This document shows positions 1 to 64,000 of a stretch of 64,000 nucleotides of DNA, piece by piece (the stretch's first letter is position 1; every line of letters begins with the position of its first letter). The stretch covers positions 24,428,001 to 24,492,000 of the forward strand of contig OZ038378.1 in assembly GCA_964036045.1 (NCBI GenBank). Direction: 5' to 3'. The stretch is from Eutreptiella sp. 'Long Island Sound 2002' (lineage: Eukaryota; Protista; Euglenida). A program made the position numbers and the translations under genes. The notes below the pieces were generated by a model, which saw only the letters and a list, made by a program, of their open reading frames with translations, had not been told where the DNA came from and did not search any database.

Positions 1-77
1 GTTGCAATGGGCGCACACCCGGCGGCCCGGCATCCGCACCGGCACGTGGGAAATGGCATTTTTGAAGAGCGGTGTGT

Positions 78-2491
78 CTGCACAACACGGAACACGTACT
101 TTTAGGCTCCAGAGGCAGAACCGGAGGCAACGCCGATAACGCGCAACACGCGCAGAACGCGCCACACGCAGTCCAGAGGCACAGTCAGAGGCAACACGCA
201 GCACACGTAGCACAGGGCACTGTGGGTGTTTTTTTCATGGGGGGGGTGGTTTGAGCCTCAATTCCCCTACCACACAGCAACCTGCAGCGGAGGGGGGGGG
301 TTTCAACCTCGATTCCCCGACCGCAGAGCAATAGGCAACAGGTGTGGTATCTTTTTTTACGGGACACCACCAGTTCGCTTGTGCTGGGCGCCGGGCACTA
401 CATGTCCGATCGCCATAATACTCCGTTATCGTACAGCCAAGAAACCGGGTATAGCTACCACATATTACGACGCCACCAGTCCGGCGCCTGTTGAGAAAAA
501 GCGCCTGTCTGCGCCGAAACTTCCCAAGGGGGGACCCGCAAAGCGGGCTGCGAACTCTGCCGCCCCCGGGACTCGTCGGGGTCCGGCCATCCCGGACTCG
601 GTTCCCCAAGCGGGGAGAAAAACCCCTGGAACCCCTCCCCCTCCCACCCGTCCTCCCCCTCCCAGCCCTCCCAACCCTCTACACTTCTTGGATTTCGCCG
701 TCCGTCATCTTGCCCTCGGCTGCCGTCTCCGGTTCGGCATGGCGTTCCGGGGAGTCGGGGGGCTCCTCCTTCACTCGCACAGGCGCCTGCAGAACGCGGA
801 AAACGGGGTGCTGTCCTCCAGAGGAAGGCCAGAATCGAGACACGTGTAACGCGTAACACGCGCAGAACGCGCAACACATGCCAGGGCGGATTCCAGAGGC
901 AAAACAAAACCATACGGGCATAACGCGCAAACAGCAGTGACCCCGCAACGCGCACCTGCTCACCTGCCGGACCATCATCGCCCCCTGCTGAGACCTCCGT
1001 GCGTGCGGCAGCGCCTTCTGCAGCGCCTTCTGCGGGCTCCTTGGGTCCTTCTTTGGCCCCCTGACCTTCCGTCTCTGGGGGAGGCTTCTGCAGAACGCGA
1101 ACGACGTGATGTCTGTCCTCCAGAGGCACGGCGGAGGCAAGACATGTAGAACGCGGAGAACGCGCACCACGCGCAACACGGGGCGTACCAGCCTCTAGAG
1201 GCGACAAAGAAGCACGCGTGGAGAACACGCAGCACAGCGACCTGCTCCACCTCCATCCCAACGGCGCCAGATCCTTCTGTTTTGATGCTCTGGGGATCGT
1301 CCCGCGTCTCGCCCGTCTCCTGCGGATCCTGTGGAAACACGAGGGGGGCAACCAAGTGGCAGAACATCGGGCAGCCGAGACCGGGGCTCCACATACATGT
1401 GACTCACGGCTCCGTACAAACCACGCATTGAAAGCCGCAACGGAGGACGTACGATCGGGTTGGTTCCGCAGCCGCCCACGCACCTTCTTGCTCTCTGCCA
1501 CATCGGCGAATGGGCCGAGCAGCGCCTTCGGACGAAGCTCCGGCGGCTCGCCCGATGCGCCGGGGGGCGCGCCATAGGGCAGGGGAGGCGGGGAACCCCG
1601 CGGCGGCGCGCCATACGGCAGGGGAGGGGGGTGGCCCCGCGGCGGCGCACCATAGGGCAAGGGAGGCGGGTGGCCCCGCGGCGGCTGGCCATGCGGCGGC
1701 GGGCCCCGCAGCAGTGGCGGATAGCTGGGCCACTGCGGGTCTTCGTCGTACGACTGCTGGTACTGCGGTGGCGGGCCTGGCAGGTGCGGGTACCCGCTCA
1801 TGTGCGGGGGCGCCCAATCCCAAGCGGCAGTCTGCACAACGTGTAACACGGCAAGTCCTCCTCCAGAAGCGTGCAAGGAATCATGCGTGTAACACGCGTA
1901 GAACGCGCATCACGCTACCATGGGCCTCCAGAGGCGGCGCGGAGGCACCAGCGCGCACACCACCGAGACCACAAAGCACACAGATACCCGCGGTTTCTTC
2001 GCCGCCAGCTCTCGGGTGCGCACCAACGACCATGCTCCAGACGCCGGAAGTTCGAGTTGCCGTTCCTCTTCCAATTCGTACGCCATCCGTACTCCACCCC
2101 ATTGAACAATCACATACATGTCTGTTGTTTGATCTGGAACACGATGAACGCGTTGTGCTTCAGCGTGGCCGCGCTCCCCCAACTGCCCAGGTGGCCCCCC
2201 TTGGCGAGCCACTGCTTGTGGCTATCCGGGAAAAGCGGTGCGGGCATAAAGAAAGGGCTGAGGTACAGGAGGACGCGTAGCTCGCGCAAAACGTGGGTTC
2301 CGGCCTCCAGAAGCGTGATGTCGGTTACGTGCGGAACGCGGAACACGCCTTGCACGGATATGCGACACGAGTTATTCGAGTTCCAGAGGCACACCTAGAA
2401 GCGAACGCTTAGAACACGTAACACGCGTAACACGCGCGGCACACGGAGCACGAAAGCCAAGGTAGAGGCAACGGCACGATACGCTTCTCAC
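78..2491 (-). other. Family of five related GT-AG introns (78-220, 787-955, 1088-1241, 1832-1987, 2281-2491) sharing internal motifs
   Basis: Each intron carries 2-3 copies of GCCTCTGGA/GCTTCTGGAG, arrays of GCGTGTT/GCGTTCT, and a similar 3' end (for example CCTCTGGAGGACAG...CGCGTTCTGCAG in two of them). Confidence 0.75.
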
Positions 2492-2530
2492 ATGGAAAAC
2501 GGTGGAAATGAACAAAACGGATGCTTCCAT
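679..2530 (-). CDS. Multi-exon gene encoding a proline-rich/acidic protein of unknown function (about 330-360 aa)
   Basis: Hand splicing gives a continuous frame. Exons: 2530-2492, 2280-1988, 1831-1397, 1328-1242, 1087-956 and 786-679 (stop TAG). GT-AG introns: 2491-2281, 1987-1832, 1396-1329, 1241-1088 and 955-787. All exons except exon 2 are multiples of 3; exon 2 needs either a small intron (about 2117-2035) or a 1-nt indel. Contains (PPLPYGAPPRG)x3. Confidence 0.6.
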
Positions 2531-3019
2531 GACGTCCGGCACGTTCGAAAACCCCCCGGAACAACAAAACTTTATGGATTCATTTTTGACGAACAAAAAA
2601 CGTTGATTCCGTTCTGCGCGTGGTAGACAAAGGAATATGCTATTCTCAGACCATTAACTTCTGTCAAGCGATTTTTCAGGACAGCGGCGCGCGCCGCATT
2701 GCAGGGCCGCTAATACTGAGTTTGATGTCACTTAGGAATGAGATAATATAGACTATCGCTGAGTTTTCAGCATGTTTCACATTGTATTGCCTGTTTTTGG
2801 AATTATGCCATTTTCGCTGTGCATATTTCTGTGTTTCAGCCATGTTTGTTTGCTGAGGAGGCCCGTAGAGGCGAAACCGGTTCAAACCCAATCAATTTCT
2901 GAGAGAGACCTTGGCCGTGCCCGTTGCTTGCTTTGGTTTGGAGGTCAGCTTTGGCGTCAACCACAATCAACGAGAGTGGAAAACATTTTCTTGGGCTTTT
3001 TATTTCTATCACCACCATG

Positions 3020-4166
3020 TCATTTACATTGAGCATTGGAGGCACTTGGCCAAAAGAGCTGAACCCAGACAGAGAAGGGGCCACATGTGGGGCCATTGGA
3101 GGAGGTCTGGCAGAAGCAGGAGAAGCTGTAAAGGTGGGTTGAGGACCATGAACATTCATCGCTACACTTGTTATTGCTGGATATGGTGGTGATGGGTTGC
3201 TTAATGTTGAAGAGGTAGAAGGTGAAGAAGCAGCGGATGTTGTTGGCGGTCTTTGTGATGGGGTTGCCGTCCATGGTCCTAGCATGAATGCCTTCTTCAT
3301 TGGTCCGTTCCATCCATCGCGGGTGCATAGCTTGGAAGACGTTCCTGCGTTTCCGGTAAGCATGGTAAAGTTCCACCCAAAGTTCTCGTTCCTCATCCGT
3401 GAACCTTCCCGGTGTCAGCGTACCACCAGTGAGCGCAACAAATGCTGCTTGATTGTCCACATGTGTTGATCGCTTGAGACACTGCGGAGGCCGGTTGCGC
3501 TTCTGGGAATGGACAGCATTAGGTCGTCGTTGTAGACGATCTGCCATGCTGGCAACGGCAATGGGGGGCGCATTGGATGAGCTGGCGACGTCGACAACGG
3601 GTGAAGCACTTCCCGAACTAGAATCCACCGGTTCAGGAGAAGGAACACGCACGGCTTGATCAACCGATTGTGGGTCACCCTCCAATGGAATAACCTCCGA
3701 AATTGCATCAAACGGATCGACATCGAGTAGTGGGTCATCCTCCAATGGAACAACCTCCGAAATTGAATCAAACGGATCAGCATCGAGTAGCGGGTCAACA
3801 TTCTCAATCAAAACTTCCACATCGTTTCCCGGTCCTTCATGTTCATCAACATAAACATCGACATCTTCAATGGAATCGGCCTCCTGTAACCAACGATTGA
3901 GTTCCTGCATGGTACCTTCTATGTCATCTTCTTCGTTCGTGACGTCAACATCTTCATTGTTCTCCGCATGTTCCAAACCCAAATCAAATTCAATATGTTC
4001 AACAACCTCGTTTGGAGCCACAGCCACGATGCCATTCTCATCTTTGTTGTCATTGTTGCAGGCACAATGTTTCCAGGCTCCAAAATTGGGACATTCAGAT
4101 GGCACTTGAAACCCAGCGGCGGCAGCATGCTCGGGAGTTCGGTAAAGAAGTCCTTGACCAACATTC
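3020..4166 (-). pseudogene. Probable C-terminal part of the same transposase (acidic linker plus helical domain)
   Basis: Overlapping out-of-frame ORF 3020..4267 with an acidic stretch and FTDEERELWVELY...FQAMHPRW...KTANNIRCF, resembling the Myb/HTH-like tails of this transposase type (from memory). Confidence 0.45.
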
Positions 4167-5282
4167 TCACCGTTGGACCAGATGAAACGTGTCTTGATAA
4201 ACATTGCAATTCGGCCCAAATATGGATTGAATCCATCCACGATCTTTGCAGCAGTCGTCGGTGACAAATATTACGACTTCTCCCGCTCTTTGCGCCAAGT
4301 CTTTGAGATAAGGTGTTGCGGTTTCATGCTTCTGGTCACGGCAAAGACACCAAGTCATAACTTGACCCAACTCGTTGAGAGCAATGTAGAGGGCGGAATA
4401 CTGCGGTCTCCACTTCCAACGCATGCCCGTCCCCGTGCGAACACGTTCCCAGTATCCCACGTTCACCACAACTTTGAAGGTGTGATCAGCCGATAACCGG
4501 CAAGCAGGAAGGATGGCCATTTGGCTGCGGTAGAAGCGCTCCACTTTCCAAAACCATTCGAACATCGCTCTTCGTAGGGTGTCATCGGAGGGGACATGCC
4601 GCATACTTTTCAATATTTCGGTATCTGCCGTGAATGAAATTGTGCACGCTGCATTTGCCAGGAACCTTTTCTTGTACTCCTTGAACTGCATTTCGCATCG
4701 TGTGGCATCTTCATCGTAGCGGCGACCAAGTTGGAAACAAAATTCTCGGAATGATTGCCCCGACAGAACCGCATCCTGCAACCAGTTCATGACATCGAAA
4801 CTGATCCCAAATTCGTCGAGGATGAGGTACGGAAAGTACGTAGCCGCGAGCTTGCTGAGTTTGCTTCGATGAGCCACACAAGTCTTCACTACGCATTGCT
4901 TGTTGGGGCAAACGTAGTTGAAGCTGAATAGCAAGTGAGCGGATTGAAGTCCATATAGGCGGAATGTACGGTGGTACCAGCTATCGGTGTTGGTGTCTCT
5001 TTTCAGCTCGCTGTTGCATTGCGTACACCAGCATGATGTTCCCATTTGGCCAATCGGGTCGAAGCAAACAACAGCCGGAAGGCAGAAACTCTCCAAGTTG
5101 CGTCCCCATGTACGTGTCACCACAGGGTACGGAGTATTCTTTCCAAGTGTACTACGCACACGGCGAAGAGCATCAAGACCACTTGGACTGATCTTGTACC
5201 CTTCCTTGGCTCCAGTCTTACCCCCAACGGCCAATACGGAAAGTATACCACAGGTTGCAAATAATAAGATCTTGAGTATCAT
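4167..5282 (-). mobile_element. Truncated DDE transposase, MULE/MuDR-clan-like (LSADHTFK ... VTDDCC ... QDTFH)
   Basis: 371-aa ORF with an N-terminal CxxC..C zinc motif, a first Asp in SADHTFK, then LYIALNELGQV, a second Asp in FVTDDCC and a DxxH motif (DTFH). The ORF stops directly after DxxH, so the catalytic Glu region is missing. Confidence 0.6.
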
Positions 5283-5535
5283 TTTGGCACCTATTATTAT
5301 GAAGTATTGGTTAAATGAAGGTTTAAATTTAATTTGGTTGTGTAAGGTTAACTTAAATTATGTCGTTACAAGTTACATGAAGTTTTACACTTAAATTTTT
5401 GCACATAGCTACAAGCAAAGTCAACAGGTGGTTGACAGTTTTGCTGTAGTTTTGATGGTGGTATTGAGCCTGGCGTAGGTTCGATTCCTGATTCGAGCAT
5501 CAGTGCTGGATCGCTCGCCGCCGATCGCAGCGATC

Positions 5536-5765
5536 GGCGCCGATCGCTGCCATCAGTGGAGCGATCGCTGCCATCAGCAGAGCGATCTGACAATTGTTCC
5601 CAGAGGGATTCGAACCTTAAGTTATAAAATCGCAGCGCCGACTGTGACGCGGCGCCGATCGCTGCCATCAGTGGAGCGATCGCTGCCATCAGCAGAGCGA
5701 TCTGACAATTGTTCCCAGAGGGATTCGAACCTTAAGTTATAAAATCGCAGCGCCGACTGTGACGC
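5536..5765. repeat. Perfect 115-bp tandem duplication rich in CGATCG
   Basis: 5536-5650 is identical to 5651-5765. Confidence 0.9.
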
Positions 5766-5932
5766 CCTTCAGCGCCGGCGCCTCATCGACTGTCCAGTCA
5801 TCCCAAAAATTCCCCCACCCAGCTGTTCCGCCGGGAGCCCCACCCAGCGCTTCATCATCATTCACCCCCTCCAGGTGGAGGCCTTGCCCTGATTTTTTGT
5901 GGCAGGGCACTGACGCCACTAGGTGGGGATTT

Positions 5933-5994
5933 GTCGACCTAATGTCGACCTAAGTCGATCGACATTAGGTCGACATCAGGTCGACATTAGGTCG
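5933..5994. repeat. Palindromic cluster of 12-bp GTCGAC-containing units
   Basis: gtcgacctaatgtcga (5933-5948) is inverted against tcgacattaggtcgac (5959-5974), with a further copy at 5981-5994. Confidence 0.85.
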
Positions 5995-6367
5995 CAATAA
6001 GGGCTGCGGTAACAGACAAAAAATGATGAAAAAAAGACGATGCATTTGTCGCATCCGCAGTTAATGAATTAATTATTTGATGAATCGCAATACAGTCAGG
6101 TTGATTTTTTGGTTCCAGTTTCGTTGTGCTGCAGAAATTGCATTTAAGGAAAGGTCCGTGAAAGCTTGACTTTGACTTGTGATAAGGTTGCCTTTCTGGT
6201 TTGCATTTGTGGTAGGATGGTGTAGATAAGGCAGATAAGCAACGCTCAGGAACCTAAGCAACGATCGAGGTTCAGATTTCCAAAAGTTGGTTGATGCTAG
6301 ACGCGTTTCGGGATCGTGGTTGCGGATGATACTCTCAATTCAAGCCCCGATTTGCCTTTGGGTGGCA

Positions 6368-6614
6368 GTGCGTTTTACCGGGGAACGCACGTGAGTATGG
6401 TTCCGTTTACCTTTTGAGCTACACTCCATTTTAGAGGTACGCTCAGCGGAACCATACTCCCACCTGAACTGCCTTACTGTATTTACACGTATATAGGTTA
6501 CCCAATCATGTATGTATTGTACGCAAGCGGGATTCAATCCCGTGCCCGCCCGGGGCATACGGACCACACATACTGTTGTGGTCCGTATGCCCCGGGCGGG
6601 CATGGGAATTGAAT
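6368..6614. other. Three consecutive stem-loops
   Basis: Inverted pairs: 6368-6374/6384-6390; 6393-6405/6447-6459 (13 bp perfect); 6544-6568/6577-6601 (25 bp perfect, extendable to 6532-6614). Confidence 0.85.
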
Positions 6615-6730
6615 GTGGCTTGCGGCATTGGAGAATGATGAAAATCGTTGAAATTACTTTTGTGACACACAAATTGCAACACCGAACATTCCCAATTGCA
6701 CCTCAGATTTGTGATTCACGACCCCGATTC

Positions 6731-7130
<400 letters not shown>

Positions 7131-7620
7131 TCAAATGTTGTATCATACTCTAATCACACAACCACCTCCAACACAACAACCAATAGTTCCACATCCACCT
7201 ACTCCAACCACACAACCCCAACAGTTCACTCAACAACAACCCCCATTTCCATCTCTGCCTGGGTCGCAATATTTCAACCCCTGAATCTGGTCATGAAGCG
7301 AAAATGTATGTATAACCATTCCAACACAAGTTGCATGCTACGGATACACTATCCTTTGACCCTTCAGAGAATTTGAGTTCATCAATTTGTCAAGTTGTTC
7401 ATGTCCCTTGCATGCCTTTTGTTGTCTTTGTTTGCCCTTCATTGCAATTGCCCTTAATAAGTGCCTAGGATCCAACTTCAATAGACCCACATGTAGTGAA
7501 GTCAGTGCCTATTATATGAGTGACTTCACTACATGGGGATGAATAACACAATTTTTACATCCATTGGGACATCCCAAATCTGCCCATCCATGAATTTCTA
7601 TTTGTCCAATGACATCCCAC

Positions 7621-7755
7621 ATCGATGTAATTTGTAGGATTTCCCCATCCAAATCGATGTAATTTGTAGGATTTCCCCATCCAAATCCCTTCCCCAAGTC
7701 GCATTTGACATCCCGCATCCATTAAATTTATCGGATTTTCCCATCCAAATCCCTT
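7621..7755. repeat. 32-bp tandem repeat (2 perfect copies plus 1 degenerate)
   Basis: atcgatgtaatttgtaggatttccccatccaa at 7621 and 7653; a related ttttcccatccaaatcccttcccca follows at about 7736. Confidence 0.8.
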
Positions 7756-10399
7756 CCCCACATTGGATTTCACCCTCTCCATGCATCCCAAATCCTTCCA
7801 ATTTGTAGATCCAAATCTTCCTTTTTATCCTCCAAAATCTTCCTTTTTTTAGGCATTTTTCTTCCCCAGTCACCATTATCCCCGTCTAGTGAAGTTACTG
7901 CCTTTGGCAGAAAAACGGGTTAACCAGACCGTCGTTAAGGTAGTAGTTTCCCTTGAAACATGGCAAGAGGCAAAGCAAAAGCAAAGCGGAAGAAGTGAAA
8001 TGTTCGATCACATGAGTAAGGTACAAAACCCTGCCGCCCGCATGGGGAAAAAAGCCTCCACTCCAAGGTAAACTGCCCTAATCGAGGCAGCTGCTCTAAT
8101 TGAGGGCCACTTTGGGCTTATGTTGTCTTTTTGTGCAAAACCCTTTGAAACTCGCTACCAATGGCCCTAGCAATGTCCCAACTGTCCCTCCTAGCAAGGA
8201 AACACATCAAAGGCAAGGAAACGACTCGGAAGTGAAGCACATCCTTTATTTGAAAAACCACCAAACCCAAGCGCCCGCCAATTTCCCGCTTTGTGTATGC
8301 TTGCCTAACGTTGCCCGCTGAAGAGTACGCATCATAGCAAATTTGAATACATTAAAAACCAAACATGCCACATGAAATTAATGTTCTAGAGTAAAAAAAA
8401 CCCCAATTGGGGGGATCTTGTATCTTCTCTTTACTCTTCTTCTTCCATAACCTTCTTGTGTTGTTTTTTCTCCCCCTTTTCCTTTGTTTCATTTTCAGAT
8501 TAAGTGATGCGGTGGACAAGCCATTGCTTGTTACTATTGCACCCAACCTCAATGCATTTGACGACAACTCCCTCCGATGCCCAAAGCCTTTGCCACCCTC
8601 ATCTCACTCGTTTGCGAAGAACCATAGCCAGAACACCCTTTCCGTATTGATAGCATCCTTGTTTAAAGGATAAGAAAAAACACCTCGCTTTGATGGGGAT
8701 CCGTGGGGCCCTATACCGTTTTCTTTGGTGTTCCCCATGTCACTACATCCATGATCCAGGACACCCGAGGTTAGTATTCAAAATTGTACTTCATCCCCAC
8801 CCTTCACGCGACCGTAATCCAAATTCACAAACAATCATAACACGGTCGCTATGCCATCTCATGCTCCAACATGGTACCGGCTTGCACAATACAACCATAT
8901 TCTATGATAATGGCCCACATAGCAGCCCACTCCAAAACAACTTTGCCAGCCATTTTTGGTGCTCTGGGTCGCACGGCCTTAAGGGGTGCACATACAACTC
9001 CGCAGGGGTGAACTTAGGATCACCCCTCTTTTTGCTAGCAAAGGCAAGAGAAGGGCACCAATGCACCCCTCTCTTTCTTCGCCCATATGACACAAAACCT
9101 GCCCAAAAAAGGACGGATACTCTCTTCCCTTCCCTTCAGCTCTCGAAGGTACCTTTGCCCTTCCTCCCAATCATTGCACTCCATTGGTTCTCCATTCTTC
9201 CGCTTTGGCTTCCTATATTTTTTCCGATCCTCGCCACCTCCAAAAACCGGTGCAGGCCGTTTCTTGGCAACTACTTGTGCTTGCGGCATAGGCGTAGCAT
9301 CGGGTGATGGGGTGTATCCCAAATCAACGTTTCCGCGCCAAGCACTATAATATGCCTTTTGTAGATGCTTATCTTCCACCGAATCATCGGTCATGGGGTC
9401 AGCACTTTAAAGTGCCCCTAAAGTGGGGTTATCGAACAACAGGTTAGCAGTAGGCTGCGCAAACACCACTGGCGTCTGCATGACCCACGGCACAAGACGT
9501 GGGGTGTAGTGGGCGTGGTGTTGCAAACATAAGCCAGTCTGACCCAAGTACTGGTATGAAAGGTACCGACCCACTCTCTGCCCAAACAGCATGAGGGGCA
9601 TGGCCAATGTCGCATGCATGCCCCCAGCGCTGTGCTCGTGGCATTGAGGCAAAATCCAAGGCCCAACACAATATGCTATGGTGTGAGGAGAACTAAAAGA
9701 AAAAAAATCCAAAAAAAATGCAAGAGAAAGTTCTTTGGCACCAGTTGGTTGTTTGGCTGGTGGGCCTTGACCAACTCAACCCCCCCCCCTTGACACATCC
9801 GCGAAGCCTCCCACTTTTGATTGCTTGATCTATGCTGCTCGTGCACATATGTATGTAGGCTCGCATTTTCACCCTATCACATGCCGCAAACAACACAAAT
9901 TTCCCCATGGGACATTTTTGATGGCCCGTGGAGCATGTTGCCGACATGCTGCAGAAGTTGACCTATCATGCAACAGAATAATGCATTTGTTTTGCCACCC
10001 AGGTTGGCCACACATGTCCGTGGAGGACTTGCGCTTTGACATCTCTCCCAAATGATGGGCATGCATTCAACTTTCCACAAAATTTTTGTGGTTGACTCCC
10101 TTTTGTGGCCTCTTGCATCCGCCCTCTATAGTTGTGATTGGCGCTCCAAGAACTTGAGCCACATCGTGGCCACAATTGTGGAACCTTCCCCACCTTTAGA
10201 ACCTTTCACAAATGTCTATCTCTTTGCGCTCCCATTATGGCCTTGTTGGTGGCCAATACAGGGTAACCCCCCCCGGTTTTGAACGAACCCCCCCACAACC
10301 CCCTCAAAAATACACCAAACCCCTGGACTGGAGACAACGTGCACACCAATACACCAAACCATTGGACAAAAGTTGCATTTCACAAGACACTGGTTCCTT

Positions 10400-11700
10400 T
10401 CACTGTGGATTGTTTGGACGGAAGTATGAGGCAATGGAACGCTGGTTTCTTTTGGGTTGCACAATAGAGTCAGCAGCAGGAGGTGGCTTTGCAGCAGCGT
10501 GAGGTCATGTGCTTCAGCTCCAAGCAACGAAAAAGCAACACGTTTTGCACCAGCACGGAGCTTTTTCGTTTTGCCAGCAAGGGTCTGGGCATACAATTTC
10601 CCGTAGTTTATCTTAAAAAGAAACATCCAAAATGCATCCAACCACTGGATACAAGCTGTCATACCCACAGGAACACGTGTGGAACATTTGCAGGAATAGT
10701 TTCCGGCTGTCCATTTCCTCTTTCACCTGATCAGTCCAATGCTATCTTGCACAATCCAAAACCATTGTCATGGGTGACACATTGCCTGCGAACCACTTCC
10801 CTAAAATTGTCACCGTTAAAGGCCCATTCACAACTCCCTTATCTTGGAAAAGATAGGTCACTCGGTCATCATAAAGATCTCTCTCTCGTTTGGGGACATT
10901 CCCCTAGCCCTTGAAAACAGTTGGAGGCGAATTATAAACGACATTTTGACCCTGTGACCTCACAAAAAAGGGACAGACCTAGTCCCAAAACACAGATGGA
11001 TGTGTTTTCACTCCATTCTCCAATTGAGTATCCAACCAAGCAACAACTGCCACTTCAATTTCTTGATAAATTGCTTTGCGGCCAGCCCCAGTCAATCGTT
11101 TTCGCTAAAGGGCAGATGTACCAGCTGATGCCAAACGGCGACACTCCTCACAGATGGCATTCTCGGCCTTTTTCCATTTGGATAGAAAAGAGTTGCTGAG
11201 CTGCCAGTGAGGTAAAATTTTCATTTGAACATGGTACTGGTTCCCATTTGCCTCCTTCAATTTCACCAAACCATACAACTTGTGACCGAAGGACCAGGGC
11301 CGCCTCCCCTTTTGGGGTTTTGCTGAGGGTGTATGCCAACGTTAGCCCAGATGTGCTTTTGGTTTTTTTGCTGGAGTTTCAGCATCTGAGGCCTCAACAG
11401 ATGCATTTGTGGCCTCAGATGCTTCAGCAAGTTGTTGCAGCAGTACCTCATCGGACAACTCAGATACATGCTGCTCATCAACATCAGCCCCACCATCTTC
11501 ATCAGCAGGGTCATCTTCACGTTTTTCAGGAGCACAAACAGCATCACGGAGGACATCCACCTCAATGTCAGACTCAACAGAACTGCAATCACCGTCATCA
11601 CGGCTAGAAACCTCGTTTTCATCAACAAAATTGTTCAAAACAGCATTGATTTTCTGAGCCATATTCTGTTTGGAAGAGAAAATACATGGGGGAAGGGTAA
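10400..11700 (-). mobile_element. Decayed, internally deleted pogo/Tigger-type (Tc1/mariner, DDE_1) transposon
   Basis: CENP-B-type HTH RKRLTGAGRKAIYQEIEVAVVAWI (about 11034-11104) and a DDE_1 motif VPVGMTACIQWLDAF, similar to PxGxTxxLQPLD (10621-10680). Acidic N-terminal ORF 11342..11758. Multiple stops; TIRs not identified. Confidence 0.7.
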
Positions 11701-12501
11701 TGCATGCAGTTTGCTGTAGGACACAAATAGAACGAACGCCCCCACTATAACGAACCATCCCACAAAAAACAACAAGCCAAAAGTTATAACCGAATGGTCC
11801 AGTCTAAACCAGGCACAGGTTTGTGATCACAGGGCCTGGAGGATATCACACTCTCTATTTTCTGCACCATGTGCCCCTCGATTTGGATTGCAAAAAATCA
11901 TTTGCCTGGAGATTGCATTGTATTTACAGCATTCTTTTTGCATGTCCGCTAGTGTCCACTTTAGTGACAGCCGCCGGTTGGCACTGATGGATGTAGTTTG
12001 CTATGGAGATGACCCTCTTGCTGATGAATGCGCGGCGACACCATTCTGGTCTTGCTTTCAGGTCCAGCACCAAGCACTTGCAGTTGTGCTTGGCGTGCTT
12101 TTGTTGCGCGTGATTTAGCTCAGCCTTACAGTATTGCCAACAGCACCATCGCCGCCACCGAAAACCCGAGCACCAGCATCGGCACACACCCCCGCCAACA
12201 TCCGGTGCACAAGACTTATGGTTGGCAAACAATACCAGTGCACCTTCAGTGTGTCTTTCGTGAATGCATGGGCCTCAGTGGCTACACTTAGAATAGCATT
12301 GACATTGTAGAGACAGTGTGTGCTTGTATTGCACTGGGGCATTGAGAGTGTTGGGTATGATGGTGGGGATATTGTTGGTGGAAGCAGGCCGATGGGACTG
12401 TGTGCAAAGAACCTTGGTCATAGGGTGGTGACATGCATATTGTACGCCTTTGGTGGTTGTTTCCGCTCGTGTGTCTCCTTCGACAATCATTGATAACATC
12501 T

Positions 12502-12507
12502 CTTGCT

Positions 12508-12596
<89 letters not shown>
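12502..12596. repeat. (CT)n microsatellite
   Basis: Seen directly. Confidence 0.95.
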
Positions 12597-13097
12597 TGTA
12601 TGTTGAGCCTGTGCTCGTTTTGCATTTGCATTGTGTACGCACATTTGCCACTCTCACTCGGGCCCTTGATCTAGGGCTTCTTTTATCACGGAGAAGGGCC
12701 GTTTCGCTTTGACCAGCATGTGAGCATGTGGTACATTTGAACAAGATTGTTTCCGTCTCTTCTGGGCCACCATTGCATGTGCAGGGCTAGGGCAAGGGTT
12801 GAGCACTGCTCCAGGAATTAACAAGAAGCATCCATGAATTAACAGCAACCCTCCAGGAATCAACCATCCGTTTTTGCAACAAAAACCCTGCACAAAAAGG
12901 AAAAAACACTACTGTGATACATTTTAGTGCACAAAGATTGGGGGGGGGGGTGGCCAAATCCGCCCTCCCTCCTCCTTCAAAACCCCCGCCCCCCCCCCCC
13001 CGTCTTAAAATAAGCCCTGCCTTGATTCCCATGAACACGTTAGGGTGCAGTGTCCTTGTGGGTTGACTGCTCCGTGCTGCCTCTCTTGCTGTTTCAG

Positions 13098-16000
13098 GGT
13101 CAGCTGAGGAAGGCCACTCTGATGGTGTGCACTATCACCGTCTCTTTAGTGGCGCTGCTGGTGTTGCGGCCTCCTCTGTCCAGAACTTCTGCTGTTTACG
13201 CATTGCCGACAGTGAAGATGGCCCCCGGTGCACACCACACGTCCGCAGCTTTCCACAGACCTACCCAGTCTGAGCACCTGTTGATGCGTGCCTCAGGCAG
13301 CGCGGATGAAGACCCTCCGCTGCCGCCACAGCTGCTGCGGCCACTTGTTGGGTTCACGGGGAGTACTGCCGATGCTGCTGCATTGAAGGCCCGCAACGAG
13401 GGTCAAGTATGCAATGCTCAGGGGTTCTGTCCATGTACATATCCATGTGCCCACGGCTGTTTATGCCCTTGCCCGTACTGTTACCTGTACCTGTGGCTCT
13501 AGCTGTGCTTCTGCTCGTCTGGTCGTGTCCCTGCCCCCTGTCATGTCGCAAGACGAGATTACATCCCTCTCCACATGGAACATGTCAAGATCTGCACGCC
13601 ATTCCGACAACCCGCCCATTACCTGATCCGGCTCTGGATGTGCTTCTGCTTGTGCTTGTCACTGAGTCATGAAACAAGCACCGACAGATGCCCAAGCACA
13701 TGCCCAAAATGACCATGCACAGGGACATTCACATGGACATGCACACGCACCTACGTGTGCAGGGCACAGAGTAGAACCTGGACACACCAGCGCCAGAACA
13801 AGATTGTGTGCCAGCACGTCAACAGGCACATGCACATTGAATGCACAAGCGGTGCCTGTGCCTGTGTTCTGCCACGCCCGTGTGTAAGCCTGTGCCTGCG
13901 CTTCTGCGTGTGCCTGTGTTTATACCTTTGGCCTGTGCTTTTGCATATTTCTGTATGAGGCTGGGTCCCTCTGCCTGCGTCTGTCCTGAGGGCTGTGTCT
14001 GTGCGAGAAGGCGGTTTGCGGCTCGCTGTTGTGGTGCATGCTTTTGATTTGTGCGGTGCTGCTCTTACTCATCAGTCTCATGGCACCATGAAGTTGAAGT
14101 TTGCAATGGGAGGAGCAGTGGTCATCGTTTTTGGCGTTTTCTGGACAATTTTTGGGGAGGTGTGCCAATCCTTGATGAGGTCAGGGTCTGGACTTGTCAA
14201 TGTGTGGCACTGGTGAGTGTGTGCACTGGTGCTGCAGCACCCAATTAGTGCTGTTGTGTGTATCGTGCAGCGGTGGCGTTGTGGTATGCGCCTGTTATGA
14301 TTGGCGTCATGTAGTGTCTGATGTATGGCTGTCCCTGCTCCCAAGATGGTATCATTGGGCGTGAGGGCTTCACAGTTCTCGTGCCCGGTGCCTTAAATAC
14401 CCACCTTGCAGGTTTGCCCCGTTGCCATTTTTGGTGGTCATGTTGCAACGGTCCCCCCATGATGGGAAGGGGGATGAGGTTGCACTGCAGACCCCGCCGG
14501 GGGGGGGGGGTATGAGTATTCGCGATCGCACGGAAAGGGCAGACCAAAGATTAGACCAAGGAAACTCTTCGGTTCCGCGCCACCCTGAGGAAATGATGTG
14601 ACACGTTGTCAAGCCTTCTCCGCGCCAAAGTGGAGATAGTTTTCTAAGCACGAGGAACACGACGCGACCTGAGTGCCCTGCAGAGATCATACTCAAACCA
14701 GAACAACCAGAAAAAATGTGGCGCAGATGCCACGGCAAATTTTCACCTGTGAGTAGGTGGTCCAGGAATCTGCGTGGGGGCGTCATACCACATGCAGACT
14801 ATGTGGTATCCAAATAAAAATGAGCCTAGCCAGCACGTGAACCAGCACTTGGAGAAGCGCCGGCGAGGAGCATTAGTGGAACTCGACCCTTGGTGACCGG
14901 CCCCGGGGTGGGGGGGGAACATGGCACGCAGGTTGGGGGGATGACAATGGTCCGGTGGGAATGAGGTTCATGGATGGTGTTGGTAAATGTGCTGGGGAAG
15001 TTAGACTTTCATTGGGGGGGTGGGGTCCAATGAGCCCCCAAACCTGAGGAGGGGGTCTGGAAAAGGGGCTCAATTGATTTTATTTCCATTGGTGCCGAAG
15101 GCACTGGAAGAAAAATTTTATTGAACTGACAAAATTTGTGCTGGCCTACCACAAAAAGGTCCATGATGCATGCATGTCCATCACATGTTTCTCGCATGAT
15201 AGAATGTATGGTTCCAGGGTATGTGCATGCAAGGCTGCCACTTGGCCCTGTTATCCTTACTACTTTTAGGTATCGGGTTAGAACTAGGAATAGACCTAAC
15301 ACTGCCCTAACCCCTCCCCCTCCAACCTCCTAAGCCTCACCCTCCCAGTTCCTGGGACAGTCAAGGGGCATACTTGGTGTCAGCATGTACTCCCTCACAT
15401 ACCTACCTGCTGATATCTCCACCCTGCTCAACAGCCACAATGTCACGTCTTGCAGATCCAGCAGATCATGGTCAGCCCCATTGCCCAAGGCTGACCCGTG
15501 GCCATTGTCCACTGGTGATAGGCAGGTGCTGGGAGGCAGTTAGTACCAAAGCAGAAACAAGAGCCACATTGAAGCAGCATGGAAGCATTTCTTGAGCCAA
15601 GGGAACTGCATACTGCAAGATGCCATGTCCCACCAGGGCACCTCAACACTGTACACAACTTCCACATAGTAAAAGGAACTCTTCCCGGACACATCCTCAG
15701 TAAGTTGAGGGTTTGCTGTGTGCATTTTCTTGATTGAGGACTATTCATTGTTGCCTTTTTCCTCAAAATTTTGTCCACGCATTTCTTATTGCTGCAGAGG
15801 GTATTTGGAGGTGCTTGTTGGGTGGTATCTGTGGCTTAACCCAAACCAACAGTCATGCACGGCTCTGTCAATCAAGGCTATGCTGCTTCCATCCTTGTGC
15901 CCTGTGCGTACGCATCTGAACCCTAACATTCATAACCTCCACTGTATCCATCCATAATGTAATGGAGCCAGGGCTCCGCACAGAGATACTAAGGCAGGGA

Positions 16001-19000
16001 GGGTGCTGCTGGCCCACCTGTGTGCCCCATCACAGAGGTTTCCGCTACAACCACACCTGAGGTGTATGTTGTAAGTCATGCAATTTGTTTTGCTGTAAAT
16101 ATGCATACAAAACAATTTGTGCAGTGCAATCATTTTTTTTTGCTGTAAATGGGAGTACAAAAATATTGCATTTGCGAGTACTGCAAACCGGGTATTCGTG
16201 TTTACGGCAAAAAGAAAAAACAAATTATAGGGTACAATTTTTTTGGTACTCGCATTTACACAAAAAAAATTACGCAACGTATAATTTTATTGGTACTCAC
16301 ATTTACCGGAAAAAACAATGATATGACATACTAGTCTTTTGGCACTCGTGTTTACGGTGAAAAAACACACGAAATACGTTTTCTTTAGTACTGGCGTTCA
16401 AAGCGGAAAAAGATTACACGGAATATGATTTTTTTGTCTTTGTGTTTGCAGCGAAAAAGACATTACTTGTACTTACAATGAAAAATTTACTTGCAATGAG
16501 CAACTTCTGATTTCGTCCTTGATTTTGAAGAGCGGACTGAGCTTCATACCCCTCCTACCTCCCCCCCGAGCACCCAACTTCAAGGTGCGCTTTCTGAGAC
16601 CTAGGACACTCATCAACATGTCCTCATCCATGGAAAGTGGGTCTATTTGCTGGATGGCTACCAAAAAAATCCATCGAACCAGCTGGAGCGTGATTAGCAG
16701 TTTATCAACGAGCTAATCTTGCACCTAAAAGCTCACTGTTATGAGGGTTGTGAGCAGAACACCAATCTTGGTGCAAAGCCCAAGTCTTCTACAACGTGCA
16801 TTCTACAATTACTTGTAGCGGGTGTGCGTTTTGTGGGCTTTTTGCGTCCCTATATTTCCTCCACCTATTTGGTGTACCAAAGGTGGTGCCCATAAACGTG
16901 CGACTATTTTGGCCGAGTCCCAATAAATTGGTGGCCACACAGAGTATTTCCATTGCGCCACTGCCTACAACACTGTATAAGCTACCACATTCTGGTGGAG
17001 TGCATAAGCTACCTACTTCTCTTTGGTCCTCGGGGGTTACTCCACCACAAGTGGCCCTGTCTTCCCTCGACATATACCTCCATTAAGCCTCCATATATAT
17101 TGGCCGAGTCCCAATTAATTGGTGGCCTGACAGAGTATTTTGTACTTTGTGGTCTTGGCGTCCCATTGTTAAGGTTGCTATGGGCTGCCGTACGGAACTG
17201 GCAAGCGTACATATTGTAATAGAGGCATCATTCTTTGCCTTTCCTTGCATTTACAGCAAAAAAAATTACATGACCTTGTAGCAAAAAAAAGTCACGCACC
17301 GACGGTTTTTTTGGGGTGTTCCGATTTGTTTTTAAAATTTACATGACCTTGCAGCAAATGAAAGATTACACCCACTGAGGATTTTTTTTGCACCCCAGTT
17401 ACATTTTACACACACATGAGCCCAAAAAACCATAAACTAACTCTAGTGCACCAGATGCAGAAGGCTGTTGCAGAAGCAAAAGAACAGGGAATGTAATTTA
17501 GATTTATTTGTTTGATTCAATTTGAAGGTGCCAACCTGTGGCTCAATCTAGAGCCCTCAGCAACTGGGTGTTGTAGAAGTGGGAGACTTAGTGAGTGAAG
17601 AGGAGGATTGGGAGTTTTACCACAAACCCGGCCCTCAGCCCCAATCATCTCCTTGTGACAGAGGAAGAGTCGATTGGACATGCCCAAAGAATTGTCAATC
17701 GCAGAAGGCAAACTCAAAAAGCTCTTGGAAAAGCGCACGGCAATCACTATTGACCCTGCCCCATCCTTGGGCCCAAGCACCAAGCCTTTGACTTTAGTAA
17801 GTGGGGGGTCTTGTATGAGGCAACCGGGAAAAGGTGGGGAGTGTGAACCGCAGCCCTGGCGTGGACACTGTTACTGCGATGAGGACTGCGGCGAGGACAG
17901 CTTTCTGCTGGACGACACCATCATTGGGGTTGCAGATGGTGTGGGGGGCTGGCGTGAGGAAGGTATTTGCACTGCGGCTTGGGGCAAGGCTCATTCATTG
18001 CGTGTTGATTTTTTTCAGTGTGGACAGGGAAGGACCCAATGCATCCATGGTTGCGCAATTGTGGTGTAAGCAAGCACGTCAAGAGGCAGCCAGCTTCAGC
18101 CCCCATGGTGAATTTTTGGTGCACCCCAAGTGCGCATCCAGCAGGCTCCTTGGTGTCGTTTCTCACGAAGCCCACGGCATATTTGATGCTACACACAGGG
18201 CAAAACTCATAATCTTAAACTGAGACACAACAGCATAATCCACAGGCAGTGTACTCCCATACATAGCAGCAGCGCTCCATTTGACGCACCTCAAAGACAT
18301 CATGCTCCCGCGGCCGAGAGACAGCGCACTTCAATACACATCTGCGCGATGACTAACCCACTCCTTCAATTAGGGAAAATGCTCTGGTCAAAGCAGGCAT
18401 CCGGGGGCTGGATCAAGCACGGGACCATGAGGTGCAAGATCTTTGCACTAAAGCTGCAAGACAGAGTGTAAACTGACCAATTCTATCAGAAATTGAAACT
18501 GGAAAGGAGGACAGACATATGCCTAATTGGGTACGATGCCCTTCAGTTGGCCTGCCACTGTGCATTGGAGTTGAAGTGTGATGTGTCTCCATTGTGCTGT
18601 ATTGTGATGTCTCCCACTGTATGTTGTCTCTTTATTGTGCTGTGTGTATTAAAGTGTGATGTCTGGGCGATTCAGGGGTTTTCATGGTTACGTGGCACAT
18701 CCCATTACATTGAGTCACATTAAATCACATTTCGCCAAGTGCTGAGTTTTTGTTCCCGGTTCAAGTTAGATCACGTGAAATCATGTGAACTCACGTTTCA
18801 TTTGATCAATTCTTTGCCCGATTTTTGTGGTAGGCATCTTTTTCTCTGCTCTCACTTTATTACGCAGATAACATGGATCCTGAACACACTGGGACTGGGT
18901 CTGCGGAACTCAAGATCTGAAATCGGGATAGACCTTTCAATGCGCTTTCCGTGCTGTGAAACGTGTACATCAGTTTCCCGACGAATTTTTTGCCAATTTA

Positions 19001-22000
19001 GATTTGACAATGGTGTGCAGGTGAGTCACGCCAAGAACACAGGGCATCTTTCTGCCTCCCGGGTGCATGGCTCTTCCCCGATGGGATGTGCAAATACAAT
19101 GTTTGGGAAACATCAGAGCAGTGCACTGGGCCCCGACAGACACCCTGCGTGTAGCAGATGGAGCATCCCGACGTGGTAGTATGGTCGGCAGCGTTCTGGT
19201 ACCTGCCTATGCGATGCACTTGCATTGTCGTTGAACAGGCGTGGACCCTGCCATCTTTGCGAATAAGTTGATGGAAAATGTCAAGTTGTTGGCAGCACAA
19301 CCATATACAGCTGTTGATTTCAGTGACCACCCAGCTATGCTCATGCATCAGGTGCAGCTTATGCCATTTGCTTTATTGCTTGGTGGTTGAGCAAGCTACT
19401 CAACCGGCTTGTTTGCTCATGTCTGAAACTGGCATTTCGCCCTCTAACTCCGGGGTCTGTTTGCATAATGCCGAAACCTGGGGCCAACCCCCCCCCCCCA
19501 CAACTCTGCGCGCCTCGGGGAGAATCAAGCCCAAACCAAGGTTCAGCCATGTCTCTCACTGTATGGCTGGAACTGCCATTCTGAGGGTACATATTTCACT
19601 ACTTTTTGTGGTTTCCAACACTTGCATTGGCGCAATGGACGCCTGGAACCCCGTACAGGTGCGTGCTTGGCGCTGGTAGGCGCATGTAAGCCGTAGATGT
19701 CTGGGGCTGTCTGACACAGAAGGCGCACTAATTATTGGACCCAAAGATTACTGCACTGATGTTCAACCGCCTTTGAATGCATTTGATGTTTGCCAGTATT
19801 CCGCAGCACAGTAGAGCCATGATGGCCCAACACAGCAAGGTACCCAAGGATAGATGGTTCGCCTACCCCATGGGGGGGGGGGAGGGTTGGCGTTTCGGAA
19901 ATCTTCGGTGGGTGGTCTAGCATCCTGCCCCCCCAACATCCGGCAGGGATAGTATATGTCTTGCTGTTTGGGTCCATCGACGAATAGATGCGGTGCAGAT
20001 GCACAGAGCCAGACCCTCATCAAGTTCATCATCCCCACCAACGACACATGCACGGGCTGTTACACAGACTGCTGCACTAATTTAGGCCGGTGCACGAGCT
20101 GCTGTGGAGGACTCCTGACGGTCTGTTGCCCACATTTAAGAACAGCATCCGCAAAGTGGGTGAGTGGGTGGGTGGCCACCCCTGTCCCCCCGCCCCCTTG
20201 GGGGTTCTTGGGTTGGTGTGTTTCCCCCAAAACATTTGTGGATGGGTCCAGCAAATCACCCTCAGCCCCCCGTCACCTTTGTGGATAAGCACATCCCTGA
20301 GGGCGCCTCTGAAATAGATCATGCAAGGCACCACAGACAAACACAGGACTCCATTTCGCCGCAGCTGCTGCATAACACGTATTTGGATGGGGAAAACCAT
20401 TTCATGCACAGTAATGGGTTGGAAGTCCAAACTCCAAACGTTTGCCCAATGTGGGACCTGCACCATTCGCACACAAGGCTGGAGTATGGCTGATAAGAGT
20501 ATGGCATCTCAGAAGTGTGCTTCCTTGTGCTGCACCTTGCATTTCCGCCCCTTGCGGCTTCTTCCTGATAGGCTTTCATTTGTTTGCAGGCGTTTGCCAA
20601 GATTTGTTTAGAGAAAGAAGTAGAGGGTGGCAGTGCCACATGCTGCTTGGCCAGCCTGACCCCCGATGGAATGCTCAAAGTGGCCAACTTGGGGGACAGC
20701 AAACTGTTGGTCATTCGCGAAGGAGAGTGTGTTTACAGTTCGAAAGTCGGGCTGCACGGCTTCAACACGCCGTATCAGCTGGAGGTCCCGTACCGCTGGG
20801 TTAACAATGTGGTATGCTTTCCCCCTGCTGCCATGCGTCAACTTGGTGCTGTGTGGCCATTTGCTTGTGATACATAAGTCCGCCAGCATGATTACAGCAG
20901 CACTCTTGCTGCTGCCACAACTGCAACCTTTTGGCATTCAATCCATACGTAGAGCTTGCGCCGACCCGAACGTTGTGTGATAACACGGCCTGCGCTGCGT
21001 CAAGCTGTGTGCGTCTGGGGGCACCACCAGGCCCGGCCCTGGAACGCAACCCCCTTCCCCCCTGGGCTTTCAAAAGTTAGTGTTGCCACTTAGTCTATTC
21101 TTGGACTGGGCCCGCCGAAAATTTCATTCCCAGCTTCATCCACAGTAAATTTGGCACACCGAAAACAGGCTGCTTCCAAGGTGCGGACCAAGGGAAACCA
21201 GAATCAGTCCAAATTTTTGTCAGGACGCAAAAGGCATCCCTTGGAGCAGACACCACCACTTCGGGTGGGGTGGGGTGGGGGAAGGGGGGCAGGCTGCGTC
21301 AGTGAGCACAGTGCTGTTAACCGTGCACCAGTCCTTTGAGTGCTTTGCAAACAAACAGGGGATGGTTCCGGGTAAGCCAGACTACGGGTGGTTGCCCCAT
21401 AATTGCCCCATCTGGGCTGCCGCAGGTGAAGTTACGGTGGTAACTGGCCATTTTTGCCTCTTTCTGATACGTATTGGTGCTTATTGAGCATGAAGGTGTC
21501 CCACTTCGGGACAGCAATCTTTTGCCCTGCTGAAACCACTCTGTCTTGTCTGCCACCCACATCCTCTCTGACAACCCTTTCACCACAGCTGTCACGGTTG
21601 CTGGCTACGACACTGCCTCCGTGTCCACTGAGCCATCAATGGCTTGCTCGAGCACGGGGCCTTGAGCTGGGTCTTAGACGGGAACGGCCCCAGGGCCGCC
21701 ACCACGGGTTGCCACAGGCTCAACGTGGGCCATTCATCCATGGCCACCTGTAGCAGACAACGGGGGAATGAGTGTAACACCCAATGAATGAAGAAAGATG
21801 ACAAAACGATGCAATGGCAATGTTTGTACTGTCACTGGAACTGGTTCCAGGGGAGGTTCCAGCAGGGGTTCCGGCACCCAAATTCTGTTGTTCGTTAGGG
21901 CAACAACGGCCACATAAGCTATGGTAAGGGAGGCAATTGTTTGGCTGAAACTGCACACCTCGTTATGCGAGGCGCAAATCAGACTCGGCGCGATCCTTGG

Positions 22001-25000
22001 TGGCGCTAACCCCGCCACCCTTGTGCGCCTTGTTAGCGCCAAACCTCCCTCCCTTGTGCGCCTCCTTGCACCTCGCCAAACCCGGCCGCCTCGTGCACAT
22101 TGGCAGCGCCAAACCCAGCCCCCTTGTGCGCCTCAGCAGTGCCAAACCCTGCCCCCTCGTGCGCCTGAGTAGCGCCAACCCCTTGCCCCCCACCTACCCC
22201 TCATTGGCGCCAAATACCTCTGTGCGCCAAACCCCCCAAATTGCGCTAACCCCCCGCCCCTGCCCCTGTGTGCCTTCCTCGCTCGCTTTGCTCATTCGAG
22301 GCCGACCTTGATGCGGCTTCCTCGCTCGCTCCAGACCTGCCCCCACGCACTTTCCTTGCTCACCTCACTTGCTCGAGGCCCATGCCCATGTGCATGGGCA
22401 AATGGCATTCGTAGTCTGGTGTTGGTGAATGGGGCCTTTCGCTCTCTTTCCCAATATTGTCACTTCGTGCTTGCAACATGCCGATAGTGTATACAATGAG
22501 CGGGCCACGTCTACTTGGGGTAGACTGCGTCTACAGATTGCACACTACCATGCCCATGTACCAAACCCCCTACGGCATCCCTCCGCGTGCCTTGATAGCA
22601 ACAAACCCGCCCGACCCCCCCCACTGCGCCCCGGTACAACCAAACTGGCCCCCCTCCTGCGCCTCGGTAGCACCAAACCTCCACCCCGTGTCTCTCTTGG
22701 AACGAGGCGCGTGGTCTCGGCTAAAGTATGTAGGGGATGGGGGGCACTTGCTAACATTGGCACCAATATGCCCCCACCTTGTTGGGGTTGGCCACCAACA
22801 GCCCGCACGCGATGAGGACCGAGGGGTTGACAAGGCAAGGCACCCGGCCGGCCCAAAGCTCGCGGAGCATCTCTGCTTTCTCGTCCTCTGTGGTGACAAC
22901 CATCCCACGGAACCGCCCATGGCGGACCGCCAATAGTAAGCTAGGGGGGCTCCGCAACACAGCATGGGACGCGGCAATGACAGTGGGGAGCCCTCGCTTG
23001 CTCTCATGGACGAAGGGGCCAAGGGGGCACGCTTTGGGGGTAGGGCTACTTGTTGGGTTGATGGGTTCACTAGCAGCAGTGAATTCCAGTTTGGAAACGT
23101 GTTGGGCACAAGTGGTGGTGGTGGTGAGGGGAAGGAAGATGGTCGCTGCAAACTCATAGAGTCTCGTTGTCTCCTCCTCCTCCTCATGTGCGGCCGCTGC
23201 AGCCTCTTTAGCTCTCTTTCCCAAGGTCCACGGCACCGGCCTCATCGCAAGCGCTGCACTACATCCCCTTGTGATGGTTGCGTAGGGGGACCGTGCCGCA
23301 TCTGAAGCAAACCTCACCGCGGGGTGCACGGTGACACCTAGCAGTGCAGCACCCAAGGGGTGCCGAGGCCTAGGAACCCTTGTTAGATGCCCAAGGGGGG
23401 GGGGGGTGGCCTTGTAGTCGCTGCCGAGAGCCACGAAGGCGATGATGTGGGTGTCGCCCAGGAGGATGGTGACGGGAACGAGGGGGGTGGCCTGTTCGAG
23501 TTTCAGACCCCAAGCCCTCCCCCGCCCTTCCCGTCCAAACCCCCCAAGTTTTGGAAACCGTCTTTCTCCAATTTGAGATCTTGGGGGGAAATGCTGCTGC
23601 CAAAGGCGCTGAAAATTTTTTTTTGCCCTGCTGCGGGGGTTTTTTTTTTTACCCTTTGTGTCCTAACTCAAAATACTTAGAATTTTGTGGAGAAATCAAA
23701 AATAGGTGAAAAGCACAAAAAACGTTTGACCCCAAGCCCGACCTCTGGGTTGGACCTTGGCTGACAGGAGCCTAAGCTAATGAGCAATTTTTTTCTGAAA
23801 GTTTTTTGTTAACCCAGTTTTGTATGTTCAAAATGATCCGTGCCTCATGGGGATCATGTTGAGGTTTGTATGTTGGGGACCCTGGCGGCTGACGGGCCAA
23901 CCCACCTACCCCCCCCTTCCCCCCCGCCCCCCCCAGACCCCCTAGAGTTTTCGCACCGGGTTGGGGTATAGAATTTGAACATGCCGCCCCCCTTGGGTGG
24001 GATCCCCACCTCCTTGATGGGTGCAGCTAGTGTTCACCACATGCAGTTCACAATGTGCCTTATTCGGGCTAGCTATGTGCCTGTCGAGGTCAAGGAGCGG
24101 CAGTTGTGGCATTGGGATATTGCGCTATTCCGGGTGTTCATGCTATGACGGTATTTAGTCCCGTCAACATGGATATCCCGCGTTTCTAGTCGATGGGAAC
24201 GCGGGCCACGGATTTGTAGTGTCCCACGAGGGCATGTTTGTAGTGGTGTGGTTTCTTATCAAGCAGCTGTGTTAGGCTTAAACAAGTTGGCCAGTGTGTT
24301 GGATATTCCCTCTCTCTATGGTGACCGATTGCAGCGATTCCTACTGGGTTTGTGTTTTGACAATGATGGGCCTTCCCGGAACGGGTCCCTAAAACACTAT
24401 TTTTCAGGGGGATTGGGACTGTTGACAATTATTGACAAGGGGTCCAGCCAATTATGGGTTCTTTGAAGGGCATGGGCCTGGATGGAGCTTACAGTGACCT
24501 GATGTCCTAGGCTCATTAGAACAAAGAGGTTCAGCTCACGGATCTTTCATCCTGCTAAAAGGCGGAAGTTTCGAAAAATGGATTGCAAGGCAAAGGGCAA
24601 GCTCGCCTTGCCATGTTGTATTTGATTGGTAAGGCAAAGTCCAATGTACGAGTTCAAATTTTGTGGAGGCCAATTGCTAAATGTCACACCTTCATTTAAA
24701 GATTGGTTCTTGAAGTTGCCACAAGGGCTTTTGTTCGATTTATTTTGTCAATGATACCTGGGGCGTTTTTACCGCTCAACTAACAAAACAATGGGATGGT
24801 GGATACAAAGGTTGGGTGATCGGGGCGAGGGGAACAATATGTAGAAAATGTGTGTATGTATGCGGCACTATTCCGCTTGTATTGTGGGATAATTACCCAA
24901 ACCACGCACCACAGGGTGCAACGCAGGCGCCACAGACGTCGGGGGGGAAGTGTTCCCATTGGTATAGCACCGTGATGGCTCTACAAATCTCCACAAAAAT

Positions 25001-28000
25001 CATCCTTGGTCAGGTTACATGGTACATGGCTTCTTCTAGATTCGGGTGACAAAATGACAAACAAACCCTTGGCTCCTTGCCCAAGCCGATCAAACTTCCA
25101 ACATTTTTTATGGGCATTCCACGCGAGACTCAGAGACCTTTGTTGCTTCTGTGTCTTTAACCGTGCAACTCATCCCTCCACATGTGAGACGACATCAAGG
25201 GGGGGGGATTACGTTAAATTGCTCCTGACGCAAGTGGTTTTGAAAATGGGGCATGCCGGACGGCAACAACATCTGTTTGTATGTTTTGTCAACTAGTCAT
25301 AAAAAGTAGAAGGGAAATTGACATCGGGTCCACCAAGCAGCCTTTTTCGGGCACCATGTGGCAGCCTTAATGGCCCAAGAGTTGGGCCAGACATCGGAGG
25401 CCTTTGGAGGAGAAAATTCACCCGAATATTTCCGGGCTCCTAGGGACCATAGCAAATTTCCATACATGGCACCCAAACATACCCGACAAGGAAAACCATA
25501 TGGTACGACTAATCTGGACATTGAACCCCACCCCCCTCAACCACCAAATTTGGTGGCACGCAAAGCAGAATTCTGTACGTCTTTCTTCCTACTTTTGGTA
25601 GGTCACCGCCCCAGCCCCGCCCCCCTTTGAAAAGGAATCCGTGGAGTCACGGCGGCACGACTAACCCTTGGGATGCCAGTGGGGATGAGTGACGCACAGA
25701 TTCTGGTGGTCTGTCAGGGGCATGGTCGACAGTCGCTCTTCCACAAAACGAACTGATATTTTTTTGTTCGGTGCTTTGCCATTTTCCCTTTTGCCGTCGT
25801 TGCTCGTTGTGAATGCTTGCTAGGAATGAGGTTCGGGACAGAATCCACTTCTGTCTCTAGCACACCATGCCTCAGGCGCGGCCTGATGGCGGCACCGCAT
25901 ATGTGGGAGGGTTTGGTGCCTGCAGGATGCTTCATTTTAGTGCTGAGCCTTGGCTTGGTATGCGATCAGGCTGTCCGCCAGGACGGTGATGTCAGAAAGG
26001 GTGCCTGATCAGAAAGTGGGCTGAGAAGTGCTTTTGAGAAGGGGTTCCTGATTAGAAAGGGGTTCCTGAAACGGGCTTCTCGGCAGGGTTCTTGATCAGG
26101 AAGGGGTTCTCAGTTTGGGTTCCTGATCACATCCTAGAACCCCCTGCGTTTCCCGTCACGCCGGTATGCCCCTATAGGTCACTATTGATGTCCGGCCGAC
26201 ACTGGTGGTGGATGAGCGAGCACTCATGGGCGATAGGCCTGCAACAGAGGATGCACCAGAATGGCAGCAAGTGCCCCAGATGCACCGCACAGGGGTTGGA
26301 CCGGGCCCCCATGTGTGTTTGGCGATACGGCCAAAGGCAACTATGAGGATCAAGGCTATGTCACAATGCATCATGGCACACGTGAACACGAACAAGCAGT
26401 GCGTATTGTGTATCAAATGGCGGATGGAGGGCAAGACACACCTCATGAAGCTCAACTTGGCGCCGCCCGTGATATACGAGAGCACCGATGACCCGGGGAC
26501 AGGTACTGGGCTCTTCACAACGTTTGTGTATGGCAAGTGTGGCAAGTATGAACACATTTGCTGGGAGGATGCGCGGCAGGTCCGCAAGGGTGCAAACATG
26601 ATCGGCTGCCTGTCTTCTGTGCGTTGTGCAGAGGTGTCCGCCCCGGCATTGCGACATGCACATCACAAGGAGTTTGAGTATTAGCAGAATCAAGAACTGG
26701 GGTCTTTGGGCGGCTGCATGTATGTGAAGGTGGTGGATGAAAGGGACGATGAACCGCCTTGTGCAATCCTGGCACCACGCAAACGTTTGAAGCTGGAGCA
26801 TGATCTCAAAGTGGGGCGGCGGTTGCAGACGTTAGCAGATATGCCGTTGATGTATTACGGCGTGCTCGCGCAATGCAACTATCTATGGGACAGACATTGC
26901 GGTTGCCTCATAGGTGCACTCGTGATGAGTTGTATGAGGCAAGGCGTGCAATAACGCCGCACGATGCCGTGGCCATGAGTGTGCGGGAACACCGGGGCAA
27001 GAAACCTGTCTCTGGCGGATCTTATTTGTGAGCAAGTGTGCCTTGCACAAGAACAAGGGGTGTGCACCCCCCCCAAGAGGCACGCACAAGATCCCTGTGT
27101 TGGTATGCTTGGACGCCACGCCGTTGTGGCAGGCCGCTGCGACCCGCTGTCATGTATGTTTTGGGGTTTGGCCTGGTGGTCCGGCCAGTGCAGGGAACCG
27201 AGACAATTGGGTAACATGGTGGGTCATGGATGGAAGTGACGACCGTGGTCGTCTATGTGCAATGGACGCCGAGGCAGGGCTCAACCCCCAAATTGACCAT
27301 TTGTAGTCAAGCTGCAATTTGCCCTTGGAGGACGGCACGGTTTTGGGGTATCGGGTGGGCATGACGGGCGACGGCAAGGGCGTGTAGATTGCCAACTACT
27401 CTCCGGATGGAAAGTGTTGGTCGTGTGACCACCATGAGAGCCTCGAACCGGTAGAGGGGGTTACTGAACAATTGAGGTGGGGGGCCTTCCTCCTAGCCTT
27501 CCCGCCCTCGCGGCGTGTTGGGGGCTATGCCCATGTAACCGCCCGTCTTTGCAATGCAACCCAAAAGAGGTTGCAACATAATGTCTCCTCTTTGGTGCAA
27601 GAAGGAGACGGTCGGGGAGTGATTGGCCGCCTAAAGGATGTGTGGGGTGACTTGATGCAAGCCTCACAAAACATCCCTCAAGCGGACCGTGTGGCCTTGT
27701 GTCCAACAAAGAAGGATGCCTTTGACCTAACCTCCGCGCATGTCTGTAGATGACACTCAAAATACCAACAAAGAGTAGTTGACCTGATCAAGGAATATTA
27801 CCCCAACCCTAAGGCCCCCATTGGGGCAATAAAGATGTACACCGTAGTGCACACCATGTTGCTTGCCTTGACCCACCTTCACACATTGTCGAGGAAAAAG
27901 GACTACCCTTCGGATGTTGAGGTTGTGGAAGCCGACAGATGGACCAAAAAATTGGGACAATGTTGGAAGTTGATGGGGTGGAAGGCAACACTATGGGTGC

Positions 28001-31000
28001 ATTGGACGGTGTGCCATAGTGGATGGTTTGTGCGGAAGTACCGGGCAATGTACTTGTTTAGTTCGGTGCCGACCGAGAGGAGGGACTCGGCCTATTCAGC
28101 ACACATTCAAAATAGTTTCCGTGGGTGGTCGGTGAAGAATCCACGTGTCTCCGTGTGGGACATGCGGCATTTGCTCAACATGTATGGATTGGATGTCGGG
28201 CTAAACCGTGTTGGGAGCCCATCCACCGGGACAGGGAGAGGGCAGAAGAGGAAGAGGAGTGAATAACATGGCCTTGGCGAAGTGTCTTTTATTGCGCCAC
28301 TTGTGCATGTTCCATTTCAGTAGAAGGGGTCTGAGAAGTCATTTTGAGAAGGGGTCCGTGATGAGAAAGTAGGCCGAGAAGTCATTTTGAGAAGGGGTTC
28401 CCAATCAAAAAGTGCCTCTAGGAACCCCCCGGGGAGGTCCGAGAAGGAAAATACAAAAACTGCCCATTAGGGCCGTTTGGACTGGGACCAAAAGTTTTCC
28501 ACATGTAGGCACCCAAGAGGCTATGAAAACACCCCCCGTCCAATTGGACCATCTACATGTGCTTGGTTTGTAGTCGGGGTCCCCCCAATCCGAGAAGGGG
28601 GGGGGTTCCCGCTACCCCCCTTCTCGGTTTCACCACATGCACGCCTCGTGGCCAAACTCGACGAGTCCCACTCAAGAAGCTAGCCAATCGCTGGTGGAAT
28701 GGCTCGAGGAGGTGGAAGAGGAGCCCTGGACTTACAAAGACTTCCAGCCCCGCTGGAAATTGGCGTCGCAAGCATCACGAGCGAAGAAGGAGTTGAAGGC
28801 GGCCCTCGTGGAGCGCTGGAGGAGTGCGATGCGGCCATGGCAGAGTACGCTTCAGGCATAAAGCGTGTGCGGGAGCTGCAGGAGTGGGTGCGGAAGGCGT
28901 GGCAGAAGAAGAAGGGAGATCAGAAGACGTGAAAAGGTGGAGATAGAGATTGAAGAGACGATTGCCAAAGCGCAGCACGGGACCGAACCGCGGTCCCGTG
29001 TGTGGATGATGAGGGGCCGACACGGGAAGCGACCACAAAAGGTGCTGCCAGTGGAGAAGAGGCTGCTGGCGGAGGAACAAATGGTGGCGACAAGGACCGC
29101 TGGCGAGCTACCTTTACACTGTTGTAATGTGGCGGTCACGGGGGCGACGGAGGCAGTGAAGAAGAAGGATGTGGCGAAGCAAACGAATGGACCGGCACCC
29201 AGGCCTTTTCCTTCGCGAGTGTTGATCGTGGACCCGGAGGGCTCGAAGGCTACACAAGCTTTGCAGGAGGACATGGAGAGGCGTGGGGCGGCCGTGCAAC
29301 TGGTAATGGGTAGGGTCACAAGGCGTAATAGGGGCTCCGTGCTTGTGTCTCGTGCTAACCTTTTGGCCATGCAGAGAGCTACCTCCCCAGCCTCATCACC
29401 AAATTAGCTGGGCAGGTGATCTCCAAACCATACATGGCTCAAGCCATGGAAGTATAGTGTGTTGGTGCACGCGCGCTCCGTAAACTACGCAATGAGATGT
29501 ATCAAAAAGGTGTGCATCGCCCCCAGGCACGCCACAAAGACTTGCTGACGAGGAGGTCCACTGCATATAGCCTACGGCGTCCCTAGAGGATAGCTGGGAG
29601 CAAGAGATGTACAATAAGTTTTTCAAGGCCAAGAAGAAGGGTAGGATTGTCATGTTTTGGTATCCGGTGTGGAGCCTTGTAGTTGTTGAGCAATGTGTGG
29701 TTAGTGGTAATGTTACATGGCAAAAGAGTTTTCCGCAGGTGGTTGATGTGTTGGTACAGGTGCCGGAATGCACACTCCTCATGCATACCACCACCCGTTC
29801 GGTACAATTAGGTCATGAAGGGGCAGCGCAAGATGCCAGTGATGTTTACTGCTTCTCTAGGTGTTGTGGCTCCTTGCGCCACGGGCCGCGCAAATGGGTG
29901 CCCTTTGACGTGTCACTGGTGGAAGCCTAGCCCACACTCGGCCTGTAAAGTCTTCGTGTGTACAAACCTCCGAAGAAACGGAGAGGTGCCCAGGCCTGGA
30001 AGGAGGTTCACTGATGTTGGGGTTCTGTTTTCGGGCTGACATCGGTTGAGGTTGTTGCCGACCCTAATCCTGTTGACTCCGATGCTTCTTTCCAAGCACA
30101 GGTGGCTGAAGCCCCTCCTCGTGTTCAGCCTGCACAGGCAGCCGAGCTTAAGTGCGTGGCTATTGTTGAACCACTTGACTCGAAGGTCACGGGACAGGCC
30201 TCAAGCAGTAGCGGTAGAGGTAACAGCAATAGTGACAGTGATACTGACAGTGGCGATGACAACAACACTTAGAGTCACAGTAGAGAGGCATCCAAGGATA
30301 GCAGTGCGTGCACAAGCAGTGCTATCGAGGTAAGCAGTGAGTGGAGCACGAGCCATTCAGAAAGCGAGGCACCTGCTGCTGCCCGTCCGCCGAAGAAGAA
30401 GGATGGCAATGTGTGCACCCCAAAGCACCACTCAGCCACCTGCCCCTGCTGCCATTGATGTGGATGCAGAATCTAGTTCTAGCCCTCAGCTGAATTTGTT
30501 GACTGAGGATGACTTTTTTCCTACGGATATTGATGCTGCATTGAAGAAAGAAGATAAGTTTTGAAGGAAATGTGACCTAGGCTGACCATTGAGGACTCAC
30601 CCACCGAACCGGGCTAACTAGGGGGGAGGGGGGTTGCAGGCAACCGGTTGAGGAGGGCAAGGTGGGGTGTGGGGTGCGGGGGGTGGGCGGTGAGAACCCG
30701 GCACTCCATGAGTCGGGTCCAGAATCGCGACCTTGTTATTGGCCACGGCTGGCCATGGTAGCCGGGGCAGCTTCTCTTTGAGAAGTGGCGGAGCTGTGTA
30801 CATATTGCAAGGGTTTGTTTGCTTGTGTTAGTGTGAAAAATGAATGGCCCAGAAATTTTGCTTAAACTGTGCGTCCCTCGGAAAGAAGTGGCCGGTAAGC
30901 ATGCTGGTGCCCGGAAAAATTAGCCCGCTTTTCCCCGGCCATAGGAGCCCCCAATATTGGGTCCGACCGACAGGCCCACGGCGGTCCCCGGCCTGAAAAT

Positions 31001-32584
31001 CTGGCGGCCTATCTCAGTGCCGCACACCGTGGAAGAAACACCGCCCTTGGAAAACTTTTGGAAGCGGGGAGCGTAGCACTTATGCTGAGGATAACAACAT
31101 TCTATGCTAGGTGTGCAGACTACATGTGCTTTTTCTCCTATCTATTGCCGCATTTTGCTTTTTGGGCCTCTTTCTTTCACAAATGGTACGCTGAATTGCG
31201 CACCCAATGTGGTATGGGCCCACAAGATGGTAGTGGTCAAGTAGTGATGGGCTCCCACGTTTTAGTGTGGCCCCTCAAGTTGGGGTGATGGTTTCCCATG
31301 CTTTGGAGAATAGGGTTACATTTCCCTCCCCTTCTTGTTGGCCAGTTACCAATTCCCCCTTCGAGTACTCTTCATCACACACGGGTGACTACTCCTCGGA
31401 CGAGCCCGCGTGGCGCCAAAAGCAATCTGGGAAAGAACCGTGGCACACAACATCTCTTTCGCTCCTACTCTAGATCAAGTACAGAAAGCAATAGCGTGGG
31501 TCAATGACAGTTGTAGGATGGTACCGTGGGACGGAAGAAAGTTGTGGACCACTTCATGGCATGTTGGGGAAGACCTGACCTCGCGAGTCACAAAGTTGCA
31601 AAGCAACAAGAATCAGTTCAAAAGCTCTTCAGTAATCTGTCATAGGCGCCTTTCGCTTGGACAATAGAAGTACCCAGTGAAATTTGCGCAGATGGCTTGT
31701 TCTACTATCCATAAACCTACACACCCACACAACGTTAAAAACACAACAAAAACCCATCCTCGCAGGAAATGAAGGTCAAAGGATTAGACGAAGCATTGAT
31801 AAAGGTATTGGCAACTCGCCCTTGTATTATGGCCAAAAACCTTTGGATAGGTACCCCGGCTTCAGTGTCCATGTGAGACCCAACATATTGGGATGTGCAT
31901 AGGCCATGCACGTTCCGCCTCCAAGATGCACATACACCCCATGGCAGTCAAACATGACCCGATGCCAAAGCCAACACACCGAACGTTTGGTTGCTTGGCC
32001 CCGTATTCACAAAGTTTTTGCGGTTTCTCAGCATCTTCCATTACCTTGCAAAAAGGCTACATAACCTCTTGAAGTGGTCCCTTTTGGCCGCGAAAATAAG
32101 ATTATCCCGAACTTGTACAGGAGTGACACCGTGTCGTCACCGTATGCCCACCGCATGCACGCTGTTTAGATTTTATCACACCTCCCAAGAGATCTCATTT
32201 TATCAAACGGTCTTCGTAGTACCAATTAGAGTGCCAATATACAGACAAGTAAAAAACCCTCCCATCGGGAACGCTTCCTACGCGCCGCAGGCGCACCGCA
32301 TGCGCCGCAGGGAAAGGGTAATTGGTTTTAGTGTACACTATCCAAGAAATTTACAACAGAACAAAAAAGTTCCCTCGAATCAAACAACTTGCATGATGAT
32401 ATGTGACCCCTCTGCTATGTGGCTGGGCAAACTCTCAAAGTCACCTCACTGAAGGACTAGATTTGAGGAAAGGCATTCACGTGCCACTGGAGTGGGATTT
32501 CAAAATGACACGAATAGAAGGGAACCCAAAATCAGTCTGACTGTTACGTACGGCACAAAGAACATCCCTTGCAATGGAAAGGTC

Positions 32585-32644
<60 letters not shown>

Positions 32645-34466
32645 TGCGTGCGGGGTAGGGCAGCAAACTACAAAAATCATTTCAGCACAGGAATGAGTTT
32701 GGGTTTAGGAATTTACATACACCAATATCCAGGTGGTAGGTGGTAAAAGCCAAGGGAAGCCCAAGTCAGAGAGCATACATTGGGTGGGAATTACCCTTCT
32801 TGGGGGGTGGGCTCACCCCGGCAGCACAATTGTAGGTTATTGGTGTCATTTCTCAAATTTCCCATCTTAGGAACTCCCATAACCAATAACTGTTCCAAAA
32901 GCTGTGTTCCTAGAGATAAAAGGCATTACATACCCATACCTAGGCAAGCAAGCACGTTTACAAGCCTTTTGTTTAATTCCTCTGGCCCAGCCCAACGCTC
33001 CACGCAAGCCATCTTTTATTGAAATGTGCCCTTCCCAATTCCAGAGTTTGAGTCACAAAGCCAACGACGGCAGCCTGGGGTGTGTGCCCCCAAATACGCA
33101 GTTTCGGCAGAAAAACAGCATTCCGTGCACCAAAAAACGGCCCGATTCCCCTGTAAAAATGGCTGGGTGAAAGAACACAAATGTCATACACCACCACGGC
33201 AGTATTGCTTTGCTTGTTTCAAAGAAGCCTTTTGTGGCCACCAAATGCCATGATGTGCCCACCAAATGGCCCCATCAAATCTATGCAGTTTGGCTCGAAA
33301 CAACCCAAGACAAGATACGGCTGTATCTTATGCCACACGCGCCAAGGTCCGAGTCCCAACAACACAAAGACCCCATTTTGAAGGTTTTTTTTGGGGGACC
33401 CTTCTGAGCCGAAACAGGTCAAAACAAGCCCATTTTTGCCTCATTTTGGACCCGCATTTGACCATTTTGTAGGTGGGCCGGGTGTGCGCACCGGGGCCAA
33501 CTGGGCACCAAGGAGGGGCCTGTGCTGGGTCTATTTGGGTGATTCAGGGGTGGGCACGTGCTAATTTGGGGGCATATACTGCCGTGAAATGGGGCAATAA
33601 CGTTTGTTTAAAAAAATTATTCACAACCCATTTGGGATACCTAATTGCCTTTTTCACGCCCTTTTTGAGTCCGTTTTTGGCCTTGTTTGCCTTCCTGCAA
33701 AAGCCCAAACTTGAAAATGGGTCAGTTTGGGACGAAAGCTGGGGCAACAATTGCTCAAGAACAGGCTTTCTTCATGCTCCCGTAGCTCAGTCTGGACCCT
33801 TCCAAGAGCATGTAATGCAAATTTATAATTTTCCTTGAGATGTGGGCTCCATCTGTCAAGGGGGGTAATAGTACTGCCTGGTGATTATACAAGTAGGCTC
33901 TCCCCCCCCTCCCGTGTCCATACCACTCAAAACATACCATGTGCTCGCATGCTGTTCATGCTGAACCCTCTAGTACTGTCACCCATGCCGTCATGGCACC
34001 CCCACCGATCCCTGTTGTGTCTGTGGATTGGACCAAATATTGCACCATATGAGTTCTGTTGTCTACGCGGGGTCCTTACCAGGCCGTGATGAGATCCCAG
34101 AAGCACAGCCCACCCTAGAAGTGAGGAGGGTTTCTCCCAGGACAAAGGTCGCTGAGGAGAGAAGGGGTTTGGCTGGTAGGCTGGCCTGGCTTGTTTGTCA
34201 TGAATGTCAACTTTTTTCAGGTTGCAGATGCCCAAGTGGATCATGTCCAGTGCAAGGCTCAAGACATAATTGTGGTGGCATCAGATGGCTTATATGACAA
34301 CATGTTTGATGACGAGATTGCCAGCTTTTGTGTATGTCAGTCGATGGGCTGTGGGTGCTCCTGATAGACTATCTTTGGAGACAAGTGCTGGCTATCTGCT
34401 GTGTATACGGGCGTGCTTTTTGTACTTCAGCCAATGGATCAATGTGCTTTGCCTATGTCAGGGGAT

Positions 34467-34508
<42 letters not shown>

Positions 34509-36230
34509 CGCACGCGCGTGTTGTGTATGTCGTGCATGCGTGTTTGCCTGCGTGCATGTGCATTGCATGTCAAGGGGTGGGCGCAGTGTATTTCAGCAGG
34601 GCGAGTCTCTTTTTCGTCTCATGAAGTAGGCTTTGTGGTTTATGGAGATGCGCTCAGTGTGATTCGTGAATGCCAGGTGATGGCCCTGGTGTGTTTTATC
34701 TTGGCATGGACGATGTGCGTTTTTTCAAGTGGACTGCGTGGACTGAATGTGCTTTTTGTATGTCTGCCGACAGGAGCATGTTTCTAAGTGCCTGTTTGTC
34801 ACGTGCATCGTGTGTGTCTGTGTGTGTGTGTGTGTGATTTGCTTTGTTTGGTTCCTACACGAGTGTGTGTGTGTGTGTGTGTTTGTGTGTGTGCAATTCA
34901 ATATGTGTCATTCGTTGTATGTTCCTGCTGTCTGTCAAAGAATGTTTTTTTTGTGTCTTTGTATTTCGGACTGGGCACAGCATGTCCTGCAGGTCTGTGC
35001 GGACTTTACCCATGGCCTCCATCACCTTTCCAACCTTTTGACATGCCCCTCAGGAAACTCAGAAACACCAGTCGCCTCTTGAATTGGCGCAGTCGTTGAA
35101 GCAGCAAGCCCTTGCGGTGTCGGCAGATGAAGAAAAGGTGTGGCCCACTCTCACAGCCCTCAGCCTGAGGCTTGCTTCTGACCACCCCACATCTTATTCA
35201 TGTCCAAATGATTACTCATCAGTGTGACGACGTCGACCTTCGACGGCTTGTTACAAGCATTCCCGACACACTGACAAACACGTTGTGTTGCGGCTGGCAC
35301 ATGGGCTAACGGTCATACTGGTGCAGGGTTGTCTTACCACTTCACATCTCCTGCATGCGTGCTCTAGGACTGTCACATCCCAACTGTGTGGTTTGGCCAT
35401 GCCACATCCGACACGCGTGTCTACCCAAGTCCCATCCGGCACCCGTGGTGTGGCGCCGTTGCGGCAGCATGAGTCGGCCTCATTCAACCTGCTCATTCTC
35501 GCGTCACGGATGTTTCATCGTTCGAAGCCGAATTGACAAAGAAGCGCAAATGGCTTTGCTGCGTAGTCGAGTGTCGAGCAGAATTTGGCCATGTGTTGCA
35601 CACCACAAAGAAGTGTGCAACCCTTTGCTGTATAGTGCACTGTGGAGCAGAACCTTGCTGTGCTTTCTCCCCTCCACGGAGAGGCGCCACCGGCCTTGGC
35701 TGTGAATGGCTCTTGAGCACAGCAAGTTTCTGCCCAAGAGTCCACCAGAAAACAAAACCCATTTAAGCTAATTTTTGGATTGGGAAACACACAGCCAGCT
35801 TCAGTTTAAGAGTCCACTACGCAGTGCAAACCATTTGCGCCAAGAACTCTTGCCCTTTGCCCGCTCTGAACCCCTCCCTCCCCCCCATCAGAGCCCCACC
35901 TCCCCCCTCCCAAGGGTTGTCGGGAGACCCACGGACCTACGGCCCGTGTCAAACTCTTTTGGGGCACGACATCATGTTCCTGAAGGGCCTGGGAAATTGC
36001 TGTGTGTTTTCCAATCAACATACAACAGCAAACGGCTTTTGTTATGCCCCTGGCTCTCCAGGCGCAAATGCTTTGGCTGCGAAATTGACCGAACCTCCGA
36101 CGGAACTTTTGCTCTCTGTCTTCAGGTGACACCATTTCAAGTGGCATGTGAAGAAGAGAATTACGAATGGAACGGGGGCAAAGAGGATGATATAACCGTT
36201 GTTGTGGCGAAGGTGCAAATTTTGGATTGA
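13098..36230 (+). CDS. PTC7: PTC7/PPTC7-family (PBCP-like) PP2C protein phosphatase, 8 identified exons, probable plastid presequence
   Basis: Phase-compatible GT-AG exons: 13098-13406 (?), 14076-14159 (?), 17662-17962 (GEDSF, GVADGVGGW), 19239-19351 (GVDPAIFANKLM), 20590-20811 (GSAT, ANLGDS, FNTPYQL), 34221-34331 (VVASDGLYDN), 35054-35137 and 36126-36230 (GGKEDDITVVV, stop). All PP2C metal-binding motifs occur in order. The first two exons and the start codon are less certain. Confidence 0.9.
16120..16460. repeat. Degenerate AT-rich tandem repeat of about 55-60 bp (ggtactcgcatttac..aaaaaa)
   Basis: About 5-6 imperfect copies of a (g)tactc(g/a)(c/t)(a/g)tttac-N-A-tract unit inside a PP2C intron. 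Confidence 0.65.
21990..22700 (+). repeat. 33-bp (11-codon) degenerate repeat array, SAKPxPLVRLx-like
   Basis: About 6 copies of gcgccaaaccc..ccccttgtgcgcct at 21990-22250 and 2 more at 22620-22700. Confidence 0.7.
24000..25250 (+). pseudogene. Heavily decayed ORF, possibly a retroelement RT fragment
   Basis: Fragment RPIAKCHTF..RLVL.VATRAL (about 24665-24730) resembles the RPI motif ahead of non-LTR/Penelope-like RT domains; no YxDD recognisable. Confidence 0.2.
25990..26145 (+). repeat. GAGAAG/AGAAGGGGTTCC repeat module upstream of the transposase (copy A)
   Basis: About 53 bp aligns at roughly 80% identity with 28358-28412. Confidence 0.8.
26205..28266 (+). mobile_element. Decayed Transib/Chapaev/RAG1-fold DDE transposase
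   Basis: In order and in one frame from 27028 (with stops at about 27304, 27385 and 27751): VCLDATP (D1); MTGDGK (D2) followed by KCWSCD (CxxC); GYAH; and TLWVHWTVCHSGWFVRKYRAMYLFSSVPTERR. The last motif has the same HxxxxH-to-E spacing as RAG1 TNYFHKTLAH...SEGNES. The N-terminal part (26205-26954) is in another frame. Confidence 0.7.
28320..28430 (+). repeat. Same module upstream of the second ORF (copy B)
   Basis: gagaagtcattttgagaaggggt x2, followed by tagg/aacccc as in copy A. Confidence 0.8.
28637..30564 (+). pseudogene. Second, frameshifted ORF (about 600 aa) directly downstream of the transposase; coiled-coil N-terminus, Ser-rich C-terminus
   Basis: Consecutive ORF fragments 28637..28861, 28699..28932, 28865..29407, 29607..29930 and 30337..30564 form one coding-like tract. 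Confidence 0.5.
31700..33000 (+). pseudogene. Decayed Penelope-like/non-LTR reverse transcriptase fragment interrupted by a (GT)n tract
   Basis: IYRQVKNPPIGNASYAPQA resembles the YxQxxGxPMG-SP motif; LHDD lies in an adjacent frame at about 32388; downstream FLEIKGITYP resembles LxxxGYP. Many stops. Confidence 0.4.
32586..32651. repeat. (GT)n(GCGT)n microsatellite
   Basis: Seen directly. Confidence 0.95.
34467..34892. repeat. Several (GT)n tracts in a PP2C intron
   Basis: At about 34467-34506, 34811-34834 and 34862-34892. Confidence 0.9.
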
Positions 36231-36849
36231 TGGGGATATTTCTGCGGATTGGCATCGATGGAGGGATCAGCGTTGTGGGACTCTTGTGTCAGTTTCTGTG
36301 GTTGTTGTAGATGGTCATGATTCAAGGTGTTTTCAGGAGCTTCATGATTCATGGTCCCTAAGGTTCATGATGCATGAGTTTTCGTGATTCAAGGTCCCGA
36401 GACAAGCCGTTGCACCAGTGCAACGTGACCTGCCACACCTTCCTGAGCAGCAAAGGGTCACATGGTCCATTGTCACTGGCTGGCAGCAGTTACCCCACAG
36501 CTGGATGACCTGGAAGGGGCATCGGAAAATGCGGGGGGGTTCGAAGTGGAGTCTGTTTCTGGCATTGCCTTGGTCATTGTTATCTAAACATCCCCTTGCA
36601 GATTCGAAATGGAGCAAGTAAGGTGAGCCACACGGGACACAACTTGCACTTGAGCTGCTGTAATATTGTTTCCAGTGCAGGCCAGAGAGCTTTGTGAGCG
36701 TACTGTGCTGATACCCCACACCGCGAACATTGGGAAACGGTCAGGGTGGCACGTTAGTGCCTTCCCACCCGGCAACACATCGTCGAGGTTGTGGAGTTTG
36801 TCGCAGATGTTTCCCGTTGCCAATAGCAAAATCAACCAGTGTACACTAG

Positions 36850-37300
36850 AACATATCGCCAGAGCTGCCGGATACATGGTTTCAGTACCATCGCTCATGA
36901 ATTGAGCTACGGTCCCATAATCCAGTGGACACAGAACTATTTAGGTACATTCCATTGGGAAGCGTACTACTTCCATGATTTCTTTCTCTGCTATGCTCAC
37001 TGCAAACAAAGATGTGGGGATTCCCGGGAAATCTTGGCACGTTTTGCACATTAATGGGGAAATTTCTGGGGGATTTGCGGCACAGCCAGGTTATGTTGTT
37101 TGCCGCCGTTGAATTCTGTACATTCTTGCTGCAAAGGGATGCATGTTGGGGTTTGCACCAGAGCTTCACGTGGGACAGTGGTGCGTTGCCACATTGGCCA
37201 TGTCGCATCGCAGTCGAGCAGACGTTTTCCCAGATGACCACCCACTTTGCTGCACCTAAACATGTTGCACTGTCTCAGCCCTGCCCCGCCGTGCCACCCG
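36850..37300 (+). pseudogene. Possible decayed PIF/Harbinger (DDE_Tnp_4)-like transposase fragment
   Basis: WGFPGN ... LLQRDAC ... RIAVEQTFSQM roughly matches GWPGS..HD / LGDxGY / RxxVExxFGxL in order and spacing. Confidence 0.3.
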
Positions 37301-39159
37301 ACTACCCCCACTACTACTCAGCTTTTATGGCAAACCCTCCACTACCACCGAATACGCTGCCCATGGCGGGATGACGGACCACCATGGCATGTTGTGGTAT
37401 CCGTGTGTCAGCCAAAGCTCTTGTTGTGTGCATGGCTGCACTGCCTGTGGCAGTTGGTGGCCATCTCAGCCAGAGGCAGTCTGCAAGGTGTGTGTTGAGT
37501 GTCTGTGAGCATCTGTTGAGGAACGTTGTGCGCATGCTGAGCTGTGCAGGGTACTAAGGAGGCATGCTGGCATGGCATCTATGATGGCCGCAAATATTTC
37601 AATGCAAAGGCAGCCCACATGCCTATTGGTGCAAGCTGGTACCACTGCAAGGCAGAGGGGTGTGTCGTTCTGCAAGTGACAGCACGGCCTGAACCTGTGA
37701 ATCTTCAAGTCCTCATGCATGCAACACACCAACTGTAACAATCCCTGCAATCCTGGACCCTGAATTGCAGGTGACGATGGAGGCTAAAAGCAGTGAACCT
37801 TGACCAGGATTTCTTACCGCTGGCTTTCAGTTCATGTCGCCCACAGTGTGCTGTTGATGCCACCCCTCCCCAGAAAATTGTATGGTGGTGAGGCGGCCGT
37901 AGGTGCACTAGACAAATCGATCGAGGGTGGGCATGGCGATAAACCAGTATCAGCTCAGTGTTGTGCATACTGTGCAAACACAATCCCCATGCCCTCAAGC
38001 GGCCCCCACCTCTGAGAAAGCAACTGCTCAGCCCTCACTTGTGCTTCCACACGTGGTGTGATGTGTCTGTGTGATCATTGGGAGCATGCCCATGGGTGTG
38101 GTCAGTGTGTTGGTGTGGTCATTTTTGCCTCACACCAATGTTGGCCATTGTTTCGGCATCCTGGCTTTCTTGGCCAACATAGCCGATTATAATTCAAGCC
38201 CTGAAGCAAGGGGATTTTTTTCAGAAAGTGCTTCAGAGCCTTGAATTGTTGACATCGATCAAAAGGTGCTGCTGTGCGTGTACCGTGCGGCTCTTCGCCC
38301 AAAGCCCCTCCACAATGGGCGCACTGGTGTGCCCAGCGATCCACACCGAGCCTCTTGGCTGGGATAATCTTTTTTTTTAGATGCGAAATCTTTTTTTTAG
38401 ATGCGCTAAAATTTAAGAAAAGTACTAAAATTTAAGTCGAAACAGCTAAAAAATGAGCAAAAACAGCTAAAAAATGAGCAAAAACATCTAAAAAAAAGAT
38501 TTCGCATCTAAAAAAAAAGATTTCGCATTTAAAAAAAAAGATTCCTTACTAAAAAATAAGATTCCACAAAACCCAAAATCTAAAAAAAAAGTCAGTCGCA
38601 TGTTTAAAAACGTCAAAAAAGCAGATTCTTTTTTTTTAGACGGCCAGGTAAAAAGTGAGATTTTGGTAAAACTAAGAGAACACAAAGCCAGGGGTGGGGA
38701 GGGGAGGCAGAAATGCAGTTCCTAGGGGCACCCCACCGGACGAATCATCCACGTTCCTGAGGCGAACCCTGCAAAACAAGGCACAAAGCAAATAACGGTA
38801 AAGAATGCCAACAAGACCGGAGCAGATGGCTGAGCACTCGCAGAACGTGCTTTTGCAGCACACACTACATTACGTGAAGATGATGTAACCCACTTGATGG
38901 CGTCGGGACATGCCACTGTGCAACTGATGCACAAGACGCCGTCTTTGTGGAGAAGGGCTAAAATGCCGTGGATTTTTGGAAATGCCAAACAAATACAGAA
39001 GCAGCATCCCTCCCTGTGTGCACCTGAAGATATTTGAAACGAGCAAAACTTGAGCATGAAATTATGGGCAAAATTGTGCACCCACTGAGTAGTGGTTGAA
39101 AACAACCTCTACGAGGCAATGCCACTCGGCTTTGTGCACCGAATAATGCCTCTAAACAA

Positions 39160-39575
39160 AGTTTGAGCAAGGAATCTGAACGTTGGGACTGACTGGGCAG
39201 ACAACAAAGGCTGCCAAAAATGAGCATATAATGCAGGAACGGAAGTGTTGAATGCAGGGTTCTTAGGAGTTGATCACTATGGCTGGCAGACACTGCAGCA
39301 CAGGCACGTGGGTGGCACAATGCACTGCAGAAAAAATGCGCAAAAAAAAACTGTGAAAAAACCTCCCTGTGAACAAAATCTGAGCAAGGAATCTGGAACT
39401 GGGGACTGACTGGGCAGACTGCCAAAGCTCCAGAAAATGAGCATACAATGCAGGAACGGATGTGTTGGGGTGCAAATGTCCCAGGAGTTGATGGCTATGG
39501 CTGTCAGACACTGCAGCAATGTACAGGAAGGTGGGTGGCACTTTGCAGTGCAGAAGAAATGAGCAGAAAAAACCT
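39160..39575. repeat. About 215-bp imperfect tandem duplication in the MULE 3' region
   Basis: gagcaaggaatctg..actgactgggcagac.. at 39167 and 39382. Confidence 0.85.
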
Positions 39576-39664
39576 GGCTGGATCACTCTGCATCTGAAAA
39601 GAGGTCCCCACTCAGCAACCACTACACACTGCTTGTGTGGACAGGCAAACAGTGGGGATCACTG

Positions 39665-41610
39665 TCATTCTTCTTCCATGTACTGACCACACACCCGCAG
39701 AAAGACATGCTGCTCTCCGGAAAACTTCTGGCCCGTCAATTTCTCAACGGCCTCTGCGTGTGCCTGGTTCGCAGGTGAAAGGCGGATCTCAGAAGACTTG
39801 CGCCTGTCATGTACAATGACCTTCCAGAACTCATCACATTTCTGTTGGTCGTGGCGCAGGTTACCAGTGTACCCCTGAGGCACCTCAAAACGTTTCTTGT
39901 TGATGTACAAGGCTTCACGACTTTGCGATGTCCCTGGCTGGGTATTCACCTGTGCAGCTGAGCGCAGGGACGTTTTTGGGCCTGTAGCTTCTTTGTCGGA
40001 GTCTGGATACAAAGGGTCCTCTGATGCACTATCAGAACTTGGAATGCTATGAAAAGCAGCCCATGCAGATGCCTCAGTAAGAAACACATCTGCAATGGAA
40101 TGAGAACTGGGTCAGTCTGCCACTTGATCGTGCACTCAGAGCCCTCCACCGCGAGCACCTTACCCCAATGCAAAAAACCCTTGTCCCCTGTACGCAAGTG
40201 GTGAGTGAACACTGCACACACTTTGTCGCCCTTTGAGGCTTTGCGATGCAAATCCTTAGGCACTGACTTGACTGATGGACCGTGCAACGGAGAGGAGGGG
40301 GATGGGCTGGGTTTTGGAACTTGTGCAGGGCCATGCTCCAGGGGAGGGGAAGGGGATGGGCTGGGTTCTGTGACTGGGGCAGAAGCATGCTCCAGGGAAG
40401 GGGAAGGGGGTGGGCTGGGTTCTGAGACTTGGGCAGGGGCATGTTCCAATGCGGAGGGAGTGGATGGGCTGCGTTCTGGGGCTTGGGCAGGGGACGCGTG
40501 GTTCGTTTTGGGTCTCTTTCCACAAATGCGCTGCATTTGTGCTGTCATCGTGGCAAACAAATGCTTCAACGGTGCCCGAACCTTCGCGTAAGGTGGTCGG
40601 ACATATTCCAAAGGGACCAATCCTTGGCACTTTCTGCCCACCACTTTGACTTGTACCCAATGAAATGTTTGGGGGACTCCATGCATTTCCGCAAGCCTCA
40701 GTTGGGTGTTCACGCGGACCGAGGCAACGGCACCTGTTACTCCGGACAACGTTTCATCTACCGTATCAGAACTAGTCATCGCTGCCTCCCTCAAGCATGC
40801 CCGGACCTGCCCGACGAAATCGGCAGCCATCGGTGGCAATACCAATGCTCCCGGATCTGTCCCTATTTCAGTGCGTGCCAAGAGGCATATATAGCCAAGG
40901 GAGTGGTACCCACAGGTCCAATTGTCGCCTACGGGTTGATGCCCGAGTGCTTTGGCTGGCACTTCAATATCATTCACCTTACAAGAGTCCAAGAAACTGG
41001 ACATGTACTCATTGGTGGCTTTGGGATCCCATGCAAACACAATAAAGCCCGCCTGCCGGACCTTACGGCCGTCAAAGGCAACCACAAACCAATGACAGCC
41101 CTGCTACGAACCACGCTCTACGTCATGGGCCTCGGAATTCACCAACATGAAGTGGCGCCGCTGCAACCAATTGGACTTCCTGGCATTGGCCTCCGTCATT
41201 TCTCGGTGCCGCATAATGGCCCGCACAAGGTAGTTCCATGCCAGCGGCTCGTCCACAACGTTGAGGTACGCCCGCTCTGCCAAGAAGGTGATCACATGCT
41301 TATCCTGCAACCACTCGTTGTCATGCGGGTAGGACACGGGCGCGCTTGCAGCCACAACGGATCGTTTTTGTCCTTGCTTTTGGGCACGTTGAGGCCGTCC
41401 TGTGTCATGCAGAGAAAGGGATGGGGCTTGTAGGCTGTTGGCATACCAAGAATTTTTGCCTTTTAGTCTGATGCTTGCCATAGGTCCCGCAGTCCAAATT
41501 TCTGCACCTATCCGCCCTTGGTGGCATACTAGGAAGTTTTGCTTTTTAGTCTGATGCTTGCCATAGGTCCCGGGGTCACGATTTCTGCACCTATCCGGCC
41601 CTGCTGGCAT
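39665..41610 (-). pseudogene. MULE cargo or C-terminal region: Cys/His repeats, Ulp1/C48 cysteine protease, SH3-like and Tudor-like domains
   Basis: WLQDKHV..., GCHWFVVAF, FAWDP and QPVGDNWTCG give the Ulp1 H/D/Q/C catalytic order. WVQVKVVGRKCQGLVPLEYV is SH3-like. GDKVCAVF..HWGKVLAVEGSECTIKW is Tudor-like. One in-frame TAG at 41104-41106 and a frameshift at about 40110. Confidence 0.75.
40280..40490 (-). repeat. 54-bp (18-aa, LEHxPAQVxxPSPxPSP) in-frame tandem repeat
   Basis: 3-4 copies visible in ORF 39946..41085. Confidence 0.85.
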
Positions 41611-41648
41611 TCAAAGAATGATTCTTCGTCTGATGCTTGCCATACATC

Positions 41649-43697
41649 CTAGGGTCTCGAATACCGGCACAAACAACACAAACCTGGTGTGGGTCGCATC
41701 TCCGTCAATGGGACTGTGGCCTCTTCCTCTGCGGGCCTGGCCTTGTGTGGCGTCCGTAGGTTGCGTGGTGGATGTTGCTGGTATCCCATTCGGCGGGCTT
41801 CACGGATCCGTACGATGTCCCACTCTCCGTGTTGACCTTGTTCTTGTGCCCAAAAGACATGCCAACATGAAGCATACTGCCAAAACTCCGGGCAAAAGCA
41901 ATGCATTGCGTTGAACCGCCTGTACTGCTGCAACAATTTGCAAGCAGCCGCATCCAAGGGGCCTGCATCAAGCGCCGCCTGCAAAGCGGTCGTCTCCTCC
42001 GCAGTAATGGTCTGCGGGACTCCATCCACTGACGCCTTTGCGAACCAGTAACCACCGGCAAACTGCATGTGTTCAGTTTTCGCCAAGCGCATGCGTTTCA
42101 GCTGCAGAGCGTTGGGGTACAAGCCAGCCACAGGCGTGGTGCGGTCTTTCGACCAATTGTGGACCATGCGCTTGGCCCATTTGAAGAAAGGGATGAGGCG
42201 CCGCCGTTCATGCCGAGTCCAAATGCGCTTCACGGAAGAATTTATGCCCTCTTGATGATTGTTTGTGGTTGGGTACCCGGCGAGCAATGTGGCAATGCAC
42301 CATGATGTGCCCAAATACTCCTTCCGGAAAGCCTCGGTGAACTTTTCGGGAACGCCTTGGGAAACCCACTCTGTAATAGCCTCTCCCTTCTTGTCGTGGT
42401 GCACTTGTGGGGACGGCAAATTGGCCAATTCTCGTAACGTTGCCATGACGGCAGGGTTAAAAGATCCCAAAAGGGTTGCCTTATCGCGAACAATCTTCGC
42501 AACATGAAAATAACAGTCGGCCACCCTCATCCCGGGGAACTCTGCGGCGAGCACATCCCGAAAGGCACCAGCATGATCCGCCATCCCCTTTGTTGGGCAC
42601 CAAGGAAACCCATCCTTTTGCACCTCCTCGTGCACTGCCTTCAAGAACGGTGCGGTGACTGCTTTCCGCTCTGATGTTGCTATGCAAACAGCGATGGGCA
42701 ACAAATGGTGTGCGACGTCACACGTACCCAGGACTTGCATGGTGAAGCCCTCTACCGTGATGGAGAACTGCCCGTCGATGGACAAGAAATCCTCCCCACG
42801 GCCCCTGCGGGCGTTTCGAATCAGGTTCGGCGTCGAGAAGCAAGTCAAGAAGGTGGATCCGTCATCTGCAATGGATTTCTTGAAGCAATACGGCGAATCG
42901 TCATCAATTCGCTCCTCTTCCAGCTCGTTGATCCATTTCTCAAGCTCTGCCTTGGTACTAGGGGGCGGGAGGGCCCGCCGTGCATTCCAAATGGCGATCC
43001 ACTTTGCCGACATTTTGCCTACCACAGGGTCACCAGGGAATGCTTCCCGCATCAAAACCAGAGCCCGTTGTGGACAATTGCCTTGCAAAAGATCCTTGAG
43101 CTTAAGGGTCATGGGCAACGGCAAATGGAGAGACGTACCCTCCAAGTATGACGAATGTGTCCCATGCTCACAAAGGCCGATTTGTTTGATGGTCCACCGC
43201 CCACCCACCTGGTCATGTCGCACGTACCGCTTGGTGTCACAACCCTCACAAGAACATGCGTACATGTTTTGCCGACCAGGAATGGACACGAAACGCCCAT
43301 CCACTGTGCGAGCGGCATCCCTGGCTACCTTCTGAGTTGTGAAGACTTGTCCATGCAAAGGTGCAAACTCTACATCTGGGTCTTCAACGGTGGCCTCGGT
43401 GGAATTGTTGTTTGCCGAACCCGCAGTGGAACCGTTGTCTAGCGAACCGGAAGGGGCTTGACCAGGGCCTTGACCAGTGGCAGGGCTGGGGGGGACAGTG
43501 GGGGGACGCGGTGGGTCTTCAGCAGCTACACTCAGCGTCCGTCCAGCAGGCCGGGGACCTTTCAGGATGATGTGGAAACATGTTGTGCAAATAGTTGGGC
43601 ACCGTGGGTACATTGCAACAGCAGCACGCTGGAGAGCGTCGCCCAGTTCGGCCACTGACACAGTTGCATCTGCCCCACAAACACACTTGTCAGGCAT
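41649..43697 (-). CDS. MULE transposase with WRKY/FLYWCH-like Zn finger and SWIM domain
   Basis: 682-aa open ORF: CSCEGC..EHGTH; FLSIDGQF (D1); GMADHAGA (D2); CYFH; TTNNHQEGINS (E); HCFCPEFWQYASCWH (SWIM). Confidence 0.92.
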   Translation of the reverse strand: MPDKCVCGADATVSVAELGDALQRAAVAMYPRCPTICTTCFHIILKGPRPAGRTLSVAAEDPPRPPTVPPSPATGQGPGQAPSGSLDNGSTAGSANNNSTEATVEDPDVEFAPLHGQVFTTQKVARDAARTVDGRFVSIPGRQNMYACSCEGCDTKRYVRHDQVGGRWTIKQIGLCEHGTHSSYLEGTSLHLPLPMTLKLKDLLQGNCPQRALVLMREAFPGDPVVGKMSAKWIAIWNARRALPPPSTKAELEKWINELEEERIDDDSPYCFKKSIADDGSTFLTCFSTPNLIRNARRGRGEDFLSIDGQFSITVEGFTMQVLGTCDVAHHLLPIAVCIATSERKAVTAPFLKAVHEEVQKDGFPWCPTKGMADHAGAFRDVLAAEFPGMRVADCYFHVAKIVRDKATLLGSFNPAVMATLRELANLPSPQVHHDKKGEAITEWVSQGVPEKFTEAFRKEYLGTSWCIATLLAGYPTTNNHQEGINSSVKRIWTRHERRRLIPFFKWAKRMVHNWSKDRTTPVAGLYPNALQLKRMRLAKTEHMQFAGGYWFAKASVDGVPQTITAEETTALQAALDAGPLDAAACKLLQQYRRFNAMHCFCPEFWQYASCWHVFWAQEQGQHGEWDIVRIREARRMGYQQHPPRNLRTPHKARPAEEEATVPLTEMRPTPGLCCLCRYSRP

Positions 43698-44120
43698 GGG
43701 TTGTGGACACTGGAGTGAAAGGGGGGCAATCAGTGCAGCAAATTGTCAAGCATGGGTGTGAAAGGCAAGAAAGAAAGGGGGGCAGGGGGGTAGGAGTGAG
43801 ACATTTGTTCCAGCTACCAGCATGTAGTCCCTTCCTCGATCTTGAGACGTCGGTTCCGCTGAGACTTGAAATTGTGCCCCTGGGCTCTGGCCAACATGGT
43901 TGAGTGCCCTACTTCAGAAAAATCCAGGCATTACCTATGATCCGTTCAAATGACCTCTCTGCATAGGTCCCCCAGCGAAGGGACACCCCTGTTCTCTGAG
44001 CAGATGACATTGTGCACATGGGCTCTGGCAAAGGTGGCTGAGTACCCTACTTTACAACATTTAGACATTACCTGTGATCCTCTCCGATGGACTCTCTGCA
44101 TAGGCCCCCCAGGTCCAAAG

Positions 44121-45352
44121 TAGGGATGCAGGTTCGAATTCGCACGAATTCGCTCGAATTCGAATTCGCCCCGAATTCGCACGAATTCGTGGACCACTCC
44201 GAACTCGATTTCGCAACTTCAAATTCGAATCCTCCGTGATTCGCTTGCTTGAATCCATAGGCACCTACAATTTACCTTCTAGGTTGCAATTCACCTGTTT
44301 ACATATGGGTATGCCACTACCCAGTACCATATCGCATAAAAGATTTCCCAAAAGCTTCCGTAACCTTGCAATTTTTGTTGTTTGTTGTTGCTTGCATTTA
44401 CCCTGCTGAAACGATTTGACGATTTGACAAAAATAAAGCAAATCAAAACCAAGAATTCCAAAGTTCCTTGCTTCTTTCAAATGCCTTTTGGAAAAGAAGC
44501 AGCAACGAAGCATGCAAGATCACCAGTCCACACACAAACCATCACATGTGAACCACTTGTTGCCCTTATTGGGCCTTCATTCAATGCATTCTTGAATTGA
44601 ATCGTTGGACTTGAAGTAATCTAAGAGAGAGCATACACGGCACCGGGAAAGGTAAGGAGGGTACCGCTGTCAAGGATACGCAAGGGCTACAAGGGGCTAT
44701 GTACATAGCTTATAGGGAGGTTGGAGCAGGTGCGCTGGCTGGGTGCAGCTCCGTGCACGTCATTAGCTCCGTGCACATCGTTGTGGGTGCCCAGGGCCTC
44801 ACTGCGGCTGCGTCGGGCTGCTGTCGGCTGCTTCTCCTTCCACACACGCCCGACAGTGCGTGGTTGCCAAGGGGCAACACGTTTTGACTGTCAAAAATTA
44901 GAAAAAAAAAGTCGAAAATCAAAAGTTCGGGACGGGTTTCTCTCCAAACTGGTGGACTTCTGGGGAGAATGGAGGGTACCGCCGTGTTTGGTGGAGCTAG
45001 GCGGACACAGCGGTGTGTTCAAAACTCAAAAGTAAATTTTGTTTTCGAAAACGGGTACGCAGGCACCGGACAAGAAAATCAACGGCTCAATCGAAGCGGA
45101 ATCATCATAGTTTTCATTTTTTCAAGTCAAAAAAATTATTGCACTGCACAGTTCAAAGTTAGTTTTTCATCTGGAGAAAAGACGGTGCACGTGTGATCAT
45201 TTTGCCGTCGCCTGCGAATTCGCAGCGCGAATTCGCCCCGAATTCGCAGTACTAAGAACTTCAGGCCGAATTCGCAGCGAATTTGCTCTGCGAACGAAAT
45301 CGCAGCGAATTCAGCGAATTCAAATTGAATTCGCTGCGAATCCGCATCCCTA
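44121..45352. mobile_element. Non-autonomous hAT (Ac-like) element, 1232 bp
   Basis: TIR TAGGGATGC...GCATCCCTA; 8-bp TSD GTCCAAAG at 44113-44120 and 45353-45360; dense subterminal GAATTCG(C) repeats at both ends; no transposase. Confidence 0.92.
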
Positions 45353-48300
45353 GTCCAAAGGGATACCCCTGTTGTGAAACACAAGTTCTGCGTAATGCAC
45401 CGAAAACCTTCCACATTCATGACATCCCTGCATAGGGTACCTCCTCACCGCATGCAGCAGGCAACAAGGAAAGAGGGCCACTGGGTGCATATTGGGTCAG
45501 TCCCGAAACCCAGGTTCCCCTACTGTATGAAGTTGTGAACATGGGCAGGGGTTGGCTTGATGCAGTAGCACTCCTTGTAAGCCCCCCCGTGCAACTTTTT
45601 GAGACATACATGATGATCATGTAAAAATCTTTTTTAGCACGGAACCTTTTTTTTCTAGCGCGGAATCTTTTTTTTTAGCGCAGAATCTTCTTTTTTAGCG
45701 CGAAATCTTTTTTTTTATGCTAAAAAATAAGATAAGTGCTAAAAACTAAGATTTCGCATCTAAAAAAAAAGATTGGACCCTCTTGGCTCCCCATTCCTGT
45801 CTGGAGGAACGAAGTGCACTGGGTTCTGTTGAGTACAACCCACAAGGTCCGCCGCGCAAGTGTCCACCATGTGCAATGCATCACATGTACTCTTTTTTTT
45901 TAACACGTGCGGACTTGCCCATGCAGGGGTATCGCCGCTACAGAATGAATTAATGAATAAATGAATGCTGGATGGTCTCAAATTTCGCGTTGTCACCTCA
46001 ATCATGCATGTCATCTGGATTTTGCTGCCGCGGTATTGCAATGGCACTTATGAGTTATTTGTAGTCGGTCTTTTCATGCATCTTGCTGTTGTGGTGCATG
46101 GGGTGTGCACAATTAAGGGGAGTGGGGTACAGCTCAGGCGAATGGTGTTGCCGAACAACCAGTGGAACCTAATTGAAGCAGAGGCAATGTTATTGCTGCA
46201 ACGCATTGGGTAGCCATTTGCTACTGACATGTGCACCCTGATGGAGGGTTTTGTTGTTCTATTGTTTTTGCTTTTTTTTTTGTATGTTGAATTTTTTTTT
46301 GTGGTTAAGAGCCTTGTTGTGGTGTAGTGTCATTGATTATCATTGACCTGTCATGAACCACAATCTGGGGGTTGGCAATGTGGGCGGCTGTTGGATACCG
46401 GCCTGGCCAGTACAGACGCTATCCGGTGCAACAAATATGGGCAGCTGTAAGGAAGCGAGTAGTTAGTTCTGAGATGCTGTTTTGGGGTGTCTTCATGGCG
46501 CCTTTCAGTTTGTGGTGCAATGGGGGAACCAGTGTCGGCAGAAGGAATCTCTTTGTACAGTGATGAGCTGGAGTGTTTGAATCCCATCTGGAGTCGTTCT
46601 TAGAGAGGGAGTTAAAGGTTGTGAATGAAGTCAATGACAAGCAACAGTATGCATGAAAAAAGATCACCATGGCACAATGGCGAGCAGCGATTTCGGTGCT
46701 GGATATTGTAGTTTGCAGCTACATGTGGTCACAGTTTCCAAACAGGTCATTTTTAGTTTGATAGGGGCAGGTGGCATTTTCGAAGACAAGCAATGAACCA
46801 GAGGCATGGTGTAGATATGGCAGAAATGAAAATACTCCGTTGGCATATGGTCTCAATGTTAACATGATGCCTACCCCAAAAAACCCACTTTGGACCCAGA
46901 AAACCCCCGTTCTGTCGCAAAATGTACCCACTTTGTACACTTTGGAGGTTTTTGGTTTTTTTTTTGGTACATCTCGGGGGCGGTACAAATCTGGGGGTTC
47001 CAAGTACGCATGTGGGGTTTTTCAGTGCATGTTGTCTGGTTTTTGTCGGACGCTTTCTGGTAGCTTTTTGAATATTCCAGGCAGGGTGTTGGTCGTGGGC
47101 TTAAAACCACCCCCAATTCGGGGATAAAACCACCCCCAACCTCCGCTTTTGCCATTTTTGACCCCCTGGGTGGTTATATGCCACCAAAAAGTGGGCATAA
47201 AAATACCCGGGGTGGTTTTTATCATCCATTTGGGGGTGGTGTGATGCCCAGGACCAGGCAGGGTGTTGGGTGCATGTTGAGAACCATCAACTCCCCCACC
47301 CCCGCCAATGGTATGCCCAGGTCTACTTGTGGTACATCTTGGTGGTCTATTCCGGAGAAGGTGAGGGAATGAAAGGTCACTGAAGCACATGTGATTGTAC
47401 ACTTAGCGTTTTGCTTCACAATGCTCATTCCATCCGTTTTGTGGGAGAAGCTGGGTTGGTGCGGGGGTGAATTGCCGTTTGGTTTCGGGATGTCGGGCAA
47501 GGCTAGGTCTCAGAGGGCAGCATAACAAAGGACGCCAACGGCTGCAATAGAAAGTTTTGACCCCCTAAAGGACGCAGGTAGGGGTGCCCTAGAAGGAAGG
47601 GGGGGGTTTGAGTCATGGAAAGGAGTGGCTTTTCCTATTGGACGGACCTAAAAGTTGTAAAAAGTGTTGGAAAGGAGGTAGTCAGACTTCTCTAAGAAAG
47701 CCCGGCGTAGGGCCTTTTTTGCACAAGAGGGTCAACCAAGTGTCTTTCCGGTACAAACAGGTGTGCAAGTGGAGCATACATGAGGAAGCCAGGTGGGTTT
47801 CACGCAGAGAGGGTTTTTTTGTTGCCGTTGGTTTGGTTAGGTATCGTTTTAGGCGAGGTGCGCATGGGGGTTTTTTGTTACAACTGTGACGGGGGGGGCT
47901 TGGATAATTTTTAGGTGTTTTTTTGCTATGTGTCCGTAGGTTTTTTGTGTATTTACCAAAATGTCAAATGTTAGTTCATTGTCTCACTCTGAGGGCTTAT
48001 CATTGCTCTTGCAATGTTCATGAATGTTGGGAAAAAAAAGTTGGAGACTTGATCAATCAAAGTTCTTGTTGAGGTGGGTGGTGTTTTCGGAAAGGCTCAT
48101 GCACAAGAGTCATGGCATTGCCGTTGCAGAAGTGATTATGCTGTACGTTTTGAACTACTTTTACGCCTTGCATATGTGATTAGGCATGATAATGTACAGT
48201 GATGCAATTCTCATTGTACATATGTTGGAGCAATTTGGTCTCCTCAATCTCCGGTTTCTTGTTTTTTTTAGTTACTCTTTTTGTATTTCGACACTAAGCT

Positions 48301-50069
48301 GCATCTTTTGCACCATTGCTTCTTGTTTTATTGTAAAATTGATCATTCGCCAAAAATGCACAACCTACATGCTTCGTCAGTACCTTCAGCATGTGCATTA
48401 CAACTTTTTTTTGCAGGTGGCGCCCAAACCCGCTTGGATTCAATGTCAAATGAATTCACTTCAACACTACAAACTTATATTCTGAAACGCTAGATATTAT
48501 TATAGGGTGTTGTTTTGCCACAACTCCCAAAAAAACAAGCAAGCAAGCACGCACACAATGAAGAACATGACATTGCTATGGTTTTTCCAACTGCGTAACT
48601 TCGCAATGTTTTGCAAAGGTGTATGGCCCAAGTGATGATTGTATGGACCAGGAAATGTGGTACAACAAGTATCGCTCTTTCCACACAACTAGCTCCGATT
48701 ACTTTAGGACAACATTTGCAAGCACTGGGGCCTTACTTCTACTGCCATTCATACCACAAAAACAACTGCCGCTTCAAGGAGCACAATGCTCATAAAATCG
48801 TCTTTGGCAAGCACCAAAGTGCAGTTGATGATGGGCATGGAAAGGTCGTGATCATTTATGCAACGGTTTTCAAGGCCAAGGAGGAAGCGTAATTGGACAA
48901 TTCGTGAACTATTTGCATTTTCGTTGTTTGAGTCAAGTGGCGGCCTTTAAAATTTAAGAATGCAATCTGTTTTTTACTGATTGGAAGCAGTGCTTTTGCT
49001 TTTAGTGCATAAGACAATACAAACAGATTTGAACCCTTAGTAGAGTAACCAACACTTGGTCTGCTTTACTACTAATAGGAACGGTGGCAGAATTTTGCTT
49101 GTTTGCAAGGCGAAATTGTTTACTTGAAATATGTGCCGTGCAGATCAATCTGCGATGGGACAACCGTCGACAGTACAAAGTGTAGGGCAAAGGCCACAAG
49201 TGCAATACATGTCATTCGGGGACAAGATTTCACTGCTTTCTACTTCTACTTCTGCTTTGCATGACAACTTTTTAAGATGCATCAAAAACCGATTAGGGGT
49301 TGAGAGCCATCCACGCTTTGAATCCAAGCATACAAGCGGCCCGCCAAGTTGTCGTTTTGTTGAAGCTCGTTCGTTAGGTGGCAAGGCATCCCATGGTGCT
49401 GACATATCATCCATAAGCTATACCACCAACAGGCAACGTGATAACTCCAGCAGTACCCATAGTTGCAATAGGAGTTGCACCACCAAAAGTGGCACCACTG
49501 ACCTGCCTCCCAACCCAACCTCCTATCTAGTAAAGCCCCCTGCCGAAATAGCAGTCGAGCTGCAATGCCACCAGAACGCAAACCATTGCCTTCGAAGACA
49601 CATAGTACGCTTGTTGTGCGGCCTCAGCAGTGCAAGCCGATAAAAGCAAAACCCTTTGTCCCTCTACAAAGGGCAGGGATGGTTGCCTCTGTTAGAGAAG
49701 CCGAAGAAGACAAAGGCCGTGCACCTCAACACCTGCCCTTTCCCTAGCGAGCACAAAAGGCGTACCGTCCTTCGGTGCCAATGGCGTCAAGGGACGATGA
49801 CAACAGTAGTTGAAACCGCAAAAGCCGCTCCTTGGGACCAAAGCGTTGTTCGCAAAATCCCAGAACAGCACGGGGGGGGGCGACTCCGCGTGTCCTAGGA
49901 CGCCAACTACCCCTGCCCCCCCCCCCCCCCCCCTAGCGGCCTTCGGCCAACAGTTAGTTGCCAAAGGTGTCGCCCTTAGGCGTCCATGGGCGCCTAAGGC
50001 GCCCGATGCTCCATGAACACCAAAGGTGCCCTAAGGAAAATTTTGTCCAATTTGCACCCCAACACTATC

Positions 50070-50335
50070 CTTAAACCCAACCTTGACTCTAACACCCACC
50101 CCCAACCCTCAGCCTACTCCTATCCCTACACCTAACCCTAACCCTAACCCCAGCCCTAACCCTAGCCCTGGCTCTCACCCTAGGCTAGGGTCAGAGTGAG
50201 TGTTGGGGTCCAAAATGGAGAGCAATGATGTGGCAAAAGCAGCCATGAATGAAATTGGAGGGATCTTGTTCAGCCCAATCAACATGGCTGGCATGGCCAA
50301 ACCAACTGGCTGCAAAGGTTAGGGTTAGGTTTATG
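50070..50335. repeat. Degenerate interstitial telomere-like (CCCTAA)n tract with an opposing (GGTTAG) tract
   Basis: cctaaccctaaccctaaccccagccctaaccctagccc at about 50132-50168; ggttagggttagg at 50317-50329. Confidence 0.7.
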
Positions 50336-50659
50336 GTGATGCTATGGTTAGAGGGAGGGCAAGGGGAGGTAAGGGGAGCCTGTGCCCCCCCCCCAAAAAA
50401 AAAAACAGCCCGAATCACCTCACCTGGACCCCCCCCCCCCACCCTCCCGGAGCCCCCCCCCATCGCCCCTCCTAGACCCCCCCCTCCAATGCCAACCCCC
50501 CCCCCCCAAGGGGCCTCCGGCCAACAGTTAGTTGGGGGGGTAGTTGGCATCCAGAACCGAGGGGTCGCCCCCCCCGGGCAGAACAGCAAGCAGTATGCTT
50601 GGAGAGAAGCGGTAGCAAATGCCCAAAATGTTTCAGCCGTGTATCTATAAAAGGGAGAA

Positions 50660-53600
50660 CAGGGGGATATGCTTTATCACCCCGTAGGTTTGAGGTTGGA
50701 GATTTCAGGTTTGAGGTTTCAGGCACTAGATGCCTTTCGGCCCCGGTGGGCCACTTGGGCGGGCCAGGTGATGTTTTCCCCACTGGGGCCTAGTTGGGGG
50801 CCCTTCATGACGCACCTCCTGCTTGGTGGCGGCTTCCGCGGGGTTTACGGGGCTCGGAGCCCTGGCCCTCCCCGGCTTCCCCCTTTCGCCACTCCCCGGT
50901 CAGTGTGTTACAAGGCAACTAGGTTGCAGGCGCTTACCCACTACTTCGTCCCCCTAATGCATGGTTGCCCGGCCTGCTGGCGCCGCCGGGCCCGTGCTAC
51001 TGGCTTGATGCCAGTGGGACCCCCATAGGTTGGCGCATAGGCTGCCTAGCGGCGGGGCTGATGCGTCATGCTTTGCACCACTACTGCCTTGGCGGGTGCA
51101 GTGCCCTGTTGGTGTGTGTGCGGCACTCGCGGCACGTCAGGGGGGCGGGTTTGGTGCCGGGTCTCGTTTTGTCTCCCCCCCCTCGCGTCCCCCGCGGTGC
51201 TTGTAGCCCGTTGCCCCTTCTGGGTGTCCCTTGTCCTCGCTTGCACTGGTACGCCATTCCAGGTGGTCCGTTCGTTCCGCGAGCTCGGTCCGATTGCCTT
51301 TTTGGTGCGTGCCCCCTGCCCGTTGTGTGGTTCTTCACTCGCGCTCCCGTGGTGTCCGTGTCGCCCGGCCTCCTCTCCCTTTTTGCGCGCCCACTTCGCG
51401 CGGTCCCCTCGCAGGGCGCTGGTAGGGCTGTTTTTGGTGGTCCATGCCCCTCCGCGTTTCCTTATAGGGTCCCGTGCTCCTCCTGCCTAGCGTTGGGCGG
51501 GAGGGGGGGTGGCCCGGTCCCTGTGTCTCCCTGCTTGGCTTCCATCGCGCGCCCCCACGGGGCTGGGTGTGTGTGGCCAGGGCAGCCCGTTGTCCGGATG
51601 GGCTGGGCGGGGCAGGGGGGCGGATGGGGGCCCCGGCTGTGGTTGGCTCACCTGCCGGGGGTCTCTGAGCTAGGCTGCCGTGTGGTGCCTGGTGGGACGT
51701 GGAAACTTCTTGTTGCCGCCCAGGTGAGGGGTGTCGGAGGCGGTGGCGGCCGGTCGCGGTGAAGCTCCGGCGTCCGGCGTGGCGCGGCATCGCGTAGCCC
51801 GCGGGGGGCTGGCTCAGCTGTCCCTCCCCCCTCCCTGCACGGGCACTAAAGCGGTTTCCCACTGCGTCACTTTGGCTGGTGAGGGTGTTGCCTCCATACT
51901 GTTCCCGTTTGTTTCCGTGTGCTTCTGGGCGCCGCGTGGGCGCCGCCCAAGGAGGGGCTCCCGTGGCCTGTTTACTGCCTTCGCTCACCTCGCCGCCTCG
52001 GTGGGCGACTGGCACGGCTGTGTAGGGGTAGCTGTTGGGCCCCGGTTGGCGTGGAGCCGCGGGGGCGGGGGGGGGGTGGGGATTGCTGGGGGTCCCCGTT
52101 CGCCGCTGCGTCCTCCGATCACGTCCCTAGCTTGCTTTCCTCCCGTGCGGGGCGCAGGAAGCGCCGCCTGCGCGCGCCCATCTCTGGGGCTTCTGAGCTT
52201 TCACCTGGCGCGTGGAGGTTGCCCCCAAGTCGGCGGGACCCCGGGACCATCGCTGGTCTGCGAGCGTGCGCGGTGCTGCATGCGGAGGTCACGGGGAGCA
52301 GAGACGGTGGAGTGGCGGTCAAGGGGGATATGGCGCAGGGTTTAGGCTGGCCCAAGCATTCAATTGCCAGTTTTCCGGTCTCGCCGGTCACCTGGCGGTG
52401 AAAGACGGTGTGCCTGAGTCGTTGGTGGTTTGGGGCCTCGTGTGACGGCTGCCCAGCCAACTGGCGGGCAGGGTTTGAGTTCAGGGGGACAGCGGGTCAG
52501 CACTGGAACCGAGGCCTCTGCTCCTCGCGGCAGGCGTGCGGCGGGGGCTGCCCTGACGCCGGGTCAGTCCACCGTGTACACCACGCGGCTCTGCAGGTCA
52601 GCCCCGCCTGTCGGCAAACCCCCCCCTGCCCGCACGTCGCCCCCCCCCCCCCCCCCTGGCGGGGGGCCCCGTCCTCCCCCCCTCCGGCTCCTCGGAGCTC
52701 ACCGCGGCCAGGTGCGGCGACGGGGCGCTCGGCCACGACGGGGCGCTCCACCCAAAGGCAAAGCGCGTGGGCGTCCTGGTGCAGGATTGCCCCCGGGAAG
52801 GGCGGCAAGCAGCTCAGGGCGAGGTGGACCGTCACATTGCCGGCGGCGTCGGACGCCACAGCCAGGTTTCCCGTTTTGCCGGTCTGCGTCGTCCAGCACA
52901 TACCATGTGGGCCCTGCCTCTGGCGGACTCAGAGGGGCTGGCGGGCTGGCCTTTGCCTAGGCAGTGCAGCCTGCGTGCCCTGTGGCGTGGTGCAATGGCG
53001 CGCAGTGACGTGCAGGTCCGAAGGCCCACTCCCAGGGGGGGCAGTGACCCCCCCGGTCTGGCAGGGGGGGTCTCGCGGCCCATCGCGCTGCGGCGGGGGT
53101 CACGGGCTGTTGTTCCCCTTGTCTCCCGCCGCAGACGCAGGTCTGGCTGCGCCGGGGTGGCGTGGTGTGCTCGGCCTCTCAGGGGGGGGGGGGCAGTGAT
53201 CTCTCTGCGCCAGGCCGTTCCGTCTTGGCGAGGGCCAATGGCGGCGGTGCGCGTCACTGCCTCCGCGGACTTCAGGCCTGGGGCAGCGGCAATTGGCCAG
53301 GCAGATGTCAGGGGGCGGTGGCCCGGGCTACCCCCCCTTTGTCCCCGGGTGACATCTGTGCTGGCCGGGGTCAGGGGTGCCAGGCGGGTCACAGAGGTAG
53401 GTGGGCCCCCAGGTCCGCCAGTGCCGTGGCGTCGCGTATCGCTGGCGCGTGGGTCCTCACATAGTTTTCCGTGCCATGCCCGCTGCACGTGTCCCGCGTG
53501 AGCTCCTTGTCATGCTGTCATGGTCTGGTGGTCGTCCCGGGGGGGGGGGGGGGGGGGGGGGGGGGCGATCCCCCCGGGCTGCAGGGGGGGGGGTCTTGCG

Positions 53601-53930
53601 GTGCGCCTCGTTGTGGTACGGTGGTGCAGAGGTGCGGCGGCCCGCCGCGGGGGGGCGGTGGTCCTCCCGGTATGAGAAAAAAAGGGGGGGTGTTGAGGCG
53701 TGCCCCGCTTCCGCGGGGGCTACTGGCAGTGGCCGTTGTCCCCCTGGCCGCACACCGCAGACGCAAAGGGGGGCGTGCCGGCCGTTGCAGGGGGATGCAG
53801 GGATGCGGGGATGCGTCCCTCCCTCCTTTGGCGGCCGGGAGCCATGGCCTGGGACGGTGGGTACTGGTCAAGCGGCCCAAGTGGGAGTGTACAAAATCAA
53901 CAATGCTTTTATGTGATATTCGCCTGTGCC
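50660..53930. mobile_element. Unclassified very GC-rich decayed repeat, about 3.3 kb
   Basis: Abrupt high-GC block with G/C homopolymers and many overlapping low-complexity ORFs; no recognisable domain. Confidence 0.35.
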
Positions 53931-54030
53931 ATAATATGCCCCAAAACCATACCAAAACATTGAGGGAGTGTACAACTGAATACTCAGTATGTCATAGTGA
54001 CCCTTAGCGGGAATCAGCACGAATGGCGCG

Positions 54031-54131
54031 CAGTGTGTTTTGCGTTTTTGCTCCCTGTGTGGCGCCTTGCGCCCAGTGTGTTTGCGTTTTCACGCCCTGT
54101 GTAGCGCCTTACACCCAGTGCGTCTGCGTTT
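54031..54131. repeat. About 42-bp tandem repeat, 2.5 copies
   Basis: cagtgtg..tgcgtttt..ccctgtgt.gcgcctt at 54031, 54074 and 54116. Confidence 0.8.
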
Positions 54132-56483
54132 AGAATAGAATCAAGCATGCATGGATGCGTTAGTTACAGACTCAGATAGGCGTGAATGCGTAACAGTGCA
54201 AAGCGGCACACAGAAGACAGTTGCATGCGACACAGCACATACGAAAGCTGAGATAAAGAGAACTGCGAGTTTTGATGATTGCTGTGTAGAATATTCATGC
54301 TTGCATCTAATGCAAACGCCTGCATCATTTGACTGTGTAGGCTGTTCGCTCCTAACATGTTTGGGAGTCGTCGAGAACTCAGATGATCAGCCGTTCAAGA
54401 AGTATCAATGGTGCTTGCTGTATGTGCAGGGATGCAGGAGTAAGGGAGCAATTCGAGGATTTTGCATTTTGAGTTCTGAAAAACTTTCTGGAGTATCAAA
54501 AAAGCAAGCAAGGTGAAAATCTGCAGTAGCGCTGAAGAAAAATAGACAAGACGTAAATGTTAATAGTCCATGAATGAGCAACAATTTCTCAAAACATTGG
54601 GTTTCATATGGAGCAATGGTATTAATCGTCATTCAAGTTTGGTTGAGACATTGGGGGAAATTTTATCCACGGAACTTGATCGCTTTCAATATGGTTGAAA
54701 GGCACTTAAAGCTTAATTTTGATTCAAAATGAGGATTTAGCTTTTGTATTATATGCCATTGCAGCCATGAGTTGTTGCTAGATATTCCATTGTTTCTTCT
54801 TTCAACACTATTTGTAACATAGCTCAACATGGGTGCTGGCCTTTGCGTCATCTTTTTTTTTGGCTTATTCTCATTGAGATTGAGCTATTCAGTAATTTGC
54901 ACTTTTCCCCAACATATGGTGGTTTTACAGAAAATGAATAGGATTTTCAGATTCAGCATTCCATTCCGCATCTATAGAGTGGTCATATGACTACTTCAAA
55001 TTTCTGACCAATTTTGGCCCGTGAGCGCACCGCCTACTCCATGGGCGAATCCTACTCAGTTCTGAGGTCATCAGGGCAGTTCCTACTGAGTTCTGAAGAC
55101 ATGAATTAATTTTTTCCTGAGCTACAGAAAATTCTTGGAAGACATTTGAAGTGATTGTCCATAATTTTTTATTAAGGAGAATCCATTTTTCTTGCGTCTG
55201 TTTTACTATCTTCACAGGAGGCCTGATTTCTGCAGTATTCCATTTTTGCCATGATCTGAAGTCACTATTCACTGTTGCAGCCATTTCCAGAGTGCAGACT
55301 GAAGGCGCTTATGCAAAATCCTGAGCGATTCTGAAGCATACATGCATGCATACACGCAAGTGCAAGGCCAAACATCACCCATTGTTTGTCTGTTCATTGT
55401 GCAGCCCCATCAAGTTCTTCATTGGTTTTATTGATCCCATTTCTGCTCGTCTTGAAATCTTGGTCTGGTTTTATTTTCCATCGAAATCTTTGTGTACCTG
55501 AAATGGAACAGGAACAAACCCCAAAGCAAGTTCATCCAGAAGTTACCGAGAATATTCAAACAGAGGAACAAGATGCAAAGCGGGAATCTAGCAGTGGTAG
55601 CAGAGGTATGGATGCGACCGTGCACGATATCGATTCCACACGTCAAAGCGTTGACCTCGCGAGTTCTAGCAACGTCCACAACCAACAAGCGTCGCTGGCG
55701 ACTTTTGTTCACGGCGCACTCGAAGACGATGGGGCGAATCAAGAAAGGCAACCATTATTTCAATCATATGAAAGTTATCGGCGCATGGGAAAACAAGAAC
55801 TGGATTCTATTGGTGATCCTTATGCTTTGTTACTGGCTGGTTTGGAAGAATGCGAGCATGTTTTACGCGTCGAAGAAGAGAGCATGCAGAATGTCTTTTA
55901 CCTACGCTGGCTTTTAATAAGACAGCAGCTTCAATTCAAGAGCGCGACGCGCGCAGACGTTTGACCAGTTCGTTTCCAGATACGAGTTTACCGAGTTTCC
56001 CGTCAGGATCTACTACGACACCTGTTCCTTTCATTCCACTGACAATTATACTGGAACCGATGTTGTCACCGAAGGGCCACGGTTCAGGAGACGATCACGG
56101 AGTACTTGTTTGGGCGTCGAGTTCAGAAGTTGGTCACAATATCTCCGCAGGGTCTTATGACTTACCTGAGACAAAATTTGCAAAGGACCTTAAGGATTAA
56201 ATTGGCGATTTTACAGAAGAGGAGCACGGGAAGGTGAGCGACTGGCTGCAAGAATATTTATTCAGGGATCTCAAGGAGAAAATGAAGCACGAAGCTATCG
56301 AAGTACGAGAGAAGCGTACGCGCAAGACGCTTAAGGGAAAATCCAAAGTCGAGTTGATAAGACTCTCTCTGACAGCTCCGAGGATGAAATCCTGGAGACG
56401 GATGACCCACTTCTTTCGAAGTTGCCCCAGCGTATTGATGGATTAACGAGCAGATCTCCAGGACGTCCGAGGACATTCAGCGT

Positions 56484-57863
56484 ATGCCAACCTCCAGTCG
56501 TTCACCACCTGCTACAAAAAGTCCCTTTGTCACGCGAGAGTCATCGGCTTTTGCAACACTTACTGAAGTTTGTGGCGGTTTGAATAAACATGAATGGACG
56601 GATGACAGTGGGGAGGATACGACTCACGCTCTGAAAATGGAAATTCCACCGTTCGATGGGCGCAACGTTAAGAAGTATGCGGAACAATTTGGTAGATACT
56701 TGGTGCTTACTTGCAAAGCCGAAGCCAAGGATCGGGTGAAAGCTAATCTCATCGTTCAAGGCATCAAAGATCCCGATCTTCAAGAACGAGTCTCCAAATT
56801 GCTCAAAAAGGCCACCACCTTTGAGGATTTTCTGAACAAACTCCAAGACCTCTATCCTATTCTGGAGACGGATCTATCAATTCTTGGTGAGATTTCGAAG
56901 GTGTCCCATTTACCTTATGATCCAAAACCAGAGCAAGTGGTCAAATTATTGGAAACACTGGAAAGGTTGTTTGACAAGTTGAACCCAGGGGTTATGACTG
57001 AGGAGCGCCAACTTATGGAGCTTTCTGCGAAGATCAATGGTAAATTATTCTTTGAGTGGACCAAGGATGATAACCGTTTCACACGGATGCAGTCTTATGG
57101 TTTACTGAAGGATCTCATGAAGGAGCGCGCACAGCTTTGTGTCGGTTTTAAAAATCTTGCCGCTTCGCGTGGTTCTGCTTTCGGGCGCACTGCTTCGAAT
57201 CGATACCAAGAAAAGCAGAGAGATAAGGAAAAGGACACCTCTTTTTCTAGTGGACCACCGTCTGAAAGTTCTCCCAACAAGCCGGACATTGATGAGCTCC
57301 TCTCCCGATGCCACGCGATGATCGCAGAGGCAAGAGTCTCTGAGAAAGAAGGCAAGGGCGACAAAGGAGGAAAAGGTTCTGGCAAAGGAAAAGGTCGAGG
57401 AAAAGGAAAACGCTTAGGAGGCAGAGGAGACAAAGGACAGCTGGACCCCAATGCATTGATCGCCGCATTTAAGGCGCGCATTCAGTGTAAGCATTGCCGT
57501 AAGACGAGCCACTACAGCGCTCACTGCTTTGAGATCCAAAGGCAACAGAAAGAGGAAAGACTCAAGGCCTTCCTGATCCAGTCCGGTCTCAGTGAGGAAG
57601 CAGCCCAAAAGGCGGTGGAAGACGCCAAGAAGACATGGAAGGACCAGAAGCAAAAGGGACCAAAAGATGGCCCGAGAAATAAAAATACCTCCGGCCCTGC
57701 CGCAGCAGGTGCTGGTTCTGGAGCCCCCTCAGCACAGACCAAACCGATGCAGGAGGACACTGAGAGCCAAGCCAAGAATAGGAAGAGAGATCTTGCATTT
57801 TCAGAAGTTGAGAAAATTGTGGACCTGCTTCGAGCAACTGTCAAGGACGGTCTCACGTTGTGA
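56484..57863 (+). CDS. gag: Gag (open part) with CCHC zinc knuckle
   Basis: 459-aa ORF with IPPFDG and CX2CX4HX4C. Upstream fragments 55503-56450 probably form the N-terminus. Confidence 0.85.
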   Translation: MPTSSRSPPATKSPFVTRESSAFATLTEVCGGLNKHEWTDDSGEDTTHALKMEIPPFDGRNVKKYAEQFGRYLVLTCKAEAKDRVKANLIVQGIKDPDLQERVSKLLKKATTFEDFLNKLQDLYPILETDLSILGEISKVSHLPYDPKPEQVVKLLETLERLFDKLNPGVMTEERQLMELSAKINGKLFFEWTKDDNRFTRMQSYGLLKDLMKERAQLCVGFKNLAASRGSAFGRTASNRYQEKQRDKEKDTSFSSGPPSESSPNKPDIDELLSRCHAMIAEARVSEKEGKGDKGGKGSGKGKGRGKGKRLGGRGDKGQLDPNALIAAFKARIQCKHCRKTSHYSAHCFEIQRQQKEERLKAFLIQSGLSEEAAQKAVEDAKKTWKDQKQKGPKDGPRNKNTSGPAAAGAGSGAPSAQTKPMQEDTESQAKNRKRDLAFSEVEKIVDLLRATVKDGLTL

Positions 57864-58289
57864 CTACACGTGGTTGTGGAGGAGGAGATGTGTGACGCTG
57901 TCTTGGATACTGGTGCAACCGATTCCATTGTGGCTTCATCATTGGTGTCAGATCCGAATCGCAGGGGTTATTGTGCCATCAAGGTGTACGATGGGCAATG
58001 CACGTACATTGAAGCAGAGAAATCCGTGGATGTGTGCATGGGCAATTTTACTCTTCCTCATGTTTGTATCGTTCTGCAGATTTCGGCTTTTCAGGTATGT
58101 CTTGGCATGAATTTCATCCGCCAAAACGCAAAAACGATTCTGGGTTTGATTTTTACTCCATCAAGACTCATTGTCAAAAATCCAGAGACTGATGAACTAT
58201 CCTTGGTATCGCTATCTGAAAAGTCCTCTCAGAATGAAGGACAAAACGGACTGCCACCTGCTCAAGCATCATTGAGAATCGCCCGGAGA

Positions 58290-58710
58290 GAAGCCTACAG
58301 TTTGTTACCTTCACTGAGGGAGCAAGTCCTTATCGACCTTGGTGTTTTGAGACCCACCGTGGACTTGTACGCCAACGCCAAAAATCATAGCGAACCGTTG
58401 CATAGCACTCCCCTCAATTCATGTTATGCCTACAACTGCAACGACTTTCAGTTCTGCTGTGCTAACCCCCCGTGGTGGCACCTCGAGAAGATGGTTACCA
58501 AGGCCGTGCTCGACAGAGCTCAAGTCATGGTTATTTGTGCTGATTGGTGCCAAACCGGGGAAGCTGCTGCATGGCGACCATTTTTGGACCGCATGACTAA
58601 GGTCCTATGCCTGATGTACCCCTCTATCTCCCAGATTGGGTGACCAGCCCATTACCAGCCCCACGCTGGGGAAGCATTGCATCTCTCATCGTTGGCAATG
58701 ATTGGGATAT
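58290..58710 (+). pseudogene. Dam-like N6-adenine DNA methyltransferase domain within pol
   Basis: PTVDLYA..N, NSCYAYN, ANPPW (58461-58475), LEKMVTK, VMVICADW, WRPFL and LPAPRW match in order the DIRS-type MTase consensus P.IDLFA..N..DAF...W..ANPPF..I..VL.K..LI.P.W..W..L..LP.P.W. Frameshift at about 58605. Confidence 0.85.
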
Positions 58711-61700
58711 TTCGTTGGATGAACTGAATCCCAAAGTGGTCAAGTTCCTCCATCGAGTAAACCGTGGTTTAACTCGGTCTGATCTGATGAAACGATACGG
58801 GCACGATACACCTGCAGCAACGACGAAGGACGAGTCTGAAGTCCAAGAAATTCACCCTCCAACGGAATCAGATGAAGAACAGGACACTGGCGCTCAAGAT
58901 GCTGAAGTTGACAAGGTGGACATTCAGTGGGAAGAGGTCAGTTAGGATCCTGCAGACGTGCAATGAGATGAAGTCAGTGAAGACGGCGATCTGGCGGATC
59001 TCAATCTCGCTCAGCCCCTGAAGTACAACCCATTCCCAAGCATCCACGAAGATTATTCGCACCGAATCAAGGATTTACTGAGTGAAGTGGATTTCGAGGA
59101 TTCAGTTATCGGAGGTGTACAAGATTTTACCATGTCACGTCTGGTCCTACATGCTATGCAAGAGTATGGCGTGTCCATGCAAGTGGATGAAGACAAAGCA
59201 AGTATTGCCAAACCACGTGGATGGCCGGTCTCGAAGGAAGACTTACCCTCTTTGAAGGAGGACATTGGGCTCCGAATCTTCCAGATATCGGAGGAACAAC
59301 AAAGGAGAGAGCTCAAGGACAGATGGAAGAGCCATTACAACTAGTTCACAAGTAGGAGCGTTGACGGAGACGAAACAGATTGGTTTTATCAGTTTCACGA
59401 TGACGAGCGCTTTATCGTGGATGGCAAGGATGTTTACTTGGATGTCACAGCTCTAAGTAGCGAATGATTCTCCGTGTCAAGGGACGAGACGGGAAATCCA
59501 ATTTGGCAGCCGCAGATGATTTTGAGGAGAAGATCAAAGATTTGCCAAAGTTCAGGAAGTCCTACGCCGGAGGAAAGTTGCCTTTGGACCTCTGATGGCT
59601 CATGGTTCATGTGAAAAGGTGGTCACCATGCACTTGGAATTGTTTGATGAACATAAAAGTACCACAGTACGTTCAAAGCCTTTTCCAGCTAGCAAGGCCG
59701 ACAGTGAGAAAATCATGCGTCAGATCACTGAATGCGTTGCGGCCGACCTAGCTGAGAAATATGAGCAAGCGGAGTATCCAAAGCACTGCTCTCCCTGTTT
59801 CTTGGTTGACAAACCAGGGAGCAACGCCAAAAGGTTGGTTGTCCACTATGGGAAAGCTGAATAAGCTCACCAAGAAACATTCAGGAAGTCTACCCAGTTT
59901 GGAACAAGCGCTGGAAAGAGCCGCTCATTGCCGTTACAAATGCAAATTTGATAAGCGCAGTGGTTTCTGGCAAGTGGAGTTAACGAAAGGAGCGCAGGAT
60001 GTGTCAGCATTTATTGCACCTAATGGTCACGTGTTCAAATGGAAAGTCATGCCGTTTGGCTTGACGAACGCTCCAGCAACTTTCCAGGAGCTCATGAACC
60101 AGGTGGTGGCCCGGATGAAGCTGAAACGGACGCTGCAAGCAGTGCTGAAAAAGGGAGCAGTCATCCCGGTCTATACAGACGATGTCTTATTGGGGACCGA
60201 TGACGCTGATGATCACTTACGCTTGGTGGAACAATTTTTACGCACTTGTGAGGAATGCAATACCCGATTCAAGTTGGAAAAATGCGAGTTTATGCAGGAG
60301 GAAATTCAGTATTTAGGTTTCCAAGTCGGCTGGAGATGGTGGAGACCTGTGAAGGATCAAGTGACCCCTATTTTGAAGGCGACCATCAGGGATGACAAGA
60401 ACCATGGCGTTAAGGACATCAGGGCTTTTCTGTGATCCTGTAATTTTTACAGGAGACACATCCCCACTTTCACGTACAGTAGCCATCTCCTCACGGACTT
60501 GACCAAGAAAACTGTACCTTGGAAGTGGACTCCTGAGCATGAAGCTCAGTTTCAGGAGATCAAGGAAAAACTGAGTTCTTTGAGGTTGTTGGGCACACCT
60601 GCACCTGACGGCGAGTTCGTGGTCATCACGGATGCGTCTCTTGTGGGAGGCGGTGGTACCCTCCTGCAATGGCAGGGAACTCCAGGAGCAGCTGCAAAAA
60701 GAATAGCAGATGAATTGCGGACAGTTGGAGTTAATCGTGACGGGTCTCTCAAGCACAACTATGATTCGCAGGAATAGCATCTCGTACCCATTGGACACTG
60801 GGACTGGAAATGGCCCTCGAACAGAGCTACCTACAGCACGTATGAGCGTGAATTGCTCTCAGGAATTTTGCTTATTTCTGGACAAAGCCGACTGTTTGGC
60901 AGCAATTCGGTATCGTGGTTATGTGATCAGGAGTCCACGGAGACATTTTCCAAGGGAGCCCCTCCTGAAAACCGGAAGCTCAGGCGTTGGTGGACGTTTC
61001 TCGCGCAGCTGAAGCTCAATATCTACAGGGTACTGGGTCTGAAAAATGAGTTATGTTATTGGCTATCATGTGAGAATTTCGACGAGAAAATTTCTGCAAG
61101 CTCTGAGTCTCGCTCTTGAGAGACTTTTCAGATAATGGCCGTTCAGTGGGACCTCACCATGGGCAAAGCTTAACTACTCAACTCTCTACGGAAGTCTGAC
61201 TATTTGGAGGAGTATGAAGATATTTTGACAGCCCTTGGCGAAGCATCTTATGCACTGGTTGACAAGGAGCTTTCGTCGTTATCTTCAAGTGGGACATTGC
61301 GGAAGGAAGTACAAATGTGCATACCCAAGAAGGCGTTGGGCGCAGCGTTGCAGTGGACTAACGATGTTGTCGGTCATCCTGGACCGGATTCCTGGCTCTG
61401 AGCCTTCGAGAAGATGTTCCACACTCACATAGCTGACACAGAGTTGACACAGAAGATCGAGGACATGCACAGGACATGCAAGGAGTGCGTCACGAGCAAG
61501 CGGAACCGACCCAGTGATCGAGGCTTACTTGGTGTCTTGCCAGTTCCACACATGGTCAATGCACTGCTGTATATGGACTTCATTCACAGACCCAAGTGTC
61601 ATAACTACGACTATGCTTTGATGATTTTGGACACTCTGAGTGCTTAATGTCAAGTGGCACCTTGCAAGAAGACTATTGATGGAGAAGGCGTGCTGTAATT

Positions 61701-64000
61701 CATCAAACACCATTGGATTCCTTTCTATGGTGCACCTGTTCGCATTCACAGTGACAAGGATCTTCGCTTCAAGGGAGACTATGGCTGGTACCGCAATGTA
61801 TTTGCCGCATTGGGTGTTGAAGTTTCTTTTTCACAACCTTATTGCCCTCAATCAAACGGACTATGCGAAAGAATGAATCATGAGCACCAAGAAGAGCTCC
61901 GTATCCTGAGGCAGAGTATCAAGACCAGCAATTGGGTCCGGTTGAACGACTACGTGGTCGTATGTATGAACCACAAGCAGAGAGGAAAATCTGGACATTC
62001 ACGAGGAGACATTTTCCATGAGACGCCTACACTACGTTTGGACCTACCCTTTCCACATGAAGGCAATGTTCAAGTACAAGACTGGCTCAAAGAACAAAAC
62101 AAAATTGCACAAGTAGTGCAAGCCCATTTGCGGAAAGGAAGAACGAGTCGGTTTGAGCGCAGCCATAGACGGAGGAAACCTGCAGTTTTCAACGTGGGCG
62201 ACTACGTACCCGTGAGCAGAAAGAGGTTCAAGCAATTGGAGGTACCTAAGGGTGCCGCGAAGGATGTCATGTGGTATGGTCCTTACCTTGGTGTTGGAGT
62301 CAGCAGTGCCGGCATTACGGTGCCTTGTAGCCCTACTTTGGGCGGAGAAGTACCCGTTGCCTTTGAGTTCGTGAAGCGCTTCCCATTTGAGCTGGTGGAT
62401 GACTATGATGTAGACACGATCGAAGAAGGAGACGCAGACATGCTGAATGACGATGAGCGAGCAGCGCCTGCCGATGAACAGGACATCGTGGGGAATGAGC
62501 AGGATATACCATGCTACAATAAGATGGAGATGGAGAGAATTGCAGCTTATCACGTGGAACAGATCTTGACAGGGCAATATCGGCAAGGCTCGCGCTTTTT
62601 GACGAAGTGGGAAGGCTATGGCACAAGCGAGAGCACTTGGGAACCAGTGCGTGCATTCGTGCATGATGATGGAAAGCTCAAACATGTTTTCCTGGATTAC
62701 TGTTTGGCACACGCACCTCGCTCTGACACAGCCCTACGGCAAGCTTGGCGGATCAGCAGCAACTTGAAGAAGAAGTCCATCACGGAGGAACCAAACGAAG
62801 ACACTGCCACGGACAACAGAGAACAAGGAGAGGTCAGTTGTAAGAAGATTTCACAGCAGCGCGGAGGCAAACGGCGACGTACAAAAGGACCTACAGTTGG
62901 TGGTATGGCAGAAGACTGGTTACCGTGAGTAAGTTCCAAGAGACTGAGGAGGAGAGAGTACCTTGAAGCTTTTTTCATGCCCTTATGCTTCCGCTGCCTC
63001 TCCAAGTTGAAAACCTGCAGACCTTCACTTCATTCTCCAACAACCATTGAAGTTTGTAAAATACTCAGAAAAGCAAAGTTTAAGGCATAGAAAGTCTTCC
63101 ACACCTTATTTGGTCTTTATTGGTCCACGTGGATATTTCGGAGGGACCGCCGGGCTTTCTGCGCGCTGAGTCGCCCGTCGCCAGAAAGGTCAGCAGAACA
63201 ATCTGGGGGCCAGAAAGAAAGGAGTTTGAAGATGTTTCAAGGTGAATTATTGAACAGTCTTTGAAGGCGGATATGACTGTTATAACAACACGTCCTGAAG
63301 TTACGACAAGTTCTGGAGGGAGTTGAGTTGGAGGGACCCAAGTATCAAGGAACCTGGGGCTTCTGGGGTTCCGAAAATCTTTAGGTTAATTCATGGTTGG
63401 CGAGTACTTTGAATATTACTTGGTTGTGGTTTTACTTCGTAGCACGTATGGTCAACTTGAAGCCAAGTTTTAGTAACTGCAAGTTGAGTCTTGGGGTTTT
63501 GGAGGGAGTTATGCCCAGGGCACCAACCTGAACTGAACCAGTGGTCTACACGTTGAGGCGAAAACGTAAAGTAACGCGTTAGAAGTCTGGACGCGCCGTT
63601 GTACACGTGCAGCGACAAGCTGAGTCCTCACGCCCTGGCATTTGTGTTATGACACGCTGATTCATGTGGCTGGATTGAGGCATCGTGGTACATTTATGAT
63701 GTGGGATCTTGAGCTCAAGTTCATATGCTGGAGTTTCAAGGCTGCGAGTGCAGGCCCCCAGCGACACATATGACCACCTGACAGCTGAGGTACTGGCCTC
63801 ATATCTAGGGAGCCTACTTCACTGTTTACATGGCTCAATTACTGTGTTCATCTGCCCAAATTGATTGGATTTGGTGACATTGATTGGGTCAAGCGCCTGG
63901 ATTAGAAGTGGATTTCCGACTACTTCAACTAGGAACTTCGTTCACACCTATGAGAGCGTACGAGGACGACACTTGACTATCCAGAGACCGTTTGAAGGAC

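Follow-up and report, generated by a model that had tools for sequence, protein, structure and literature searches.

DIRS1-like elements carry a Dam-like methyltransferase domain in Pol, arranged in the order RT-RH-MT; they encode a tyrosine recombinase, and their terminal repeats are inverted (PMC3266345), and the gypsy element KnitGypsy-Dnmt3 likewise encodes a DNA methyltransferase in its Pol (PMC5890265). Closer to the locus studied here are the DAM-LTRs of a May 2026 preprint, which reports Dam in non-DIRS LTR elements, distinguishes five DAM-LTR lineages, describes a Euglena group, and counts chromodomain types as 30.9% of DAM-TEs (10.64898/2026.05.21.726589). A sequence-only reading of our locus had known of no described gypsy lineage with a 6mA methyltransferase in the linker between protease and RT, a claim that fails in light of this preprint, which was also the only item recovered from the literature on Euglena LTR retrotransposons with a chromodomain and on Euglena 6mA/AMT1.

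Here we describe a decayed, high-copy Ty3/gypsy LTR element that occupies positions 54558-64000 of a 64-kb stretch of DNA (hereafter the window; all coordinates are window positions). Its domains are ordered Gag, stop, protease, Dam-like domain, acidic spacer, RT, RNase H, DDE integrase and chromodomain, and we are nearly certain that it is a DAM-LTR.

Structure and Surroundings of the Element

The features of the element are collected in Table 1. Pfam and NCBIfam matches confirmed the order of protease, RT, RNase H and DDE integrase and, with RVT_1, RNase H-like, rve_3 and Chromo matches following one another along the element, bore out the gypsy arrangement with a DDE integrase and a chromodomain that had been proposed from the letters. 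The copy in the window is broken, with at least seven in-frame stops and four frame changes within 57864-61119, and the ORF that begins with the protease runs from 57864 to 58643. The RT motif reads YTDD at 60172-60183 and YIDD in sister copies. For the RT of one sister protein (P0071), the best PDB matches were the caulimovirus enzymatic polyprotein (8r0s, E 1e-32) and Ty3 (4ol8 and 7q5b, E 2e-26 and 2e-25), with retroviral RTs at E 4e-17 or worse; by this ranking of PDB similarity, which is not a tree, the sister RT is nearer to the Ty3 and caulimovirus enzymes than to the retroviral ones. In a sister copy, the acidic spacer measures about 290 aa; its D+E content is 23% (P0071), and family copies retain it. 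The chromodomain is located at the integrase's C-terminal end, as in chromoviruses, and could be aligned with the Oxpecker, CDYL2 and HP1 chromodomains; going by its predicted cage residues and the published definition of group I as having a Y-W-Y cage (PMC3605345), it is of group I type. No tyrosine recombinase was matched in the element ORFs scanned, no C5-cytosine DNMT in the element ORFs, the spacer-bearing sister proteins or the 3′ ORFs, and no Pfam family by the four longer ORFs tested in the 3′ non-coding part.

Table 1. Features of the element, with their coordinates in the window and the basis of each assignment.
Feature	Position	Strand	Basis or remark
5′ LTR, about 272 bp, TG...CA ends	54558..54829	+	Contig joints; right end placed by CA, then TGG
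Primer-binding-site-like TGG stretch	54830..54841	+	Sequence alone
Gag, CCHC-like knuckle 57486-57527	55503..57860	+	Probable start 55503; 5′ third frame-broken in window copy
In-frame TGA then CTA between Gag and protease	57861..57866	+	Likely readthrough signal
Retroviral-type aspartic protease, LDTGA 57903-57917	57864..58130	+	Pfam gag-asp_proteas E 0.0026, below cut-off
Dam-like (PF05869) N6-adenine methyltransferase domain (predicted)	58287..58690	+	Split by 7-base deletion near 58602
Acidic spacer	58700..59600	+	No Pfam match; stops and frame changes in window copy
Reverse transcriptase	59600..60420	+	Pfam RVT_1 E 2e-28
RNase H	60520..61010	+	Pfam RT_RNaseH_2 E 2e-11; RT_RNaseH E 0.009
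DDE integrase with zinc-finger remnant and GPY motif	61360..62290	+	rve_3 E 1e-4 (below cut-off); IS481/IS3-like DDE matches; motif positions
Chromodomain, Y-W-Y aromatic cage residues	62548..62660	+	Pfam Chromo E 1.6e-6, above cut-off
3′ non-coding part of element	62929..64000	+	Repeat contigs in 3 runs; 3′ LTR starts past window edge

The ends of the element were placed with repeat contigs from three DNA-type runs, which span about 54500 to the window end. In contigs from three runs, position 64000 was joined to 54558 or 54567 (176 letters lying between at the 54567 joint), so a second copy of the stretch that starts with TG at 54558 should lie just past the window end as a direct terminal repeat. 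These joints support direct LTRs with TG...CA ends, the 3′ LTR of the window copy lying beyond the window and the right end of the 5′ LTR being a predicted one. As regards target-site duplication, PBS and PPT, the TGG stretch was observed after the LTR, and the 3′ flank falls outside the window. No tRNA or Rfam match was obtained across the 64 kb.

No host gene was recognized around the element, as 0 of the 140 window ORFs scanned matched Pfam at E 0.001. In one record among the related proteins (P0195), a Gag-derived fragment continues without a frame change into tandem chlorophyll a/b-binding units, and a family fragment (P0273) lies on a contig of identical length. For Euglena, light-harvesting polyproteins whose linkers are short have been described (PMC13076659), and on this one record the host is likely a euglenophyte. 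Elsewhere on the minus strand of the window, a 698-aa ORF within 39949-43745 showed a weak MULE transposase match (E 6e-4), and a 385-aa ORF at 39949-41103 had no Pfam match and displayed an H-W...D...Q...CG pattern, which we take to resemble that of Ulp1-type peptidases; this region is possibly a Mutator-like element with a protease. Two adjacent long ORFs at 3023-5357, also on the minus strand (416 and 396 aa, without Pfam match), perhaps represent a further mobile element or a viral insertion. The window further contains a long trinucleotide repeat at about 6700-7370, reading as poly-threonine, and, shortly upstream of the element, a block at 51000-54000 whose GC content is 68-71% and which includes runs of poly-G and poly-C.

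The Dam-Like Domain in the Window and in Sister Copies

The earlier observation that DLYA (58362-58373) and NPPW (58464-58475) lie in frame with the aspartic protease held up: both fall within one ORF, and a loose D-x-x-A ... [NDS]PP[WYF] pattern occurred once across the six frames of the window, while of 100 shuffles 1 contained it. Because the Pfam Dam match begins at DLYA, a SAM-binding role may be supposed for this motif, which lies in a region where the structure model is unreliable. The conserved W/P tail claimed in the same reading is present as PRWG at 58661-58672, but in the window copy it stands in another frame, after the 7-base deletion, which truncates the domain by cutting off its last third. 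Both pieces of the domain were matched by the family profile (E 2e-52 and 6e-25). Taken alone, the window's own domain gave no Pfam or NCBIfam match and no meaningful PDB sequence match, and the Dam assignment therefore rests on sister copies.

A search with the window domain returned 76 proteins, one of them that of the window itself and the other 75 encoded on ENA contigs 0.2-5 Mb in length. In the profile search that had been proposed as a check, the window domain missed Pfam Dam but 54 of the 75 sister proteins matched it at E 0.05 or better, two of them above the curated cut-off and nine at E 1e-5 or better, the threshold value of the preprint; most of these matches stay under the cut-off, and they span only about 53 of the profile's 169 positions. 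The phage family phrog_111 was matched by all eight sister proteins tested and TIGR01712, weakly, by three of seven. DLYA was kept in 61 of the 73 proteins covering the site and NPPW in 51 of 72, with the catalytic motif [DNSH]PP[YFW] given in PMC4738411 fitting 57 of those 72. Protease and Dam-like domain shared one ORF in 24 of the 75 proteins, Dam-like domain and spacer did so in 23, and in one (P0018) a single ORF spanned protease, Dam-like domain and RT. An internally deleted copy was also present (P0029), in which the Gag core is fused in frame to the methyltransferase and the protease is skipped. The Dam-bearing family was found in several sequencing runs, including an estuary metagenome. 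Scans for related loci in metagenome contigs and viral contigs yielded nothing confirmed, and no phage genome was matched by tblastn.

Within the young family, agreement was 0.92 for the Dam-like domain vs. 0.91 for other regions and 0.87 for the linker; the copies are decaying and branch in the shape of a star, so that this conservation does not by itself point to selection. A profile search extended the comparison to more distant relatives (11 of 15 tested matched Pfam Dam), and a tree of 13 chosen rows, from which the truncated window protein was excluded, gave four families, of which one consists of just one protein. Between families, identity was 50-69% in the Dam-like domain, 44-70% in the protease half and 27-43% in the intervening linker. 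VDLY and WANPPWS were common to one representative of each of the four families, and all 15 rows of the four-family alignment matched Pfam Dam. The higher identity of the domain than of the linker implies, as far as these alignments go, long-term constraint on the Dam-like domain between families. These data support a Dam-like domain that is a family trait rather than a stray DIRS fragment, and the placement of such a domain between protease and RT is supported as a feature of a chromodomain gypsy family.

A Conserved Stop Between Gag and Protease

The Gag region at 55797-57860 is tiled by two sister proteins (P0094 and P0099), and 113 relatives were found, with no Pfam match for Gag. Three further proteins (P0199-P0201) make up a distant Gag family, with 27-30% identity across 40% of the query.

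Among the 32 sister proteins that reach the TGA, 25 stop there, including one at 47% identity (P0153); six carry L, R or S in place of the stop, each a single base away from TGA, and continue into the protease without a change of frame, and one is frameshifted at the junction. No alternative letter reached 10% at any of the six bases of TGA CTA in four runs, two of which come from one study, possibly the source of the window, while the third contributes one contig and the fourth barely covers the site. On these counts, the TGA at 57861 is a family-wide stop and not a product of decay. In fission-yeast gypsy elements, TGA then CT has been described as a readthrough context (bioRxiv 2022.12.06.519325), and readthrough at UGA-CUA between Gag and protease is likely here as well. 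The RNA downstream of the UGA showed no stable structure (z +1.18), and none of the titles found in the readthrough literature concerned Dam-bearing elements.

Predicted Fold and Substrate

The structure of the domain was modeled from 15 rows (pLDDT 61.7, with residues 30-63, the DLYA region, under 50); a model from eight near-identical rows (pLDDT 34.8) was left unused. The best viral fold matches were DNA N6-adenine methyltransferases of phages and giant viruses (E 4e-4 to 2e-3, TM about 0.45), four viral matches being at E 0.001 or better. In the PDB, where no match reached that value, the fold search was headed by PCIF1/CAPAM, an RNA cap enzyme (E 1.7e-3), followed by KsgA, tRNA methyltransferases and E. 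coli Dam. Atlas look-alikes were mostly eukaryotic clusters (0.93-0.95), with PCIF1-type clusters lower in both Atlas searches (0.82). An amino-methyltransferase fold is well supported, but this support does not extend to the substrate of the predicted enzyme.

Possible Role of the Methyltransferase

Starting from what was observed (the domain order, the family-wide presence of the domain, the conservation of NPPW and of the stop between Gag and Pol, and the broken state of this copy), we infer the following course of events for active ancestors of the element. Occasional readthrough of the UGA would yield a minority Gag-Pol product, from which the protease would free the methyltransferase within the particle. 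The enzyme could then mark adenines of the RNA:DNA hybrid or cDNA, after which integration would be directed to methyl-lysine chromatin by the chromodomain of group I type; in a host where 6mA accompanies active genes, the marks might keep new copies transcribed. That active ancestors used the domain to methylate adenines in their own replication intermediate has, in our estimate, about an even chance of being correct. The preprint proposes the same self-methylation model and reports that, in E. gracilis and two ichthyosporeans, DAM-LTRs bear more 6mA than LTRs of other kinds; it also reports that DAM-LTRs showed no raised expression in E. gracilis, that eukaryotic DAMs were alignable to only part of prokaryotic DAM, and that they made no 6mA in dam-minus E. 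coli (10.64898/2026.05.21.726589).

The last of these results would fit a Dam-like domain that was kept as a non-catalytic or very weak module binding element RNA, SAM or a host factor. The methyltransferase domains of DIRS1 have been held to be likely inactive binders (PMC4738411), the domain described here is a minimal core, and its conservation could stem from a binding role. However, four families about 50% apart all retain NPPW and VDLY, whereas in a pseudo-enzyme the catalytic N and the aromatic residue would usually drift, and we consider such a non-catalytic or very weak module somewhat unlikely.

Also unlikely, and slightly more so, is that the domain was an active adenine methyltransferase, dosed by the UGA and released by the protease, with packaged RNA or the RNA:DNA hybrid in the particle as its substrate. 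If true, this would explain why such domains failed on E. coli chromosomal DNA, and the retroelement would be writing its own epigenetic mark ahead of integration.

The PCIF1/CAPAM and KsgA fold matches and the PCIF1-type Atlas clusters raise the further question of a PCIF1-like RNA adenine methyltransferase that acted on the element's transcript or cap instead of on DNA, and the DIRS domain has been placed in the PCIF1 clade (PMC4738411). Sequence profiles and viral fold matches nevertheless favor phage DNA methyltransferases, PCIF1 Pfam was matched by 0 of the 15 rows, and the PDB, which gave no sequence match, may simply hold no close phage Dam structure, making an RNA enzyme of this kind quite improbable. 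We give still less credence to a methyltransferase that went with the integrase and acted in trans on DNA of the host, be it at the target site or in other places, rather than on the element's own cDNA: although the same Pol encodes the integrase and a group I chromodomain, the Dam-like domain lies far from the integrase, behind the protease and ahead of the long acidic spacer, and cleavage would probably separate the two.

A nested DIRS fragment in an ordinary gypsy copy or an assembly artefact, either of which the preprint raises for some E. gracilis elements (10.64898/2026.05.21.726589), is hardly credible here, given that the same in-frame junction recurs in 24 of 75 proteins and in four families (which rules out a one-off DIRS insert), that repeat coverage is unbroken across the Dam-like domain in three runs, and that the scanned ORFs lack a tyrosine recombinase match.

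Comparison With Described Elements

Self-methylation of the replication intermediate, the reading we prefer, concerns an architecture that can be set against several described ones. In contrast to DIRS1-like elements, the window element has the domain ahead of RT and carries a protease, a DDE integrase and direct repeats. The enzyme of KnitGypsy-Dnmt3 is a C5-cytosine DNMT3 (PMC5890265), unrelated to the Dam-like domain of the window element. The fission-yeast elements Tj1, Tosmo and Tcry likewise have an in-frame TGA then CT between Gag and Pol, but the source makes no mention of a methyltransferase in the parts consulted, unlike the window element, and the likeness noted is that of the junction sequence (bioRxiv 10.1101/2022.12.06.519325). 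EpiLTRs, described from Euglena gracilis and Cymbomonas, combine a Dam-like domain with a chromodomain, as the window element does, and differ in having an extra C5-cytosine DNMT (10.64898/2026.05.21.726589), none of which was found in the window element.

With the DAM-LTRs, the window element shares the PF05869 domain in Pol, the NPP-aromatic motif and the chromodomain (10.64898/2026.05.21.726589), and its probable euglenophyte host is a further point of agreement. NPP followed by an aromatic residue is present in the window as NPPW, and PF05869 within an LTR polyprotein is matched by sister proteins, the window copy itself giving no match. The main text on DAM-LTRs mentions no protease, stop codon or readthrough, and the architectures in its Fig. 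2b may include the layout found here. The Dam-bearing gypsy architecture is thus already known, and the window family belongs to a described kind. Judging from the sister copies, the family adds two things: the catalytic motif is intact in all four families, and the UGA-CUA junction is conserved. With the full motif kept in four families, unbroken natural copies should be good candidates for an enzyme test, and the junction is a likely recoding site that can be assayed for readthrough.
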